DNA from: an uncultured Candidatus Saccharibacteria bacterium | GTDB lineage: Bacteria; Patescibacteriota; Minisyncoccia; Phycocordibacterales; Phycocordibacteraceae | DNA length: 64,000 nt | Assembly (NCBI GenBank): GCA_964569655.1 | Contig: CAZMTN010000001.1 | Location: 64,542-128,541 of the forward strand | Reading direction: 5' to 3' | Shown: positions 1-64,000 of the stretch, in pieces | How positions within the stretch are numbered: position 1 is the first letter of the stretch | How the letters are laid out: the number at the start of each line of letters is the position of its first letter | Translations under genes and position numbers: made by a program | The notes under the pieces: model-generated | What the model was told of the DNA's origin: nothing | Seen by the model: the letters and a program-made list of their open reading frames with translations, nothing else | Database searches by the model: none

Positions 1-622
1 ATTCGGCTCAGGAGCCGCTACCACGAATGTCGGCCCCGGAGCCGTCCAGCCGTCTGCAGCGGACATCGAGAAGGTGGACGTCTCGGATTCGCCGTACGTA
101 GGAGCGGATAACGCTCCGGTAACCATGGCGCTCTATTTCGACTACCAGTGCCCGTTCTGCAAGCAGTTCGATCAGGTAGTCCTCCCGCAGCTCGCCGAGT
201 ACGTGGACAACGGCACGCTCAAGGTGGTATTCAAGGATTTCCAGTTCCTCGGCCAGGATTCCCAAGTAGCCGCTGAGTTCTCTCGCGCGGTGTGGGAGCT
301 CTACCCGGACCAGTACAGCGCATGGCTTACCGCTATGTTCGGCGCGCAGGACCATGAGGGAGACCAGGGCTTCGGGGACCTCGCTTCCATCGAGGAGCTC
401 ACGAAGACCATCCCGGGCATCGACGTGGCGAAGGTCACCGCGCTCATGAATGAGAAGAAGGCTGAGTACAACGACCTCATGAACGCCGATCGCGCGGAAG
501 GCGCGAGCCTCGGCGTGAACGGCACGCCGGCGGTCGTGATCGGCAAGAAGCTCCTCTACGCGATGACGCCGGCCCAGTTCTATGCCGAGATCGTCGCGGA
601 GATTAAGGCGCAGACCGAGTAG
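1..622 (+). CDS. DsbA-family thiol:disulfide oxidoreductase (thioredoxin fold), 5' end truncated by window
   Basis: ORF 74..622 with CPFC active-site motif (YFDYQCPFCKQF) and DsbA-like layout. Reading frame stays open back to nt 2, so the gene starts upstream of the window. Confidence 0.7.
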   Translation, partial: FGSGAATTNVGPGAVQPSAADIEKVDVSDSPYVGADNAPVTMALYFDYQCPFCKQFDQVVLPQLAEYVDNGTLKVVFKDFQFLGQDSQVAAEFSRAVWELYPDQYSAWLTAMFGAQDHEGDQGFGDLASIEELTKTIPGIDVAKVTALMNEKKAEYNDLMNADRAEGASLGVNGTPAVVIGKKLLYAMTPAQFYAEIVAEIKAQTE

Positions 623-686
623 TCAGGAAGGATCGGTTCGCCAATGCACGCGCCCGCAAGGGCGCGTGCCGCGTTATACTTGCCGC

Positions 687-1304
687 ATGATCGGCATCGA
701 GGCCCTGCTCCTCAAGGAACTCAGCTACGCGGGCATGTCCCTGTCTCTCATCGGTTCGGGGCTCGTGCTCCCGATCCCCGAGGAGCTCATCATCCTCACC
801 GGGGGCTACTTCACCGCGAAGGGGCTCCTCTCCGCGCATATCGGCATCCCGCTCTGCATTATGAGCCTCCTCATCGGGGATTCCATCCTCTTCTATCTCG
901 CGCGCGTCGGCTCCAATTACGCGACCGGCATCCATGACCGCTTCGTGAAGCTCGGCCTCGAGCGCACCTGGGTGTTCTCTCCGGACCATCCGCTCAGAGC
1001 CGTGTTCATCATGCGGTTCATTACGGGCCTCCGCATGATCGCGCCCGTGTACGCCGGGCTCAACCGCGCGTCCTGGGGACCGTTCCTCCTCGTGGACTTC
1101 GTCGCGCTCTGCATCTACATCCCGATCGTCTACTATCTCGGCATGCGCTACCACGAGTCGTTCCTCCTGTTCGTCGCCGGCTTCGAGGTCGCGCGCCACG
1201 TGTTCTTCTGGGGGCTCCTCGCGATCGTGGGCGGCGGCGTGTTCGCCGCCTGGCACGAGCGCTGGAGGGCGCGCTTCAGGAAGGATGCCGAACCTTATGG
1301 ATGA
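687..1304 (+). CDS. DedA/VTT-family membrane protein
   Basis: ATG at 687 inside track ORF 582..1304. Multi-TM protein with a DedA-type core (LIGDSILFYLAR, FITGLRMIAPVYAG). The overlapping minus ORF 603..1448 is R/E-rich antisense junk. Confidence 0.7.
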   Translation: MIGIEALLLKELSYAGMSLSLIGSGLVLPIPEELIILTGGYFTAKGLLSAHIGIPLCIMSLLIGDSILFYLARVGSNYATGIHDRFVKLGLERTWVFSPDHPLRAVFIMRFITGLRMIAPVYAGLNRASWGPFLLVDFVALCIYIPIVYYLGMRYHESFLLFVAGFEVARHVFFWGLLAIVGGGVFAAWHERWRARFRKDAEPYG

Positions 1305-1719
1305 GAGAACGTTCAGGAGGGTAGTGGAAGGGGAATGGAGCCGGGTCCCAGAGAAGTTCCGGGGGCGCATAGATAACGTCGCGCTCCTCATCGAGGATGA
1401 GCCGGACGAGGCGACGCGGAAGGAGGAGGCGCTCGAGGGAGGAGACACGCTCCTCGGCCTCTATCGCGGGATCCCGGCGAGCGAGCGCGGGGAACTGTAC
1501 GGCATCGGGATGACGTTGCCGGACACCATCACGCTCTACCGCCTCCCGCTCCTTGCGGAAGCGGAGCGGCTCAGGGAGGCGAGGAATCTTTCATACGAAG
1601 ACGCAGTGGCGGAAGCCGTGCGTGAGACCGTATGGCACGAGGTCGGCCACTACTTCGGCCTCCACGAGCACGAGGTGCAAGGAAGGGAGGACACGGGGAC
1701 CAACCATTTCACTATATAA
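1285..1719 (+). CDS. zincin-like metallopeptidase family protein (HExxH)
   Basis: HEVGHYFGLHEH zinc-binding motif near the C-terminus in a small soluble protein. Resembles the DUF1025/zincin_1 family. Confidence 0.55.
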   Translation: MPNLMDERTFRRVVEGEWSRVPEKFRGRIDNVALLIEDEPDEATRKEEALEGGDTLLGLYRGIPASERGELYGIGMTLPDTITLYRLPLLAEAERLREARNLSYEDAVAEAVRETVWHEVGHYFGLHEHEVQGREDTGTNHFTI

Positions 1720-1726
1720 AGCGATA

Positions 1727-1750
1727 GGCCGAACCATATATGGTTCGGCC
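1727..1750. terminator. perfect 24-nt palindrome between convergent genes (bidirectional terminator candidate)
   Basis: GGCCGAACCATATATGGTTCGGCC starts 8 nt after the stop at 1719 and ends 9 nt before the minus-strand stop at 1759. Confidence 0.55.
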
Positions 1751-1758
1751 GTGCGCGG

Positions 1759-1941
1759 TTATTCTTCGGGGAATCGGATGGCAGCGGCGGATCCTGCGAT
1801 CTGGGCGGCTGCTTCTGCGGAGATGCGGGCGCCAGTGAGGAATGCGACGGCGGTGCGTTCGAGTTCTACGAAGACCGGATGCATGAACGTGCTGAGGACG
1901 AGTAACATAAGGCCGAAACCGATAGCAGAGAATATAGGCAT
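1759..1941 (-). CDS. small hydrophobic hypothetical protein (about 60 aa)
   Basis: ATG at rc 1939-1941 (MPIFSAIGFGLMLLVLSTF...). Single TM segment. Divergent from msrA with a 118-nt intergenic region. The track's longer N-terminal extension looks spurious. Confidence 0.35.
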   Translation of the reverse strand: MPIFSAIGFGLMLLVLSTFMHPVFVELERTAVAFLTGARISAEAAAQIAGSAAAIRFPEE

Positions 1942-2059
1942 ATATTTTCTGTGATGAGTAAGTCGCGAGCGGATGCTTGCGACAAGATACCGAGGGGTAT
2001 CTTCAGGCAGGTGCCTCGTCCTCAGAAAGGGCTGACTGTCCGGATGGTACGATAGCCGC

Positions 2060-2527
2060 ATGGAGAAAGCAATCTTCGCGGCCGGCTGCTTCTGGGGCGT
2101 CGAGAAGGCGTTCCGGGACGTCTCGGGCGTCACGGACGCGGTGTCGGGCTATACGGCCGGCAGCACCGAACACCCGACGTACGAGCAGGTCTGTTCAGGC
2201 GCCACCGGGCATGCCGAAGCGGTGGAGGTCGCCTATGATCCGGAGCAGGTGAGCTACGAGCGCCTGGTCCGCCGTTTCTTCGCCATCCACGACCCGACGC
2301 AGCTCAACCGGCAGGGACCGGACGTAGGAACCCAGTACCGTTCCGGCATCTACTATTTGGATGATTCACAAAGGGAGATCGCCGAGAAGGTGAAGGTGGA
2401 GCTCCAGGAGCAGGCGTACCCGAAGACCGTCGTCACCGAGATCATGCCGGCCTCGACGTTCTGGAAGGCAGAAGAATACCATCAGCGGTACTTCGAGAAG
2501 CATCCGAACGCGGTGTGCCATATCTAG
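2060..2527 (+). CDS. msrA: peptide-methionine (S)-S-oxide reductase
   Basis: GCFWG active-site motif (AAGCFWGVE) and a full-length MsrA architecture of 155 aa. Confidence 0.9.
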   Translation: MEKAIFAAGCFWGVEKAFRDVSGVTDAVSGYTAGSTEHPTYEQVCSGATGHAEAVEVAYDPEQVSYERLVRRFFAIHDPTQLNRQGPDVGTQYRSGIYYLDDSQREIAEKVKVELQEQAYPKTVVTEIMPASTFWKAEEYHQRYFEKHPNAVCHI

Positions 2528-2528
2528 C

Positions 2529-4235
2529 ATGGAAGGATTGCCCGGAGCATCTAAGAAGGAACTGAAGGACGCGCCGGCGTTCATACGTCAGTTCTCTCGC
2601 GAGACTGACCCGAAGGGGCGGCAGGTCGTGGCCGAGCATATCCGGGATCAGCGCCGGATGAAGGGGCATGCGAAGGAGATGGTCAAGGCCAGAGGCGAGC
2701 AGGTCGCGGCCCTCAATAGAGCGCTCGATGAGTACAACAGCGGCTCGTATGTCGTGAAGGTACTCGATTATTTCAAGATGAAGAAAGTGCGGGAATCGCT
2801 GAAGATCGCGAAGCAGGAGAGGGAGGAGACTTCCACCATCTTTCGCGCATATAATAGCAATGAGCAGAACCAGAAGTATATCGACTCGTTCTATGAGCGC
2901 GAGAAGCGCCGCTGGGCTGAGACGCCGTATTCGAAGGAGGAGGTGAGCGCGCTTTTCACCGAGGAGCATCTCGCGTCTCTCTCTACAGAAGAGTACGGCC
3001 TCCTCATGAGGCGGTTCCCCTCCGAGATGGTGACGCACGTCACGCGGCAGGGCATCCGGGATCATAACGGCATGGCGTACCACTTCGAAGGGAAGAGCGA
3101 ATTTCATGACGGCTTCGAGAAGATGCTTGAGACCGGCCGTCTCCATGCGCCGCTTGCGGTTGCGCTTGCCGAAGCGCAGAAGCAGGATGCGCTTATCGGC
3201 CTCATAGGCCGGGAGGTGGGAGGTCCTCCGCAGAACAGGAAGCAGGCGCTCGAGGCGCTCGATCGCGAGCTCTACCGGTATCCGGACCGGAATGCGGCGC
3301 ACTTCGCCGCGGAGGAGGTAGCAGATCATTTCTACGGATCGGAGCGCGGGAACGAAATATTCGTGGCGTACCCGTCCGCGTTCATCGCGTCTCAGTACCG
3401 GTTCCAGAACCGGCTTACCGCGGGCAACGAGACCATGCATAACGACGTGTCTGTCTGGGATAAGGAGCAAAAGGGCATGGACCTCGATGCGGGGCTGGTC
3501 TTCATACCTAAGGACGCGCGCGTGGACGCGGCTACCGGTTCTCGCTACCACCTCACCCCGGACAAGGAGCCGAAGCCGAACGAGGCTATCCCGCTCATCA
3601 AGCAATGGATCAACCGACCTGAATTCGTGCCGCTCGCGGAGAGGATGACGGAAGCGCTCGCCGGGATACATGAGTCGGACATTCCATCGCCGGATGCGTG
3701 GGATTCGCTCAAGGAACATTCCTTCAAGACCCGGGGAGAGAAGGTTGCCGAGACCATGATCCCGCTGCGCGAAGAGCTTAAAGCGATGGGCATCACCGAC
3801 GTGCGCCTTCAGAGCGCGCTCCTCTCCTATGGGGCTTTCTTCTCCTTCGCGATCGGCTTAGGCAAGGACGACGCGGAGCACGCGATCGAGGAGGCGATCG
3901 ACTCGCTCCTGGAGCAGGAAGGGATCCGCTTCGTCGAGGCCAAGGATGCGATCTCATCGGAGGAGTACTGGGAACGGTATTTCGCGAAGCACCCGGACCG
4001 GAGGCCGTCGAAGATCATCTACTACAAGGGCGCTGACCCCAGCTTGGCGCTCCGGGTCTGGAAGAAGCAGAACGGCCTCAGCCTCAAGGCCGAGGACGAG
4101 ACTCTCGGCTTCGCAGAGCATCAGGTCAACGGTGAGCACCCGGCTGCCCAGCAGGGGAAGGGCCGCTTCGAATCCCTTGTGCGCGAAGCGATAGACCGGG
4201 AATTTCCTGCGGGAAAGGCTGGCGTGGTAGATTAG
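2529..4235 (+). CDS. uncharacterised soluble protein, 568 aa, no recognised domain
   Basis: ATG at 2529 lies 1 nt after the msrA stop (TAGcATGGAAGG). Balanced amino-acid composition unlike antisense artefacts, no TM segments, no catalytic motif I can recognise. The competing minus ORF 2442..3719 is R/L-rich junk. Confidence 0.6.
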   Translation: MEGLPGASKKELKDAPAFIRQFSRETDPKGRQVVAEHIRDQRRMKGHAKEMVKARGEQVAALNRALDEYNSGSYVVKVLDYFKMKKVRESLKIAKQEREETSTIFRAYNSNEQNQKYIDSFYEREKRRWAETPYSKEEVSALFTEEHLASLSTEEYGLLMRRFPSEMVTHVTRQGIRDHNGMAYHFEGKSEFHDGFEKMLETGRLHAPLAVALAEAQKQDALIGLIGREVGGPPQNRKQALEALDRELYRYPDRNAAHFAAEEVADHFYGSERGNEIFVAYPSAFIASQYRFQNRLTAGNETMHNDVSVWDKEQKGMDLDAGLVFIPKDARVDAATGSRYHLTPDKEPKPNEAIPLIKQWINRPEFVPLAERMTEALAGIHESDIPSPDAWDSLKEHSFKTRGEKVAETMIPLREELKAMGITDVRLQSALLSYGAFFSFAIGLGKDDAEHAIEEAIDSLLEQEGIRFVEAKDAISSEEYWERYFAKHPDRRPSKIIYYKGADPSLALRVWKKQNGLSLKAEDETLGFAEHQVNGEHPAAQQGKGRFESLVREAIDREFPAGKAGVVD

Positions 4236-4239
4236 CAGT

Positions 4240-4977
4240 ATGAAAGAAACATTCCTCAATAACCAGTTCGTGCCGCTCGGCATCTTGCTCGCATCGGGCC
4301 TCATCGTCGTTGGCCTCATCGCGTCGGGGACAGCCCTGTCCATCAAGAACGCGAATAATACGCTCTCGGTGACGGGTTCCGCAGAGATTGAGGCCACCGC
4401 GGATACCGTGAAGTGGACGGTGACGGCCCAGCGTTACGCAACCGAAGGCGGGGTGGGCGCGGCTACCGCGCAGGTAGGCAGCGACGTGCAACGCGTCATC
4501 GCGTATCTCACGAATGCGGGAGTGGCGGAAGCCGACATCCAGATCGGCACTCTCCACACGGATCAGGATTATTCATACAACCAGGACGCGAACGCGCCGA
4601 AGCGCTACGCGGTCCGCCAGGACGTGACGGTGAACTCAAGCGATCCGGAGGGTATCCAGCGCCTCTCGCAGAACATCACCTCGCTCTCGAGCCAGGGAAT
4701 CCTCCTCCAGGTCTACGATCCCCAGTACTACATCTCGACGCTTCCGGAGATACGCGTATCGCTCGTCGGCAAGGCGGTCGAGGATGCGAAGGCGCGCGCC
4801 GAGCAGATCGCCGAGAGCACGGGGCAGTCCGTCGGCCGCCTCCAGTCCGCATCTACCGGCGTGGTGCAGGTGCTCGCACCTAATTCCACCGATGTCGCCG
4901 ACTACGGCAGCTACGACACAATGACCATCGAGAAGCGGGTGATGGTCACGGTCCGGGCGACGTTCTTCGTCCGTTAG
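4240..4977 (+). CDS. SIMPL-domain (DUF541) protein with N-terminal membrane anchor
   Basis: N-terminal TM (FVPLGILLASGLIVVGLIASG) followed by a SIMPL-like repeat pattern. This is a family of periplasmic oxidative-stress-associated proteins. Confidence 0.7.
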   Translation: MKETFLNNQFVPLGILLASGLIVVGLIASGTALSIKNANNTLSVTGSAEIEATADTVKWTVTAQRYATEGGVGAATAQVGSDVQRVIAYLTNAGVAEADIQIGTLHTDQDYSYNQDANAPKRYAVRQDVTVNSSDPEGIQRLSQNITSLSSQGILLQVYDPQYYISTLPEIRVSLVGKAVEDAKARAEQIAESTGQSVGRLQSASTGVVQVLAPNSTDVADYGSYDTMTIEKRVMVTVRATFFVR

Positions 4978-4978
4978 C

Positions 4979-5416
4979 ATGGAAGGGCCGGAGAAAAAGG
5001 CGGCCAGTACGGATCTCGGAGAATACGCACGCAAGAAGCGGGAAGAAGGTGAGCGGCCCTATAGCAAGTCTCCGGAGCTCAAGATGATCTGCGACCAGAT
5101 GCGCCCGTCTTTCGAAAAGCCCGAGGTGCGCGAAGCATACCCGGGCCTTACTCCAGAAGCGCTTATGCAGGTGTACATGGAAGCATTGGTCATCATGCGG
5201 GACTGCACCGCCATCCAGCATGCCGAATCCGAGAAGATCGCGGAAGGTGCGAGTACGCAAGAGCTCGCTGCAGCGATCATCAGGGCCCATCAGTACGGCA
5301 TGAACCCGCAGACAGCCCCGCAATATCTCGCATACGCGGTCCAGATTTTTGCCGACATGAATATTCCGGATCTCGAGCCTACGCCTCCTTCTCGAACGCC
5401 AGACACACCGAATTGA
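4979..5416 (+). CDS. hypothetical protein (145 aa)
   Basis: Starts 1 nt after the SIMPL gene stop with the same TAGcATGGAAGG junction as ORF 2529. E/K/A-rich soluble protein. Its 3' end overlaps the msrB 3' end by 38 nt in convergent orientation. Confidence 0.4.
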   Translation: MEGPEKKAASTDLGEYARKKREEGERPYSKSPELKMICDQMRPSFEKPEVREAYPGLTPEALMQVYMEALVIMRDCTAIQHAESEKIAEGASTQELAAAIIRAHQYGMNPQTAPQYLAYAVQIFADMNIPDLEPTPPSRTPDTPN

Positions 5417-5750
5417 TGCAGTAGCGCTTCCCGCCGGTTTCCGCCGGGCCGTCGTCGAAGACGTGTCCAAGATGGCTGCCGCAGCGTTTGCAGAATACCT
5501 CGGTACGATTCCCGTCTGGACGCGTCCCTACGTTCTCCGCGACCGCCGGGTCCGTGAAGGACGGCCAGCCGGTGCCTGAATCGAATTTCGTGTCAGAGCC
5601 GAAGAGCTCGTTCCCGCATACCTTGCAGCGGTACGCGCCTTTCTCATGGTTGTCGACATAGGCGCCGGAGAAAGGGGCTTCCGTGCCTCGTTCGCGAAGC
5701 ACGTGATACTCCTCGGCGCTCAGCTTCCGCTTGATTTCTTCCTCATCCAT
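5379..5750 (-). CDS. msrB: peptide-methionine (R)-S-oxide reductase
   Basis: SelR domain with CxxC zinc pairs (CKVCGNELF ... CKRCGSHLGHVF) and the conserved C-terminal RYCINS. Confidence 0.9.
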   Translation of the reverse strand: MDEEEIKRKLSAEEYHVLRERGTEAPFSGAYVDNHEKGAYRCKVCGNELFGSDTKFDSGTGWPSFTDPAVAENVGTRPDGNRTEVFCKRCGSHLGHVFDDGPAETGGKRYCINSVCLAFEKEA

Positions 5751-5804
5751 ACCCTGATTTTACCATTTGCCCGCGCTCAAATTGCGGGATACCATACCCT
5801 CTAC

Positions 5805-6275
5805 ATGGCCAACCGAATCCTCCTCACGCTTATCCTGGTCCTCGCGTTCCTCGGCATCGCCGATTCCTGGTACTTGACCCAGAGCGCGCTCTCGGACACG
5901 CCGCTCGTCTGCAACGTGGGCGGGGTCATGGACGGCTGCAACATCGTCGCCCAGAGCCCGTACTCGAACCCGTTCGGCATCCCGCTCGCCTTGTACGGCG
6001 TCTTCTTCTACGGCCTCATGTTCGTGCTTGCCGCGCTCGCGTTCTGGAGGCCGCGTCAGGTGATCTTCCGCAGCATGAATGCGCTCGGCATACTCGGGCT
6101 CCTCGCTTCCATCGTCTTCGTCTGCATCCAGGTCTTCCTCATCAAGGCGGTATGCATGTATTGTTTCGCTTCCGCGGTCATCTCGCTCTTCATCTGCCTT
6201 CTCGCGGGCATGCTGGTGCGCCGGGCCCCGGCCCCGGTGGTACAGGAGTGGGAGGTAACCCGTCTCGAATCCTAG
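5805..6275 (+). CDS. vitamin K epoxide reductase (VKOR) family membrane protein
   Basis: ATG at 5805 (MANRILLTL...). Loop cysteines (CNVGGVMDGC) and TM-embedded CMYC CxxC motif in a 4-5 TM core. The track's 5' extension from 5646 is unlikely to be real. Confidence 0.8.
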   Translation: MANRILLTLILVLAFLGIADSWYLTQSALSDTPLVCNVGGVMDGCNIVAQSPYSNPFGIPLALYGVFFYGLMFVLAALAFWRPRQVIFRSMNALGILGLLASIVFVCIQVFLIKAVCMYCFASAVISLFICLLAGMLVRRAPAPVVQEWEVTRLES

Positions 6276-6276
6276 T

Positions 6277-7425
6277 ATGAAGCGTCTCCTCCTTGCCGTG
6301 CTCGCGCTCCTCCTTCTCCCGGGAGCGGCATCCGCCGCGACCGTAGAAGGCGCGCGGACCATGGTGGTGTCCGAAACGCCGGAAGGCAACGGCTACTTCT
6401 TCGCGGCAGACCTCACCGTCGCAGCTCCGGTTGCGGGAGACCTGAGCGCGCTCGCCGGAGGTCTCGTGGTCTCGGTACCGGTTACGGGGGACGCGACGCT
6501 CATCGGCGGATCGGTAGACGTGCGCAAGGCGATCGGCGGGGACCTGCGCATTGCCGGCGCGCGCGTCACCATCGATGAGGACGTAGCCGGAGACATCGTC
6601 GCGGTCGGCGGCTCAATCACGGTGCACGCCTCTCCCGCATACGCATGGATCGGCGGCGCGAATGTCACCATGGACCGAGGAGCACAGGGGCCGGTCACGG
6701 TCTACGCCGGGAACCTCACGCTCTCCGGCACCTTCGACGGGGACGTGGACGTCGTCGCATCGGACCGCATCACGCTCCTTCCGGGCACGGTGATAGCAGG
6801 GAACCTGAGCTACGACGCCCCGCAGCAGATCGAGATCCCTGAGGGCGCGAGCGTCGCGGGGACCGTGACGTACACCGGGCGCTCGTACCTGCCTACGACC
6901 GAGGAGGCGCAGACCTTCGCCATCGCCGGCGCGCTCCTCTTCTTCCTCGTGCGCATCCTTGCGGCAGTAATCGCGGCCGGCCTCGTCGCCGGGCTCTTCC
7001 CGTCGTTCGCGCAGGCGGTCGCGGACCGTACGCTCTCGTCGTCCGTCAACCGCTTCCTCATCCTTACGCTGCTCGGGTTCGGGGTGCTCGTTGCGTCGCC
7101 GGTGCTCATCCTGCTGCTCCTCGTCTCCTTCGCTGGGGCGATCGTCGCGTTCATCCTGCTTGCCGCGTACATCCTCCTGCTCCTCCTTTCATACCTTTAC
7201 GCGGCCGTCATCGCTGGAGCCGCGCTCTCGCGCACCATCTCGAAGCGCACGGCCTTCCTCTGGCGCGATGCCGTCTTCGGTATGCTCGCGCTCGCGGTCG
7301 TAGGGCTCATCCCCGTCCTCGGCTGGCTCGTCCTCTCCGTGCTCATGGCCGCTGCAGCCGGCACCATCGTCTCCTTCGCGTACACGCTCGCATTCGGCAG
7401 GGACGACGAGCTCTCGTTCGAATGA
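6277..7425 (+). CDS. secreted/membrane protein with bactofilin-like (DUF583-type) beta-helix repeats and a C-terminal multi-TM region
   Basis: Signal peptide (MKRLLLAVLALLLLPGAASA). Repeated G-D/V-containing beta-strand units (GDLRIAGARVTIDEDVAGDIVAVGGSITV...). Four or five C-terminal TM helices. Confidence 0.5.
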   Translation: MKRLLLAVLALLLLPGAASAATVEGARTMVVSETPEGNGYFFAADLTVAAPVAGDLSALAGGLVVSVPVTGDATLIGGSVDVRKAIGGDLRIAGARVTIDEDVAGDIVAVGGSITVHASPAYAWIGGANVTMDRGAQGPVTVYAGNLTLSGTFDGDVDVVASDRITLLPGTVIAGNLSYDAPQQIEIPEGASVAGTVTYTGRSYLPTTEEAQTFAIAGALLFFLVRILAAVIAAGLVAGLFPSFAQAVADRTLSSSVNRFLILTLLGFGVLVASPVLILLLLVSFAGAIVAFILLAAYILLLLLSYLYAAVIAGAALSRTISKRTAFLWRDAVFGMLALAVVGLIPVLGWLVLSVLMAAAAGTIVSFAYTLAFGRDDELSFE

Positions 7426-8084
7426 AGCAGGAAGAACGGAAAGCCCGCGCCCGGAAGATCGTCTCGTACCTGAAGCGCGCATACCCGCGCCCGGAGACCG
7501 AGCTCCATTACAAGACGCCCATACAGCTCGTGGCGGCGGTGATGCTTTCCGCGCAGTGCACGGATAAGCTCGTGAACCGGGTGACGGATGCGCATCTCTT
7601 CAAGAGATACAAGACGGTGGAGGATTTTGCCTCGGCAGAGTATGCAGAACTGGATAGGGAGATCGGTTCCATCTCGTTCCACCGAAACAAGGCGAAGGCG
7701 ATCATCGCCATGGCGAAGCTGGTGCGGGATGAGTTCAAAGGGAAGGTGCCGCGCACGGAAGCGGAGCTCGTCACGTTGCCCGGCATCGCGTACAAGACCG
7801 CCCACGTGGTGCTCGGCGAGCTCTACGAGATATACGAGGGCATCCCGACCGACACCCACGTGAAGCGGTTCGCGAAGCGCTTCGACCTTACCGATTCGAA
7901 TGATCTGAAGAAGATCTCGAAAGATCTCGAAGCGCTCATCCCGAAGAGGGACTGGAAGTACGTGAACAACGGCTTCGTGCTCTACGGGCGCTACGTATGC
8001 CCGGCGCGCCCGCACGATTGCGCGCAGCATCCGCTTACGAAGATCTGGCCGAAGGCGCTTACGCGCTGGCCGAAGGCGACTTGA
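7422..8084 (+). CDS. nth: endonuclease III (HhH-GPD DNA glycosylase/AP lyase)
   Basis: HhH-GPD core (LPGIAYKTAHVVLG, catalytic K/D region). The C-terminal region has only two Cys (CPARPHDC), not the usual four-Cys Fe-S loop. Confidence 0.85.
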   Translation: MKQEERKARARKIVSYLKRAYPRPETELHYKTPIQLVAAVMLSAQCTDKLVNRVTDAHLFKRYKTVEDFASAEYAELDREIGSISFHRNKAKAIIAMAKLVRDEFKGKVPRTEAELVTLPGIAYKTAHVVLGELYEIYEGIPTDTHVKRFAKRFDLTDSNDLKKISKDLEALIPKRDWKYVNNGFVLYGRYVCPARPHDCAQHPLTKIWPKALTRWPKAT

Positions 8085-8115
8085 CGTTATTGTCGGTCGA
8101 GCTTAGGCTGTCGCT

Positions 8116-8277
8116 AGAGGTTCCGGGATTTAGGGATGTCGGTACAAGCAACCCCGGGGACGATTTTCAGTCTTCTGTGTCGAGTGGTGGTCCGAGTGGA
8201 TGTCATTGCTCCCTAATGAAGGCAATCGTCGTATGCATGCTAGTGCACTTACCCGGCCTCCTGATCCCGGAACCTCT
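8116..8277 (+). ncRNA. candidate structured RNA of unknown class (three-way junction closed by a 14-bp helix)
   Basis: AGAGGTTCCGGGAT (8116-8129) is perfectly complementary to ATCCCGGAACCTCT (8264-8277). A nested helix pairs TTAGGGATG (8130-8138) with CATTGCTCCCTAA (8204-8216). A terminator follows at 8303-8334. No ORF is present, GC is lower than in the flanks, and it lies 30 nt after the nth stop. Confidence 0.35.
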
Positions 8278-8302
8278 CCGTCCTTTATAGCTTTTCTAAA
8301 GA

Positions 8303-8334
8303 CAGACCCCGCCTTTGGTGGGGTTTTCTGTTTT
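8303..8334 (+). terminator. rho-independent terminator
   Basis: Stem CCCCGCC / GGTGGGG (one G-U pair), 3-nt loop, then TTTTCTGTTTT. It ends 17 nt before the HAD gene ATG at 8351. Confidence 0.55.
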
Positions 8335-8350
8335 GGGGTACCATGGGGGT

Positions 8351-9046
8351 ATGGATAAGAAGCGCCCGGTAGCGGTATTCGATATAGACGGCACCATCTT
8401 CCGTTCGTCCCTATTCCTCGAGCTCCTCGAGCGCCTGATCGAGAACGGCGTCTTCCCGAAGGAGACGCGGCACGCGTTCGAGAGCGAACGCATGCGCTGG
8501 CTGGACCGCAAGGGGGACTACCAGACCTACATCGAGAAGGCCGTCGCCGTGTTCAGCAAGCAGCTCAAGGGCGTGAAGTACGAGGATGTCGCCTTCGCTG
8601 CCGGAGAGGTGGTAGAGGAGCGGAAGGACCGCGTGTATCAGTACACGCGCGATCTCGTGAAGAAGCTCCGGAAGAAAGGCTACTTCCTCCTCGCCATCTC
8701 GCACTCCCCGAAATTCATCGCGGACGGCTTCGGCTTCGAGGTAGGGTTCGACAAAATCTATGGCTATTTCTACGAGACCGGCGCGACCGGCCGCTTCACG
8801 GGGGCCGTCGAGGACGAGGATTTGATACGCAACAAGGCCGCGATACTGCAGCGCGCGGTGCGGAAGGAGAATCTCACGCTCGAAGGATCCATCGGCGTCG
8901 GAGATACCGAGAGCGACATCAGCATGCTCGAGCTCGTCGATTCGCCGATCGCGTTCAATCCGAACCAGAAGCTCTACGCGCATGCGAAACGCCGCAAGTG
9001 GAAGATCGTCGTCGAGCGCAAAGATGTCGTCTACGAACTCAGCTAG
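8351..9046 (+). CDS. HAD-superfamily subfamily IB hydrolase (phosphoserine-phosphatase-like)
   Basis: ATG at 8351 (MDKKRPVAVFDIDGTIF) gives the DxDGT motif I. HAD motifs II and III are present (LLAISHSP ... GVGDTESD). Confidence 0.75.
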   Translation: MDKKRPVAVFDIDGTIFRSSLFLELLERLIENGVFPKETRHAFESERMRWLDRKGDYQTYIEKAVAVFSKQLKGVKYEDVAFAAGEVVEERKDRVYQYTRDLVKKLRKKGYFLLAISHSPKFIADGFGFEVGFDKIYGYFYETGATGRFTGAVEDEDLIRNKAAILQRAVRKENLTLEGSIGVGDTESDISMLELVDSPIAFNPNQKLYAHAKRRKWKIVVERKDVVYELS

Positions 9047-9851
9047 GGCGAAGCTCTTCCGGAAGACGGTATGGGGCTTCCATAAGGCCCACGGCCGGCA
9101 CGGGCTCCCGTGGAGGAAGACCCGCGACCCGTACCGGATCCTCGTCTCGGAGGTGATGCTGCAGCAGACGCAAGTGGACCGCGTCATCCCGTACTACCAG
9201 AAGTTCCTGAAGGCATACCCGACGGCAAAGCGCCTTGCGGCTGCATCGCTCGCCGACGTGCTCGCGCTCTGGCAGGGCCTCGGCTATAACCGACGCGCGA
9301 AGATGCTCCACGAAGCCGCGAAGCGGATCGTGGAGGAGCATAAAGGCAGGTTCCCGAGCACCATCGAGGGCATAGAGAGCCTCCCGGGCGTCGGGCCATA
9401 CACGGCTCGGGCCGTCGCGGCATTCGCGTACGATACCGATTCCGTTTTCATAGAGACGAACATACGCACGGCGGTCATCAGGCACTTCTTCCGCAGCAGG
9501 AAGACCGTATCCGATGCGGACATCGAGAAGGCGCTCCTGTCCGCGAAGCCGAAGGGGAGGGCGCGGGAATGGAACGCGGCCCTCATGGATTACGGCTCCT
9601 ATCTGAAGCGCGCGGGTGTGCGCACCAACGCGCGCGTGAAAGGGTACGCCAAGCAGTCCGCGTTCAAGGGTTCGTTCAGGGAGACCCGTGGCCTCTTGCT
9701 CCGTCATCTCCTTGACGGCCCCATGAAGGCGGAAGAGCTCATCTCGAGCATCGCCTCGACAGACAGCGTGCGCGTTAAATCGGCACTCGCTTCCTTAGTG
9801 AAGGACGGGCTGGTGGAGCTCAAGAGCGGCCGATTCAGGCTGCCGCGCTAG
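9024..9851 (+). CDS. HhH-GPD DNA glycosylase, MutY-like N-terminal domain, lacking Fe-S cysteines and the NUDIX domain
   Basis: LPWRKTRDPYRILVSEVMLQQTQV and LPGVGPYTARAVAAFAY motifs. There are no Cys in the C-terminal region. ATG at 9024 overlaps the HAD gene end by 23 nt; the alternative track start is 8982. Confidence 0.7.
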   Translation: MSSTNSARAKLFRKTVWGFHKAHGRHGLPWRKTRDPYRILVSEVMLQQTQVDRVIPYYQKFLKAYPTAKRLAAASLADVLALWQGLGYNRRAKMLHEAAKRIVEEHKGRFPSTIEGIESLPGVGPYTARAVAAFAYDTDSVFIETNIRTAVIRHFFRSRKTVSDADIEKALLSAKPKGRAREWNAALMDYGSYLKRAGVRTNARVKGYAKQSAFKGSFRETRGLLLRHLLDGPMKAEELISSIASTDSVRVKSALASLVKDGLVELKSGRFRLPR

Positions 9852-11002
9852 CGGATGTCGAGGATCTTATAGGAAACGAGGACGCCGACCACTGCGATGC
9901 CGGCTCCGGTGATGAGGAAGAGCGGGCCGTAGCCGCCGTAGAAGAGGAGGATGCTGCCGGCGATGGGCGCGGTGAGCGCCGCTACCGGACGGCACATGCG
10001 GAACACGCTCACCGTATTCACGTCTCGCTCTGATACGCACCGGAAGAAGTGGCCTTCGATGGTCGCCTCGGCGAGCGCCGCGCCGACGCGCGATGCGATG
10101 AGGATGAAGAGGATGATGAGCAGCGGCGTCTGCAACGTGACGAGGCCGAGTGCCGCGAATGCGACGCCCATGATGAGGAATCCGGAGATCATGATTTCCT
10201 TGTCCCCGAGCCAGCGGTCCGCGATCATGCCGGCCGGGTACTCGATGAGCACGAACGGCAGGAGCATCACCGTGAACATCCAGCCGAGCGTGCTCCATGG
10301 GAGCCCGATGACCTCATGCAGGTAGAGAGAGATGAAGAACGGCGCCGCATGGTAGAAGAACTGCAGGATGTACGCCGCAAGCACGGTGTAACGCTCGTTG
10401 CGATCGTACCAAATGCAGACGAGCGTAGACCACATGTGCCGCAACCGCGGCATGGTTTTCTCCGGGAGCGGCGAGAGTGCGAAAAGCGCGATGAACGGCA
10501 TGAGGGACGCGGACGCCGCGAGGAACACGAGCTCGTATCGTTCGGTGCCGTCGAGGATCCAGCCCATGAGGAGCGGGGAGAGGATGAGCGCGGCGCTGCC
10601 CCAGGTGATGAACGCGGTGCGGACGCGGCCGGTCTCCGATTCCTCCGCTACCGTCGCCTCGAGCAGGATATCGAGCTGGTACGCGATGAGCGGGGAGATG
10701 GCGCACGCGAGCGCGACAAGGACGATCGCGAGCGGGACGATTGGCGCGTGCGCAAGGATGAGGAGGATCACTGCTTCCGCGAAGGAGAGCGCGACCGCTG
10801 CCTTGCGTGCGCCGGTCATGCGCATGAGGCGCGGTGCGAACGGGAAGACGCCGAGCGTCACGACCGCTCCTGCCGCAATCACGATGCCTGCGAACTCGGC
10901 CGGGATAAGCGTCGCCAGGTACGGCGACAGGATATAGAGAATTAAATAGAAGTGGAGACAGGAAAAGAAATTTCCCAGCGAAAGAACTCGGCGTGGATGC
11001 AT
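9848..11002 (-). CDS. MFS transporter
   Basis: Twelve predicted TM helices with MFS-like loops. ATG at rc 11000-11002 (MHPRRVLSLGNFF...). The track's 5' extension to 11119 is R-rich and unlikely to be real. Confidence 0.75.
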   Translation of the reverse strand: MHPRRVLSLGNFFSCLHFYLILYILSPYLATLIPAEFAGIVIAAGAVVTLGVFPFAPRLMRMTGARKAAVALSFAEAVILLILAHAPIVPLAIVLVALACAISPLIAYQLDILLEATVAEESETGRVRTAFITWGSAALILSPLLMGWILDGTERYELVFLAASASLMPFIALFALSPLPEKTMPRLRHMWSTLVCIWYDRNERYTVLAAYILQFFYHAAPFFISLYLHEVIGLPWSTLGWMFTVMLLPFVLIEYPAGMIADRWLGDKEIMISGFLIMGVAFAALGLVTLQTPLLIILFILIASRVGAALAEATIEGHFFRCVSERDVNTVSVFRMCRPVAALTAPIAGSILLFYGGYGPLFLITGAGIAVVGVLVSYKILDIR

Positions 11003-11067
11003 CGGGAGTATTGTAGCAGGTAAAAAACGAAAGCCGCCCGCGTGAACGAGAGACTTCCGTCTTTCAT

Positions 11068-11481
11068 TCACTCGAGCGGCGGATTCATCGGCGTGTACTT
11101 CACGAGTCTCAGGAGCCACTCCTGGGTCTTTTGGCTCGGCACGTCCGCATGGGCGGCTTCGTAGACCATGCGCTTGGCTTTCGCCAGGTCGTCAGCCGGT
11201 TCCTGGTTCCAGCCGCTGAGGTTAACGATATGCGGGACACGATCCTTGTCCAGGATCATGGTCCGGAACGCGGCTCTCGCCCGGCTCACGCGCGACTTGA
11301 GCGTGCCCTTTTTGACGTTGAGCAGGGCAGCGGTATCGTCGTAGCTCTTGCGGAGGATGGCGGTCAGGAGGAGCGGCGACAGGTGTTCCTTATCCAGCGC
11401 GACGAGGAGGGGCAGGCTCTTCTTTACGTCTTCAGGGGATGGCTTCGCAGCCTTCCTATCGGTGCTCAGAACGGCGTCCAT
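11068..11481 (-). CDS. small protein with only a sigma-70 region-4-like HTH (no region 2)
   Basis: ATG at rc 11479-11481 (MDAVLSTDRK...). LSPLLLTAILRKSYDDTAALLNVKKGTLKSRVSRARAAFR resembles the sigma70_r4_2 HTH. About 60 further residues have no recognisable domain. Confidence 0.5.
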   Translation of the reverse strand: MDAVLSTDRKAAKPSPEDVKKSLPLLVALDKEHLSPLLLTAILRKSYDDTAALLNVKKGTLKSRVSRARAAFRTMILDKDRVPHIVNLSGWNQEPADDLAKAKRMVYEAAHADVPSQKTQEWLLRLVKYTPMNPPLE

Positions 11482-11537
11482 GGGGTACCTCTTTGAAAGT
11501 TGATCCGTATGCTGTATACGCCAAGGCCTGGGTAAAC

Positions 11538-11567
11538 GCAACCGCCGCCCTCTCGGGCGGCGGTTGC
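11538..11567 (-). terminator. GC-rich 13-bp hairpin between rnj and the sigma-r4 gene (terminator or attenuator candidate)
   Basis: GCAACCGCCGCCC-TCTC-GGGCGGCGGTTGC is a perfect stem with a 4-nt loop. Only a short U-tract (GCGUUUAC) follows on the minus strand. Confidence 0.4.
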
Positions 11568-11584
11568 GGTAACTGCTGGGCACC

Positions 11585-13510
11585 TTACACCCCGATGAGC
11601 ACCGGGATCACCATCGGCGCCTTGTTGGTCCTCGTGAAGAGGAAGCCGGCAAGAGTATCCGAGAGCGCGTTCTTCACGTGATCGAGGTCCACCGGGTTCA
11701 TGCCCTGGGTCGTGTCCTCCACGGTCTTCTTGATGAGGAGACGCGCCTGGTTGAGCATCTCCTGGGATTCCCGGAGGTACACGAAACCGCGGGAGATGAT
11801 GTCCGGAGACTTGCGGAGCTTGCCGGTCTTCAGGTTCACGGTCGCGATGACCACGAACATGCCGTCCTTGGCGAGCATCTGACGGTCGCGGATGACGACC
11901 TCCTGCATGTCGCCGATGGAGAAGCCGTCCACGACGAGCGGGGAAGACGGCACCTTCTCCTTATGTACGAAGAGGCGCTCGCCATCGATGATGTCGATCA
12001 CCGTGCCGTTGTCTGGGATGATGATCTGATCCCGCGGGCGTCCTGCCTGCTCGACCGCCTTCGCGTGGCAGGAGAGCATCGAGTAGTAGCCGTAGCCCGG
12101 CATGAAGAACTTCGCATTGACCTGCTTGTTGATCCACACGAGCTCTCCCGTGTTGCCGTGTCCGGTCGAGTGGACGTCGCTCGAGCGGTAATGGATGAGC
12201 GTCGCACCGTTTCGGTAGAGGTTGTCCTTCAGGCGCTGCACCGAGATCTCGTTGCCCGGGATGACGGAAGACGAGAGGACGACGGTGTCGCGGTCGTTCA
12301 GCTGGATGGACTTGTGCTGCTTGGTCGCGATGCGCATGAGCGCCGCGAACTCCTCGCCCTGCGCGCCGGTCGCGAGGATGACGATCTTATCGGGCGGGTA
12401 GTCGCCGATCTCGGTCGACGGCACGAGCGTGCCCTTGTCGATCTTGAGGAGGCCGGTCTTCTGCGCGATCTCGAGGTTGGTCTTGATCGAGCGGCCCTCG
12501 GTGACGATCTTCTTGCCGAGCTTCTCGGAGATCTCGATGATCTTGATCATGCGCTCGAACTGGGACGCGAAGGTGCCGATGATGAGACGGCCAGGCACCG
12601 TCTTCACGATGTCCTCGAGCGTCTGGTTCACGCGGCGCTCCGGAATGGAGAAGCCGTCCTTCTCGGCGTTGGTCGAGTCCGCGATGAAGATGAGGTTCTT
12701 CTCCGCGCCGAGCGCGCCCCATTTCTTCTTCTCATGCTCTGCCGGGTCGCCGTTCTCATGGTCGAGCTTCAAGTCTCCCGTGAAGACGACATTGCCGTAC
12801 GGGGTCTCGATAGCGATGCCCATGGAATCCGGGATCGAGTGGGTGACCGGGAAGAACTTAACTTTGGTCGAGCCGACCGTGACCGAAGTCCCTACCTCGA
12901 CGACGACGAGCTGGGGAGCCGGCATGTCCGGGTACTCCTCCTGGCGCTTCGCGATCATGATCGCGGTCAGGTTCTGCGTATAGATCGGCGGATTGCCGAA
13001 GCGGTTCATGATGAACGGGATGCCGCCGATGTGGTCCAGGTGGCCGTGCGTGATGAAGACGGCGCGGACGCGGTCCGCGTTCATCTCGAGGTACTTGGTG
13101 TTCGGCAGGATGTAGTCGACGCCCGGGTTCGCGTCCTCGGACACGAACTGGAAGCCCGCATCGACGACGAAGATGTCGTTGCCGACTTCGACGGCGCACA
13201 TGTTGCGGCCCACTTCCTCCACGCCGCCGAGCGGAACGACGCGGACGACGTTCGGCGCGACAGGCTCGGGGATGTAATCCGCGGTCTTCTTGGCGGTCGG
13301 AGGACCTGGACGGCGGAGCATGCGGCGGATATCGCGGCTGCGCCCGCCTGGGCGGCCCCCTCCGCCACCGCCTCCTCGGCGATTGCGGTTACCGCCTCCT
13401 CGGCGCTCTCCTCCGCGATTCTCGCGGGGCGGGCGCCCGCTGTCTGGACGAGGGCCCATGGGGCGGGACGGCTGGTGGGGTGCCGGAGCCGGTGCTGGTG
13501 CTGGTGACAT
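11585..13510 (-). CDS. rnj: ribonuclease J (metallo-beta-lactamase/beta-CASP) with an N-terminal Pro/Ala- and Arg/Gly-rich extension of about 85 aa
   Basis: HxHxDH motif (ITHGHLDHIGG), beta-CASP region and RNase J C-terminal domain. The N-terminus is SPAPAPAPAPH...RGGERRGGGNRNRRGGGGGGGRPGGRSR. An alternative start at rc 13459 (MGPRPDSG) would remove the first 17 residues. Confidence 0.9.
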   Translation of the reverse strand: MSPAPAPAPAPHQPSRPMGPRPDSGRPPRENRGGERRGGGNRNRRGGGGGGGRPGGRSRDIRRMLRRPGPPTAKKTADYIPEPVAPNVVRVVPLGGVEEVGRNMCAVEVGNDIFVVDAGFQFVSEDANPGVDYILPNTKYLEMNADRVRAVFITHGHLDHIGGIPFIMNRFGNPPIYTQNLTAIMIAKRQEEYPDMPAPQLVVVEVGTSVTVGSTKVKFFPVTHSIPDSMGIAIETPYGNVVFTGDLKLDHENGDPAEHEKKKWGALGAEKNLIFIADSTNAEKDGFSIPERRVNQTLEDIVKTVPGRLIIGTFASQFERMIKIIEISEKLGKKIVTEGRSIKTNLEIAQKTGLLKIDKGTLVPSTEIGDYPPDKIVILATGAQGEEFAALMRIATKQHKSIQLNDRDTVVLSSSVIPGNEISVQRLKDNLYRNGATLIHYRSSDVHSTGHGNTGELVWINKQVNAKFFMPGYGYYSMLSCHAKAVEQAGRPRDQIIIPDNGTVIDIIDGERLFVHKEKVPSSPLVVDGFSIGDMQEVVIRDRQMLAKDGMFVVIATVNLKTGKLRKSPDIISRGFVYLRESQEMLNQARLLIKKTVEDTTQGMNPVDLDHVKNALSDTLAGFLFTRTNKAPMVIPVLIGV

Positions 13511-13579
13511 AAATGAAAATGCTAAATGTTTTTAATTAACTAACAGTGAGCAGGAGGCAATGCGTCTGCATTCACCCTA

Positions 13580-15304
13580 CTACTTGCTATCAGCTAGGAA
13601 TGGCCAGACCTTCTCCGTCCTAAGATACCAGGTCGCGACGCTGGCGAAGCGATCCGATGGCGCGGTTATCTGGGGAAGCTCGACGCCGCGGAGCCCTTCG
13701 GGTACCGCGAAGAGGAAATCAGGGGCGTGCGTGAAGGCTGCCGGGTAGTCTGCCGCGACGAGCTCGTTGATCTTCGCGAGGTCCGCCGTAACGGCGTCCG
13801 GATCGCTCTCTGCGCGGGCCTTCTCGAGAAGCTCGTCCACGTTCTTGTTCGTGTACATCGCGATGTTGAGTCCCGGATCGTTGCGCTCCGCCGAATCCCA
13901 GAATGCGTAGAGGTCGCGGTCCCGGCCGACCACCATCCCGAAGAGGAGGGCGTCGTACTGGCGGGGGCGGATGACGTTCTGCGTGAGATCGCCGGGCTCG
14001 TAGAGCTCGATCGCGACCGGCACGCCGAGCGTCTCCCAGTCCTGCTTCACCGCGCTCGCGACCGCCTTCAGCTCCGGCACGTTCGACGTCTTGATGGTCA
14101 TCGAGAGAGCCAGGTTCGCCTTCTCGTTCTTCCATGCGAACTGCTCCTCGTCATATGCCCAGCCGTTGCGCTCGAGGATGTCGGTCGCTTCCTCGATGCG
14201 GGTCTCCGCGGCCGGGATCGGGATCTCCGGCACGCCCGAGCCTGGAGGCACAGGGCCCATGAGCGGCGACGCGTATCCGCCGAGGATGCCGTTCACGATG
14301 TGATGCCGGTCGATCGCGATCGAGAGCGCTTTCCTGACCTCTATCCGGGCGAGCGCGGCATTCTCGTTCGGATTGAAGAAGACGCCGAAGACGCGGGAAT
14401 ACGGGGCCTGGATCGAGTGCTCGCCCGGGATGCCGTACGCGCTCTCGACGGTGCCGTCGGCGAGCGCCTCCGCGAGGTCCTCCTGGTCCGAGAAGAAGAG
14501 GAAGTCGATGCGGGAGAGGTACGGCCTGCCGAGCGCATACTTCTTGTTCGCGCTGAGCTCGTACTCCTTGATGATGCCGCTCGCGTTGCGGCCGACATCG
14601 TTCACGACGAACGGCCCTGCGCCGACCGGCTCCGTATTGAGCGTCGAGAAGGGGAACTGCTCCACCGGCACGTCCTTCCAGAGGTGGGCCGGCAGGATGC
14701 CGAGCGTGGTGTTCTCGAGGAACGGGGCGTACGGCTTCGCGAGCGTGAACTTCACGGTGCGCGTATCCGTCGCCTGCACGAGGACGCCGGCCCAGTTCGC
14801 GTATTCCGGAGACTTCAGTGCCGGGTCCTGCGCCTTCTCGATGGTGAAGACCACGTCCTCCGCCGTCACCGGGGAGCCGTCCGAGAACACCGCGTCCGCC
14901 CGGATGACGAACGTGTATGCCTTCCCGTCTTCAGAAACGCTATAGCTCTCCGCGAGCACCGGGATCAGCGTGCCGTCTCCGTCTTCCTTCAGGAGGCCGG
15001 CGTAGGTGAGGGTCACCATGTCGCGGTCCGCGTCAGAGAGCGCGAGCAGGGGATTCACGAATCGCGGAGACCCGATGATGCCCTGCGTGAGCGTCCCGCC
15101 ATAGGCGGGCTCGGAGACGAGCACTGATTGTTCGAGCGCATAGAGGCTGCCGACGCTCGAAAGCATCACGAGCCCGCCGAGCACCCCGGCGATGAGCGCA
15201 TCCCCCTTGGAGAGCGTGCCGATGTATGCGGAAAGCGAGTCGAGCGGGCGTACCGGGTACGCGCGCGTAAGCACCTGACGTATGCGCGAGAAAGTATCTC
15301 GCAT
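13580..15304 (-). CDS. ABC-transporter substrate-binding protein, family 5 (oligopeptide/nickel type), membrane-anchored
   Basis: SBP_bac_5-like architecture of 574 aa with an N-terminal TM anchor. No cognate permease or ATPase genes are adjacent. Confidence 0.8.
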   Translation of the reverse strand: MRDTFSRIRQVLTRAYPVRPLDSLSAYIGTLSKGDALIAGVLGGLVMLSSVGSLYALEQSVLVSEPAYGGTLTQGIIGSPRFVNPLLALSDADRDMVTLTYAGLLKEDGDGTLIPVLAESYSVSEDGKAYTFVIRADAVFSDGSPVTAEDVVFTIEKAQDPALKSPEYANWAGVLVQATDTRTVKFTLAKPYAPFLENTTLGILPAHLWKDVPVEQFPFSTLNTEPVGAGPFVVNDVGRNASGIIKEYELSANKKYALGRPYLSRIDFLFFSDQEDLAEALADGTVESAYGIPGEHSIQAPYSRVFGVFFNPNENAALARIEVRKALSIAIDRHHIVNGILGGYASPLMGPVPPGSGVPEIPIPAAETRIEEATDILERNGWAYDEEQFAWKNEKANLALSMTIKTSNVPELKAVASAVKQDWETLGVPVAIELYEPGDLTQNVIRPRQYDALLFGMVVGRDRDLYAFWDSAERNDPGLNIAMYTNKNVDELLEKARAESDPDAVTADLAKINELVAADYPAAFTHAPDFLFAVPEGLRGVELPQITAPSDRFASVATWYLRTEKVWPFLADSK

Positions 15305-15314
15305 AAAGCGTAAT

Positions 15315-15566
15315 TTAGATGAGGAAGCCCGCGATAGCGCCCGCGACGTAGAGGATAGCGACTACGATGGTCGCGATGAAGATGAACCTCTCTGCGCCGC
15401 GTCGCTTGTAGAACGTCGAAGCGTAATTGTCACCGCCAAAAGCCCCTCCCAGGCTCGCTCCTCGCTGCTGGAGGACGATGCCGATGATGAGGAGTAGGGA
15501 AAGCGCAATTAATGTGTAGGGCAATACTGCCGCAAGTGCCTGCATCTGTAGGCCCAAGGATAGCAT
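15315..15566 (-). CDS. secG: preprotein translocase subunit SecG
   Basis: Two TM helices flanking the Gly-rich loop (LQQRGASLGGAFGGDN). 83 aa. Confidence 0.8.
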   Translation of the reverse strand: MLSLGLQMQALAAVLPYTLIALSLLLIIGIVLQQRGASLGGAFGGDNYASTFYKRRGAERFIFIATIVVAILYVAGAIAGFLI

Positions 15567-15592
15567 GGGGGGAGGAGGCGGGCAAGCAACGG

Positions 15593-15621
15593 AAAAAGGC
15601 GCGCAGGGTATGCTGCGCGCC
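15593..15621 (-). terminator. rho-independent terminator (minus strand) after ORF 15626..15850
   Basis: GGCGCGCAG-GGTATG-CTGCGCGCC on the plus strand. The minus-strand reading is the hairpin followed by UUUUUCCGUUG. It sits between the hypothetical gene stop and the secG start. Confidence 0.5.
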
Positions 15622-15625
15622 CTCC

Positions 15626-15850
15626 TTACCTATGCTTCTGCTTGGATTCGAGGTCGAGCGAATGGGCAGCCGTCATCATGAGGTCATTGCCATAATGGGC
15701 CTTGACCTTGCTTCTTGCTTGCTCCCAGATCGGCCCCTCTCCGCCAGTCTGCTTCCAGGCGGGCTTGAGCGCCTTCTTCGCGTCCTCATGGTCTAACATG
15801 AATGCACTCATCGCACCCTCCATGTACTGTTTCGGGCTCCACCATACCAT
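15626..15850 (-). CDS. hypothetical small protein (about 75 aa)
   Basis: ATG at rc 15848-15850 (MVWWSPKQYMEGAMSAFMLDHEDAKK...). Followed by a terminator. Divergent from groES. Confidence 0.35.
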   Translation of the reverse strand: MVWWSPKQYMEGAMSAFMLDHEDAKKALKPAWKQTGGEGPIWEQARSKVKAHYGNDLMMTAAHSLDLESKQKHR

Positions 15851-15872
15851 AACTTGCGGGAATGCTCGCGCG

Positions 15873-15900
15873 TTGCGCACAATGCCCGTAAGCGTATAAT
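15873..15900 (+). promoter_or_regulatory. sigma70-type promoter of groES-groEL
   Basis: TTGCGC (15873-15878), 16-nt spacer, TATAAT (15895-15900). AAGGA ribosome-binding site before the ATG at 15940. No CIRCE (HrcA) palindrome found. Confidence 0.5.
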
Positions 15901-15939
15901 TCCGGCATCTGGGCGCTTTAATAAAATAAGGATCAAAAC

Positions 15940-17884
<1,945 letters not shown>

Positions 17885-17897
17885 TGTAAAAAAGATG

Positions 17898-17928
17898 CAG
17901 CCGCTCGCGAGAATATCGCGGGCGGCTG
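17898..17928. terminator. bidirectional rho-independent terminator after groEL
   Basis: CAGCCGCTCGCG-AGAATAT-CGCGGGCGGCTG (12-bp stem, one mismatch). TTTCCTT follows on the plus strand and AAAAAA lies upstream, which is the U-tract for the convergent minus gene ending at 17934. Confidence 0.6.
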
Positions 17929-17933
17929 TTTCC

Positions 17934-18299
17934 TTATGCAACCAGGCCTTCAGTGAAGGGCGTCAGGTCTTCGGCGGGGATGGTGGTCACGGTTTCGATC
18001 GAATCCATCGGGACCGTCGCCGACCAGATGCCGTGCGAGCTCTGAATGACGCTCTGGTAGGTGTGGTCGTCGACCGCGCACTGGAAGAGGACTTTTCCGC
18101 CCTTCATCGCAGATTGCAACGTCGGTGCCCCATACTGGTCAAGATCCCGTTTGGGCATTCGCCTCCAGTATTCGTCGATGAACCTCTGCCGCGCCCGCTC
18201 GTTTTGATGGAGCGTGCAGAACTCGCCTTGGATCTTTCCCGGCTTGTTCTCCTGGATGGTCCAGAGCTGGCACCACACCAGCTTCTTCGCTTCTGTCAT
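17934..18299 (-). CDS. hypothetical protein (121 aa)
   Basis: Varied composition (W/Q/C-containing) and convergent with groEL. No recognised domain. The overlapping plus ORF 17895..18893 is Arg-rich artefact. Confidence 0.4.
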   Translation of the reverse strand: MTEAKKLVWCQLWTIQENKPGKIQGEFCTLHQNERARQRFIDEYWRRMPKRDLDQYGAPTLQSAMKGGKVLFQCAVDDHTYQSVIQSSHGIWSATVPMDSIETVTTIPAEDLTPFTEGLVA

Positions 18300-18372
18300 G
18301 AGGTACTCCTATGCTTGGCTGCTACCGCTATACCACAGTTGCCTTTCCCCCTCAACGTTATAAAATGTAGGC

Positions 18373-18930
18373 ATGACCACCATTTACATTATCCTGGGCA
18401 TCGTCGCCGTGCTCGTGCTCTGGGCGGTATTCTCGTACAACCGCTTCGTGAGCCTCGTGAACCGCGCGAAGGAAGCCTGGTCCGACATCAACGTGCAGCT
18501 GAAGCGCCGTTACGACCTCATCCCGAACCTCGTGGAGACGGTGAAGGGATACGCGACCCACGAGGCTGCGACCTTCCAGAAGGTCACCGATGCGCGCACC
18601 GCCGCTATGGGCGCCGCGGGCGACCCGGCGCACAAGGCCGAGGCCGAGAACATGCTCACGGACGCGCTCAAGTCACTCTTCGCTGTTTCCGAGGCGTACC
18701 CGGACCTCAAGGCGAATCAGAACTTCCTCGAGCTCCAGCGCGAGCTCTCCGACACCGAGAACAAGATCCAGGCGTCCCGCCGCTTCTACAACTCGACCGT
18801 CATGAGCCTCAATACGGCCATCGAGTCGTTCCCGGGGAACCTCATCGCGAACACATTCTCGTTTGCTACCATGGACCTCTTCGAGCTCGCTAATCCTTCC
18901 GAAGCCGAGCCGGTGAAGGTTGCCTTCTAA
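18373..18930 (+). CDS. LemA-family protein
   Basis: N-terminal TM plus LemA core (YNRFVSLVNRAKEAWSDINVQLKRRYDLIPNLV). Canonical partner of the downstream htpX. TATAAAAT ends 8 nt before the ATG. Confidence 0.85.
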   Translation: MTTIYIILGIVAVLVLWAVFSYNRFVSLVNRAKEAWSDINVQLKRRYDLIPNLVETVKGYATHEAATFQKVTDARTAAMGAAGDPAHKAEAENMLTDALKSLFAVSEAYPDLKANQNFLELQRELSDTENKIQASRRFYNSTVMSLNTAIESFPGNLIANTFSFATMDLFELANPSEAEPVKVAF

Positions 18931-18959
18931 ACGTTCCTGCGGCATCGCCGCTCCAATCC

Positions 18960-19856
18960 ATGCCTTCTCTCTACCACGAACGTTCATCGAATCTCTGGAA
19001 GACGTGGTTCCTCATGGCCGCGTTCCTCATCCTCGTCATCCTCATCGGGTACGGGGTGTCGTGGTACTACGATACGTCCGTTTTCCTCTACGTCGCGGTG
19101 GCGATCGCCGTCTTCACGAATTTCTTCAGCTACTGGTTCTCGGACCGGGTGGCGCTCTCGCTCACGGGCGCCAAGCCCGCAACTCGTGCTGAGCACTTCG
19201 ACCTCTACACGGTGACGGAGAACCTCTCCATCGCGGCCGGCATGCCGATGCCGCGCATCTACGTGATCCAGGACCCCGCGCCGAACGCCTTCGCGACCGG
19301 GCGCAACGAGAAGCACGCGGTGGTAGCCGTAACCACCGGCCTCCTCTCCATGATGGATCGGGCGGAGCTCGAGGGCGTGATCGCGCACGAGCTCTCGCAT
19401 ATCCGTAACCGCGACATCCTCCTCATGACGGTCGCCGTGGTGCTCGCGGGCTTCATCGCCATCGTCGCGGATATCTTCCTCCATATGGCGCACATGGGCG
19501 GCGGCAAGGGGAACGAGAAGGGGAGCGCGCTCTTCATGGTGTTCGCGGTGGTGGGCTTCATCCTGGCGCCGATCGCAGCGCAGCTCATCCAGATGGCCAT
19601 CTCGCGCCGCCGCGAGTACCTCGCGGATGCGTCCGGCGCCTTGCTTACGCGCTATCCGGACGGCCTTGCGCGCGCGCTCGTGAAGATCGGCAGCTACGGC
19701 ATGCCGATGAAGAAGGCCAATCACGCGACCGCGCACCTTTTCATAGGAGACCCGTTCGGCGCGCGCGCGGGAAAGTGGGTGGAGCGCCTCTTCGCGACGC
19801 ACCCGCCGGTGAAGGACCGCGTGAGCGCGCTTATCGGCGGGAAGCAAGGGGCCTAG
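18960..19856 (+). CDS. htpX: M48 zinc metalloprotease HtpX
   Basis: HELSHI zinc motif, HtpX TM topology, 298 aa. Confidence 0.9.
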   Translation: MPSLYHERSSNLWKTWFLMAAFLILVILIGYGVSWYYDTSVFLYVAVAIAVFTNFFSYWFSDRVALSLTGAKPATRAEHFDLYTVTENLSIAAGMPMPRIYVIQDPAPNAFATGRNEKHAVVAVTTGLLSMMDRAELEGVIAHELSHIRNRDILLMTVAVVLAGFIAIVADIFLHMAHMGGGKGNEKGSALFMVFAVVGFILAPIAAQLIQMAISRRREYLADASGALLTRYPDGLARALVKIGSYGMPMKKANHATAHLFIGDPFGARAGKWVERLFATHPPVKDRVSALIGGKQGA

Positions 19857-19876
19857 CCATAAAGAAGCAAGGCCTG

Positions 19877-20206
19877 GTGATCCCTGATTGGATACATGCT
19901 GATCCCGATTTTCGCGTCGCGTGTGTCCGCGGACTTGTCGATACAGATGGCTGCCTTTACGTGCATAGACACAAGATCGGGGAGAAGGTGTATAAGAACA
20001 TAGGCTTCTGCTTCTCAAGCCGCTCCCCGCGACTCCTGGGCCAGGTATTCGAGATGTTTGAAGAATTTGGACTTTTCCCGCATATTGATAAGCGAGGACA
20101 GAATATCTATCTGTACCGGGCTGAATCAGTGGCACGGTATCTGGACATTTTCGGAACCTCGAATGACCGCATAGGGAAGGTATATAGAAACTGGAGAGGT
20201 GGCTGA
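19877..20206 (+). pseudogene. LAGLIDADG homing-endonuclease-like ORF fragment (single motif), low GC, running into tRNA-Ser
   Basis: GLVDTDGCLYV matches the LAGLIDADG consensus. The downstream helix pattern (IGFCFSSRSPRLLGQVFEMFEEFG) is typical of this fold. It is about 110 aa from a GTG at 19877, and its last 4 codons and stop lie inside tRNA-Ser. Local GC is about 50% against about 62% in the flanks. There is no in-frame ATG after the htpX stop. Confidence 0.45.
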
Positions 20207-20279
20207 GTGGTCGAAAGCACCACCTTGGAAAGGTGGCAGGCGGGAAACTGCCTCGAGGGTTCGAATCCCTCCCTCTCCG
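20193..20279 (+). tRNA. tRNA-Ser (anticodon GGA), type II with long variable arm
   Basis: GGAGAGG acceptor, anticodon loop TTGGAAA, variable arm CAGGCGGGAAACTGCCTC, T-arm GAGGGTTCGAATCCCTC, 3' acceptor CCTCTCC. CCA is not encoded. Confidence 0.9.
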
Positions 20280-20348
20280 CATTAGATTCATTGTACCCAC
20301 AGCCGAGGAATGGTAGGTTCTCGGTAGTCTGAACCTTAGGAGGCAGCC

Positions 20349-20843
20349 ATGATGGACGTGCATTTGTCTGCACGCCCACGCGTGCAGATTCCCTCAACGA
20401 TAACGTCGATAGCGCAGAAAGCCGTGGAGGCCGGATGCGATGTCGCTCCGGTTCCCAGGTACAGGAAGAAAGGGAGGCTGACGGCTATGAAGACGAGGCA
20501 ACTGCTCGTGAACGGGCATGCGTGCGCCGTCTTCACCGTCAAGTCGAAGCGAAGGACGAACGGCAGCGTCCGTCTGACGACCGGATTCAGCACTAAGCCG
20601 AGCGTACTCCAATCATTCGAAACGCTCATCGTGCATACGAAGGTCGAAGGATATCCGGAGCACGTGTTCGTCGTCCCGACGACAGTGCTGTGCTCGAAGC
20701 ACTTCAGGCCGGGTATGGGCGAGATTTCGTTCCGCCTCCCCCTCGAGAAGCTGCCCGAATACCATGGTGTTAAACAGCGCATCGATTGGTGGAGCTATGA
20801 GGATGCGTGGCATCTCCTGTCCAAGGCGCCCGTCTCGCAATGA
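20349..20843 (+). CDS. hypothetical protein (164 aa)
   Basis: Strong SD (AGGAGG) 6 nt before the ATG. Its own terminator overlaps the stop. No recognisable domain. Confidence 0.55.
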   Translation: MMDVHLSARPRVQIPSTITSIAQKAVEAGCDVAPVPRYRKKGRLTAMKTRQLLVNGHACAVFTVKSKRRTNGSVRLTTGFSTKPSVLQSFETLIVHTKVEGYPEHVFVVPTTVLCSKHFRPGMGEISFRLPLEKLPEYHGVKQRIDWWSYEDAWHLLSKAPVSQ

Positions 20844-20862
20844 GACGGGCGTTCCTCTTTGC
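20827..20862 (+). terminator. rho-independent terminator
   Basis: CGCCCGTCTC-GCAAT-GAGACGGGCG is a perfect 10-bp stem containing the TGA stop, followed by TTCCTCTTTGC. Confidence 0.6.
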
Positions 20863-20895
20863 TACAATGCCCGCATTACCCTCTAGATTTTCCGT

Positions 20896-21339
20896 ATGCA
20901 GAAAGTAAGCACGTACCTCAATTTCCCAGGAAAGACCGAAGAAGCTTTCAATTTCTATAGATCAGTGTTCGGCGGGGAATTCGTCGGCGGCATCAACCGA
21001 TTCGGGGATATCCCGGCTGAGGCGCAGCAGGGCATGCCGCCGATGACGGAAGCGGACAAGAACCTCGTCATGCACATCCAGCTCGACATCCTCGATGGCC
21101 ACGCGCTCATGGGCACGGATGCATCCGAGTCGATGGGGCAGAAGATTGTGGTGGGCAACAACGTGAGTGTGAGCCTCCACCCGGATACTCGCGAGGAAGC
21201 AGACCGCCTCTTCAAGGCGCTCTCCGAGGGAGGGAAGATAGAGATGCCGATGCAGGATATGTTCTGGGGCGACTACTTCGGCGCCTTCTCCGACAAGTTC
21301 GGCATCAACTGGATGGTGAATTGCACCGCGAAAGCATAA
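20896..21339 (+). CDS. VOC-family protein (PhnB-like glyoxalase/bleomycin-resistance fold)
   Basis: MQKVSTYLNFPGKTEEAFNFYRSVFGGEF and 147-aa length fit the PhnB/3-demethylubiquinone-9 3-methyltransferase-domain family. Confidence 0.75.
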   Translation: MQKVSTYLNFPGKTEEAFNFYRSVFGGEFVGGINRFGDIPAEAQQGMPPMTEADKNLVMHIQLDILDGHALMGTDASESMGQKIVVGNNVSVSLHPDTREEADRLFKALSEGGKIEMPMQDMFWGDYFGAFSDKFGINWMVNCTAKA

Positions 21340-23918
21340 TGATCGAGACCCGCGCATCAGAGAGCCGGTTCTGGAGCCTCACTCCTGCGGAGACGGCGAA
21401 GATGCTCGGGACGGACACCGAATCCGGCCTGTCAGAGGCCGAGGCTAAGGATCGGCTGGACGCGCACGGCAGGAACGCCATCCGCACTTCGAAGAGGACG
21501 GCATGGTTTTTCATACTCCTCAGTCAGCTCAAGAGCCCGCTCATCCTCGTGCTCATCCTGGCGGGCATCATCACGCTGATTATCTCCCATTACCGCGACG
21601 CGGCTTTCATCTTCATCGCCGTCATCGTGAATTCCGCGCTCGGCTTCTATCAGGAGAACAAGGCTGAGCAGGCGCTCGCGCAGCTCAAGACCTACTTGCG
21701 CCAGCGGGCCCGGGTCATCCGCGGCGGCAGGGAGCATGAGGTAGACGCGGAGGAACTGGTGCCGGGCGACGTCATCCGGCTCGCGCAGGGCGATCGCGTG
21801 CCGGCGGACGGCCGCCTCATCTTCGCGAACGATTTCCAGGTGGACGAGGCCATCCTCACCGGCGAATCCCTCCCGGTCATAAAGGCGGAAGCCAGCGTGC
21901 CGGAAGCCGCTCCGCTCACTGACCAAGCGCCTATGGTCTTCGCGGGCACGCTGGTCACGCAGGGAGTATGCGCCGCTATCGTATGCCGCACCGGCTCCGT
22001 GACCGAGCTCGGCAAGATCGCATCGCTCATCGCCGATGCGGAGAACGAGGAGACGCCGCTCCAAGCGGCCATAACGCGATTCAGCATCTACTCGAGCCTC
22101 GCCCTCACGGGCCTGACGCTCGTCGTATTCTTCGTCGGCCTCCTCGCCGGTCAATCAGTCCTCGATATGTTCCTCACCTCCGTCGCGATCGCCGTGTCGG
22201 CTATCCCGGAGGGACTGCCGATCTCCATGACGGTGATCCTCGCGGTCGGGGTAGAGCGCATGGCCAAGCGCAAGGGCGTGGTGCGGAAGCTGGTCGCGGC
22301 CGAGGCGCTCGGCAGCACCACCCTCATCCTCACGGATAAGACCGGAACGCTCACGATGGCGGACATGGTGCTGTCGCAGATAGTTCCGTTCGGCCTCACC
22401 GATACCCGGCTCATCGAGCGAGCGCTCACGAACGCGAACGTGCTCGTCGAGAATCCGGAGGATCATCCGCAGGCGTGGCGCATGAACGGCAGGATCATGG
22501 AGCGGGCGCTGGTGCGCGCTTCGGCGCTCCGGGGCATGTCGTACGCGGACATCATGAAGAAGGAGCACGTGCTCGAAGGCGCGCCCTTCAACGCGGTGCA
22601 GAAGTTCTCTGCCTCCCGCATTCTCGAGGAGGGGAAGCAGCTGCTCGTCGTATTCGGCGCTCCGGACATCCTGCTCTCGCATTCGGCGCTCGACCCTGAA
22701 GAGAAGCGGCGGCTCAGGGACCAGATAGCAGCGCTCGCGTCTTCCGGCGAGCGCGTGCTCGGCGTCGCATCGAAGGAGATTCAGGACAGCGCCATCAGCG
22801 CGCACCTGCCGCTCTCCGGCCTGTCCTTCGACGGGCTCATCACGTTCCATGACCCGATCCGCCCCGGTATCAGGCATGCGATCGGGCGCGTTGCCGGTGC
22901 CGGCATCAGGACGGTGATCATGACGGGCGACCATCAGGGGACTGCGGTCGCGGTCGCGAGGGAGCTCGGCCTTCCGTCCGAGGGACGCGCGGTCCTCGAC
23001 GCAGCAGAGCTCGCTGAGCTTTCCGAAGAGGAACTCAAGGCACGCCTCTCCGGGCTCTCCGTCATCTCCCGCGTGACGCCGTTCGACAAGCTCCGCATCG
23101 CCCGGCTCTATCAGGCTGCAGGCGAGATCGTCGCCATGACAGGCGACGGCGTGAACGACGCGCCGTCCATCAAGCAGGCGAACGTCGGCATCGCGATGGG
23201 TTCGGGCACGGAGGTCGCGCAGAGCGTCGCCGACCTCGTGCTCCTCGACGACAATTTCGAGACCATCGTCGCGGCAGTGGAGGAGGGAAGGCAGATCCTC
23301 GCCAATATACGGAAGGTGCTCGTATACCTCCTCTCGAATGTCGCCGACGGCCTCATCCTCATCGGCGGGTCCCTGCTTCTCGGGCTCCCGCTCCCGATGA
23401 ACGCGCTCCAGATTCTGTGGGTCAATTTCTTTACGGACAGCTTCCCGGCAGTCGCGTTCGCGTTCGAGAAGGATCCGGACAGCCTCTCGCGCCGCCCGAG
23501 GCGGCTTAAGGACGGCCTGTTCGACCCGCTCATGAAATTCCTCATCGTCGTCATCGGCCTCTCGACGAGCGCATGCCTCTTCGTGCTCTATGCGACCCTG
23601 CTCAAGCTCGGATTCGACGAGGCGACGGTGCGCACGTTCACGTTCGCCGCGTTCGGTACCTATACGCTTCTCGTGGCGCTATCCGTGCGCAGCCTCGAAC
23701 GCAGTATCCTCTCGTATCCGCTGTTCTCTAACCGATACCTCACGGGCGGTATCCTCATCGGCTTCGTGCTCATGGTCGCGGCCGTATACCTGCCGCCGCT
23801 CCAGGCGCTCTTCGGGACGGTGCCGCTGCCGCTCGCCTGGGTCCTCGGCGTGCTCCTTGTCGGCGCGCTCAACATCCTCTTCATCGAGCTCGGCAAGGCG
23901 TTCTTCAGGTCGCGCTAG
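21339..23918 (+). CDS. cation-transporting P-type ATPase (type II, Ca2+/Mg2+-like)
   Basis: DKTGTLT phosphorylation motif, TGDGVNDAPS hinge, 10 TM layout. ATG at 21339 overlaps the upstream stop (TAATG). An alternative TTG start is at 21321. Confidence 0.9.
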   Translation: MIETRASESRFWSLTPAETAKMLGTDTESGLSEAEAKDRLDAHGRNAIRTSKRTAWFFILLSQLKSPLILVLILAGIITLIISHYRDAAFIFIAVIVNSALGFYQENKAEQALAQLKTYLRQRARVIRGGREHEVDAEELVPGDVIRLAQGDRVPADGRLIFANDFQVDEAILTGESLPVIKAEASVPEAAPLTDQAPMVFAGTLVTQGVCAAIVCRTGSVTELGKIASLIADAENEETPLQAAITRFSIYSSLALTGLTLVVFFVGLLAGQSVLDMFLTSVAIAVSAIPEGLPISMTVILAVGVERMAKRKGVVRKLVAAEALGSTTLILTDKTGTLTMADMVLSQIVPFGLTDTRLIERALTNANVLVENPEDHPQAWRMNGRIMERALVRASALRGMSYADIMKKEHVLEGAPFNAVQKFSASRILEEGKQLLVVFGAPDILLSHSALDPEEKRRLRDQIAALASSGERVLGVASKEIQDSAISAHLPLSGLSFDGLITFHDPIRPGIRHAIGRVAGAGIRTVIMTGDHQGTAVAVARELGLPSEGRAVLDAAELAELSEEELKARLSGLSVISRVTPFDKLRIARLYQAAGEIVAMTGDGVNDAPSIKQANVGIAMGSGTEVAQSVADLVLLDDNFETIVAAVEEGRQILANIRKVLVYLLSNVADGLILIGGSLLLGLPLPMNALQILWVNFFTDSFPAVAFAFEKDPDSLSRRPRRLKDGLFDPLMKFLIVVIGLSTSACLFVLYATLLKLGFDEATVRTFTFAAFGTYTLLVALSVRSLERSILSYPLFSNRYLTGGILIGFVLMVAAVYLPPLQALFGTVPLPLAWVLGVLLVGALNILFIELGKAFFRSR

Positions 23919-23924
23919 TCCCGT

Positions 23925-24281
23925 ATGGAATTCAGCGGCACGGTCGGGAAGGGAAACGGCGCAGGGACGAAGCTCGGTTTCCCGACGGCGAACATCCCGT
24001 TGGACGATCCTGGATGCTCAGGGATCTATGCGGGCGTGGTGGAGTTCGAAGGGAAGTCGCACCCGGCAGCGATCTATGCCGATCAGCGGCGGAATCTGCT
24101 CGAGGCTCATCTTTTGGATTTCTCGAATGACTTGTACGGCAAGCGGATAACCGTGACGCTGCATGAAAAGCTCCGCGAGGATACGACGTTCAGCGACATC
24201 GAATCCTTGATCCGTCAAATCAGCGAGGATGTGCTTAGCGCGCGTTCATTTTTCGCGCGGAAGGCACCTGTGGATAACTAG
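23925..24281 (+). CDS. monofunctional riboflavin kinase
   Basis: GxGxG...LGFPTAN motif (GTVGKGNGAGTKLGFPTANI). 118 aa, matching the RibF C-terminal kinase domain only. Confidence 0.75.
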   Translation: MEFSGTVGKGNGAGTKLGFPTANIPLDDPGCSGIYAGVVEFEGKSHPAAIYADQRRNLLEAHLLDFSNDLYGKRITVTLHEKLREDTTFSDIESLIRQISEDVLSARSFFARKAPVDN

Positions 24282-24458
24282 GGAAGCGGATTCTTTTCCA
24301 GACGAGATTTCGCGACACGGCGGCAGGTGCTCCAGTGCTCCGGGATCGGCCCTCAGCCCCCCTCGTGTGCTCCCGATGAAGCCCTCGGCGGCTTACCGCC
24401 GTGAGACGGATGCATCCGCGCACCAGCTACGGACCCTCAGCATGCATTGTGCGGTAAA

Positions 24459-24935
24459 ATGGGGCGGTCGCACTTCCCTATTTCCATGGCGCTCAAACCT
24501 GTCCTTTATGCATCGGTCGCAATTTTCCTCCTCGGGGGCGCCTGTCTTTTAGTCCTCTATAAAGGACAGCCGACTTCCCTGCCTCCGGAGGTCTTCGAAG
24601 TCCCAGTCCTCGAGCTTGCAGACACGCCTGAGGAGCGTGAACAGGGATTATCAGGCAGGACCAGTCTCGAGCCGGGGTACGGCATGCTGTTCGTATTCGA
24701 GGACGAGGACGCGTACGGCTTCTGGATGAAGGATATGCATATCCCGATCGATATCCTCTGGCTATCAGACACTGGCGTGATCCTGGGCATCGAGCATTCG
24801 GTGTCGCCGGATACGTACCCCGCTGTCTTTTACCCTCCTCAGCCGGTCATGCTTGTCCTTGAAGTCGCCGCGGGAACCGCGCGTGCGAACGGATGGGACA
24901 CGGGCGACGCGATCAGGATTCCCTTGCAGAATTGA
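24459..24935 (+). CDS. DUF192 (COG1430) domain protein with N-terminal membrane anchor
   Basis: DUF192-like core (GLSGRTSLEPGYGMLFVFEDEDAYGFWMKDMHIPIDILWL). An alternative start at 24486 (MALKPVLYASVAIFLL). Confidence 0.65.
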   Translation: MGRSHFPISMALKPVLYASVAIFLLGGACLLVLYKGQPTSLPPEVFEVPVLELADTPEEREQGLSGRTSLEPGYGMLFVFEDEDAYGFWMKDMHIPIDILWLSDTGVILGIEHSVSPDTYPAVFYPPQPVMLVLEVAAGTARANGWDTGDAIRIPLQN

Positions 24936-25041
24936 GCGAACGTTTCGTCGTGCGCTATCCCCAAGACACCTGCGACGAACGGGAGTAAAATGAATCTCCA
25001 ATTGAGGTCACTTCGCCTTCTTATTAATAGCCTTCCTTGCC

Positions 25042-27423
25042 ATGTCAAAAGCCGCTAAATCGTCGACCGTCACCAAGAAGAAAGCTGTAGCCGTTGTCGT
25101 ACCTGAGGTCGTGAAGATCGAATCGAAGGAGACGAAGCGCTACCGCGAGAACATCCCGCAGATCGAGAAGCGCGACGGGCGGCTCGTCGCGTTCGAGTTC
25201 GAGAAGATCGTGAACGTGATCCACAAGGCGATGCAGGCAGGCAACGAAGGCAGCTATGAGGACGCGACGCTCGTCGCGCACCAGGTGGCTGGCGAGCTCG
25301 CGCGCTTCGCGAAGAAGTACAAGAATTTCCTCCCCACCGTCGAAGGCATCCAGGACTCGGTCGAGAAGCAGCTCATGCTGAACGACTACGTCTCCACGGC
25401 CAAGTCCTACATCCTCTATCGAGACAAGCGCGCGCAGATGCGCAGCGAAGAAGTGGAAGTGCCGGCGCACGTCCGCGATCTCGCGGAGAAGAGCGCGCGC
25501 TATTTCAAAGACAACCAGCTCGGCGAATTCGTCTACCTCCGCACGTACTCCCGCTGGATCCCGCTCGAGGGACGGCGCGAGACCTATGTCGAGACCGTAG
25601 AACGCTACGTCGCGTTCATGAAGGAGAACCTCGGCAACAAGCTCACGGAAAAGGAATACAACGAGGTGCGCGACGCCATCCTGAAGCAGCAGGCCATGCC
25701 AAGCATGCGCCTCCTCCAGTTCTCCGGCGACGCTGCGCGCCGCTGCAACGTCTGCGCCTATAACTGCTCGTTCATCGCGCCGACCAAGGTCCGCGATTTC
25801 GCGGAGATCATGTACATCTCCATGTCCGGCACCGGCGTCGGATTCTCGGCTGAGAGCCGGTTCGTCGAGCAGCTCCCGCAGATCGGCAATCAGACCGGCA
25901 AGAAGCGTCCTACCTTCGTGGTGCCTGACTCCACCATCGGCTGGTGCGACTCTCTCGTCGCCGGCATGGAGGCGTGGTACGCAGGCGAGGACATCGACTT
26001 CGATTTCTCCCAGGTCCGCCCCGCGGGAACCCGCCTCACGACCAAAGGCGGCAAGGCCTCGGGCCCGGAGCCGCTCCAGAACCTGCTCGCCTTCACCCGC
26101 AGCAAGATCCTCTCGCGCCAGAACCGCCGCCTCCGCACCATCGACGTGCACGACATCATCTGCAAGATCGGCGAGAACGTGGTCTCCGGCGGCGTCCGCC
26201 GCTCGGCGCTCATCTCGCTCTCTGATCTCGACGATAACGATATCCGCCATGCGAAGGACGGCCAGTTCTACCTGACCGAAGGCCAGCGCTCGCTCGCGAA
26301 CAATTCCGCGGTGTACGAGCAGAAGCCGACCGTCGAGGAATTCATGGACGAGTGGTTTGCGCTCGTGAAGGGCAAGACCGGTGAGCGCGGCCTCTTCAAC
26401 CGCGGCGGCCTCGCTACCGCGCTCCCGGAGCGCCGCGTGAAGCTCTTCGAGAAGAAGGGCTACATCGTGAACGGCCGCGTCATGGGCCCGATCGGCACCA
26501 ACCCGTGCGGCGAGATCATCCTGCAGAGCAAGCAGTTCTGCAACCTCACTGAAGTCGTCTGTCGCGCGGAAGACACCGTCGAGACGCTGAAGCACAAGGT
26601 CCGCATGGCGAGCCTCATCGGCACGTACCAGGCGTCCCTCACGAACTTCAGGTACCTCTCTCCGGAGTGGAAGCAGAACTGCGAGGAGGAAGCCCTCCTC
26701 GGCGTATCGATCACGGGCCAGTGGGACTGTCCGGTCGTCCGCGACGAGAAGACGCTCCGCATCCTCCGCGACGAAGCGCTGAAGACCAATAAGAAGTTCG
26801 CGAAGCGCTTCGGCATCAAGGAGTCGACCTGCATCGAGACCGCGAAGCCGTCCGGCAACCTGTCCCAGACCGCGAACTGCTCGAGCGGCATGCACCCGCG
26901 CTTCGCGCCGTACTACATCCGCCGCGTGCGCATCAGCGCGACCGACTCGCTCTTCAAGATGCTCCGCGACCAGGGCGTGCCGCACCATCCTGAGGTGGGT
27001 CAGAACGCCGAGAACGCGACCACGTACGTGATCGATTTCCCGGTGAAGGCTCCGGAAGGCTCGACGGTGTTCTCTAATTCGCTCTCGGCGCTCGAGCAGC
27101 TCGAGCACTGGAAGAAGGTGAAGCTCAACTGGACCGAGCACAACCCGTCGCAGACCGTCTACGTGGGCCCGACCGAATGGCTCGAGGTCGCGAACTGGCT
27201 CTACTCGAACTGGGATATCGTCGGCGGCCTCTCGTTCCTCCCGCGCGAGGACCACGTCTACCGTCTTGCGCCGTACGAAGCCATTACGAAGGAACGCTAC
27301 GAGGCTCTCGTGAAGGCGTTCCCGCAGGTGGACTTCGGAAAGCTCTACGCGTACGAGCGCCGGGACGAGACCGACCTCAAGGCGCAGCTCGCATGCGCGG
27401 GCAATACCTGCGAGATCATCTAG
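25042..27423 (+). CDS. nrdJ: ribonucleotide reductase, class II (adenosylcobalamin-dependent) with N-terminal ATP-cone
   Basis: ATP-cone (KRDGRLVAFEFEKIVNVIHKA), active-site NPCGEI, C-terminal Cys pair (CAGNTCEII), 793 aa. The antisense ORF 25045..27255 is an artefact. Confidence 0.8.
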   Translation: MSKAAKSSTVTKKKAVAVVVPEVVKIESKETKRYRENIPQIEKRDGRLVAFEFEKIVNVIHKAMQAGNEGSYEDATLVAHQVAGELARFAKKYKNFLPTVEGIQDSVEKQLMLNDYVSTAKSYILYRDKRAQMRSEEVEVPAHVRDLAEKSARYFKDNQLGEFVYLRTYSRWIPLEGRRETYVETVERYVAFMKENLGNKLTEKEYNEVRDAILKQQAMPSMRLLQFSGDAARRCNVCAYNCSFIAPTKVRDFAEIMYISMSGTGVGFSAESRFVEQLPQIGNQTGKKRPTFVVPDSTIGWCDSLVAGMEAWYAGEDIDFDFSQVRPAGTRLTTKGGKASGPEPLQNLLAFTRSKILSRQNRRLRTIDVHDIICKIGENVVSGGVRRSALISLSDLDDNDIRHAKDGQFYLTEGQRSLANNSAVYEQKPTVEEFMDEWFALVKGKTGERGLFNRGGLATALPERRVKLFEKKGYIVNGRVMGPIGTNPCGEIILQSKQFCNLTEVVCRAEDTVETLKHKVRMASLIGTYQASLTNFRYLSPEWKQNCEEEALLGVSITGQWDCPVVRDEKTLRILRDEALKTNKKFAKRFGIKESTCIETAKPSGNLSQTANCSSGMHPRFAPYYIRRVRISATDSLFKMLRDQGVPHHPEVGQNAENATTYVIDFPVKAPEGSTVFSNSLSALEQLEHWKKVKLNWTEHNPSQTVYVGPTEWLEVANWLYSNWDIVGGLSFLPREDHVYRLAPYEAITKERYEALVKAFPQVDFGKLYAYERRDETDLKAQLACAGNTCEII

Positions 27424-27443
27424 GTTTTTATAGAAAAGAAATC

Positions 27444-27469
27444 AAAAACCCGCCTCTCAGCGGGTTTTT
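27444..27469. terminator. bidirectional rho-independent terminator
   Basis: AAAAACCCGC-CTCTCA-GCGGGTTTTT. It terminates nrdJ on the plus strand and rnpB on the minus strand. Confidence 0.7.
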
Positions 27470-27470
27470 G

Positions 27471-27810
27471 ACGTATTGCGGACCGGATCATAAGCCGAAT
27501 TCTGTCCTGCCTTGCGGCATGGACGGCTATCTATCTGGGGTGAACATTGCTGATCACCTCGAGCGGCGCTCCGACACTAAGATCGGCACGGCCTTGCACA
27601 GCGGTAAGGATTTAGCCGTTTCACCTCTCCGGTCGTCCGGAGAATTCATCTCAGAGAGATGTCCTCGGCTTTCGCGTCGGACGTCACTGCTCGCACCTCG
27701 CGCCTTGCGGCGGACGGGCGTTACCCGCTACCAGACTCCTGTTTCCAGGCTGTGTTCGGACTTTCCTCTGGGTTTCCCCAGCAGCCGTCACGTCCGGTCC
27801 GGGACGCATG
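27471..27810 (-). ncRNA. rnpB: RNase P RNA (bacterial type A-like)
   Basis: The minus strand carries AGGAAAGUCCGAACACAGCC (CR-I/P4 5' strand, rc of about 27741-27760). It also carries AGAGGUGAAACGG (CR-II, rc near 27620-27632). GCAAGGCC (CR-III) and ACAGAAUUCGGCUUAU (CR-IV/V, rc of 27490-27505) are present in the canonical order. Spacing between CR-I and CR-IV is about 250 nt. The P1 candidate is CGGACCGGA with UCCGGUCCG. The 5' end is uncertain and could reach about 27845. Confidence 0.8.
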
Positions 27811-27904
27811 ATGACACGAAAATGCTCTCAACACAATACGGCTTCCGGATAGGAAGAGGAGCGAGCTATACTTGAGGCATTACCATCTGTTTCATTCACG
27901 CACT

Positions 27905-30286
27905 ATGGATATAGTCAGCCGAGGAGAGTCTCGAGGGTTCTCGTTCGATGTCGCAGCGACGTGGTCGCTCGCGGTCACGATCGGGCTCGCCATCATCGCC
28001 ATCATCCCGTTCGGGAACATCCCGTTCCTCTATACGAAAGTATCGCTTCTTGCCGTAGGCACAATCATCACCCTCGCGCTCTTCATCCTTGCGCGGCTCA
28101 CCCGTGGCAACATCATCCTCCCGCCGCTCACGCTTCTCGGCGCTATGTGGCTCGTGCCGGTAGCCTACGGGCTCTCGGCGCTCTTCGCGGATGCGAGCTT
28201 CGGCCAGTCGTTCTTCGGCGCGGAGCTTGAGACCGACACCTTCGGCTTCGTCCTGCTCTCGGCGCTCCTCGGTACGCTCGCAGCCGTGGTGCTCAGGAGG
28301 CGCGAGCAGCTCTCGCTCTTCTTCAAGGTCGGCACCATCGTCGCAGCCGTCGTGCTCGTCGCCGAGCTCGGCTTCATCATCGCTGGCCAGATCATGCCCG
28401 AAAGCGTTTCCGCTACCGCGAACCTGGTCGGCTCCTTCGCGGACCTCGGCATGCTGATAGGCCTTGCGATCTCCATCGCGCTGCTTGCGCTCCGGTTCCT
28501 CCCGGTATCTTCTCGAATGACCACCGTCCTCTATGTAGGCGGCGTGTTCGGGCTCTTCATCCTCGCGCTCGTGAACTCGTCAGTGCTCTGGGTGCTCGTC
28601 GGCCTCGTGGCGCTCGGCCTCTTCATCGAGGGAATCATGAGCCGCCGCGGCATGGATTCGGACGATGAGCTCTCTGGCGTCATCACGCCGTCTGCAGAGT
28701 CTTCTGGCGGCGAGCAGGGAAGCTCCATGGTGCTTCCGCTCATCGTGCTCGTCGTGTCGCTCTTCTTCCTCATCGGAGGAGCGACCATCGGCAACGCGCT
28801 TACCAATACCTTCAACGCATCCCTCATCAATGTGACGCCGTCCTGGTCTTCCACCTTCGCGACGGGCGGCCACACCTACGCCTCATCTCCGCTCTTCGGC
28901 ACCGGTCCTGGCTCCTTCGGCGAAGAATGGCTCAAGTACCGCGATGCGGCTCTCAATGACACCGTGTTCTGGAGCCTCGACTTCAACTCGGGCGTCGGCT
29001 TCATCCCGACCTCGTTCGTGACGACCGGAGCCATCGGCGCGCTCGCGTGGCTCGCCTTCCTCGGGCTCCTGCTGTTCCTCGGCATCCGCTTCCTCCTCAT
29101 GCGTGCGCCGGAAGATCCGACCGCCCGCTTCGCGGCGCTCGCCTCGTTCGTCGCTGCCGTCTACCTCTTCACGCTCCTCACGTTCGCCGTGCCGGGACCT
29201 ATCGTCACCGTGCTGGCGTTCGTCGCAGTCGGCGTGTTCATCTCGTCGATGCGCTACGGCATGGGCGCGCAGGAATGGGGAGTAGCGTTCGCGAGGAGCC
29301 CTCGTATCGGCTTCCTCATCGTGTTCTGCCTCACGCTCCTCCTCCTCGGCTCCGTGCTCGGCGTCTATGTCGTCACCGAGCGCTACCTGGCGAACGTATC
29401 CTATGCGAACGGTTCGGCAGCGCTCTCAAGCGGCAACCTCGAAGGAGCCGCGCGCGCGACCTCGCAGTCCATCATGTTCGCTCCGTCGGATCGCGCGTAC
29501 CGCCTCATGAGCTCGGTCGGCATCGCCCGCCTCAATCAGATCGCGGCGGATGAGAACCTCTCGCAGGACCAGGCGCGCACCGAATTCCAGGCAGCGCTCT
29601 CCGGCGCCGTCTCTGACGCTCTCACGGCGACCCAGCTCGGCCCGAACAACTATCTGAACTGGACCGCGCTCGGCGACGTCTACAGCGCCGTCGTACCGCT
29701 CGGCATCGATCAGGCGTACGAGAACGCGAAGACCGCGTACGAGAAGGCGGTGAGCCTCAATCCGACCAATCCGGTGCTCCCGTACATCCTCGCGCAGCTC
29801 GAGATCGCGAACGAGGATACGGTGGCGGCTGAGGCATACCTCAACCAGGCCATCAGCCTCAAGAACGATTACACCCAGGCGATCTTCCTCCTTTCCCAGC
29901 TGCAGGTGCAGCAGGGCAAGGCTGCGGAGGCGCTCCAGGCAGCGGAAGCGGCAGCGTACTTCGCGCCGAATGACCCGGTAGTCCTCTTCCAGGTAGGACT
30001 CCTGCGTCTTGGCACCGATGACGCCGAGGGCGCCGTCGCGGCTCTCTCGACCGCCGTAAGCCTCAATCCGGAATACGCGAACGCGCATTACTTCCTCGCC
30101 ATCGCGCACGCGACGCTCGCGCAGTACGAGGAAGCGATCGCGGAGCTCGAGATCGTATCGTCGCTCTCTCCGGAGAACGCCGAAGCGGTAGCCGGCTTCA
30201 TCGCGACGCTGCGCACCAACAAGAACCCGTTCCCGCCGACCACCTTCGCTGAACAGCCTCTCGCAGAGACCACCACGGCGCAGTAA
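27905..30286 (+). CDS. large polytopic membrane protein (O-antigen-ligase/Wzy-like N-terminal part) with C-terminal TPR repeats
   Basis: About 12 TM helices over the first 500 aa. The C-terminal 250 aa contain TPR-like repeats (AYENAKTAYEKAVSLNP..., YANAHYFLAIAHATLAQYEEAIAELE). ATG at 27905; the track start at 27872 is in frame. Confidence 0.55.
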   Translation: MDIVSRGESRGFSFDVAATWSLAVTIGLAIIAIIPFGNIPFLYTKVSLLAVGTIITLALFILARLTRGNIILPPLTLLGAMWLVPVAYGLSALFADASFGQSFFGAELETDTFGFVLLSALLGTLAAVVLRRREQLSLFFKVGTIVAAVVLVAELGFIIAGQIMPESVSATANLVGSFADLGMLIGLAISIALLALRFLPVSSRMTTVLYVGGVFGLFILALVNSSVLWVLVGLVALGLFIEGIMSRRGMDSDDELSGVITPSAESSGGEQGSSMVLPLIVLVVSLFFLIGGATIGNALTNTFNASLINVTPSWSSTFATGGHTYASSPLFGTGPGSFGEEWLKYRDAALNDTVFWSLDFNSGVGFIPTSFVTTGAIGALAWLAFLGLLLFLGIRFLLMRAPEDPTARFAALASFVAAVYLFTLLTFAVPGPIVTVLAFVAVGVFISSMRYGMGAQEWGVAFARSPRIGFLIVFCLTLLLLGSVLGVYVVTERYLANVSYANGSAALSSGNLEGAARATSQSIMFAPSDRAYRLMSSVGIARLNQIAADENLSQDQARTEFQAALSGAVSDALTATQLGPNNYLNWTALGDVYSAVVPLGIDQAYENAKTAYEKAVSLNPTNPVLPYILAQLEIANEDTVAAEAYLNQAISLKNDYTQAIFLLSQLQVQQGKAAEALQAAEAAAYFAPNDPVVLFQVGLLRLGTDDAEGAVAALSTAVSLNPEYANAHYFLAIAHATLAQYEEAIAELEIVSSLSPENAEAVAGFIATLRTNKNPFPPTTFAEQPLAETTTAQ

Positions 30287-30289
30287 TCC

Positions 30290-31948
30290 ATGGTCGGGCG
30301 CATCTTCGAAACGCTACGTAAACCGGTACGCGGCCTCCATGAGGCCGCGTACGTGCTTGCCGGCCTCACGCTCTCCTCTCAAGTGCTCGCGCTCCTGCGC
30401 GATCGCCTGTTCGCGCATGAGTTCGGCGCGAGCGAGCTCCTCGACATGTACTACGCGGCGTTCAAGGTGCCGGACCTCGTGTTCGCGCTCGTCGCCTCCC
30501 TCGTCTCCGCCTACGTGCTCATCCCGCGCATCGCCGCAGCGGAGAAGAGCGAGGCCAGGCGCATCATCTCGGAGACGGTCATGTTCCTTGCGGCAGCGGG
30601 CGGCGTTATCTGCGCCGGGCTCGCGCTCGCCGCGCCGGACATCATGTTCTATCTCTTCCCGGCGTTCGCGGATTCCCCGAATGCGGACGCGTTCATCTGG
30701 CTTACGCGCCTGCTCCTCATCCAGCCGATACTGCTCGGCCTCTCGTCCATCGTGATGTCGGTCACGCAGGTGGAGCGGCGCTTCTTCGTGTTTGCGTTCT
30801 CGCCGGTGCTCTATAACCTCGGCATCATCGGAGGCGTCATCTTCCTGTATCCCGTATGGGGGCTGCCGGGCATCGGCATCGGCGTGGTCGCGGGAGCCGT
30901 GCTTCACGTAGGTATCCAGCTGCCGACTCTCTCTCGCGCGCGCCTCTTCCCGCAGTTCGTCATCCCGTCCGCGCGCAGCCTGCTTTCCATCATGAAGGAT
31001 TCCGTACCGCGCTCGCTCGCGCTCGGCATGGGATCGGTGGTCACGCTGCTCCTCACCGCGCTCGCGGTGCGCACGGGAGCAGGCGGCGCAAGCATCCTCG
31101 CGCTGGCCTCTAACCTCGAGGCGGTCCCGCTCGCGCTCATCGGAGCGTCCTACGCTACCGCCGCGTTCCCGGCGCTCGCGGAGTACGCAGGGAAGAAGCA
31201 GCAGGAAGAATTCCAGCTCACGCTCACGGCAGCGGCACGGCACCTCATCTTCTGGTCCGCGGTGGTACTGGTGCTTACTATCGTGCTGCGCGCGCACATC
31301 GTGCGCGCATTGCTAGGTACCGGCGCGTTCGACTGGGATGCGACGCGGCTTACGGCTGCGGCGCTCGCTATCCTCGTGATCGGCCTCGTCGCGCAGGGCA
31401 TCACGCTCCTGTCCTCGCGGGCGTTCTACGCAGCCCAGCGTTCCTGGACGCCATTCCTCATCCAGGTATTCGGCGCGATAGTGTCCTGCGCGGGTGCCGT
31501 GTACCTGCTCCATCTTTCGGCCGCCGTCCCCGAGTTCCGGTACTTTATCGAAGCCATGTTCCGCGTCTCTGATATTCCCGGAACGGAGATACTCATGATC
31601 GCGCTCGGTGCGACGGCGGGCCAGGTGCTCATGGGAATCGCCGCGCTTGCCTCCATGCGTCTCGTCGCCCCCGGGACGCCTTCGAGCCTCATCCGCCCGC
31701 TCTGCGAAGGCCTTGCTGCGGCTATCCTCGGCGGGGTGGCGGCGTACGGGGTGCTCGTCCTTGGCGGCACCATAGCGCCGCTCACTACGCTCGTCGCGGT
31801 CTTTGCGGAGGCGCTCGCGGCTGGTATGGTTGGGTTAGCCGTATCGGCGGGCGTCCTCTTCCTCCTTGAGAACAAGGAATTCCGCGATCTCTATGAAGCG
31901 CTCCGGCGCATCAAGGACCGGGTGCTGCCTCCGCTATCGGAATTCTAA
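30290..31948 (+). CDS. murJ: lipid II flippase MurJ/MviN
   Basis: MurJ family N-terminus (LLALLRDRLFAHEFGASELLDMYYAAFKVPDL), 14 TM, 552 aa. Confidence 0.85.
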   Translation: MVGRIFETLRKPVRGLHEAAYVLAGLTLSSQVLALLRDRLFAHEFGASELLDMYYAAFKVPDLVFALVASLVSAYVLIPRIAAAEKSEARRIISETVMFLAAAGGVICAGLALAAPDIMFYLFPAFADSPNADAFIWLTRLLLIQPILLGLSSIVMSVTQVERRFFVFAFSPVLYNLGIIGGVIFLYPVWGLPGIGIGVVAGAVLHVGIQLPTLSRARLFPQFVIPSARSLLSIMKDSVPRSLALGMGSVVTLLLTALAVRTGAGGASILALASNLEAVPLALIGASYATAAFPALAEYAGKKQQEEFQLTLTAAARHLIFWSAVVLVLTIVLRAHIVRALLGTGAFDWDATRLTAAALAILVIGLVAQGITLLSSRAFYAAQRSWTPFLIQVFGAIVSCAGAVYLLHLSAAVPEFRYFIEAMFRVSDIPGTEILMIALGATAGQVLMGIAALASMRLVAPGTPSSLIRPLCEGLAAAILGGVAAYGVLVLGGTIAPLTTLVAVFAEALAAGMVGLAVSAGVLFLLENKEFRDLYEALRRIKDRVLPPLSEF

Positions 31949-33744
31949 TGACTGAACGAATCCGCAACTTCTCGATCATCGCCCATATCGACCACGGAAA
32001 ATCGACCCTCGCGGATCGGCTCTTGGAGCACACGGGCACCATCGAGGCGCGCAAGATGCGCGACCAGGTGCTCGACCGCATGGACCTCGAGCGCGAGCGC
32101 GGCATCACGATCAAGATGCAGCCGGTGCGCATGAAGTACAAGGCGCGCGACGGGAAGGACTACATCCTGAACCTCATCGATACACCTGGCCACATCGATT
32201 TCTCGTACGAAGTATCCCGCGCGCTCGGCGCCGTGGAGGGCGTGATCCTGCTCGTCGACTCCACGCAGGGCGTGCAGGCGCAGACGCTCACCACGCTCGG
32301 CATGGCGCGCGCTGCAGGCTGCACCATCATTCCCGTGATCTCGAAGATCGATTCTCCGTACGCGCGCCCGGACGAGATCAAGGAAGCGGTATCGACGCTC
32401 CTTTCCATAGACCCGAGCACCATCCTCGCGGTATCCGGACGCACTGGAGAGGGCGTGGACGAGCTCCTTGCGGCCATCATCGAGCGCGTGCCGCCGCCGC
32501 GCCCGGCTGTCGCGAACGAACCGCGTGCCACCATCTTCGACTTTTCATACTCGACGCACCGCGGCGTGGCCGTCTACGCCCGCATCCTCGACGGCTCTTT
32601 CAAAAGGGGCGTGCCGTTCGAGTTCAAGGCGGCAGACCGGACCTTCACTGCGCTCGAAGTAGGCGTGTTCATGCCGGACGAGACGCCTGCGGAGTCGCTC
32701 TCTGCAGGAGAGATCGGCTACATCGTGACGGGCATCAAGGAGCCGGGCGTGGTGGCGGTCGGAGACACTATCGGCATCCCGCGCGGCACGCTCCCGCCGC
32801 TCGAGGGCTTCACCCGCCCGCGCCCGGTCGTCTGGGCATCGGTATACCCGGAAGACCAGAACGACCTCCCTGAGCTGCGCCAGGCGCTCGAGCGTCTGCG
32901 GCTTTCCGACTCCTCGCTCTCGTTCGAGGAGGAGTCCTCGGGCGTGCTCGGCCGCGGGTTCCGCTGCGGCTTCCTCGGCATGCTCCATCTCGAGATCATC
33001 ACGGAGCGCCTTCGCCGCGAGTTCAATCTGACCCTCATCGTCACCATCCCGACCATCGAGTACACCGTGACCGATAAGCAGGGCGTGAAGCAGACCGTGT
33101 ACACCCCGTCCCGGTTCCCGTCTTTCGGGGACATCGCGCTCATCGAGGAGCCGTGGGTGAAGGTGATCCTCATCACGCCGCAAGAGTCGCTCTCGGGGCT
33201 CATCCAGCTCTTCCACGACCACGAGGCGAACGTGACCGGCACCGAGACCTATAACGACGGCCGCATCGAGCTCGTCGCGGAGATGCCGCTCCGCGAACTC
33301 ATGCGCGGGTTCTTCGACCGCGTGAAGAACGTCTCCTCTGGCTACGCGTCCCTTTCATACGAATTCCTCGACGAGCGCCCGGCAGACGTGGTCCGCCTCG
33401 ACATCCTCGTCGCGGAGGAGGCCGTGCCTGCGTTCGCGCGCATCATCTCCCGCCGCCGCGTCGCGGAGGAGGCCAATAAGATGGTGGAGAAGCTCCATGA
33501 CGTGCTCCCGCGTCAGCTCTTCGTGACCAAGATCCAGGGAGAAGCCCTGGGACGCATCATCGCGTCGAAATCCCTCTCTGCGATGCGCAAGGATGTCACG
33601 GGGTATCTCTACGGCGGCGACGTCTCCCGCAAGAATAAGCTCCTCCAGAAGCAGAAGAAGGGAAAGAAGAAGCTCCAGTCGAACGCGAAGGTGGACATCC
33701 CGGAGGAGGTGTTCATGAAGATGGTCCAGGACAGCGACCGTTAG
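31948..33744 (+). CDS. lepA: elongation factor 4 (LepA)
   Basis: NFSIIAHIDHGKSTLADRL G-domain plus the LepA-specific C-terminal domain. Its ATG overlaps the murJ stop (TAATG). Confidence 0.95.
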   Translation: MTERIRNFSIIAHIDHGKSTLADRLLEHTGTIEARKMRDQVLDRMDLERERGITIKMQPVRMKYKARDGKDYILNLIDTPGHIDFSYEVSRALGAVEGVILLVDSTQGVQAQTLTTLGMARAAGCTIIPVISKIDSPYARPDEIKEAVSTLLSIDPSTILAVSGRTGEGVDELLAAIIERVPPPRPAVANEPRATIFDFSYSTHRGVAVYARILDGSFKRGVPFEFKAADRTFTALEVGVFMPDETPAESLSAGEIGYIVTGIKEPGVVAVGDTIGIPRGTLPPLEGFTRPRPVVWASVYPEDQNDLPELRQALERLRLSDSSLSFEEESSGVLGRGFRCGFLGMLHLEIITERLRREFNLTLIVTIPTIEYTVTDKQGVKQTVYTPSRFPSFGDIALIEEPWVKVILITPQESLSGLIQLFHDHEANVTGTETYNDGRIELVAEMPLRELMRGFFDRVKNVSSGYASLSYEFLDERPADVVRLDILVAEEAVPAFARIISRRRVAEEANKMVEKLHDVLPRQLFVTKIQGEALGRIIASKSLSAMRKDVTGYLYGGDVSRKNKLLQKQKKGKKKLQSNAKVDIPEEVFMKMVQDSDR

Positions 33745-33765
33745 GCCCACTGATATACTGGGCCT

Positions 33766-34119
33766 ATGGCCCGCAGTCCCCGCTCCGCCTCGATGAAGGA
33801 GATAGCGCTCATCGCGCTGTTTATGCTCGGCATCGTATGGTTCGGGTATCTCATCTGGGGCATCGTGCCGAAGGAAGAGCGCGCGCGGCTGCAAGTGCAG
33901 GAGACCGAGTCCCAGCTCGCCTCCTTGGAGGCGAGGGAAGCGGAGCTCCGGATGAGCCTCGACGAGCTCAACACGGAGCGGGGCAAAGAGGCGGTGCTCC
34001 GGGACACCAAGGGCGTTGCGCTTCCTGGCGAGGAGGTTATCATCGTCGTGCCGCCCGAGGAGCAGCTGCCGCCGCTCGCTCCGCGACCGTGGTGGAAGAA
34101 GCTGTTCGATTGGTTCTGA
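33766..34119 (+). CDS. septum-formation initiator (FtsB/DivIC-like) protein
   Basis: N-terminal TM, a coiled-coil (LQVQETESQLASLEAREAELRMSLDEL) and a C-terminal beta region. TGATATACT extended -10 ends 6 nt before the ATG. Confidence 0.5.
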   Translation: MARSPRSASMKEIALIALFMLGIVWFGYLIWGIVPKEERARLQVQETESQLASLEAREAELRMSLDELNTERGKEAVLRDTKGVALPGEEVIIVVPPEEQLPPLAPRPWWKKLFDWF

Positions 34120-34121
34120 AC

Positions 34122-34192
34122 GCGGGATTGGTTTAGTGGTAGGACGCGACCTTCCCAAGGTTGAGGCAGGAGTTCGATTCTCCTATCCCGCA
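34122..34192 (+). tRNA. tRNA-Gly (anticodon CCC)
   Basis: GCGGGAT acceptor, anticodon loop TTCCCAA, T-arm AGGAGTTCGATTCTCCT, 3' acceptor ATCCCGC, discriminator A. CCA is not encoded. It starts 2 nt after the ftsB-like stop. Confidence 0.9.
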
Positions 34193-34224
34193 CTAATGAC
34201 GCATTACTCTATAAAAGAAACTGC

Positions 34225-35208
34225 ATGAGCGACCCAGCAACCGCATTGGCTGCATTCCCGATAGGATCGGTCCGCGGGATCACGGCACTGAAGACGGGCC
34301 TCATCCACGCTACCTACCGCGTGGAGGCCGAGCAGGGCACCTTCGTGCTCCAGCGCATGAACAAGATCTTTGAGGATTCCGTCCTCGCGGACATGATGCA
34401 CGTCACCGAGCACCTCGCGAAGAAGGGTATGCAGACTTTCGCGCTGGTCCGCACGAATGACGGCGCATTGTCCCATTTCGACGGCTCCTCCCATTGGCGC
34501 CTCCTCACGTATATCGAAGGCATCAGCGTGCATAGCCCGAGCATGGCGCAGATCGAAAGCGCCGGCGAGCTCGTGGGCCGTTTCCATGAGGCTATGGCCG
34601 ACGCGTCCTTCGAGTTCCAGCACACGCTGAAGGCCTTCCACAACACCGAGAGGTACATCGAACGCCTCAAGGCGCTCGACGAGTCTGAGAAGGGCACAGA
34701 GAAGCACCAGGCGCTCGCTGAGATGACGAGCTACGTCCTCGAACGCCTCGCTGCGCTCCCCTTCCTCTTCAAGGAGGAGCCGACTCATGTGATGCACGGG
34801 GACCCGAAGCTCGAGAACGTCTTGTTCGAGAGCGAGACCGGGAAGGCGGTCGCGCTCATCGACCTCGATACCGCCGGGCGCTATTCCCACGCGATTGAGA
34901 TCGGGGACATGCTCCGCAGCTGGACCATGGTGCCGGGCGCGGCGGAGTTCAGCGCCGAGCGCTGGAAGGCAGCGCTTACGGGCTACCGGAAGGCCTCGCC
35001 GTTCGCGCTCGATGACGCCACCTGCATGCAGGCCATGATCCAGATCTCGCTCGAGCTCACGGCCCGCTTCATCATCGACGCGTACGAGGAGAAGTACTTC
35101 CTCCATAACCCGGCCAAGTACCCGACCCTCTACGAGCAGAACCTCGAGTTCGCGGGCCATACCCTGGGGGTCCTCAAGGATTTCGACCAGAAACGGCGCC
35201 TCCTGTAG
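34225..35208 (+). CDS. phosphotransferase-family protein kinase-like enzyme (APH/choline-kinase fold)
   Basis: Brenner motif HGDPKLENVLF and DLDTAG Mg-binding motif. 327 aa. Confidence 0.7.
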   Translation: MSDPATALAAFPIGSVRGITALKTGLIHATYRVEAEQGTFVLQRMNKIFEDSVLADMMHVTEHLAKKGMQTFALVRTNDGALSHFDGSSHWRLLTYIEGISVHSPSMAQIESAGELVGRFHEAMADASFEFQHTLKAFHNTERYIERLKALDESEKGTEKHQALAEMTSYVLERLAALPFLFKEEPTHVMHGDPKLENVLFESETGKAVALIDLDTAGRYSHAIEIGDMLRSWTMVPGAAEFSAERWKAALTGYRKASPFALDDATCMQAMIQISLELTARFIIDAYEEKYFLHNPAKYPTLYEQNLEFAGHTLGVLKDFDQKRRLL

Positions 35209-35210
35209 AG

Positions 35211-35239
35211 TTGCATTTATATAAGAAATGTGTTATAGT
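35211..35239 (+). promoter_or_regulatory. sigma70-type promoter for the ABC exporter gene
   Basis: TTGCAT (35211-35216), 17-nt spacer, TATAGT (35234-35239). SD AGGAGG lies 5 nt before the ATG at 35275. Confidence 0.45.
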
Positions 35240-35274
35240 CATAGCAGGTAATTTCTAAACCCTAGGAGGGGGAA

Positions 35275-37089
35275 ATGTCGTACATTGGCATTCAGCAATC
35301 GCTTACGGACCTGCGCTCTGCGTTTGCTGGCATCCTCCGGGATGCTTGGCACACAGAACGGAGGCAGCTCCTCATGCTTGTCGCGCTCGCCGGCCTCATG
35401 GGGCTCATGCCCTATGTCTCGAATGGCGTGCTCGCGCTTCTCATCAATGAGCTGATAGCTGCTTCGTCCACACATGCGTGGACTGGCATGCTTGTCACCC
35501 TGCTGGTTGTGCTCGGCGCTGTCATGCTCATCAGGGACGCGCTGAACGACTTCTCGGCCCATTTCGAGCGTATCGCATGGATCGATCGGCGGCAGCGCTA
35601 CGAAATAGGGTTTACCCAGAAGCTCGCTTCCCTCGACGTCGCAACCCATGAGGATCGCGCCTTCAAGGACGAGGTTCAGGTGCTCCACGAGGAGGGAGTG
35701 TCGTACACTCTTGCCGATTACGTCAGCAAGATCATCGACAACGCCCAGAACGTCGTCGGCCTCGTGTCGGCGTCACTCATCGTGCTCGCCATCGATTGGC
35801 GATACTTCATCGCGACCTGCATCGCGGTCTCGCCTCAGCTCTATATCGAGCTGAGGTACGGCCGCGGCATCTGGAGCATCCATCAGTCCCAATCGACTGA
35901 CCGGAGGCTCTATACCGAGCTCTCAAGCCATACGACGAGAGCCGAGAGCATCCGGGAGCTGCAGTCGCTTCAGGCGGTCAATCACTTCGTCGGCCGCCAA
36001 CGCGAACTGCTCTCGAAGTTCCTCAATGCGCAGAAGGGCGAGGAGCGATGGAAATTCCTCCTGATGCTCCTTTCCCAGCTGCTCCTGTCGACGGTCATGA
36101 TCACCATCCTGTGCCTTCTCGTACGGGACGTGGTGGCCGGTTCGATGCAGGTGGGCACGCTCACCTTCGCGTTCGCGACCATCGCGGGCCTTGAAGGGAC
36201 GCTGACGGCATTCCTCGTGAATGCCGCTTCGTTCCGGACTAAGGCGCGCCCGGTGGCGGCATACTTCGCCATCCTCGGACGGGAGCCGGTCGTGAAGAAG
36301 CCGGCTAACGGGTTCCGCATGCCTGGAGGGAAGACGCCGCGGATAGAATTCCGCGACATCGCCTTCGCGTATCCGACGACCCCGGAGCGGCCTATCCTCG
36401 ACGGCTTCTCGCTCGCGATCGAGCCTGGAGAGCGCCTCGCCATCGTCGGCGCGAATAGCGCCGGTAAGACGACGCTCATGAAGCTGCTCCAGCGGTTCTA
36501 TGACCCGACCCGCGGGAGCATCCTCATCGACGGCATCGACATGCGCACCGTTGATCTCGACGACTGGTATGGCCACCTGGCTATCCTGCCGCAAGAGTTC
36601 AACGTCTTCGATCTCACGATCGAAGAGAACATCAAGCTCGGCCGGATCACATCCGAGTCGGGGAAGGATGTGATAACGCATGCGGCTGAACGGGCGGAGA
36701 TAAGCGAGTATATTGCGTCTCTGCCCGGACAGTATGGCCAGCAGCTCGGCAACGAGTTCGGTGGCGTGGAGTTGTCCGGCGGCATGCGGCAGAAGCTTGC
36801 GCTCGCGCGAACGCTCTATCGCCATGCTTCCGTCACCATCCTTGATGAGCCTACGGCGCACGTGGATGCCGATGCGGAACAGCGTATCTTCGAGCGGCTC
36901 GAGCGCGAACTGGGACGGGATCAGACTCTGATCCTGATCTCGCATCGCTTCTCGACCGTCCGGAATGCCGACCGCATCTGCGTCATCGACGAGGGGAGGG
37001 TAGCTGAGTTGGGTTCCCATGACGAGCTTATGACTCTGAATGGGACCTATGCCCGGCTGTTCACCCAACAGGCGAAAGCGTACCGTTGA
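35275..37089 (+). CDS. ABC exporter, fused permease/ATP-binding protein (MsbA-like)
   Basis: Six-TM domain, then Walker A (GANSAGKTTLMKLL), signature LSGGMRQKLALAR and Walker B ILDEPTAHVD. Confidence 0.85.
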   Translation: MSYIGIQQSLTDLRSAFAGILRDAWHTERRQLLMLVALAGLMGLMPYVSNGVLALLINELIAASSTHAWTGMLVTLLVVLGAVMLIRDALNDFSAHFERIAWIDRRQRYEIGFTQKLASLDVATHEDRAFKDEVQVLHEEGVSYTLADYVSKIIDNAQNVVGLVSASLIVLAIDWRYFIATCIAVSPQLYIELRYGRGIWSIHQSQSTDRRLYTELSSHTTRAESIRELQSLQAVNHFVGRQRELLSKFLNAQKGEERWKFLLMLLSQLLLSTVMITILCLLVRDVVAGSMQVGTLTFAFATIAGLEGTLTAFLVNAASFRTKARPVAAYFAILGREPVVKKPANGFRMPGGKTPRIEFRDIAFAYPTTPERPILDGFSLAIEPGERLAIVGANSAGKTTLMKLLQRFYDPTRGSILIDGIDMRTVDLDDWYGHLAILPQEFNVFDLTIEENIKLGRITSESGKDVITHAAERAEISEYIASLPGQYGQQLGNEFGGVELSGGMRQKLALARTLYRHASVTILDEPTAHVDADAEQRIFERLERELGRDQTLILISHRFSTVRNADRICVIDEGRVAELGSHDELMTLNGTYARLFTQQAKAYR

Positions 37090-37109
37090 ATGAAATAGCT
37101 TGATCCTTA

Positions 37110-37143
37110 GGCCGCGCATCACCCATGCGCGGCCTCTCTTTTT
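37110..37143 (+). terminator. rho-independent terminator
   Basis: GGCCGCGCAT-CACCC-ATGCGCGGCC is a perfect 10-bp stem, followed by TCTCTTTTT. Confidence 0.7.
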
Positions 37144-37200
37144 ACCCTCGACTTATCCCCAGGGGCCCTATGCTATACTTCGAAAACCTAAAAAATAAGT

Positions 37201-37443
37201 ATGGATAAACAAGTAACCATCTACAGCACGCCGACCTGCCACTTCTGCCAGATGAGCAAGGAGTTCTTCAAGGAGAACAACATCGCCTTCACCGAGCACA
37301 ACGTGGCAGCTGACCTCGAGAAGCGCCAGGAGATGATCCAGAAGTCCGGCCAGATGGGCGTCCCGGTCATCACGATCGGAGAGGAGCTTGTCGTCGGGTT
37401 TGATAAGGCCCAGCTCTCGACCCTCCTCGGTATCGGAGCATAA
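37201..37443 (+). CDS. glutaredoxin-like protein (YruB/NrdH-like small thioredoxin-fold protein)
   Basis: 80 aa with a CHFC active site (VTIYSTPTCHFCQMSKEFF) and a GVPVI motif. The TGcTATACT extended -10 lies upstream. Confidence 0.75.
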   Translation: MDKQVTIYSTPTCHFCQMSKEFFKENNIAFTEHNVAADLEKRQEMIQKSGQMGVPVITIGEELVVGFDKAQLSTLLGIGA

Positions 37444-37454
37444 GGGAAGCAGCC

Positions 37455-37482
37455 AAAGCCGCCCGAAGGGGCGGCTTTGTTC
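37455..37482 (+). terminator. rho-independent terminator
   Basis: AAAGCCGCCC-GAAG-GGGCGGCTTT followed by GTTCG. Confidence 0.6.
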
Positions 37483-37539
37483 GTACATTGCGGACATAGC
37501 TAACTCCTACTAGTAAAGAGATGATATATTCTGTATTGA

Positions 37540-38217
37540 ATGAACCGAATCAATAGAAAATCTCAAGAGAGGATTATTGCGCTGAGAAAGACAGGGCACA
37601 GCATCCTTGAAATAGTGGCCATAACGGGAATCGCTCAAAGCACTGTCCGCCGATATGTGCTTGGCGTAGAAGTACCAGAGGAACACCGGATGGCTCTCCG
37701 CCAGAAGCAGGGAGGGGCGAAAGACCGAGCAGAGGGTCGGAGGGCGAGTGTGCGAGCGGAGATCATACCTATGCTAGGGAGCGTAGCTACGCGAGACCTG
37801 TTCTTCCTGCTCATAGGCATTTACTGGGGCGAAGGGACTAAGAAGGATTTGTCCCTCATTAACTCGGATCCACGTCTCATCCAGACATTTATTCGATGCC
37901 TGATCGAAATCGGAATCACGCGAAGCCGCATCACTCTCTCCCTAAGAGTCCATAAGGACATTCCTCTTGATAGGGCCAAGAAATTCTGGTCCGAGGCGAC
38001 GGGTCTATCGGAGGATCGCATAACGAGGATCGAAGTCATAGAAGGCAAGAAGAAGGGAAAGCTCCCCTTCGGCATGTGCCGAGTTCGTGTTAGCTCCGGC
38101 ATACGGGAGAGGCTCAGGATCCAGACCGCGATATCCATAGTTGGCGCGGAATCAGAAAGGTGGTTAATATCACCAGGACGCTCCCGTCGTTCAATGGATA
38201 GGACAGAGGTTTCCTAA
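37540..38217 (+). CDS. HTH + LAGLIDADG-like homing-endonuclease-like protein, low GC, 3' end overlapping tRNA-Arg
   Basis: N-terminal transposase/Psq-like HTH (ERIIALRKTGHSILEIVAITGIAQSTVRRYV). A degenerate LAGLIDADG-type motif LLIGIYWGEGTK is followed by the fold's typical hydrophobic pattern. Local GC is about 48%. The last 12 codons and the stop lie inside tRNA-Arg. Confidence 0.45.
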   Translation: MNRINRKSQERIIALRKTGHSILEIVAITGIAQSTVRRYVLGVEVPEEHRMALRQKQGGAKDRAEGRRASVRAEIIPMLGSVATRDLFFLLIGIYWGEGTKKDLSLINSDPRLIQTFIRCLIEIGITRSRITLSLRVHKDIPLDRAKKFWSEATGLSEDRITRIEVIEGKKKGKLPFGMCRVRVSSGIRERLRIQTAISIVGAESERWLISPGRSRRSMDRTEVS

Positions 38218-38254
38218 ACCTCTAATCTAGGTTCGACTCCTAGCGGGAGCACCA
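38180..38254 (+). tRNA. tRNA-Arg (anticodon CCT), CCA encoded
   Basis: GCTCCCG acceptor, anticodon loop TTCCTAA, T-arm CTAGGTTCGACTCCTAG, 3' CGGGAGC-A-CCA. Confidence 0.9.
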
Positions 38255-38274
38255 GTACGGTATAATCGAGCCAT

Positions 38275-38529
38275 ATGGACCAAGAACTCAAGGACCTCCT
38301 CGAAGAGAATCTCCGCGTCTCCCGGGAGACGAATAAGATATTGCGCTCCCTGCGCTCGCAGGCGCGCTGGAGCCTCGTAGGAAAGATCATCCTCTGGGTG
38401 GCGCTCATCATCGTGCCGCTCTACTTCCTCATCCCGTTCATCAACACCTATATGGACGTCCTCGAGAACTCTGCCCAGAGCAATCCGGACATCCAGAAGC
38501 TCATCGACCAGTACCGGGAGCTCCAGTAG
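38275..38529 (+). CDS. hypothetical small membrane protein (84 aa)
   Basis: Coiled N-terminus plus one TM (IILWVALIIVPLYFLIPF). TATAAT at 38261-38266 ends 8 nt before the ATG, suggesting a leaderless mRNA. Flanked by tRNA-Arg and tRNA-Phe. Confidence 0.4.
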   Translation: MDQELKDLLEENLRVSRETNKILRSLRSQARWSLVGKIILWVALIIVPLYFLIPFINTYMDVLENSAQSNPDIQKLIDQYRELQ

Positions 38530-38565
38530 TGAAGGAAAAGGAGGGCTGTGGTACGATGCACGCAC

Positions 38566-38641
38566 GCTTGGATAGCTCAGTTGGTAGAGCACTTCCCTGA
38601 AGAGGAAGGGGTCCCCGGTTCGAGCCCGGGTCCAAGCACCA
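38566..38641 (+). tRNA. tRNA-Phe (anticodon GAA), CCA encoded
   Basis: GCTTGGA acceptor, D-arm GCTCAGTTGGTAGAGC, anticodon loop CTGAAGA, T-arm CCGGGTTCGAGCCCGGG hmm-free manual fold gives T-stem CCGGG/CCCGG, 3' TCCAAGC-A-CCA. Confidence 0.9.
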
Positions 38642-38662
38642 AAGGCAGGGTATAGTAGGGGA

Positions 38663-39736
38663 ATGAAGCAGTGGTTCGACTGGATCGCGCGCAACGAAGC
38701 GCGGCTCTCAACGGCGGTATTCGTCGCCGGTTTCGTCGTGGACAACGTGGTCTACACCCGCATCGACCTCCCGTGGGTGCACTCGTTCTTCGTCTCGTTC
38801 CTCATCGGGGCGGCCCTCTGCATACTTATCAGCCACGTGTTGCGCCACGAGCAGCCGGATGCGGCGCCCTCATACCGACGCCCATTCCATACGCTCGTCC
38901 CAATCGCTGGGCAGTTCTTTATCGGGGGACTTCTCTCCGGCTGCGTGATCTTTTACCTGAGGAGCGCCAGCCTCGTCACGAGCTGGCCCTTCCTCCTCAT
39001 TCTCGCGGTGGTCTTCATCGGCAACGAGGTCTTCAGGAAGTACCACCAGCGCCTTGAGTTCCAGGCCATGCTCTTCTTCTTCACGCTCTACGCGTACGCG
39101 ATCTTCGCCCTCCCGATCTCGTACGGCAAGATGGGGTCATTGGTATTCCTCGGCAGCGGGCTCGCCGCGGTCACCGTCTTCGCGGTCTTCCTGGGTCTCC
39201 TGTGGATCGTCGGATCGAAGCGGCTCATGCAGAGCATGAAGCGCATGCTCTTCGCTACCGTTGGCATCCTGATCATCGTGAACGCCTCCTACTTCGCCGG
39301 CATCCTCCCGCCGCTCCCGCTCGTGCTCAAGGACGCGGGCATCTACCACTCCCTCACTCGCGTTGGAGCGGACTACCAGGTAGGGGCCGAATCCCAGGAC
39401 TGGAACCCGCTTACGCGGACGCTCATCCATCACGTCCCAGGGCGCCCGCTCTACGCCTACAGCGCCGTATTCGCGCCCGTGAAGCTCAATACGCCCATCG
39501 TGCACCGCTGGCAGCGCTACGACGATGCGAGCGGCTGGGTGACCGTAGCGGCCCTCAGCTTCTCCATTTCGGGCGGCCGGGACGGGGGCTACCGCGGCTA
39601 CAGCATCGTGACCCCGACGGAGCCCGGCTACTGGCGCGTATCCATAGAGACGGAGAACGGCTCGGTTCTCGGGAAGGAGCGGTTCTACATAGAGAGCGTC
39701 CCGGCTCCGGTACCGGTGCACCTCGAGACGAAGTAA
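38663..39736 (+). CDS. polytopic membrane protein with a C-terminal beta-rich extracytoplasmic domain (DUF2914-like, tentative)
   Basis: Six or seven TM helices, then RWQRYDDASGWVTV...GYWRVSIETENGSVLGKERFYIE. TATAGT ends 6 nt before the ATG. Confidence 0.5.
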   Translation: MKQWFDWIARNEARLSTAVFVAGFVVDNVVYTRIDLPWVHSFFVSFLIGAALCILISHVLRHEQPDAAPSYRRPFHTLVPIAGQFFIGGLLSGCVIFYLRSASLVTSWPFLLILAVVFIGNEVFRKYHQRLEFQAMLFFFTLYAYAIFALPISYGKMGSLVFLGSGLAAVTVFAVFLGLLWIVGSKRLMQSMKRMLFATVGILIIVNASYFAGILPPLPLVLKDAGIYHSLTRVGADYQVGAESQDWNPLTRTLIHHVPGRPLYAYSAVFAPVKLNTPIVHRWQRYDDASGWVTVAALSFSISGGRDGGYRGYSIVTPTEPGYWRVSIETENGSVLGKERFYIESVPAPVPVHLETK

Positions 39737-39757
39737 AAGCCCCTTCCGGGGCTTTTT
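39735..39757. terminator. bidirectional rho-independent terminator
   Basis: AAAAGCCCC-TTCC-GGGGCTTTT lies between the convergent stops at 39736 (plus) and 39760 (minus). Confidence 0.65.
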
Positions 39758-39759
39758 AC

Positions 39760-40251
39760 TTATCCTGCCTTCACCTTTATCTTAGTTTGGCGGGCTTTAT
39801 CGTGCTGGGGGAGGATGATGGTAAGCAAGCCGTCCTTCGCGGTAGCGGAGGAGTTCTCCACGTCGATCTCCTGCGGAAGGAGGATGGTGCGCGAGAACGC
39901 GCCCCAGAAGAGCTCGCGCGTGAAATAGTCTGCCTCGGAGACCTGTGTGCGTTCCTCGCGGGATCCCTCGATGACCACCATGTCGCGGCTGATGGAGACG
40001 TTGAGCTCGTCCGCTTTGACGCCTGCGACGAATGCGCGGATGACGATATCGTCCGCGGTCTGGTACACGTCCACCGGCAGCTGGCCCTCGCTGCTATCGT
40101 CGTCGTGTATCGCGCGAGAAGGGGCCGAAGAGCGGCTCATGACGACCTCTCGCGGCTGTGCCGGCATGTCATCGTCGAACGGATCGTACTCTCCCGCCGG
40201 CACGGAGCCGGAGAGTCGTTCGAAGAAGGAGCGTTTTTTGTTAGGAGCCAT
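39760..40251 (-). CDS. Hsp20/alpha-crystallin small heat-shock protein
   Basis: Alpha-crystallin domain (VDVYQTADDIVIRAFVAGVKADELNVSI ... GLLTIILPQ). 163 aa. Confidence 0.85.
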   Translation of the reverse strand: MAPNKKRSFFERLSGSVPAGEYDPFDDDMPAQPREVVMSRSSAPSRAIHDDDSSEGQLPVDVYQTADDIVIRAFVAGVKADELNVSISRDMVVIEGSREERTQVSEADYFTRELFWGAFSRTILLPQEIDVENSSATAKDGLLTIILPQHDKARQTKIKVKAG

Positions 40252-40257
40252 GCAGGT

Positions 40258-40977
40258 TTAGGGATTGTCTTTTAATACGTACCGGTACTCGTAGGATTTC
40301 AGTACTTCAAACAGGGCGAAGAATACGATGATCCCGGTCCAGACGGTGAAAAAGGCGGCGATGGTGGTCGAGCCGTCTTCAGAAATTATAAGGAAATTGA
40401 ATATCGCATGCAACGCGACCGCAAGGATAAGTCCCGCGGACGCGAAGAGCACGCGCACGGAACGCGGCTTCCCGAACGAGAATCCCATGGCGAATCCGAT
40501 GGCAGAAGACGCCACCACATGGAGGAGCGTCGAGCCGACGAAGCGCAGGTTCCCGGTCATGAGGCCGTCCACCCAGTTGCCGGCGGCAAGCGGCGAGAGG
40601 AGGAAGAGCGCGTTCTCGAGCGCGGCGAAGCCGAGCGCGCCCGTGAGCATGTAGATCACGAGGTCTATCGGCTCATCCACGCACTTGCGCCAGAGCACCA
40701 CGGCACCGACCATGCCGTACTTGAGGACCTCCTCGAGGATGGCCCACGCGAGGATGACGTTCGAAGGGGTAGGCTGCGCGCAGCCGCTCAGAAGCATGCA
40801 CGCGAAGCGCTCGAGCGGGAGCGCGAGCAGAACCGCACCCATGCCGGCGAGGAAGGTGAGCGCGATCATATGCTTCGGCTCAGGCGCGCGCGCGTCCTCC
40901 CGTAACAGGAAGAGCAGCCAGAAGAGCGCCGGCAGTATCCCTCCGATCGAGGCATACATGATGACGGAGGCGGTCAT
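40258..40977 (-). CDS. PrsW-family intramembrane protease
   Basis: Conserved EEVLKYG, FAALENALF and HAIFNF motifs in a 6-7 TM protein. Confidence 0.75.
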   Translation of the reverse strand: MTASVIMYASIGGILPALFWLLFLLREDARAPEPKHMIALTFLAGMGAVLLALPLERFACMLLSGCAQPTPSNVILAWAILEEVLKYGMVGAVVLWRKCVDEPIDLVIYMLTGALGFAALENALFLLSPLAAGNWVDGLMTGNLRFVGSTLLHVVASSAIGFAMGFSFGKPRSVRVLFASAGLILAVALHAIFNFLIISEDGSTTIAAFFTVWTGIIVFFALFEVLKSYEYRYVLKDNP

Positions 40978-41008
40978 GCCTCCATTCTAGCAGGGGTGCG
41001 TTGCGGAA

Positions 41009-43156
41009 TTACTGCGGCCACTGTGCAGTCATGAGGAGATCGCTGCGCTCTGCGAGCCGCGCTTCCTCAGGAAGGGACTGCCAGATCTCTTCCGTGATGA
41101 ACGGCATGAACGGATGGAGCGCCTTGAGGAGCATGTCGAGGATGTGCGCGAGCGCGGCCTGGCGGGACGCCTTCGCTGCCATGTCGTTCCCGTACAAAAT
41201 AGGCTTCGACTCCTCGAGGATGGTATCCGCGAGGCGATGCCAGGCGTAGTGGTAGAGCTTCTCGCTCGCGAGGTAGAGGCGGTAGCTCTCCATGTCGGCG
41301 GTGACGTCCTTGATCACCTCGAGGCACTCCTGCTTGAGCGTCTCGTCCGCCGCGGTGAGCGGAGCAGATACATCCATGCCCTTGCTGTTCTCGAGGATGA
41401 AGCGGGTGATGTTCCAGAGCTTGTTGCCGAAATGCTTGTATCCCTTGATGCGGTCCTCGGAGAGCTTCAGATCGGTTCCGGGCGTGTTGCCGACCAGAAG
41501 CGCCATGCGGGCCGCGTCCGCGCCGAACTTCGCGGTGATATCGAGGGGATCCAGGTTATTGCCCAAGGACTTGGACATCTTGCGCCCTTGCGCGTCCCGG
41601 ACGAGGCCGTGGAAGTAGACCGTCTTGAAGGGAATGTCCTCGAGCGCGTACTGCGTCATGAGGATCATGCGGGCTACCCAGAAGAAGATGATGTCGTGGC
41701 CGGTCTCCAGAAGATCGGTCGGGTGGTAGTCCTTCAGGTCAGCAGTCTCTTCCGGCCAGCCGAGCGTGGAGAAGGTCCAGAGGCCCGAGGAGAACCACGT
41801 ATCGAGCGTATCCTCATCCTGGCTCCAGCCCTCTCCGCTCGGCGCCTCGCCGACCGCGATCTCATCGCCCTTGTACCAGACTGGAATACGGTGTCCGTAC
41901 CAGATCTGGCGGCTGATGCACCAGTCTCGGAGGTTCCCGATCCAGTGGAAGTACGTCTTATCGAAATAGTCCGGCAAGATGACGATCCTGCCGTCTTTCA
42001 CCGGCTCGAGCATGAGCTCCTTCAGCGACTTGCCGCGTCCCGGGACCTCCTTGCTCACGTCGATGAACCACTGGAGCTTCGGGAGCGGCTCGATGATGCC
42101 GCCCGTGCGCTCCGCGGTGGAGACGCTCTGCTTGATGTCCTCCTCCTTCTCGAGGAGGCCTTCGCTCCGGAGCCACTCGGCAACCAGCTCACGCGCATCG
42201 GTGGTTTTCTTGCCGCTCAGGCGGCCCTCGACGGTCATCTTCGCGTACTCATTGATGACCACCTTATCCTTCGGGAGGCCGTGGCGCTCCGCGATATCCC
42301 AGTCCGCCTGGCTGTGCGCGGGCGTCACGCCGAGCGCGCCTGTGCCGAATTCCGGATCTACCTCCTTGTCCGCGACGATCTTCACGCGGATGGGGACGTC
42401 GCAGAAGACCGCGTCGTATTCCTTGCCGACAAACTCGGTATAGCGCTTGTCATCCGGGTGGACGGCAACGGCGACGTCGCCGACTTTCGTTTCGAGGCGC
42501 GTGGTGGCTACAGGGATAGGGAAGTCCTTCGAATATTTAAAGGTATAGAGCTTGCTGGCGCGCTCTTCGTAGACGATCTCATCGTCCGAGATGGTGGTCT
42601 GGCCCTTCGGGTCCCAGTTCACGATGCGGTTGCCACGGTAGATGAGACCGTCGTCGTACATCTTCTTGAAGACCGTGCGGACGGCCTTCGAGCGCTTCTC
42701 GTCGAGCGTGAACGCCTCGCGGGACCAGTCGAGCGAAGTGCCCATCACCTTCATCTGGCTCACGATGGTGTCGTGGCTCTGAGTAGCGAACTCGCCGATA
42801 CGCTTCAGAAGCTCCTCGCGGCCGAGGTCGTGGCGGCTCTTATCCTCATCCTTCTTGATCTGCTTCTCGACTACCGACTGCGTCGCGATAGCGGCATGAT
42901 CGGTGCCGGGCACCCAGAGCGCGCGGAAGCCCTTCATGCGCTTGTAGCGGATGACGGTGTCCTCGACCGCGAGCATGAGTGCATGGCCCATGTGCAGGCG
43001 TCCGGTGACGTTCGGGGGAGGCAGCACCATGGAGAAGGTGGGGGCGTCCTTAGGCGCCGTATCCGGGTTGAATGCGCCGCTCTCCTCCCACTGGGCGTAG
43101 ATGCGTGCCTCAGTCTCGTGCGGCTGGTAGGGCTTTAGGAATTTCTCAGGCACCAT
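41009..43156 (-). CDS. valS: valine--tRNA ligase (short form lacking the C-terminal coiled-coil)
   Basis: HMGH (PNVTGRLHMGHA) and KMSKS motifs, editing domain, 715 aa. The antisense ORF 41114..43138 is an artefact. Confidence 0.95.
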   Translation of the reverse strand: MVPEKFLKPYQPHETEARIYAQWEESGAFNPDTAPKDAPTFSMVLPPPNVTGRLHMGHALMLAVEDTVIRYKRMKGFRALWVPGTDHAAIATQSVVEKQIKKDEDKSRHDLGREELLKRIGEFATQSHDTIVSQMKVMGTSLDWSREAFTLDEKRSKAVRTVFKKMYDDGLIYRGNRIVNWDPKGQTTISDDEIVYEERASKLYTFKYSKDFPIPVATTRLETKVGDVAVAVHPDDKRYTEFVGKEYDAVFCDVPIRVKIVADKEVDPEFGTGALGVTPAHSQADWDIAERHGLPKDKVVINEYAKMTVEGRLSGKKTTDARELVAEWLRSEGLLEKEEDIKQSVSTAERTGGIIEPLPKLQWFIDVSKEVPGRGKSLKELMLEPVKDGRIVILPDYFDKTYFHWIGNLRDWCISRQIWYGHRIPVWYKGDEIAVGEAPSGEGWSQDEDTLDTWFSSGLWTFSTLGWPEETADLKDYHPTDLLETGHDIIFFWVARMILMTQYALEDIPFKTVYFHGLVRDAQGRKMSKSLGNNLDPLDITAKFGADAARMALLVGNTPGTDLKLSEDRIKGYKHFGNKLWNITRFILENSKGMDVSAPLTAADETLKQECLEVIKDVTADMESYRLYLASEKLYHYAWHRLADTILEESKPILYGNDMAAKASRQAALAHILDMLLKALHPFMPFITEEIWQSLPEEARLAERSDLLMTAQWPQ

Positions 43157-43177
43157 ATCTCCGGACTATACCAGATT

Positions 43178-44341
43178 CTAAGCCGTTTTCCCGAGGGAGA
43201 GATTGCCGTTCGCCTTGAGGGCGCCTGGGTCTGCGAAATCCTGCCTCAAGGCCCGATAGAAGCCAGCAAGCGCGATCATGATGGCGTTATCAGTAGTGAG
43301 GTCAGCGGACGGGATGCGCAGCGATACGTCGGTGAGCTGCTCCTCGAATACGCGACGGATATGGATGTTAGCGGAAACGCCGCCGCCAATGACTACGGTC
43401 CTCGCTCCCGTCTCCTCGACCGCACGCTCGGTCTTCTTGAGCAGCACTTCTGCTACCGCGTTCTCGAACTCATGCGCGACATGCTGCTTGTTCGCGTCCG
43501 GATTATTCTTCAGAAGGTAAAGCACGGCAGTCTTGAGGCCGGCGAAGGAGAAGTCGCAGGAATTCGAATCCAGCATCGGACGGGGAAGCGCGATCGGGTT
43601 GATTCCGCCGCACATGCGCGCATCTTCCGCGAGCTTCGAGATCTCCGGCCCGCCCGGGTACGGGAGCCCAAGCATGCGGGCGACCTTATCGAACGCTTCG
43701 CCGACAGCATCGTCTCGCGTCTGTCCGATCATCTCGTATGAAAGCCACTCCTTCATGAGCACGAGCTCCGTGTGCCCGCCGGAGATGAGGAGGGCGAGCA
43801 CAGGCATCTCGATATCCCTGATAGCGAGGCCTGTGTCAGTCTTCTTCGCGAGCGCGGAGAGTATGTGCCCCTCCATATGATTCACGGCGACAAGCGGCTT
43901 GTTCCAGAGTATCGAGAGCGCACGCGCGAAATTGATGCCCACCCAGAGCGCCGGCTCCAGTCCTGGACCTGCGGTTACCGCGATGGCGTCTATGTCCGGC
44001 ACCTCGCACTCCTCGACGAACTCGAAGAACGCAGCTTCGAGCCCCGGCTCCCGCTCAAGGAGCCGGATTATCTCCGCACGCGTTTCATCCGCGATGATCT
44101 GTTTGTCTTCATGCAAAAGCTCCGCTTCCTCGAGGGCGGCTTCAAGCAGCGGCACGAGGTTCTTCGCATGCTCGCGCTTGGCGAGCGCCGGGAAGACGCC
44201 GCCGTATTCCTTATGGATATCTATCTGGGAGAGGAGTGCGTTCCCGAGGACGCGGAACTCCGCAGCCTGCTCGTCGCCGGTCCCCTCAAGGATGGCGATC
44301 GCGGTCTCGTCGCAGGAGGTCTCTATCGCGAGGACTTTCAT
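43178..44341 (-). CDS. tsaD: tRNA N6-adenosine threonylcarbamoyltransferase TsaD (Kae1/YgjD family)
   Basis: MKVLAIETSCDETAIAIL start at rc 44339-44341, HxxH-type metal site (AVNHMEGHI) and the Kae1 fold. The ATG overlaps the upstream stop (ATGA). Confidence 0.9.
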   Translation of the reverse strand: MKVLAIETSCDETAIAILEGTGDEQAAEFRVLGNALLSQIDIHKEYGGVFPALAKREHAKNLVPLLEAALEEAELLHEDKQIIADETRAEIIRLLEREPGLEAAFFEFVEECEVPDIDAIAVTAGPGLEPALWVGINFARALSILWNKPLVAVNHMEGHILSALAKKTDTGLAIRDIEMPVLALLISGGHTELVLMKEWLSYEMIGQTRDDAVGEAFDKVARMLGLPYPGGPEISKLAEDARMCGGINPIALPRPMLDSNSCDFSFAGLKTAVLYLLKNNPDANKQHVAHEFENAVAEVLLKKTERAVEETGARTVVIGGGVSANIHIRRVFEEQLTDVSLRIPSADLTTDNAIMIALAGFYRALRQDFADPGALKANGNLSLGKTA

Positions 44342-45195
44342 CAGTCGTCGACAGGTTTGCCCTTGATGAACTTCCACGGCATCGGCTTATCGAAGCCGAG
44401 GCGGAAGCCGGCGCTGTTCGGGTGCCCGCTGCTGCCGTACTTGGCGGCGATGTCGGCGACGTTCACCGTCCCGTCCCCGCGGATGGAGACGCCGAGCCCT
44501 TCCGGGTGCGCGGACACGACGAGCGCGAACGGGCCCTTCTTCTTTGCGAGAATATTCCCGATGAGGGACTTGAGCGGCTTCAGCGGGTGCGCGGTAGCGA
44601 AGTAGACCTCGTGACCCTCGAATTCGACGAGCTCCGCGTTCTCGACCGCGATCTCAGCGAGGAGCTCGAAGTACTCCTTGTACGCGTTCGCGACCCCGAG
44701 GAGCTCTTTGCGGCTCGAATCGCCGGCGAGCGCCTTCGCGACGCTATCCCAGAACGCGAACGAGAGCGGATGCGCGGTGAGGTACGTGAGTACCGCGCGG
44801 GTATCTTGCAGTTTGAAACGGAAGAGATCATCGTCCTCGACGTAGCGGATCAGCTCCGGGATCTCGGTATCCGGATGGAAATACGCCCACGCGATGGACG
44901 CGCCCGAGCGGTTCGGGTCGTAGACATGGTTCGGGTAGGAGGTGGCGACGCTCTCCACGCCCTCGTGGTGGTCGAGCACGGTGAAGGACGCCGCCTGGGC
45001 GGCGATAGCGTCCATCTGATCCTTCGGGAAGCAGAAGTCGATCATATAGACATCCTTTCCAGAGACGTCTCCCTCGAACGGCTTGCCGTGCTTCTGCGGC
45101 AGGTATTCCGCCTCGTCCCCGAACTTCTTCCAGGCGCTGTATGCGCCCCCGAATCCGTCTGGGCAGTCTCCGTGGTAGAGGATCGCGGTCTTCAT
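44341..45195 (-). CDS. DHH/DHHA1 phosphoesterase (NrnA-like nanoRNase/pAp phosphatase)
   Basis: ATG at rc 45193-45195 (MKTAILYHGDCPDGFGG). DHH motif VLDHHEG and DHHA1 GGHPNSAG. The long 5' extension of the track ORF (to 45735) is R-rich artefact. Confidence 0.8.
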   Translation of the reverse strand: MKTAILYHGDCPDGFGGAYSAWKKFGDEAEYLPQKHGKPFEGDVSGKDVYMIDFCFPKDQMDAIAAQAASFTVLDHHEGVESVATSYPNHVYDPNRSGASIAWAYFHPDTEIPELIRYVEDDDLFRFKLQDTRAVLTYLTAHPLSFAFWDSVAKALAGDSSRKELLGVANAYKEYFELLAEIAVENAELVEFEGHEVYFATAHPLKPLKSLIGNILAKKKGPFALVVSAHPEGLGVSIRGDGTVNVADIAAKYGSSGHPNSAGFRLGFDKPMPWKFIKGKPVDD

Positions 45196-45203
45196 ATCGA
45201 TAA

Positions 45204-46067
45204 CTATCGCACGAACCGTACGTAAATGCCGGCGGGTATGACGCGTTCGGAGCCACTCTCCTTGATAAGGAGCTCTCCCGATTCTCCCTCCACCTTCCCG
45301 AAGACGCTCTCCACCGCCTGCGCGAAGGAGCGGGACGCGTAGCCTGCCGCATACCCGTTCACGAGGAAGAATGCGCCCGGCTTCTCGGCAAGGAGCTCCT
45401 TCAGTACCGGAAGGAGTTCCGGCAGATGCTCCTCGATGTGCCACACCTCTCCTTTGGCTCCGCGGCCGAACGCAGGCGGATCGAGGATGATGCCGTCGTA
45501 CTTCACGCCGCGGCGCACTTCGCGTTTCGCGAAGGCGAGCGCGTCGTCGAGGATCCAGCGGATGCTGTCTCCCGGGATTCCGGAGAGTGCAGCGTTCTCC
45601 TTCGCCCACGTGATCGACTGCTTCGACGCGTCCACGTGCGTTACGAATGCGCCTGCTTTCGCGGCCGCTACGCTCGCGATGCCGGTGTACCCGAAGAGGT
45701 TCAGTACCTGCGGCTTCTCGAGCTTCTGGATGCATCCCGTCGCCCAGGCCCAGTTAGGCGCCTGCTCGGGGAAGATGCCGGTATGTTTGAAGGCCGTGAG
45801 CTTCGCATGCGCGCGGATATCGCCGTAGGGGACTTCCCAAGACTCAGGAACCGCTTTGCGCTTATCCCACGATCCGCTCTTATCGCGGAACATGAAGGCA
45901 GCATGCGCGGCTTCCCAGGCTTCCGGATCCCGCTTCAGCCAGACCGCCTGGGTCTCAGGACGAGCGACGATCACCTCGCCGAAACGCTCGAGCTTCATGT
46001 TGTCTCCGGAATCGAGGAGCTCGTACCCGGCAGAGGTCTCAGTGATGAGGTGCTTGTCGTAGATCAT
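45204..46067 (-). CDS. class I SAM-dependent rRNA methyltransferase (RlmI/RlmK-like, PF10672-type)
   Basis: SAM-binding VLNLFGYTGIASVAAAKAGA...HVDAS and DPPAFG motifs. Confidence 0.7.
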   Translation of the reverse strand: MIYDKHLITETSAGYELLDSGDNMKLERFGEVIVARPETQAVWLKRDPEAWEAAHAAFMFRDKSGSWDKRKAVPESWEVPYGDIRAHAKLTAFKHTGIFPEQAPNWAWATGCIQKLEKPQVLNLFGYTGIASVAAAKAGAFVTHVDASKQSITWAKENAALSGIPGDSIRWILDDALAFAKREVRRGVKYDGIILDPPAFGRGAKGEVWHIEEHLPELLPVLKELLAEKPGAFFLVNGYAAGYASRSFAQAVESVFGKVEGESGELLIKESGSERVIPAGIYVRFVR

Positions 46068-46825
46068 AGGGACTCAGGATGGCGCGCGCTCCACGCGAAG
46101 AAGACGATGCCCGCTGATACGGCGGCATTCAGGGACTCGGTGCGCGCATGCATCGGGATGGAGAGCGTGATATCGCAGGCCTCGAGCGTCTTCTCTCGGA
46201 TGCCTTTGCCCTCGTTGCCGATCACGATCGCGGTCGGCGCATCGAATTGCTCGTCGGAGAGCTTCACCGAGCCCTCCATGTCGAGGCCATAGATCCAGAA
46301 GCCCTTCTTCTTCAGCACTTCGAGCGTGTTATTCACGTTCCCGATGGAGACGAGCGGGATGCGGAAGGTCATGCCGGCTGAGGTCTTGATGACCGTGCCC
46401 GTAATGCCTGCTTGGTTGTGTTCCGGGATGAGGACGCCTGCGAAGCCGAACGCCGCCGCCGAGCGGATGATGGCGCCTACGTTATGCGGGTCCTGCACTT
46501 CGCCGAGTACCGCGACGGCCGGCTGCTTAGACATATCGAGCGTGTCCAAGAAGTCGTGCAGGGAAAGGAGGAGCTTGCTCGGGTCGATGGTGGCGATGAC
46601 GCCCTGGTGGCTCGCGTCGCGTCCGACGGCATCGGTAGCTGCGCCCTTCGAGAGCTCCGCTACGGGGATATCGTGCTCCTTGAGGAGCGCGTGGAGCTCG
46701 GGATCGGTGATGTCCGGCGCGAGGAACGCCTTCTTCACGACGTCCGGACGGCTCAAAAGCGCCTCGGCGAGGGCATGCTTTCCGTAGAGATACACCTTCT
46801 CGCTCCGACCCTCTTTCGATTTCAT
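46064..46825 (-). CDS. SpoU/TrmH-family RNA 2'-O-methyltransferase (RlmB-like)
   Basis: SPOUT motifs (LGEVQDPHNVGAIIRSAAAFG, IVIGNEGKGIR, SLNAAVSAGIVFF). The true ATG (MKSKEGRS...) at rc 46823-46825 shares its A with the CCA of tRNA-Val. The track's 5' extension is the tRNA itself. Confidence 0.8.
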   Translation of the reverse strand: MKSKEGRSEKVYLYGKHALAEALLSRPDVVKKAFLAPDITDPELHALLKEHDIPVAELSKGAATDAVGRDASHQGVIATIDPSKLLLSLHDFLDTLDMSKQPAVAVLGEVQDPHNVGAIIRSAAAFGFAGVLIPEHNQAGITGTVIKTSAGMTFRIPLVSIGNVNNTLEVLKKKGFWIYGLDMEGSVKLSDEQFDAPTAIVIGNEGKGIREKTLEACDITLSIPMHARTESLNAAVSAGIVFFAWSARHPESL

Positions 46826-46900
46826 GGTGCGCGGTGAGGGACTTGAACCCCCGACATCTTCAACGTCAATGAAGCGCTCTACCAACTGAGCTAACCGCGC
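46825..46900 (-). tRNA. tRNA-Val (anticodon GAC), CCA encoded
   Basis: Minus strand reads GCGCGGTTAGCTCAGTTGGTAGAGCGCTTCATTGACGTTGAAGATGTCGGGGGTTCAAGTCCCTCACCGCGCACCA, which gives a canonical cloverleaf. Confidence 0.9.
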
Positions 46901-46946
46901 ATTGCTGTCGCAGAATACCGCGATTCACGTTACTATTCAACCCACC

Positions 46947-47567
46947 ATGGAAATCGTGAAAGTCGAGGAACTAGGCATAGACGCGGCTGCTGCCCGGGCC
47001 GCCGACGTGATATCTAAGGGCGGCATCGTAGCCTACCCGACCGATACCCTGTATGGCCTCGGCGTGAACGCGCTCGATGCAGACGCCCTCAGGCGTCTCA
47101 AGGAGCTCAAAGGCCGGGAAGAAGGGAAGCCCATCTCCATCATGGTCCCGAGTGCCGAAGCTATCTCCTGGCACGCGGAGCTCACGCCAGGAGCCCGCGT
47201 GCTCGCGGAGAAATTCCTTCCGGGGCCGCTCACGCTCGTCGTGCCGGCGAAGGATCATCTCCCGAAGGAGCTCGCGCCGGACGGCACCGTCGGCATCCGC
47301 GTGCCAGATGACGCCTTCACTCGAGCGTTCTCCGCCATGTCCGAGTACCCGATCACCTCGACCTCCGCGAACCTGGCCGGCATGGAGACGCCGCATACGG
47401 TCAGAGACCTCCTCGCGCACTTCGGCCCGAAGATGGGCGATATCGACCTCTATATAGATGACGGGCCGCGCAGCGGAGGCGTCGGCTCGACCGTCGTTTC
47501 CTGTCTTTCTACGTTGCCGGTGCTGCTGCGCGAGGGCGCTATCTCGAAGAAGGACTTAGGGCTATAG
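46947..47567 (+). CDS. tsaC: L-threonylcarbamoyladenylate synthase (TsaC/YrdC/Sua5 family)
   Basis: YrdC domain (GGIVAYPTDTLYGLGVNALDADALRRL ... STSANLAG). ATG at 46947 inside track ORF 46902..47567. Confidence 0.85.
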   Translation: MEIVKVEELGIDAAAARAADVISKGGIVAYPTDTLYGLGVNALDADALRRLKELKGREEGKPISIMVPSAEAISWHAELTPGARVLAEKFLPGPLTLVVPAKDHLPKELAPDGTVGIRVPDDAFTRAFSAMSEYPITSTSANLAGMETPHTVRDLLAHFGPKMGDIDLYIDDGPRSGGVGSTVVSCLSTLPVLLREGAISKKDLGL

Positions 47568-47573
47568 GATGGT

Positions 47574-47819
47574 ATGCTATCGACCATGAAAACCAACCTT
47601 ATCGCCGCCATCTGCCTGGCTTTCGGAGTGCTGTTCTCTTTCTCCATCGGTACCGCGCTCCTGTTCGGGTATATGTACTTCGTTGAAGGCGATCCTATGA
47701 CAGGCATTATCGCGCTCATTGCTCTCGGCATCATAGCTATCGGACTGATCATCATGAGCTTCAGCAAGAAAGCTCGGGAGGTTGTGAACGTCGCGATCGA
47801 GCACGTCGGCATCGGTTAG
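47574..47819 (+). CDS. hypothetical small membrane protein (81 aa, 2 TM)
   Basis: Two hydrophobic helices. No known domain. Confidence 0.35.
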   Translation: MLSTMKTNLIAAICLAFGVLFSFSIGTALLFGYMYFVEGDPMTGIIALIALGIIAIGLIIMSFSKKAREVVNVAIEHVGIG

Positions 47820-48112
47820 TACATCCGGTCGCGGATAGTAGCAAGCGCTGCAGTGACCGCAGAGTCAGTGATCCTCGTAAAGCGGGGAAGGCGTCTGCCG
47901 TCAACTTCAACCTCTTCGAAGAACATCTCGAGCGGGCGCGCCTGGTACTTCGCGGGCGGCATCCATTCGCTCTCGTAGAGTGGGCGGTAGAGGACCATCA
48001 GGGACTTATCCTCGGTGTTCCGCGCGATGCCGACCACCTCGTAGGTGTAATTGTGCGGCTTGCCGCTCGGGTCGTGCTTGTAGTGCGTATAGAAACCGGG
48101 CTCAGGGTGCAT
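47816..48112 (-). CDS. DUF1653-family protein
   Basis: YTHYKHDPSGKPHNYTYEVVGIARNTEDKSLMVLYRPLY matches the DUF1653 signature. 98 aa. Confidence 0.6.
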   Translation of the reverse strand: MHPEPGFYTHYKHDPSGKPHNYTYEVVGIARNTEDKSLMVLYRPLYESEWMPPAKYQARPLEMFFEEVEVDGRRLPRFTRITDSAVTAALATIRDRMY

Positions 48113-48124
48113 AAGAATATTCTA

Positions 48125-48742
48125 TCAAGCGTAATTCTCGCCATCCACGGACCGCCAGAGGTAGAGCGACGCCACCGTCCGATGCGGCGCCCACTGCTTT
48201 CCGATCTTCTCCATCTGCTTGACCGTAGGCAGCTTCTTGAACCCGTAGATCCTCTGAAACCCTTTCTGGATGGCGAGGTCTCCGGTAGGGAGTACGTCGG
48301 GGCGCAACAGCGTGAACATGAGGAACATGTCCGCTGACCAGCGGCCGATGCCTTTCACTACGATGAGATGCGCGCGTATCTCCTCGTCTGTCATATTCGG
48401 GAACTTCCGCGGATTGATGGTGCCGTCGAGGAACCGCTCGGCGAGGTCCCGCACGTATACCACCTTAGAGTTCGAGAGCCCAGCAGTGCGCAGCTGCTCC
48501 GGACTGAGCTTGACCAGCTCATTGGGAGAGAGCCTGCCGCCTGGAAAAAGCGCCTTGAAGCGCTTCATGATCGCGGCAGCGGCTTTGCCGGACACCTGCT
48601 GGTAGATGATCGCCTGGGCCAGGGCAGCGAACGCCTGCTTCGGATACGCGTACGGCTTAAGCGTGAGCTTCTTCATCGCTTCGCGCATCCTCAGATCCTT
48701 GCGAAGATGCCGATGAGCTTCTTCCAGCGCGTAATCCTTCAT
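48125..48742 (-). CDS. DNA-3-methyladenine glycosylase II-like HhH-GPD protein (AlkA/Mag-like)
   Basis: HhH-GPD motifs (LVKLSPEQLRTAGLSNSKVVYVRDLA ... VKGIGRWSADMFLMFTL ... D). ATG (MKDYALEE...) at rc 48740-48742 shares its A with the CCA of tRNA-Ser(CGA). The track's 5' extension is the tRNA. Confidence 0.7.
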   Translation of the reverse strand: MKDYALEEAHRHLRKDLRMREAMKKLTLKPYAYPKQAFAALAQAIIYQQVSGKAAAAIMKRFKALFPGGRLSPNELVKLSPEQLRTAGLSNSKVVYVRDLAERFLDGTINPRKFPNMTDEEIRAHLIVVKGIGRWSADMFLMFTLLRPDVLPTGDLAIQKGFQRIYGFKKLPTVKQMEKIGKQWAPHRTVASLYLWRSVDGENYA

Positions 48743-48831
48743 GGCGGAGAGGGAGGGATTCGAACCCTCGAGGAACTTTCGCCCCTGCCGGTTTTCGAAA
48801 CCGGTGCATTCGACCACTCTGCCACCTCTCC
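48742..48831 (-). tRNA. tRNA-Ser (anticodon CGA), type II, CCA encoded
   Basis: Minus strand reads GGAGAGGTGGCAGAGTGGTCGAATGCACCGGTTTCGAAAACCGGCAGGGGCGAAAGTTCCTCGAGGGTTCGAATCCCTCCCTCTCCGCCA. The acceptor and T-arm are identical to tRNA-Ser(GGA) at 20193. Confidence 0.9.
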
Positions 48832-49153
48832 AGTTCCCGCTATCCTAGCACCCGTCTCATATAAATGCGATACGAGCCCCGGAAGGGGCTCGTAGGGGCT
48901 TGCTTACGCAGGCGCCTGTTCGGTCGGAGCAGCTTCGGTCTCCGGAGCCGCTGGCTCTGCAGCAGGGTCCATCGGCACTGCTGCCGGGTTGGTGTTCTCT
49001 TCCATGGTTGATGTGGGAGGCATGCGGGTTCATGAGAATCCGCACGACGCTCTGTATAAGCTGGCAAAGGTTCGACCTTGTAGCTAAGTATACCAGAAGA
49101 TGCCGGATTCCTAGATGGCGCTTTCGAAGAAAGATGCTATGGTTTCTCCACAC

Positions 49154-49225
49154 GGCCTCATCGTCTAACGGTTAGGACAGCGCCCTTTCACGGCGTAAAT
49201 CGGGGTTCGATTCCCCGTGGGGTCA
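49154..49225 (+). tRNA. tRNA-Glu (anticodon TTC)
   Basis: GGCCTCATCGTCTAACGGTTAGGACAGCGCCCTTTCACGGCGTAAATCGGGGTTCGATTCCCCGTGGGGTCA. The acceptor has two G-U pairs. CCA is not encoded. Confidence 0.85.
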
Positions 49226-49280
49226 CATACACAGCACCGCAAGCATTCATTGATGCTTGAAAGGTATACTTTCGCTAAGC

Positions 49281-49790
49281 ATGAGGATCTATATAACCGG
49301 AGTCTCTGGCACAGGGAAGACAACAACTATAGAAAAGTTGAGGGAGAGGGGCATCCATACTATCGACCTGGATGGCGTGCCTGGCCTGTGCCGCTGGGTG
49401 CACAAGGTGACGAAGGAAACCCACCTCTGGCACCCAGGTATCGGGCAGGAATTCTTCGACAGCCATGACTACATCTGCGACAAACAGAGGCTCATCGAGC
49501 TCATGGGCAGCGGCAACGCTGTAGTTGCAGGCCTGGCGGACAATCAGTCGGGATTTTTCGACTTGTTCGATAAGCTCTTCCTTTTCCATTGCGACGAGGA
49601 GATCTTCCTGCAGCGCGTGCGCGACCGGACGAACCATGACTTTGGAAAGGATGACTCTGAGCAGGAAATGATCCGGGGGTGGTACAAGGAATTCGAACAG
49701 GAGATGCTGGATGCGGGAGCCATCTCTGTAGATGCATCCCAGCCCACGGACGTGATCGTTGCGCAGCTGCTGAGCGAGCTTGCTTCCTAA
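49281..49790 (+). CDS. P-loop NTPase (AAA_33/AAA_18-like putative kinase)
   Basis: Walker A MRIYITGVSGTGKTTT and Walker B-like LFLFHCDEE. ATG at 49281, with TATACT 10 nt upstream. The track start at 49257 is a TTG. Confidence 0.6.
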   Translation: MRIYITGVSGTGKTTTIEKLRERGIHTIDLDGVPGLCRWVHKVTKETHLWHPGIGQEFFDSHDYICDKQRLIELMGSGNAVVAGLADNQSGFFDLFDKLFLFHCDEEIFLQRVRDRTNHDFGKDDSEQEMIRGWYKEFEQEMLDAGAISVDASQPTDVIVAQLLSELAS

Positions 49791-50287
49791 CGTCGGACCG
49801 CAAACCTAAGTTCGCGCGCAAGCCCGAGATCAGCATCGGACCGCAATTCGAGACGATCATCGTATGCGTTGTCGAATACAGGCTTCCCCTCACCAAGTTC
49901 GTCCGGAAGCTGATGGAAGATGATCTCATCGATAAGTCCTCGGGAAAGAAGATAGTTGTTCATGGTCTCTCCTGAACAGACCAAAACGCGTTCCTTAGCA
50001 CGAACGGCCTCCTCGGGAGAAGTCATCAGCTCATACCCGCCGGCTACCGTATAGCTATTCTCATTCGATACGACTATTTTCCTAACCGGCATCTCATTGA
50101 ATGAGCCCAGCAGCTCCTCAGCATACGCCTGTATAGCCTCGTATGCCTTACTGCTCAGTACGATCGCATCGAACTGCTGCATAAGTTCGAGTGTCTTCGG
50201 CCAAAGCCCATCGGGGATAAAATCCTCCTCGCCGTCCTTGTCCGTAATGAACCAGTCCGCGGAGACCACGTTGTAGAGCGTTACCAT
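49787..50287 (-). CDS. dihydrofolate-reductase-like (RibD C-terminal domain family) protein
   Basis: RibD_C pattern (LYNVVSADWFITDKDG...AIVLSSKAYE...VAGGYEL...GLIDEIIFHQLPDELGEGKPVF). Confidence 0.7.
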   Translation of the reverse strand: MVTLYNVVSADWFITDKDGEEDFIPDGLWPKTLELMQQFDAIVLSSKAYEAIQAYAEELLGSFNEMPVRKIVVSNENSYTVAGGYELMTSPEEAVRAKERVLVCSGETMNNYLLSRGLIDEIIFHQLPDELGEGKPVFDNAYDDRLELRSDADLGLARELRFAVRR

Positions 50288-50342
50288 CGCCTGAAGTATA
50301 CCTCTTCATCCAAACGCCACGCCCTTTTCCTATACTGAGGGC

Positions 50343-50642
50343 ATGCTCACCAACGGACAGCACCTGTTGAACGTCGCCGACGCCGGCCTCAACCTATCAA
50401 TGGGCAACACGCAGCATTACAAGGAAATCCTCGTCATGGTGCTGCTCGACATCGAGGAGGTACTCGATCGCGGCCGCCACCTGACTTTCGATTCCCCGGA
50501 GCTCGTGGACGAGATCAGCTCAAAGCTCGATCTTGTGCGCGCCCGCATCCAGGACCTGCTTGCCGCGCTCGGCCGGGAGCGGTCTGCGCGCATCCTCGAA
50601 TACCACGGCGAATACCTGAAACACCAGTTCGTACCGGTCTGA
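50343..50642 (+). CDS. hypothetical protein (99 aa), translationally coupled to nfi
   Basis: TATACT lies 11 nt before the ATG. Its stop overlaps the nfi ATG (TGATG). No recognisable domain. Confidence 0.45.
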   Translation: MLTNGQHLLNVADAGLNLSMGNTQHYKEILVMVLLDIEEVLDRGRHLTFDSPELVDEISSKLDLVRARIQDLLAALGRERSARILEYHGEYLKHQFVPV

Positions 50643-51316
50643 TGCGCTGGAATGTCACGCCCAAGGAAGCTATAGAGCTCCAGAAGACGCTCCGCGCCGA
50701 GATTCGCTTGGAGCCGCTCCGGAGGAAACCGGTCCTCATCGGCGGTTGCGACGTATCAATGAACCGTTTCGCTGCAGAAGGCTTCGCGGGATTCGTCACG
50801 CTCGATGCATCATTGAACATGGTGGATTACGCGGTGGTGAGGGACACCATCCCATTCCCGTATATCCCAGGCTTACTCTCATTCCGAGAGATCCCCATGC
50901 TGCTCAAGGCTTGGGAGAAGCTCGAACGGAAGCCGGACGTCATCGTGGTGGATGGCGTCGGCATCGCGCACCCGAGGAGGCTCGGCATCGCCACGCACCT
51001 CGGCCTCACGCTCAACGTTCCGACCATCGGGTGCTCCAAAAGCGTGCTTACGGGCATATACGAGGAGCCGAGCCCGACAGCGGGCTCCTGCTCCTACCTG
51101 TACGACCCCAAGCACCCGGGCGAGGTCATCGGGGCGGCGCTCCGGAGCAAGGACCGCGTAGCCCCGGTGTTCGTGTCTCCGGGCCACCTCATCACGCTCG
51201 AGGAATCCATCGAGCTCGTGCGCTCATGCATACGAAAACATCGGCTCCCCGAGCCGACGCGCTACGCCCATAACGTAGTGAATGCCTATCGCATCAAGGA
51301 CGCCGAGGCCCACTGA
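50642..51316 (+). CDS. nfi: endonuclease V (deoxyinosine 3' endonuclease)
   Basis: Conserved GCDVS, PYIPGLLSFRE, VVDGVGIAHPRRLGIATHLG and IGCSKS motifs. Confidence 0.85.
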   Translation: MRWNVTPKEAIELQKTLRAEIRLEPLRRKPVLIGGCDVSMNRFAAEGFAGFVTLDASLNMVDYAVVRDTIPFPYIPGLLSFREIPMLLKAWEKLERKPDVIVVDGVGIAHPRRLGIATHLGLTLNVPTIGCSKSVLTGIYEEPSPTAGSCSYLYDPKHPGEVIGAALRSKDRVAPVFVSPGHLITLEESIELVRSCIRKHRLPEPTRYAHNVVNAYRIKDAEAH

Positions 51317-52473
51317 TCCCAGACGGCTGCAGAGAGGTCCTGCGGTTCGCCATAGAAGGGAGAGGCGTGGAGATCGATCCAAGGGAGCGAGTTCGCCTCG
51401 ATGAAGCCCCAGCGCTGCTCGCTAGCTGGCTTCATAGGGTCCGGGATGATGATATCGAACCCGACGATGGAAAGGCCGGTGAGCTTCGCCGCCTGTTCGA
51501 TGATCGGTACGAACGACGGATGCACCGTCCTCCCGTGCTCGCGGTTGCTCCCGCCGAGCGCCGAGCCTGCGCGGTATGAGATGGGGAAGCGCATGCCGGT
51601 CGGGAGCACGGAGTCGAGGCTGTAGCCGCGGCGTTTGAGCTGTCCGGCGTAGGAGGTATTCATCACGATATCGCCCACGCCGTCGGGCTTTGCCGCGTTC
51701 GTCTTCTCGATAAGCTCCGCGATCGTAGAGACGCCGTCCCCGATGACGGTCGGGTACTGAGACTCGAGGAATCCGAGCATCTTGCCGCCCACGCAGGTGG
51801 CGCGGCAGAGGTTGCCCTCAAGCTGCTCCTCCACTGACGCGAACGCGCAGATCTCTTTCACGCTCGCAAGCGCTTCGCGTAGATCCTCCTCAGTCTTCAC
51901 ATAGGTATAGGTATGGCGGCCGTTCGAGCCCGTGCGCGGCTTCACGCAGGCAACCCCGACCTCCTTAAGCGCCTCCAGGGCGCCTTTCATAGTAGATACG
52001 CCGAAGCTCTTGGGCACCGGAAGCCCGGCCTTCTCCATGGCCCGCTTGAACCAGACCTTGTCGTCCATGCGGAGCACGGCTACGTCCAACGGCGGGAAGG
52101 GAAGGCTCTTGAAGAAATGCTCCTTCCCGCTGGTTTCCACGCGGAAAGTGTCGCTCGGCTTCCCGAGGAACATGAGCTGCTGCATCGGGATGGAGCGCTT
52201 CTTCGCTTCGAGCCAAAGCAGACGAGAACGGTCCGATACCGCCATTTCCGTGTCATCCGAGAGCGTGATGACGCCCAGCATCTTGCACACGAAGAACGCG
52301 CTCTTCCCGAGCACGGTCAGTACCGCGTCTCCGAGCTTCGTGAGCAGGCGATAGACGCGCCACTCATGCGTCGGGACGGAGAGCATGATCGTGTCTACGG
52401 TGGTCGTGATGCGCAGGGGAAGGTGCGGGACGGACGCCGATCCGCACGCTTCGCAGCCGAGTGTGCCGTTCAT
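51286..52473 (-). CDS. ATP-grasp domain protein (cyanophycin-synthetase N-terminal/RimK-like)
   Basis: ATP-grasp core (KVWFKRAMEKAGLPVPKSF ... ACVKPRTGSNGRHTYTYV ... GFDIIIPDP ... FIEANSLPWIDLH). ATG (MNGTLG...) at rc 52471-52473, with TATACT 9 nt upstream. The track's N-terminal extension is unlikely to be real. Confidence 0.6.
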   Translation of the reverse strand: MNGTLGCEACGSASVPHLPLRITTTVDTIMLSVPTHEWRVYRLLTKLGDAVLTVLGKSAFFVCKMLGVITLSDDTEMAVSDRSRLLWLEAKKRSIPMQQLMFLGKPSDTFRVETSGKEHFFKSLPFPPLDVAVLRMDDKVWFKRAMEKAGLPVPKSFGVSTMKGALEALKEVGVACVKPRTGSNGRHTYTYVKTEEDLREALASVKEICAFASVEEQLEGNLCRATCVGGKMLGFLESQYPTVIGDGVSTIAELIEKTNAAKPDGVGDIVMNTSYAGQLKRRGYSLDSVLPTGMRFPISYRAGSALGGSNREHGRTVHPSFVPIIEQAAKLTGLSIVGFDIIIPDPMKPASEQRWGFIEANSLPWIDLHASPFYGEPQDLSAAVWDQWASASLMR

Positions 52474-52708
52474 GTGGAGATGAGTATACCTGAAATGAAA
52501 AAGACCCGTGAAGGGTCCTTTTCCAGACGAGCTAGTGGTGTGCACCGGTCATAGGCTGGTATCGATTACGAATACCCCTATAGTATAGACCCGTCAAAAA
52601 AAGCTATCCCGAGTTATCACCAGCCCTTTTCTTTGACCATACGAGCAGGTCCGGCATATCATTCGATTCAGGAGCATTCGTTTTGGCCTTTAACACAGGG
52701 GACAGGGC

Positions 52709-53086
52709 ATGAGCATACGAGGCAATAACGTTGTGCCGCTTCATCCGAAGCGGAAGTTTCGCGCAACAACACAGCAGCTTTTCGAATTGAACGAGATCAG
52801 CGACCGTCTTTGCGTGGACGCTGTTCGCACGGTCGTTTCTTTGTCGGCAGCGCTCGAATTCATGAAGAAGAAGCTTGCTTCGCAGGGAAGCCCTTTCTCG
52901 CTGAATCCGTGCGTGACGGAAGCACCGCTTCCCGAGGACAAATGGATCCTCGAAAGACTGATCCTGCTGGCGATCTCGCAGATGCCGGAAGTCAGCGAGA
53001 ACGACAAGTACGCGCTTCTCGATATACTCCATAGGAAAGTCGAGCGCCGCATCAAGCATGCAGCGCCTCAAGCTAAATACGCCTAA
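52709..53086 (+). CDS. hypothetical protein (125 aa) in an AT-richer islet
   Basis: K/E-rich balanced composition and a strong downstream terminator. Surrounding DNA at 52550-53135 is distinctly lower in GC than the genome average. Confidence 0.45.
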   Translation: MSIRGNNVVPLHPKRKFRATTQQLFELNEISDRLCVDAVRTVVSLSAALEFMKKKLASQGSPFSLNPCVTEAPLPEDKWILERLILLAISQMPEVSENDKYALLDILHRKVERRIKHAAPQAKYA

Positions 53087-53102
53087 CGTCCGCAGGCCGA
53101 GC

Positions 53103-53134
53103 AAGGCGCGATCCACCGGGATCGCGCCTTTTCA
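53103..53134 (+). terminator. rho-independent terminator
   Basis: AAGGCGCGATCC-ACCG-GGATCGCGCCTT is a perfect 12-bp stem, followed by TTCAATT. Confidence 0.7.
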
Positions 53135-53135
53135 A

Positions 53136-54065
53136 TTACCTCGTCTTCACCCACTGATAGATATCCTCGAGGGCCTTCACCGCATCCCCGGCGGCGATAT
53201 TGTTCTGATGATAGAGCTCGTCCGTGCAGTCTCCGGCGGCCCAGATGCCCTCGACGGAAGTGCGCTGGTTCCGCGGGTTCGTTACCACGCGCTTCACCTC
53301 ATCGAGCTCGACGATGCCGTCCGCGTAGTCCGTATTCGGGAGGACGCCGATCTCCACGAAGATGCCCTGGACGGAGAGCTCCGTGACCTCTCCCGTCTCT
53401 CGATTCCTGATCGAGAGCCCCGAGACGAACCTGTCTCCCTTGACCTCAACCGGCTCGTATCCGCCGAGCGCCTTCATATTGGGATGCGCGAGCACCTTCT
53501 CGACGGTGATGGCGTCCGCCTTGTAGGTCTTGTGCTTGTGGATGAGCGTCACGGATTTCGCGTACGCGAGGAGCTGTGCGGCCGTCTCGAATCCGGCGTT
53601 GCCGCCGCCGACGACCGCCACATCCATGCCTGCGAAGAGCGGGCCGTCGCAGGAGGCGCAGTAGGTGAGACCCTTGTTCTCGAAAGCGTCCGCGCCCGGC
53701 ACGGTGAGCTTCCGGCGCGTCGCGCCTGAGGCGATGAGCACCGCTCTCGCGGTCACGGTCTTGCCGCTCTTGGTCGTCACAGAGAACCCGCCCTCTACCT
53801 TCTCGAGCTTTGCTGCGCGCTCTCCCTCGTGTATATCGAGCATGTCCCGCTTGTACGCGTGAAGATGCTCCTTGAGCGCCTTCGCGAGATCCGCGCCCGG
53901 GATCTTAACGGTGCCGATCCAATTCTCGATGCCCTCGGACACGGTGGACTGTCCGCCGAACTCCTCCGCGATGACCGCGCTCTTGAGGTGCTTGCGGGCG
54001 GCATAGACGCCTGCTGCGACGCCTGCAGGCCCGCCGCCGATGATGATGAGGTCCAACATATGCAT
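53136..54065 (-). CDS. trxB: thioredoxin-disulfide reductase
   Basis: FAD motif IIGGGPAG, NADPH motif VVGGGNAG and redox CASCDG (CxxC). 309 aa. Confidence 0.9.
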   Translation of the reverse strand: MHMLDLIIIGGGPAGVAAGVYAARKHLKSAVIAEEFGGQSTVSEGIENWIGTVKIPGADLAKALKEHLHAYKRDMLDIHEGERAAKLEKVEGGFSVTTKSGKTVTARAVLIASGATRRKLTVPGADAFENKGLTYCASCDGPLFAGMDVAVVGGGNAGFETAAQLLAYAKSVTLIHKHKTYKADAITVEKVLAHPNMKALGGYEPVEVKGDRFVSGLSIRNRETGEVTELSVQGIFVEIGVLPNTDYADGIVELDEVKRVVTNPRNQRTSVEGIWAAGDCTDELYHQNNIAAGDAVKALEDIYQWVKTR

Positions 54066-54131
54066 GCATTGTACCCCTCCCGCATTTGCATGGATAGGGG
54101 AGAACGAGAAACGCCCCCGAAGGGGCGGTTC

Positions 54132-55379
54132 CTACTTCTTGTGGCGCCGCAGGAAGGACGGGATGGCTCCCCATGCCTCTTCCTCTTCTGCCTCAGGAGG
54201 CGGCTTTACCGCTGTCTCCTCACGCTTCTGTGGTTGCGCGGTGACGATCGGCTCGCTCTTCTCCTTTCGGGGCGGGATGAGCGGCTCCTCGCTGATGACC
54301 GACTTCTCCTCCTCCGGGCGCTTGAGTTCATTGTAAATCTTGCCGCGCGTGTCCGACTGCTCCTTCTGCGGGAGCGAGAAGAGCGAGCGCTCGGCTGCCG
54401 GGACGGTGACATCTCCCATGCGCTCCGGGAAGCCGGTGGCGATGACGATGATGCGGATCTGGCCCTTCTTGAGCTTCTCGTCCTTCATCATACCGAAGAT
54501 AACCTTCGCTTCCTTGTCCACGGACTCGTTGATGACCTTCGCCGCCTCCTGCACCTCGAGGATGCCGAGGTCGTCTGAGCCGGCCACCACGAAGAGGATG
54601 CCCTTCGCGCCGGTGATGGATACGTCGAGGAGCGGGGAGTTGACCGCGCGCTGCGCAGCCTCCTTCGCGCGTCCGTCGCCGTCCGCGACGCCAATGCCCA
54701 TGAGCGCCGGGCCTGCGTCCTCCATGATGGTCTTGATGTCGTTGAAGTCGGTGTTGATGTCGCCGGCGGTGGTGATGATGTCGGAGACGCCCTCGACCGC
54801 TTGGCGGAGGATCTCATCGGCGAGCGCGAACGCGTTCTTTGCCGTCATATTCGGGTCCGCGATGGTGAGGAGCTTGTCGTTCGGGATGATGATGAACGCA
54901 TCCACTTCCTTCTTGAGGTCCGCAAGGCCGCGGTTCGCGATGTCTCCGCGCTGCGCGCCCTCGAACGCGAACGGGCGGGTGACCACCGCGATGGTGAGCG
55001 CGCCGACCTCCTTCGCGATCTTCGCGATGGTAGCGGACGCGCCGGTGCCGGTGCCGCCGCCCATGCCGCAGGTGATGAACACCATGTCGGAACCCTGGAG
55101 CGCTTCCTGGATCTCCTGGCGGGTCTCCTCAGCTGCGCGCCGTCCGAGGTCCGGATTCATACCGGCGCCGAGGCCGCGGGTCACGTTCTTGCCCACGTGG
55201 ATCTTCCGCTTCGCGAGGGAGCGGTGGAGGTCCTGCGCATCGGTGTTCACCGCGATGAATTCAACGCCCTTCACCTTCGAATTCACCATGTGGTTCACTG
55301 CGTTGCCGCCGGATCCGCCGACACCGACCACCCTGATCCGGGCGAAGGTCTCGATAGCTGGTTCGACGCGCTTTGACAT
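54132..55379 (-). CDS. ftsZ: cell division protein FtsZ
   Basis: Tubulin signature GGGTGTG (ITCGMGGGTGTG) and the FtsZ core, plus a disordered C-terminal linker. Confidence 0.95.
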   Translation of the reverse strand: MSKRVEPAIETFARIRVVGVGGSGGNAVNHMVNSKVKGVEFIAVNTDAQDLHRSLAKRKIHVGKNVTRGLGAGMNPDLGRRAAEETRQEIQEALQGSDMVFITCGMGGGTGTGASATIAKIAKEVGALTIAVVTRPFAFEGAQRGDIANRGLADLKKEVDAFIIIPNDKLLTIADPNMTAKNAFALADEILRQAVEGVSDIITTAGDINTDFNDIKTIMEDAGPALMGIGVADGDGRAKEAAQRAVNSPLLDVSITGAKGILFVVAGSDDLGILEVQEAAKVINESVDKEAKVIFGMMKDEKLKKGQIRIIVIATGFPERMGDVTVPAAERSLFSLPQKEQSDTRGKIYNELKRPEEEKSVISEEPLIPPRKEKSEPIVTAQPQKREETAVKPPPEAEEEEAWGAIPSFLRRHKK

Positions 55380-55461
55380 ATAAAAGTATTAGTTGGTTGT
55401 ACGTATCATACTCCTCTGAGGGAGTCTGCAAATATTGACATTCCCCGCGACTATTACGCGC

Positions 55462-56628
55462 TTACGGCATGAATTGCTTGAAGAATTTCTCGATAACGGA
55501 GCCGAGCTTCGGCATTTTGGACGGCCGGGAGGCCTCGGTCTCCCCGGTGAGGCCCCAGATGGCGAGTCCGTAGGATACGGCCCAGGTGGCGTCGCGGATT
55601 TTGCCGTTGTCCGCTGTCTTCAGGTCCGCGATGCGGGACGGGAGATTGAGCGCATGCTTCGCGATGTCCACTACGGAGCCCTGTCCCGAGCCGCCGCCGG
55701 AGAGGATGATGCCTGCCGGCAGCATGCCGCGGCGTCCGAGCGATTTCACGTGCTTCTCGACGAGATCGAACATGTGCTCGAAGCGGCCGACGATGATGTC
55801 GTCCACCTTGCGGCGCGGATACATCGCTCCCGAGAGCTTGCCGAGCTTGAGGCGCTCCGCATCCTCGAGCGAGACCTTGAATCCGAGTGCGAGGTCGTCG
55901 GTGACGTTGGTGGAGCCGATCGGGAACACCTTCACGGATACTGGGATGCCCTCGTCGTAGACCACGATAGAGACGGTCTCAGCGCCGATATTGGCGAGCA
56001 CGCATCCTTTGGTCTTCTGGTCGCGAGTGAGCGTCACGTAGGAGCCCGCGAGCGGGGAAGCCATGTAGTCGATGACGGCGATGTCCGCGTCCTCGACCGC
56101 GCTCGTGAGCGCGTCCGCATGCTGCGAGAGACAGGTGACGAAGAGATAGTCCGCCTCGAGGCGCGTGCCCTTCATGCCGACCGGATCGCCGAGCACCTTC
56201 TGGCCGTCTATGCGGTATTCGAGCGGGATCTCGTGCAATACCTTTCTATTTAAAAAAGCCGCGCCGGCAGCGCTCTTCGCCGCCTCGCGCGCCTTATCGA
56301 TATCGAGGTCGGTGATCTCCTGGTCCGCGCGCGAGATGACGGTCTCTCCGGACGTGCGGCATTCGTCGAGGCTGATGCCTCCGACCGCGAGGAAGCCCGC
56401 GGATACGCGGACGCCCGCGATGGATTCCGCCTGGGCTTTGGCCGAGCGCACGCTCTCCGCTACGTCCTCCTTGTTGACGACATATCCGTGGCGCAATCCT
56501 TTGGATTCCGCGAGGCCGGTACCGATGATGTGGGGAACAAGTCCGCTTGGTCCGCGGACTTCCTCAACGATGACGACCTTTATCTGGCTGGTGCCGAGGT
56601 CGATGCCGGTTGCGATTCTTCGTTTCAT
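55462..56628 (-). CDS. ftsA: cell division protein FtsA
   Basis: Actin-like ATPase (RRIATGIDLGTSQIKVVI...) with FtsA domain order. ATG (MKRRIATG) at rc 56626-56628; the track M1 is at 56646. Confidence 0.9.
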   Translation of the reverse strand: MKRRIATGIDLGTSQIKVVIVEEVRGPSGLVPHIIGTGLAESKGLRHGYVVNKEDVAESVRSAKAQAESIAGVRVSAGFLAVGGISLDECRTSGETVISRADQEITDLDIDKAREAAKSAAGAAFLNRKVLHEIPLEYRIDGQKVLGDPVGMKGTRLEADYLFVTCLSQHADALTSAVEDADIAVIDYMASPLAGSYVTLTRDQKTKGCVLANIGAETVSIVVYDEGIPVSVKVFPIGSTNVTDDLALGFKVSLEDAERLKLGKLSGAMYPRRKVDDIIVGRFEHMFDLVEKHVKSLGRRGMLPAGIILSGGGSGQGSVVDIAKHALNLPSRIADLKTADNGKIRDATWAVSYGLAIWGLTGETEASRPSKMPKLGSVIEKFFKQFMP

Positions 56629-57055
56629 GGGAATAGTGAGGAGCAATGCGGAAAAGCAATTCCCGCTCTGCTCTCTCCATTGTAGCCCCGTGTCGCTGTC
56701 CCTTCAAATGTAAGAGTGCGTGGATAAAGAGGAATCCCACGAATCCGGCGGCCGGCAGCTTGTAATCCGGGGCCTGCTCTTTCGCCACCGAGAGGCAGAT
56801 AATCACCTCGCCGCTCTTCTTGCCGGAGACGTACGAGAGCACGTTCGGCGTATAGGTCTTGCCGCGCAGCGACACGTTGAGCGCCTGCGCTTCCTTGGGT
56901 CCCGCGAACGCGAGAGAGATGTCCCAGCCGGGCAGGATCTGAGCTGCAGCCTCTTTGAAAGGGAAGCTCGGCGCCTTAGAACGGGTGCGGTTATTGATAG
57001 CAAAATCCCCGCCTGCAGGAAGCATTCGGGGAGTTGTCGCTCTGGCTTTCGCCAT
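56564..57055 (-). CDS. ybeY: rRNA maturation endoribonuclease YbeY
   Basis: HxxxHxxGxxH zinc motif (FIHALLHLKGQRHG) and N-terminal TYTPNVLSY region. The ORF as read overlaps the ftsA 5' end by about 65 nt. Confidence 0.7.
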   Translation of the reverse strand: MAKARATTPRMLPAGGDFAINNRTRSKAPSFPFKEAAAQILPGWDISLAFAGPKEAQALNVSLRGKTYTPNVLSYVSGKKSGEVIICLSVAKEQAPDYKLPAAGFVGFLFIHALLHLKGQRHGATMERAERELLFRIAPHYSHETKNRNRHRPRHQPDKGRHR

Positions 57056-57059
57056 GGAG

Positions 57060-57323
57060 TTACTTGCGCTTGCCGCGCTTGCCGATGGTGGCCGGGTCGA
57101 TCTTGCCGAGCTTCACGAGCTCGGAGAAGTTCGCCTTCCGCTCGCCGCGGATCATGGCGCGCATGTGGTCCACGTTCTTGGACTTCTGGCGCTCGTAGTA
57201 GCGGCGGTTGCGCATCTCGCGCACGACGCCGAGGGACTGGGCGCGGCGGCTGAAACGGCGAATAAGAGAGGCAGAGCTCTCGTTCTTGCTGCGCTTCACC
57301 TCCACGCGGGTAGCGTTGATCAT
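57060..57323 (-). CDS. rpsU: 30S ribosomal protein S21
   Basis: LIRRFSRRAQSLGVVREMRNRRYYERQ matches bS21. ATG (MINATRVEV) at rc 57321-57323. Confidence 0.8.
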   Translation of the reverse strand: MINATRVEVKRSKNESSASLIRRFSRRAQSLGVVREMRNRRYYERQKSKNVDHMRAMIRGERKANFSELVKLGKIDPATIGKRGKRK

Positions 57324-57404
57324 GCAGGGACAATACCATATGCGGCCTATATAAGACAAGCGGCCCCTCGTGAGAGGAGCCGCTTCTAGGCTGTCGTTAT
57401 AGAG

Positions 57405-57908
57405 CTATATCCTGGCAGCCCCTTTGTACGGGACAGCGAACAGGAGGCCGGCGAAGCATTGGGCGAACAGGCTGCAGAGCCCGAGCGTCATCGCCGTATC
57501 CCAGGACGCGAGGCCGGGGATGTAGAGCCCATAGAACACGAGGATGTACAGGGAGCAGGACGCGAGCGCCTTCTCCCAATCACCCCAGTCCTGGAGGCCA
57601 GGAAAGCCGCCGATCCGCCCGTTTCCGAAGACCGCCTCGAAGAAGATGGCGGCAGGGAAGACGGTCGAGACTAGCACTGTCCCGGACGGGTCCGCGGACA
57701 AACGTTTCGGGAGCACGAGCGCGACCAGGTACCAGCCGCAGCCGATCAAGGCGAAGGTGACCGCCGCCGAGAAGAGCTTCAGCCAGGGAGTCATGACGTT
57801 GCCCGCACTCTCCGCCATCCCGATAGTCCATGAATAGGCGCCGAGATGGAGGGTGAGCGCAACGATGCCGAAAAAACAGAGCAAGGCGAAACCGACCACT
57901 GTCTTCAT
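57405..57908 (-). CDS. hypothetical polytopic membrane protein
   Basis: Five or six hydrophobic helices. ATG (MKTVVGFALL) inside track ORF 57405..57932. Confidence 0.4.
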   Translation of the reverse strand: MKTVVGFALLCFFGIVALTLHLGAYSWTIGMAESAGNVMTPWLKLFSAAVTFALIGCGWYLVALVLPKRLSADPSGTVLVSTVFPAAIFFEAVFGNGRIGGFPGLQDWGDWEKALASCSLYILVFYGLYIPGLASWDTAMTLGLCSLFAQCFAGLLFAVPYKGAARI

Positions 57909-57958
57909 TGTGAAAGACCTCCTTCGTTTCAAAGGAAGTATTACTCCCCTAGGCCGCT

Positions 57959-59101
57959 TTACGCAACCTTCTTGAGCCGCTCGATGAGGTCTGCGAGCGG
58001 GATGAACGTCTCTGTGTGGGTGGAGCGCTCGCGAAGAATCACGGAGCGCTCAAGCGCCTCCTTGCGCCCCATGATGAGAAGGTACGGCGCGTTCACGGTC
58101 TCGGCGAAGCGCATCTGCTCGGTCAGGGATTCGGTGCCGATGCTCTGCGCGAGCGGGATGCGCGCGTGGCGCAGCAGGTCCACCATCTTGATGCTCTCGC
58201 GCTTCGCTTCCTCGCCGATATGCACGAACACGAAGCGGGGCTTAGCGCTCGCCTTGATGACCGGGATAGCGGAGGCGTTGGTGGTGATGCGGATCACGGC
58301 GCCGACAGACGGTACCGCCGTCTTGAAGAATGGGCGGGCGAGCTCGGAGTAGCGCGAGCCCCATACCTTGATGTGCTCGTTGCCGTTGATCTCGAAGCAG
58401 GTCTCCGTCCAGGTGCTGCCGCGGGAAAGGAGATCCGAGGCGAGCTCGTATGGGGTATCGGTAGATTCCAAGTATTCCAGAAGGTCCTCGAAGTGCTTGC
58501 GGCTGGTCTCCGAGAGGTGGTCGGTCGGGGAGGGGAGCACGTCCCGTGCCTCCCCGTTCGCGAGAATCTCCGCGGCCTCGAATACGTCCTTCTTCGCGCA
58601 GGCGACGCAGTCGGCCGGGAGCGCCGCTCCTTGCTTGCGGAAGAACTGGGTGAGCTCGCGCGCGAAGCGTCCGCGGGTCTCCTTGTCTCCCATGCTGTTG
58701 AGGCGGAGCGTGCTCTCTCCCTTCGTGATGTCCGAGACGAGGGCGCGCACGGTGCGGATGAGCACGGCGTCCGCGATGGCGCGGTCCGCGCCGAGCGCAT
58801 GGAACTGGAGCGTGATCACCTTAGGGGACGCACGTCCGGCTGCCGCGTTGGTGTGCCAGGTGAAGATCGGGCGCTGCACGGAGGGCGAGAGGCCCGCATC
58901 GCGCACCTGCTTCAGGAACGCGACGACGTCCTTGCCCGCGGGGTCGAGCGTGTCCACGTTGATGCCCTCCGGATACGGCCCCTTCGCTCCATGGCCCTTC
59001 CTCGCCGCGGCGAGGACCGAGAACGGCGTGAATCCGTAGTACGTGCCTACGGCATGCGCGCGGCGGAGTACGTCGTCAGTACGGAAAGCGTCGGTTTTCA
59101 T
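57959..59101 (-). CDS. histidyl-tRNA-synthetase-like protein (class II core with divergent motif 2, plus anticodon-binding domain)
   Basis: The LRLNSMGDKETRGRF...DCVACAKK...EHFEDLLEYLES segment aligns with the HisRS insertion region, and a C-terminal class II anticodon-binding domain is present. The motif-2 region (IFTWHTNAAAGRASPKVITLQFHALG) lacks the usual FRxERPQ...R...Q arginines. 380 aa. Confidence 0.55.
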   Translation of the reverse strand: MKTDAFRTDDVLRRAHAVGTYYGFTPFSVLAAARKGHGAKGPYPEGINVDTLDPAGKDVVAFLKQVRDAGLSPSVQRPIFTWHTNAAAGRASPKVITLQFHALGADRAIADAVLIRTVRALVSDITKGESTLRLNSMGDKETRGRFARELTQFFRKQGAALPADCVACAKKDVFEAAEILANGEARDVLPSPTDHLSETSRKHFEDLLEYLESTDTPYELASDLLSRGSTWTETCFEINGNEHIKVWGSRYSELARPFFKTAVPSVGAVIRITTNASAIPVIKASAKPRFVFVHIGEEAKRESIKMVDLLRHARIPLAQSIGTESLTEQMRFAETVNAPYLLIMGRKEALERSVILRERSTHTETFIPLADLIERLKKVA

Positions 59102-59649
59102 TCTCGAGATTGGATAGCGCCCGGATTGAGGCCTGCCTGGCCGGGCGGCAGGAGACGGAGCACCGGCTTGCCCATGATGTCGTCCGCCGGCAGCGCGCCC
59201 CAGATGCGGGAATCGGAGCTGTTCGGCCGGTTGTCTCCGAGCACGTAGTATTCGTCCGCGCCAAGGTGCGTCGGCTTCGAGTAGGTAGCGTCTTCCGCGA
59301 CCACGTACGGCTCGTCGAGGACGATCTTCTCGCCAGCAGTCGTCGTGACGGTCACTTCGCCGCGGCTGATGATGACGCTCTCGTTCGGGAGGCCGACAAT
59401 GCGCTTTATGTAGAAGACGGCAGGATTCGCCGGGCTCTTGAATACGATGACGTCGCCGCGCTCGGGCGGATTGAAGCGGTACGAGATCTCGTCGACGATG
59501 AGGTAATCGCCGTTCTCGAACGTCGGCTGCATGGATTCTCCTTCCACGACGAACGGCTGGGCGAGGAAGAGACGGATAGGGAGCACGATGAGCACCGCGA
59601 GGATAACGAAGATCGCTATCTCCTTGAACGCATGCTCAAGAAACTTCAT
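59098..59649 (-). CDS. lepB: signal peptidase I
   Basis: Catalytic Ser box GESMQPTF, Lys box KRIVGLPNE and GDNRPNSSDSR. ATG (MKFLEHAF) at rc 59647-59649. Confidence 0.85.
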   Translation of the reverse strand: MKFLEHAFKEIAIFVILAVLIVLPIRLFLAQPFVVEGESMQPTFENGDYLIVDEISYRFNPPERGDVIVFKSPANPAVFYIKRIVGLPNESVIISRGEVTVTTTAGEKIVLDEPYVVAEDATYSKPTHLGADEYYVLGDNRPNSSDSRIWGALPADDIMGKPVLRLLPPGQAGLNPGAIQSRE

Positions 59650-59693
59650 GCACGCATTGTACGCTTCGCTTTTCGCCGCGCAAGTTTTCAAAG

Positions 59694-59725
59694 AAAAACG
59701 CCTCGCTCATTGAGAGAGCGAGGCG
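59694..59725 (-). terminator. rho-independent terminator (minus strand)
   Basis: Plus strand reads AAAAA CGCCTCGCTC-ATTGAGA-GAGCGAGGCG. The minus-strand reading is the hairpin followed by UUUUUCUUUG. It sits just downstream of the small minus-strand ORF ending at 59740. Confidence 0.6.
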
Positions 59726-59739
59726 CGGATAGGCGCAGG

Positions 59740-59970
59740 TCAGCTGATCCAGGCGGCCTTGATGAGCGCTGCCTGGACGTCATCGAAGCGTATGAGGCAT
59801 ATCTCCCAGCCCTTAACGAGGCCGGTGTCGATCGCCGCCTTGTCCGGGTACCGGATGCGCTCGTGCAGCTCCATCTCCTTGAGCTGGTTCACGATGCCGC
59901 GGGCCGTGTACTGCGGGGAGATCCATATGGCATCCGGATGCCTCTCCTCGGACACGACGCGGCAGGTCAT
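59740..59970 (-). CDS. hypothetical small protein (about 76 aa, possibly longer with a non-ATG start)
   Basis: The C-terminal part of track ORF 59740..60549 (MTCRVVSEERHPDAIWISPQYTARGIVNQLKEMELH...) has protein-like composition and is followed by a terminator. The N-terminal two-thirds of the track ORF are S/P/R-rich artefact. Confidence 0.3.
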   Translation of the reverse strand: MTCRVVSEERHPDAIWISPQYTARGIVNQLKEMELHERIRYPDKAAIDTGLVKGWEICLIRFDDVQAALIKAAWIS

Positions 59971-60178
59971 CGGCGCATCCTTATAGGCAGAGGAATAGCA
60001 GAACCGGTCGCCTACCTTCTGTAATGCGTGTGTGAGATCGAGAATAGCGGCGGAAGCGCAGAGGAATTCTGCTCGCGGGAGCTGGCTAAAGAGCATGCAA
60101 AGCCTCGGTGAAAAACAGGTTGCCCCATGAGCGTACTCGCGTCGATTGCCTCCGTCAAACGTGCTACCATCCCGGCAT

Positions 60179-60775
60179 ATGGCAATCGTCATCGTCGGCA
60201 TCGGGAACCCCGGCAAGGAATACGAGAAGACCCGGCATAACGCAGGTCGCATGGCGGTCGCGCTCCTCGCGAAGCAGGAGGGCTTCGACGAGTTCGAATT
60301 GAAGAAGGGCGCGAACGCCTTCATCTCAGAAGGGACCATAGATGGAGAGAAAGTCGTCCTCGCGCTTCCAGAAACGTACGTGAACCTGTCCGGAAAGTCC
60401 GTATCTGCGCTTGTTAAGTCCGTGAAGGCGGCGAAGAACCTCATCGTCGTGCGCGACGATCTCGACCTCCCGCTCGGCGTCACCAAGATGACCTTCGCTC
60501 GCGGAAGCGGCGGACACAAGGGCGTGGAGTCCATCATGCGCGCCATCAAGACCGATCAGTTCGCGCAGCTGAAGATCGGCATCTCAGGAGCCGGTAAGCG
60601 CAACCAGGCGAAGAAGGTCTCCGGAGACGAGAAGGTGATGAAGCACGTGATCGGGAAGTTCAAGCCGACGGAAGAGTCCGCGCTCAAGAAGTCGCTCAAG
60701 AAGGCCGCAGGAGCGCTGCGCACCTTCGTCACCGACGGCATCGAGAAGGCGACGATGGAGGCGAATACGAGGTAG
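60179..60775 (+). CDS. pth: peptidyl-tRNA hydrolase
   Basis: MAIVIVGIGNPGKEYEKTRHNAG N-terminus with the catalytic His, and the Pth fold. ATG at 60179 inside track ORF 60146..60775. Confidence 0.9.
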   Translation: MAIVIVGIGNPGKEYEKTRHNAGRMAVALLAKQEGFDEFELKKGANAFISEGTIDGEKVVLALPETYVNLSGKSVSALVKSVKAAKNLIVVRDDLDLPLGVTKMTFARGSGGHKGVESIMRAIKTDQFAQLKIGISGAGKRNQAKKVSGDEKVMKHVIGKFKPTEESALKKSLKKAAGALRTFVTDGIEKATMEANTR

Positions 60776-60832
60776 CTTGCTATAAGTCCGGGCTCCAGTA
60801 TCCTACGCTCGGAACTGGCACAGGAGGCCCGC

Positions 60833-61378
60833 ATGGGCGAGACCAGAGTAAATCGAATCGAGTCTTATCAATACGTCGGGGCAGCGCTTCACGCCTACCT
60901 CGCATCTCTTGTAGATCAGGGGAAGCAGCTCGACCGCTGGACCAGTGAAGAGCGTTCGCCGCTCCAGCTGCTTACACTTGGAATGTTTCTTGCAAGCAAC
61001 GACCTCTATCGCAAAGTGCATGCCTCGTCGCCGTCTGCCGAGGCGACGATAGAGAAGGTCAATGTGAGCGAATTGCGCGTGTCCATACGCGGGCATCGTA
61101 TGGATCCGCCGCATATGGTCGGCCAGGAATTCCTGAGCCGGAACGCGGAATCGTACGGCATCGATTACTGTTCATCCTACGTTCGCGGCAATAGCTGGTT
61201 CGAATTCGTGCTGGAGCCCTTCCAATACAAGGGGTTCCTGCAGAAGTATCAGCCAGAGCTTGTCGCGTTCGGCGAGAATGCGCTCATGAAGATCGTTGCG
61301 CTCGCCGAGCCCCGGGTCTACGAAGCGGCCATGGATGCTTGGTGGGAGAATAAGTATCCTGATCCAGACGAAGCCTAA
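60833..61378 (+). CDS. hypothetical protein (181 aa)
   Basis: Soluble with balanced composition. A terminator follows immediately. No recognised domain. Confidence 0.45.
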   Translation: MGETRVNRIESYQYVGAALHAYLASLVDQGKQLDRWTSEERSPLQLLTLGMFLASNDLYRKVHASSPSAEATIEKVNVSELRVSIRGHRMDPPHMVGQEFLSRNAESYGIDYCSSYVRGNSWFEFVLEPFQYKGFLQKYQPELVAFGENALMKIVALAEPRVYEAAMDAWWENKYPDPDEA

Positions 61379-61380
61379 AC

Positions 61381-61420
61381 AAAAAAACCGCCGGATAAAT
61401 ATCCGGCGGTTTTTCTCTTT
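61381..61420. terminator. bidirectional rho-independent terminator
   Basis: AAAAAAA CCGCCGGAT-AAAT-ATCCGGCGG TTTTT sits between the convergent stops at 61378 (plus) and 61423 (minus). Confidence 0.7.
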
Positions 61421-61422
61421 GC

Positions 61423-62568
61423 TTACTTCTTCTTCGCGCCTCCCGCGAACGAGAGCGTCATGCGCTGATCCTTCGGTTCGAAGAGAGTGATCTTGAACGG
61501 ATAGCTCTTGCCGAGCTCGAGCGCATCGCGCAGGGCCTGCGGCGTCTCGAATTCCGAGATGTGCACGAGGCCGGCGACGCCTTCCTCCACCGACGCGAGC
61601 GCGCCATGCTTGTTGTACTTGATGACAACGCCCTCCACGTCCTGGCCCTTCTGGTAGCGGTCTCCCGCGGTCTTCCAAGGGTTCTCCTTGAGCGCCTTGA
61701 TGGAGAGGGAGATCTTGCCCTCCTTGATCTCGATAACCTTCACCTTCACGCGCTCGCCGACCTTGAAGAGTGAGCGAGGGTCCTCCACGAGACCCCAATC
61801 GAGCTCGCTGATGTGGACGAGGCCTTCGAGGCCCTGTTCGAGCTTCACGAAGACGCCGAAGTCGACGACGCCCGTGACCTCGCCCTCAACGGTATCGCCG
61901 ACGACATACTTGTCGATGAGGTTAGCCTTCTCGGTATCCTCTTCGCCGGTGCGCTCGGAGAAGATGAGCTTACCTTCGCGGGCGTCCGCGGTGATGATGC
62001 GGACCGGGACCGATACGCCGATGAGCTTCTTGAGCTCGCCGAGGATCTTCTCCTTGTCTCCCTCAGGCACGCGCGGGTAGTGCTCCTTCGCGAGCTGGGA
62101 AGCCGGGAGGAAGCCCTGGATGCCCTGCCACGAGAGCATGAGGCCACCCTTGTTGGCTTCCTCGATGGTGAGGTTGTAAATAGTCTGCGCGGCGATAGCC
62201 TGCTCAGCCTCGCCCCAGATAGCCGCCTGCCGAGCTTCCTTGAGGGAGAGCTCGATGTATCCTTCGCGGCCGGCGACATCCACCACCTTCGCGGTGATGG
62301 TGTCTCCGATGTTCGCCTTGCGGAGCACGTCTGCGGCGTTCAGGTACTCGCGGCCGTAGATGAGGCCGGTGCCGAACGGCGGGAGGTCGATATAGAGGCG
62401 ACCGCGCCCGAGCGCGATGATCTTGCCTTCGATAAGGTCGCCGGGACTCGGCGGGGTAGGGATCGAGTCCGCGAGCGACGCCATGGCGTTGTTCGCGTCG
62501 ATCACCAATGCTGGCGCCGGCGAAGCCGGGCGCTTTGCTACTTCTTCCATATAAATTGCGGTGCGCAT
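61423..62568 (-). CDS. rpsA: 30S ribosomal protein S1 (short form, about 4 S1 domains)
   Basis: Repeated S1 OB-fold motifs (GDLIEGKIIALGRGRLYIDL, GDTITAKVVDV, GDTVEGEVTGVVDFGVFVKL, GQDVEGVVIKYNKHGALASV). The N-terminal start is uncertain, with candidate Met codons at M1, M7 and M29. Confidence 0.8.
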   Translation of the reverse strand: MRTAIYMEEVAKRPASPAPALVIDANNAMASLADSIPTPPSPGDLIEGKIIALGRGRLYIDLPPFGTGLIYGREYLNAADVLRKANIGDTITAKVVDVAGREGYIELSLKEARQAAIWGEAEQAIAAQTIYNLTIEEANKGGLMLSWQGIQGFLPASQLAKEHYPRVPEGDKEKILGELKKLIGVSVPVRIITADAREGKLIFSERTGEEDTEKANLIDKYVVGDTVEGEVTGVVDFGVFVKLEQGLEGLVHISELDWGLVEDPRSLFKVGERVKVKVIEIKEGKISLSIKALKENPWKTAGDRYQKGQDVEGVVIKYNKHGALASVEEGVAGLVHISEFETPQALRDALELGKSYPFKITLFEPKDQRMTLSFAGGAKKK

Positions 62569-63020
62569 TTTCCGGAGCGGGTGTCGGTTTCCCGAGGGTT
62601 AAGCCGTCCGTACTTCTTTGCACTCGATATGAGGAATCTACCACGGCCTATATAAAAGGAAAAGGGCGCGTCGATCTATTGATCGTACGCGCCCTAGGCC
62701 CTTCCTGGCGGCTTTATCGGTTCACCGCTCTCTTGACCGGATTCCGGGCAATCGGCGGCGATGGGCCCACACGGATGCCCGTGCGGGGCGGGTTCAGATG
62801 CAGGAACGGGGTCCTCCCTTGCTGCGGGTACTCATCCTGGGACTCTCCCAGGGATTCTTGCGTCCTCTCGGACATGTTCTTCTCCTTGCGAGAAACAGAG
62901 GGGAAAAATGCAGCCGCCTCGGGTGAGGCGGATTAGCCGTAATATAACCCGTGGGGCAGATGTAGTCAACAGCCAATCGCAGGCGCAGACACACACTTTC
63001 ATGCTATAATCAGGGTACAA

Positions 63021-63662
63021 ATGGTCATCACCCACCACGGCGGACAGTGCTTCAAGATCACCTTCGGCGACCTCACCATCGCCTTCGACCCTATCTCGAA
63101 GAACGGCACCCTCCCGAGCGTGAAGTTCGGCGCGGACATCGCCATCGTATCGAGGAATCATCCGGACATGAACGGCGTCGCGGAAGTCACCTACGGAGAG
63201 CGCGAGCCGTTCGTCGTGAGCGGCCCCGGAGAATACGAGCTCGGCGGCGTCACCGTGCAGGGCTTCTACACGAAGTCGAAGTACGGCCTCCAGAAGGGCG
63301 AGACGGAGGCGGCGAACACCATCTACGCGCTCGGCCTCGAGGATATGAACCTCGTGTTCCTGGGCGCCCTCAGCGACAAGACTCTGCCCGCAGACGCGCG
63401 CGAAGCTATCGACGAGATCGACATCCTCTTCGTGCCGGTCGGCGGAGACGGCGTGCTCTCGCCTGCGGACGCGCATGAGCTCGCGGTATCGCTCGAGCCG
63501 AAGATCATCATTCCGATGCACTGGAGCGGCATGGGCGCCGATACCGCGCTCAAGGCCTTCCTCAAGGAGGAAGGCGGGGAAGCCGAGACGGTAGAGAAGC
63601 TCACCCTCAAGAAGAAGGACGCCGCCGCGAAGGACGGTGCTATCATAGTGGTGAAGCCATAG
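63021..63662 (+). CDS. MBL-fold metal-dependent hydrolase (UPF0173-like)
   Basis: IITHHGGQCFKI start and His/Asp metal ligands (HPDMNG, PMHW) in a 213-aa beta-lactamase fold. TATAAT lies 13 nt before the ATG. Confidence 0.7.
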   Translation: MVITHHGGQCFKITFGDLTIAFDPISKNGTLPSVKFGADIAIVSRNHPDMNGVAEVTYGEREPFVVSGPGEYELGGVTVQGFYTKSKYGLQKGETEAANTIYALGLEDMNLVFLGALSDKTLPADAREAIDEIDILFVPVGGDGVLSPADAHELAVSLEPKIIIPMHWSGMGADTALKAFLKEEGGEAETVEKLTLKKKDAAAKDGAIIVVKP

Positions 63663-63665
63663 CCT

Positions 63666-64000
63666 ATGTTCGAATACATCGAAAAACTCAAGGTGAAGCC
63701 GGCCCACGCGCGACAGCGCATCGCGTTCGCTTCAGCGACCGGCATCACTGCGGTCGTCGCGGTCGGCTGGGTGGCTGTGACGGCCACGAGCGGCACCTTC
63801 GCCCTCAATAGCGAGTTCTCGCCGAGTCCGGACATGCCAGCTGATTTCAACGAGGCCTTCGCGGATACCCGTTCCGGATTCGACAGCCTCCTCGGCGCCG
63901 TCGGCGCGTTCCAGTCCGGGGAGCAGCAGGGCCGGATCATCGTCGAGACCGAAACCTCTACCTCGCTCGACAAGGGCGAGGCTACCGTCATCCCGTTCTA
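63666..64000 (+). CDS. hypothetical membrane-anchored protein, 3' end truncated by window
   Basis: ATG at 63666 (MFEYIEKLKVKPAHARQRIAFASATGITAVVAVGWVAVTATSG...). The frame is open to the end of the window. Confidence 0.35.
   Translation, partial: MFEYIEKLKVKPAHARQRIAFASATGITAVVAVGWVAVTATSGTFALNSEFSPSPDMPADFNEAFADTRSGFDSLLGAVGAFQSGEQQGRIIVETETSTSLDKGEATVIPF

Follow-up and report, generated by a model that had tools for sequence, protein, structure and literature searches.

Mitochondrial tRNA punctuation seems to be the closest analogue of the arrangement described here, in which a start codon abuts a tRNA gene, and it was reportedly set out by Ojala, Montoya and Attardi in 1981. In mitochondrial genomes, tRNA genes directly adjoin coding sequences, and excision of the tRNAs by endonucleases sets the ends of the mRNAs, which have leaders of zero to a few nucleotides and no Shine-Dalgarno sequence (PMC3790967). 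Among bacteria, the group C leaderless genes recognized by GeneMarkS-2 in Actinobacteria and Deinococcus-Thermus carry a Pribnow box 6–8 nt before the start and make up 25–50% of operons (PMC6028130, PMC4007540, PMC4633059). The MazF endonuclease, according to papers that cite the original work, makes leaderless mRNAs in E. coli (Vesper et al. 2011, cited in PMC3848588 and PMC4681348). RNase Z is known to free the components of dicistronic tRNA-snoRNA transcripts in plants and Nanoarchaeum, and of tRNA-sRNA transcripts in Thermococcus (PMC4247193). Such pairs share one promoter and are split by tRNA 3′ processing, as we propose below for a bacterial locus, but the partners of those tRNAs are non-coding. 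The E. coli thrU-tyrU-glyT-thrT-tufB operon does join tRNAs to an mRNA, which keeps a long leader containing a Shine-Dalgarno sequence. In none of these last three systems does the start codon touch the tRNA, unlike at the locus examined here. In the open-access literature that we searched, neither tRNA-abutted nor processing-derived leaderless genes are described for bacteria, nor are leaderless genes for CPR bacteria, and no report of group C architecture in Patescibacteria was found.

The 64-kb stretch of DNA that was analysed (the window) contains a gene for tRNA-Ser(CGA) that adjoins, on the same strand, the coding sequence of a DNA glycosylase (Table 1), as mitochondrial tRNA genes adjoin theirs. 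Read on the minus strand, the junction is ...GGTTCGAATCCCTCCCTCTCCGCCATGAAGGATTAC. The tRNA ends in ...CTCTCCG-CCA, with the discriminator G at 48745 and an encoded CCA at 48744-48742, and the last base of this CCA is also the first of the glycosylase ATG. The overlap is exactly 1 nt, as the preliminary description had claimed, and places the ATG at a distance (d) of 2 nt past the discriminator. The tRNA has the features of a type II tRNA-Ser, namely a 7-bp acceptor stem with all seven pairs formed, a long variable arm, a serine anticodon and G73, and both the cloverleaf and the variable arm are present in the centroid fold of the precursor. The Rfam RF00005 match (60.7 bits versus a gathering score of 29) spans 48745..48831 and thus stops at the discriminator. 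A sub-threshold Rfam match to the sRNA sX4 over the same gene (39.5 bits versus a gathering score of 70) was dismissed as a chance, tRNA-driven hit. No other tRNA-Ser(CGA) gene was seen within the window.

Table 1 Coordinates of the features discussed, numbered from the first letter of the window.
Feature	Positions	Strand	Remarks
RNase J	11585-13510		Found in the HxHxDH search
RlmB-like SpoU-family RNA 2′-O-methyltransferase	46064..46825	(-)	253 aa
tRNA-Val(GAC)	46825..46900	(-)	Encoded CCA; 3′ end ...ACCGCGCACCATGAAATCG
Candidate -10 box of tRNA-Val	46912..46917	(-)	TATTCT; 11 nt 5′ of the tRNA
DUF1653 gene (Pfam PF07866)	47816..48112	(-)	Conserved partner downstream of the glycosylase
Extended -10 box	48119..48127	(-)	Glycosylase TGA stop (48127-48125), then TAGAAT (48124-48119)
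HhH-GPD 3-methyladenine DNA glycosylase, Mag1/AlkA2-like	48125..48742	(-)	205 aa
Glycosylase ATG	48740..48742	(-)	A 48742 doubles as A76 of the tRNA-Ser CCA
tRNA-Ser(CGA)	48742..48831	(-)	ARAGORN call tRNA-Ser(cga); type II, long variable arm
Extended -10 promoter of tRNA-Ser(CGA)	48842..48850	(-)	TG-c-TAGGAT; read from sequence
GC-rich hairpin	48873..48892	(-)	cgagcccc-ttcc-ggggctcg; just upstream of the tRNA-Ser promoter

The glycosylase had been called AlkA-like, which holds at the level of the superfamily: Pfam PF00730 is matched with 64.5 bits (cut-off 26.2), PDB entries 2h56, 2yg8/2yg9 and 3s6i are matched with E-values of 1e-28 to 1e-32, and the GIG hairpin (G131 and G133) and D155 expected of HhH-GPD/AlkA-type enzymes are invariant in an alignment. 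It does not extend to orthology with E. coli AlkA, since NCBIfam NF007641 scores only 34.6 bits against a cut-off of 229, in a match confined to residues 72-198, and the protein is of the short Mag1/AlkA2 type. The same alignment, which comprises 33 homologues of 203–207 aa, speaks to the start codon. Variation is slight at M1 and slight or absent at A9, L13 and K15; judged by this conservation, the ATG that overlaps the tRNA is the orthologous, true start, and starts at Met20 or Met24 are ruled out by the conserved residues 1-15. Downstream of the glycosylase, the DUF1653 gene remains its neighbour in the relatives' loci L081-L083, L164 and L166. The TAGAAT that follows the glycosylase stop codon (context cgcttgatagaatattcttATG) lies 6 nt before the ATG of this next gene, which is the spacing class of the genome-wide peak, and the DUF1653 gene probably has its own leaderless-type promoter.

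A like arrangement 2 kb away had also been reported, between tRNA-Val and a methyltransferase gene, and it is indeed present: A 46825 is common to the CCA of tRNA-Val(GAC) and the ATG of the RlmB-like gene. This protein exceeds the TIGR00186 cut-off (204 bits versus 160) and contains the Pfam domains SpoU_methylase and SpoU_sub_bind, and its gene heads an operon with those of a SAM methyltransferase, a DHH-family protein and TsaD. Its N-terminus, MKSKEGRSEKVYLYG, aligns with those encoded at L081 and L001 and is of equal length in all three, from which the ATG at A 46825 is read as the orthologous start. A GTG at codon 11 (GGAGCGAGAAG-GTG, with GGAG 7 nt upstream) was considered as an alternative start and rejected, being GTA in L081; the 10-residue N-terminus and the pattern MKSxExxxEKVYLYG, conserved even in L001 where the gene has its own promoter, also speak against it. 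Upstream of tRNA-Val, the context TATTCTgcga recurs in L081 and L001. As stated in the preliminary description, the mechanical list of open reading frames carries both coding sequences through the tRNAs, extending the glycosylase to 48125..48817 (GTG start, 230 aa) and the RlmB-like protein to 46064..46885 (TTG start, 273 aa). Gene callers treat other abutting frames in the same way, including P0090 and the AOX gene of L168.

Both junctions recur in relatives. The tRNA-Ser-CCATG junction is present in L100, where the glycosylase is 70% identical, and the tRNA-Val-CCATG junction with the RlmB-like gene in L081; in L082, tRNA-Val-CCATG joins a DHH-family gene. Further abutting pairs link tRNA-Ser(cga) to CYTH, NUDIX or AOX genes, tRNA-Glu to Vut_1 or DUF2200, tRNA-Phe to DUF2914 and tRNA-Cys to a 325-aa frame, and Pfam domains in other abutting frames start at residues 2-10. 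An L006 glycosylase that seemed to follow a truncated tRNA (...CACACCGCCAATG) was discarded because the 76 nt upstream are not tRNA-like. We also considered whether the variable genes downstream of tRNAs might have arisen at att or integration sites. This origin is rejected, because the glycosylase-DUF1653-tsaC-tRNA-Val block is syntenic across relatives and because integration would not bring the start codons of about 13 independent gene pairs to within 1–8 nt of a tRNA end.

To place these junctions among others, we used 66 distinct tRNA 3′ junctions from relatives, drawn from regions syntenic with one gene and spanning few tRNA families (Ser, Val, Glu, Phe, Arg, Gly and Cys). The first ATG that opens a long reading frame falls 0–8 nt past the discriminator in 18 of the 66, whereas the next seven 9-nt distance bins hold 1, 4, 4, 1, 4, 3 and 5 junctions (binomial P = 4e-7, or 1e-4 with orthologous junctions collapsed). 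The distribution is bimodal, with a second group at d = 22-32, nearly all of which have TANNNT at N6-8; the range expected of a start led by a Shine-Dalgarno sequence (d = 9-21) holds a single junction, at d = 11. A -10-like motif is absent from 17 of the 18 abutting junctions, and a Shine-Dalgarno-like motif is likewise absent from 17. For CCATG itself the signal is much weaker than for this wider pattern: TG past the CCA is expected 0.06 times per tRNA and occurs at two of the four CCA-encoding tRNA genes of the window (P = 0.02), and CCATG occurs in 6/26 CCA-bearing junctions of all relatives (naive P = 0.004, the junctions not being phylogenetically independent).

The two instances had been taken to make a mechanistic link more plausible, and this idea gains from an arrangement that is conserved, with varied partner genes, in a lineage largely of the leaderless type. 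The emphasis on the CCA/ATG overlap does not survive the comparison. The spacing between discriminator and ATG varies from 1 to 8 nt (with CATG, CCATG, CACATG, CCAATG, CAAAATG, CCAGATG, CTCACATG and CCCACAATG among the sequences found), and about one abutting tRNA in two has no CCA in its gene. The 1-base overlap is not the essential feature. Nor would tRNA processing yield a strictly leaderless mRNA, as had been proposed, because cleavage at the mature end of the CCA would produce a 5′-UG and destroy the AUG.

The genome around these junctions, which is Paceibacteria-like, appears to be rich in leaderless-type genes. TANNNT stands 5–9 nt (with a peak at 6) before the ATG of 19 of the 56 genes counted in the window and of 32 of the 79 counted in close relatives, and at the same spacing before 1.7-2.8% of internal ATGs. 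This architecture, which is that of group C, would make about a third of the organism's genes leaderless in type, and its presence before 34–40% of ATG starts points indirectly to routine leaderless or minimal-leader translation, a further attribute of tRNA punctuation. The glycosylase of the window departs from it: its ATG is preceded by the acceptor stem and T-arm of the tRNA, with neither TANNNT nor a Shine-Dalgarno-like motif. Most of its orthologues do carry a -10 box at N6-8 (TACGAT in L082, TACCAT in L085, TATGAT in L099, TATAGT in L117, L119 and L008, TAGAAT in L089 and TATAAT in L003), and it is this box that the tRNA 3′ end replaces in the window, L100, L005/L170 and L012. Other genes switch in the same manner. 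For the RlmB-like gene, the window and L081 show abutment to tRNA-Val and L001 shows TATAAT at N6; DUF2914 abuts tRNA-Phe in L082 (d = 1) and has a -10 box in the window, L085 and L083, with an N-terminus of equal length in either setting; and the DHH-family gene abuts a tRNA in L082, L085 and L087 (d = 2, 4 and 5) and has its own promoter in L083. Because orthologous genes alternate between their own -10 box at N6 and tRNA abutment, these patterns are best explained by co-transcription followed by endonucleolytic 3′ processing.

The tRNA-Ser gene has a putative promoter of its own. A TG at 48850-48849 and TAGGAT at 48847-48842 end 10 nt upstream of tRNA position +1 within the conserved promoter sequence TGCTAGGAT, and the motif aaTGCTAGGAT/TGCTAGAAT is kept 5′ of tRNA-Ser(cga) in L100, L081, L082, L005, L007, L016 and L107. 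This is a -10-only call made by comparison among relatives rather than by a two-hexamer scan; a strict two-hexamer sigma-70 and terminator scan of 45900-49400 returned no promoter and no relevant terminator. Promoters of the lineage appear to be of the -10-only kind. The GC-rich hairpin just upstream is probably the terminator of a small upstream reading frame; it is kept in L100 with a different loop, has a weak T-run and was missed by the terminator scan. Predicted folds of the junction RNAs leave the first ~14 nt past the CCA unpaired, and the tRNA folds independently of the sequence downstream. In fold energy these RNAs are indistinguishable from shuffled controls (z = 0.0 to 0.4; tRNA-Val precursor, -0.45), and from the folds we take nothing beyond the lack of pairing at the 5′ end.

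We consider, with moderate confidence, that the best explanation of this locus is co-transcription of the glycosylase gene with the tRNA, followed by tRNA 3′ processing that yields a near-leaderless mRNA. Under this model, tRNA-Ser(CGA) and the glycosylase would form one transcription unit driven by the conserved extended -10 promoter. With zero spacing there is no room between the genes for a terminator, a promoter or a Shine-Dalgarno sequence, so transcription from the tRNA promoter must enter the coding sequence. RNase P would take off a tRNA 5′ leader of roughly 4 nt, and an RNase Z-type endonuclease would cleave at or just past the discriminator, at G73 or C74. The site must fall there because a cut past the CCA leaves 5′-UG... 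and no start codon. A CCA-adding enzyme would then give the tRNA body its CCA or restore it, and the downstream fragment, 5′-P-(C)CAUGAAGGAU..., would be an mRNA whose leader measures just 1-2 nt, translated by the Shine-Dalgarno-independent, 5′-end-dependent initiation proposed for about a third of the organism's genes. A like mechanism may serve tRNA-Val and its downstream operon, which begins with the RlmB-like gene. For abutting genes generally, a cut at or near the discriminator would leave a leader of 1–8 nt, not strictly leaderless, and the CCA of the tRNA would be rebuilt afterwards.

This model places demands on the processing machinery. Of the seven tRNA genes in the window, four encode CCA and three do not. 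Genes without CCA require a CCA-adding enzyme and an endonucleolytic route of 3′ processing, so both must exist somewhere in the genome. A gene for RNase Z, sought by its HxHxDH motif, was not found in the 64-kb window or in the about 7–8 loci scanned, and the search recovered RNase J and one other reading frame of the metallo-beta-lactamase fold. Several points count against the proposal. A 5′-monophosphate end would be a substrate for the 5′-exonuclease activity of RNase J, and extra 5′ nucleotides lower leaderless translation in E. coli. We assume that this lineage tolerates a 2-nt leader, which promoter spacings of N7-N10 support only indirectly. An encoded CCA strongly inhibits the RNase Z of B. 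subtilis, and archaeal RNase Z enzymes cleave CCA-containing precursors past the CCA (PMC7479834). Cleavage in the archaeal style would here remove the A of the glycosylase AUG.

Such cleavage past the CCA, which is the habit of archaeal and Thermotoga-type RNase Z enzymes, is the basis of a competing model, which we regard as unlikely, in which processing is an either/or event. The nuclease would release a finished tRNA and a 5′-UG fragment unable to start translation, so that only a minority of transcripts, those cleaved at a more upstream site or not yet cleaved, would supply the glycosylase, and the 1-base overlap would hold the repair enzyme low relative to the tRNA. The documented activity of RNase Z on CCA-containing precursors (PMC7479834) is consistent with this model, as is the shared A itself, since one transcript cannot yield both an unrepaired CCA-ended tRNA and an mRNA beginning with AUG; moreover, the encoded CCA of tRNA-Val is kept in many relatives whatever gene lies downstream. 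However, roughly half of the abutting junctions encode no CCA (as in CATG, CACATG, CAAAATG and CTCACATG) and need a cut near the discriminator, which spares the AUG automatically, and the drift of d from 1 to 8 among orthologous junctions argues against selection for the overlap itself. It is rather improbable that processing plays no part and that ribosomes initiate internally on the uncut tRNA-mRNA precursor, at the AUG that directly follows the folded tRNA, with no Shine-Dalgarno sequence and with the tRNA serving as a structured 5′ untranslated region. In its favour, the predicted fold of the precursor leaves the AUG and the ~14 nt that follow it single-stranded, and Shine-Dalgarno-independent initiation is plausible in Parcubacteria, about half of whose 16S rRNA genes are missing the anti-Shine-Dalgarno motif (PMC9297842). 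On structural grounds, though, a folded tRNA of ~90 nt located only 2 nt upstream of the P-site codon would have to fill the mRNA exit path of the 30S subunit. The tRNA also needs to be excised to function, and it is the product of the only gene of its kind seen in the window. Finally, the apparent equivalence of tRNA abutment with promoters that start transcription on the ATG suggests that a free 5′ end is needed.

A promoter hidden inside the tRNA gene, which would make the glycosylase mRNA a short-leader primary transcript unrelated to processing, is a more remote prospect still. Little sequence would be required where promoters seem to consist of a -10 box, and the abutting tRNA-Glu junction of L007 does have TAGGGT 5 nt before its ATG. 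That junction stands alone, as TANNNT is absent 4–11 nt before the ATG in the other 17 of the 18 abutting junctions, both window cases included; the sequence before the ATG is moreover constrained by the T-arm and acceptor stem of the tRNA (TTCGAATCCCTCCCTCTCCGCC), and the sigma-70 scan described above was empty. We give least credence to the reading that the abutment arose neutrally, by chance, where compaction of the genome left minimal intergenic DNA, or that the starts are mis-assigned and lie downstream, at Met20 or Met24 of the glycosylase and at GTG codon 11 of the RlmB-like gene. Predicted reading frames do fill about 91% of the window, and the codon-11 GTG is a recognizable candidate. 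Yet abutment is strongly over-represented relative to the neighbouring distance bins, the 33 glycosylase homologues show conservation of M1 and of residues 9-15, and the RlmB-like N-terminus is conserved with the GTG replaced by GTA in L081 and with TATAAT at N6 in L001. The comparative sequence evidence indicates that this last reading is largely refuted.

The processing model that we favour resembles each of the described systems in part. Unlike mitochondria, this bacterium has many separate promoters and no genome-length polycistronic transcript, and the tRNA has its own promoter; only some mRNA 5′ ends would be defined by tRNAs, 3′ ends are unpunctuated, and the processing proposed here is deduced from gene arrangement. 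Group C genes share with this genome the lack of a Shine-Dalgarno sequence and an AUG at or a few nucleotides from the 5′ end, but their 5′ end is a transcription start bearing a 5′-triphosphate. With no -10 box at the tRNA-Ser and tRNA-Val junctions, the 5′ end there would have to come from RNA cleavage and bear a 5′-monophosphate. MazF, as described in the papers that cite the work, also creates leaderless mRNAs post-transcriptionally by an endonucleolytic cut near the AUG, but it is a toxin induced by stress, its target is ACA and its cleavage leaves a 5′-OH, whereas the proposed cut would be part of constitutive tRNA maturation and set by tRNA structure.

A wider reading, which we put forward tentatively and with slightly less than even confidence, is that tRNA 3′-end maturation acts in Paceibacteria, and perhaps widely in Patescibacteria, as a routine, mitochondria-like form of punctuation. 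In roughly one in four of the tRNA genes sampled (18/66 distinct junctions), the tRNA would be both a promoter-proximal module and a processing signal, and the mRNA would be translatable only once the tRNA had been cut off. If this is true, repair and RNA-modification genes would have their expression coupled to tRNA transcription and maturation, and a lineage-specific cleavage site 0–7 nt before the AUG would explain why C74 is encoded almost universally and C75-A76 is often lost. The model predicts that metatranscriptomes contain 5′-monophosphate ends at position 73/74 of specific tRNAs. Leaderless-type mRNAs would then arise by tRNA processing as well as from promoters that start on the AUG, and Patescibacteria would join the lineages that rely heavily on leaderless translation, which matters for gene calling. 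Streamlined genomes would gain a simple way to do without promoters and ribosome-binding sites. Such a bacterial counterpart of mitochondrial tRNA punctuation would also be relevant to how ordinary bacterial components could have given rise to the mitochondrial system.

The minus strand across the junction between tRNA-Ser(cga) and the HhH-GPD glycosylase gene reads ...GGTTCGAATCCCTCCCTCTCCG-CCA-TGAAGGATTAC, and the A at position 48742 is common to the CCA end of the tRNA and the first base of the glycosylase ATG. The Rfam tRNA model matches 48745..48831 (60.7 bits, gathering score 29), and because this match ends at 48745, the discriminator is G 48745 and the encoded CCA occupies 48744-48742. 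The one-nucleotide sharing reported in the preliminary description is thereby confirmed by the sequence, ARAGORN and Rfam alike, and zero free nucleotides separate the tRNA from the coding sequence. The term 'AlkA-like' that had been applied to the glycosylase holds at the superfamily level but not as orthology to E. coli AlkA, whose orthologue model yields 34.6 bits, far under its cut-off of 229. The nearest solved structures are those of B. halodurans (2h56), D. radiodurans AlkA2 (2yg8/2yg9) and S. pombe Mag1 (3s6i).

Coordinates of the tRNA–gene junctions and neighbouring features (window positions)
Feature	Position	Strand	Evidence or remark
Extended -10 element TGCTAGGAT	48850-48842	-	10 nt before tRNA-Ser(cga) position +1
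tRNA-Ser(cga)	48742..48831	-	ARAGORN
HhH-GPD glycosylase, 205 aa	48742..48125	-	Pfam PF00730 64.5 bits, cut-off 26.2
tRNA-Val(gac)	46825..46900	-	3' end reads ...ACCGCGCA-CCA-TGAAATCG
RlmB-type SpoU methyltransferase	46825..46064	-	TIGR00186 204 bits, cut-off 160
tRNA-Val-headed RNA-modification operon, region shared with the divergent tsaC	43178-47567	-	
tsaC	46947-47567	+	
81-aa hydrophobic ORF	47574-47819	+	no Pfam match
DUF1653 gene	47816-48112		
GC hairpin	48873-48892	-	after the 33-aa ORF
33-aa Pro/Ala/Glu-rich ORF MEENTNPAAVPMDPAAEPAAPETEAAPTEQAPA	48904-49005	-	no Pfam match
Divergent tRNA-Ser(cga)/tRNA-Glu(ttc) pair	48742-49226		conserved
RNase J gene	11585-13510	-	beta-CASP, RNase_J_C and metallo-beta-lactamase domains

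The same arrangement, claimed earlier for tRNA-Val and its methyltransferase, is equally real in the sequence. This tRNA heads an operon encoding the RlmB-like protein, an RlmI/K-like SAM methyltransferase, a DHH/DHHA1 protein and TsaD, from which tsaC diverges. The 81-aa ORF sits between tsaC and the DUF1653 gene and shares a few bases with the 3' end of the latter. Between tRNA-Glu and the tRNA-Ser promoter lies the conserved 33-aa ORF, with a conserved TATACT about 100 nt upstream; its counterpart in the related locus L100 is MDENTNPAAMPTEPAAEPATPETEAAPAEEAAA, followed by a hairpin that matches that of the window except in its loop.

Alignments indicate that the ATGs of the glycosylase and RlmB-like genes are the true start codons. 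Among 33 glycosylase homologues, nearly all of 203-207 aa, M1 is near-invariant and A9, L13 and K15 are invariant or near-invariant. The N-terminal extensions of the few longer homologues are spurious; that of the homologous protein P0090 (GEVAEWSKAP...SPSPPTM) is tRNA-Ser in translation. RlmB-like N-termini are equal in length in the window (MKSKEGRSEKVYLYG) and in the relatives L081 (MKSREFKKEKVYLYG) and L001 (MKPRDKRSEKVYIYG). An alternative RlmB-like start at GTG codon 11, with GGAG 7 nt upstream, was rejected because this codon is GTA in L081. As described previously, the ORF track runs through both tRNAs (48125..48817 from GTG and 46064..46885 from TTG). Gene callers and ORF tracks repeatedly read coding sequences through an abutting tRNA in this way, which places spurious N-termini such as that of P0090 in public protein sets; the alternative oxidase of L168 (1610-2533, minus strand) was called at 307 aa and should be 230 aa, the extension running through the abutting tRNA. 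ORFs that abut tRNAs are real genes, with Pfam matches starting at residues 2-10 (CYTH at residues 2-172, DUF2200, DAGK, DHH, Vut_1 and NUDIX).

The top protein matches are to metagenome-assembled genomes of Patescibacteria, Paceibacterota and Minisyncoccia; the window has a G+C content of 61%. Start contexts were taken from a crude set of non-overlapping ORFs. A -10-like TANNNT hexamer lies 5-9 nt before 19 of the 56 ATG-started window genes, and the spacings peak sharply at 6 nt; among internal in-frame ATGs the frequency is 1.7%. The corresponding values for four close relatives are 32/79 and 2.8%. Examples in the window are at 2060, 4240, 8351, 20896, 33766, 40977 (minus strand) and 50343. 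Shine-Dalgarno-like tetramers peak at 5-7 nt and precede fewer genes. GeneMarkS-2 defines a group C, known mainly from Actinobacteria and Deinococcus-Thermus, with leaderless expression of 25-50% of operons and a distance of 6-8 nt between Pribnow box and start codon (PMC6028130). Judged by these spacings, the start architecture of the window is the group C pattern, a signature of leaderless transcription. Independent work reports that roughly one in two Parcubacteria 16S rRNA genes is devoid of the anti-Shine-Dalgarno motif (PMC9297842), and no description of leaderless genes in CPR bacteria or Patescibacteria was found in the literature searched. At 48119-48127 (minus strand), the glycosylase TGA stop joins the following TAGAAT in an extended -10 box with a spacing of exactly 6 nt to the DUF1653 ATG, which suggests that the DUF1653 gene is served by a leaderless-type promoter of its own that overlaps the glycosylase stop.

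Two further window tRNAs, in a region miscalled by the crude ORF picker, are followed by genes at a greater distance (d, the nucleotides between the discriminator base and the ATG). The tRNA-Arg(cct) precedes an 84-aa gene without a Pfam match (d = 23, TATAAT N8 between; 38252-38277, plus strand), and tRNA-Phe(gaa) precedes a 357-aa DUF2914 gene at 38663-39736 (d = 24, TATAGT N6 between; 38639-38665, plus strand).

We analysed all tRNA 3' flanks in 171 loci fetched around glycosylase homologues (L001-L171), which were selected through the glycosylase, irrespective of what lies downstream of tRNAs. L100, with a 70% identical glycosylase, keeps the tRNA-Ser-CCATG-glycosylase junction, carries a compensated change in the tRNA acceptor stem (GGAAAGG paired with CCTTTCC), and shares the promoter and upstream hairpin of the window. 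In the L005/L170 clade, which is more distant (53% identity), the glycosylase again follows tRNA-Ser(cga), as G/CCCACA-ATG (the slash marks the discriminator end), and in L012, from a metagenome-assembled genome labelled Chloroflexi, it follows tRNA-Val(tac), as A/CCTGTC-ATG. Most other relatives carry a -10 box N6-8 before the same ATG: TACGAT (L082), TACCAT (L085), TATGAT (L099), TATAGT (L117, L119 and L008), TAGAAT (L089), TATAAT (L003) and TACTAT (L002). The tRNA-Val-CCATG partner is the RlmB-like gene in the window and L081, and a DHH-family gene in L082; the latter gene follows as CCAG-ATG in L085 and CTCAC-ATG in L087, and in L001 tRNA-Val is separated from the RlmB-like ATG by 40 nt that include TATAAT N6. 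DUF2914, whose N-terminus is the same in the window, L085 and L082, follows tRNA-Phe after TATAAT N6 in L085 (d = 28) and abuts it in L082 (GCA/C/ATG, d = 1). In L168, Ser(cga)-CCAAAC-ATG is joined to the alternative oxidase gene. Because the same genes are found with either a -10 box or a tRNA 3' end, these comparisons indicate that a gene's own -10 box that would start transcription at the ATG and a tRNA 3' end beside the ATG are interchangeable in at least four gene families. The junction anatomy and this comparative pattern are solid.

Within the Ser/Glu pair, tRNA-Ser faces the glycosylase in the window, L100 and L005. In L081-L083 the pair has the opposite orientation and lies kilobases from the glycosylase, and tRNA-Ser abuts other genes, such as CYTH in L083. 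Both methyltransferases are absent from L082 and L085, where tRNA-Val is joined straight to the DHH gene.

To score 66 distinct tRNA junctions, we took the distance from the discriminator to the first ATG that opens an ORF 80 or more codons long. The 0-8 nt bin holds 18 junctions and the next seven 9-nt bins hold 1, 4, 4, 1, 4, 3 and 5, an excess with a binomial P of 4e-7, or 1e-4 with orthologous junctions collapsed (12/29). The distribution is bimodal, with one group at d <= 8 and another at d = 22-32, nearly all members of which have TANNNT N6-8 before the ATG; the range expected of a Shine-Dalgarno-led gene, d = 9-21, holds a single junction (d = 11). Among the 18 abutting junctions, 17 lack a -10-like motif and 17 lack a Shine-Dalgarno-like motif. 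The CCATG string occurs at two of four CCA-bearing tRNAs in the window (P = 0.02) and at 6/26 over all loci (naive P = 0.004, from few independent events). Abutting spacings are 1-8 nt and about half of the abutting tRNAs encode no CCA, so the one-base overlap itself is not the essential feature. Position 74 is C in 68/68 distinct tRNA genes of the window and relatives (one further gene, L168 tRNA-Glu, has T), 26/68 encode the full CCA, and d = 0 occurs in no abutting gene, the smallest form being C/ATG. The near-constant C74 beside an often incomplete CCA points to a constraint, specific to this lineage, on 3' processing or on the repair of CCA.

The extended -10 element upstream of tRNA-Ser is identical in L100 and also present in L081, L082, L005, L007, L016 and L107. 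With zero free nucleotides there is no space for a terminator, promoter or ribosome-binding site, and so polymerase from the tRNA promoter would be expected to run into the glycosylase gene. The tRNA and glycosylase would share one transcript, from which the tRNA would be excised to become functional. Genes without CCA, which are 3/7 of the window tRNA genes, imply a CCA-adding enzyme and 3' maturation by an endonuclease of the RNase Z type. If cleavage fell at the discriminator or C74, the product would be 5'-P-(C)CAUG..., an mRNA with a leader of 1-2 nt; promoter spacings of N6 to N10 genome-wide suggest that the lineage tolerates leaders of 0-4 nt. RNA folding predicts that the first ~14 nt after CCA are unpaired and that the tRNA folds independently of downstream sequence.

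Were the cut to fall behind the encoded CCA, the mRNA would begin UG... and lose its start codon. Archaeal RNase Z enzymes cleave CCA-containing precursors at that point; for the B. subtilis enzyme, CCA is strongly inhibitory (PMC7479834). The shared A therefore leaves two outcomes: cleavage upstream of the CCA end followed by CCA repair on the tRNA, which is our preferred model, or an either/or fate in which each transcript gives a CCA-ended tRNA or a translatable mRNA, not both. The RNase J gene is the sole HxHxDH nuclease gene in the window, and no RNase Z gene was seen within these 64 kb. According to one report (PMC12641178), CPR genomes generally keep RNase J, RNase III and PNPase. Overall, we consider co-transcription followed by tRNA 3' processing to a near-leaderless mRNA somewhat the likelier account. 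The proposed tRNA-processing link thus gains a tie to leaderless-type expression from the relatives, loses its emphasis on the CCA/ATG overlap and requires that cleavage occur upstream of the CCA end.

No report of a bacterial lineage in which start codons recurrently abut tRNA 3' ends was found in the full-text literature searched. The nearest analogue is mitochondrial tRNA punctuation, whose mRNAs carry 0-3 nt leaders, whereas the 5' ends of bacterial group C leaderless genes are transcription starts. Leaderless mRNAs made by MazF are stress-specific and disputed. RNase Z-released small RNAs linked to tRNAs are known in archaea and plants (PMC4247193). For the lineage studied here, the comparative sequence evidence makes it well supported that the tRNA 3' end is tied to leaderless-type expression.
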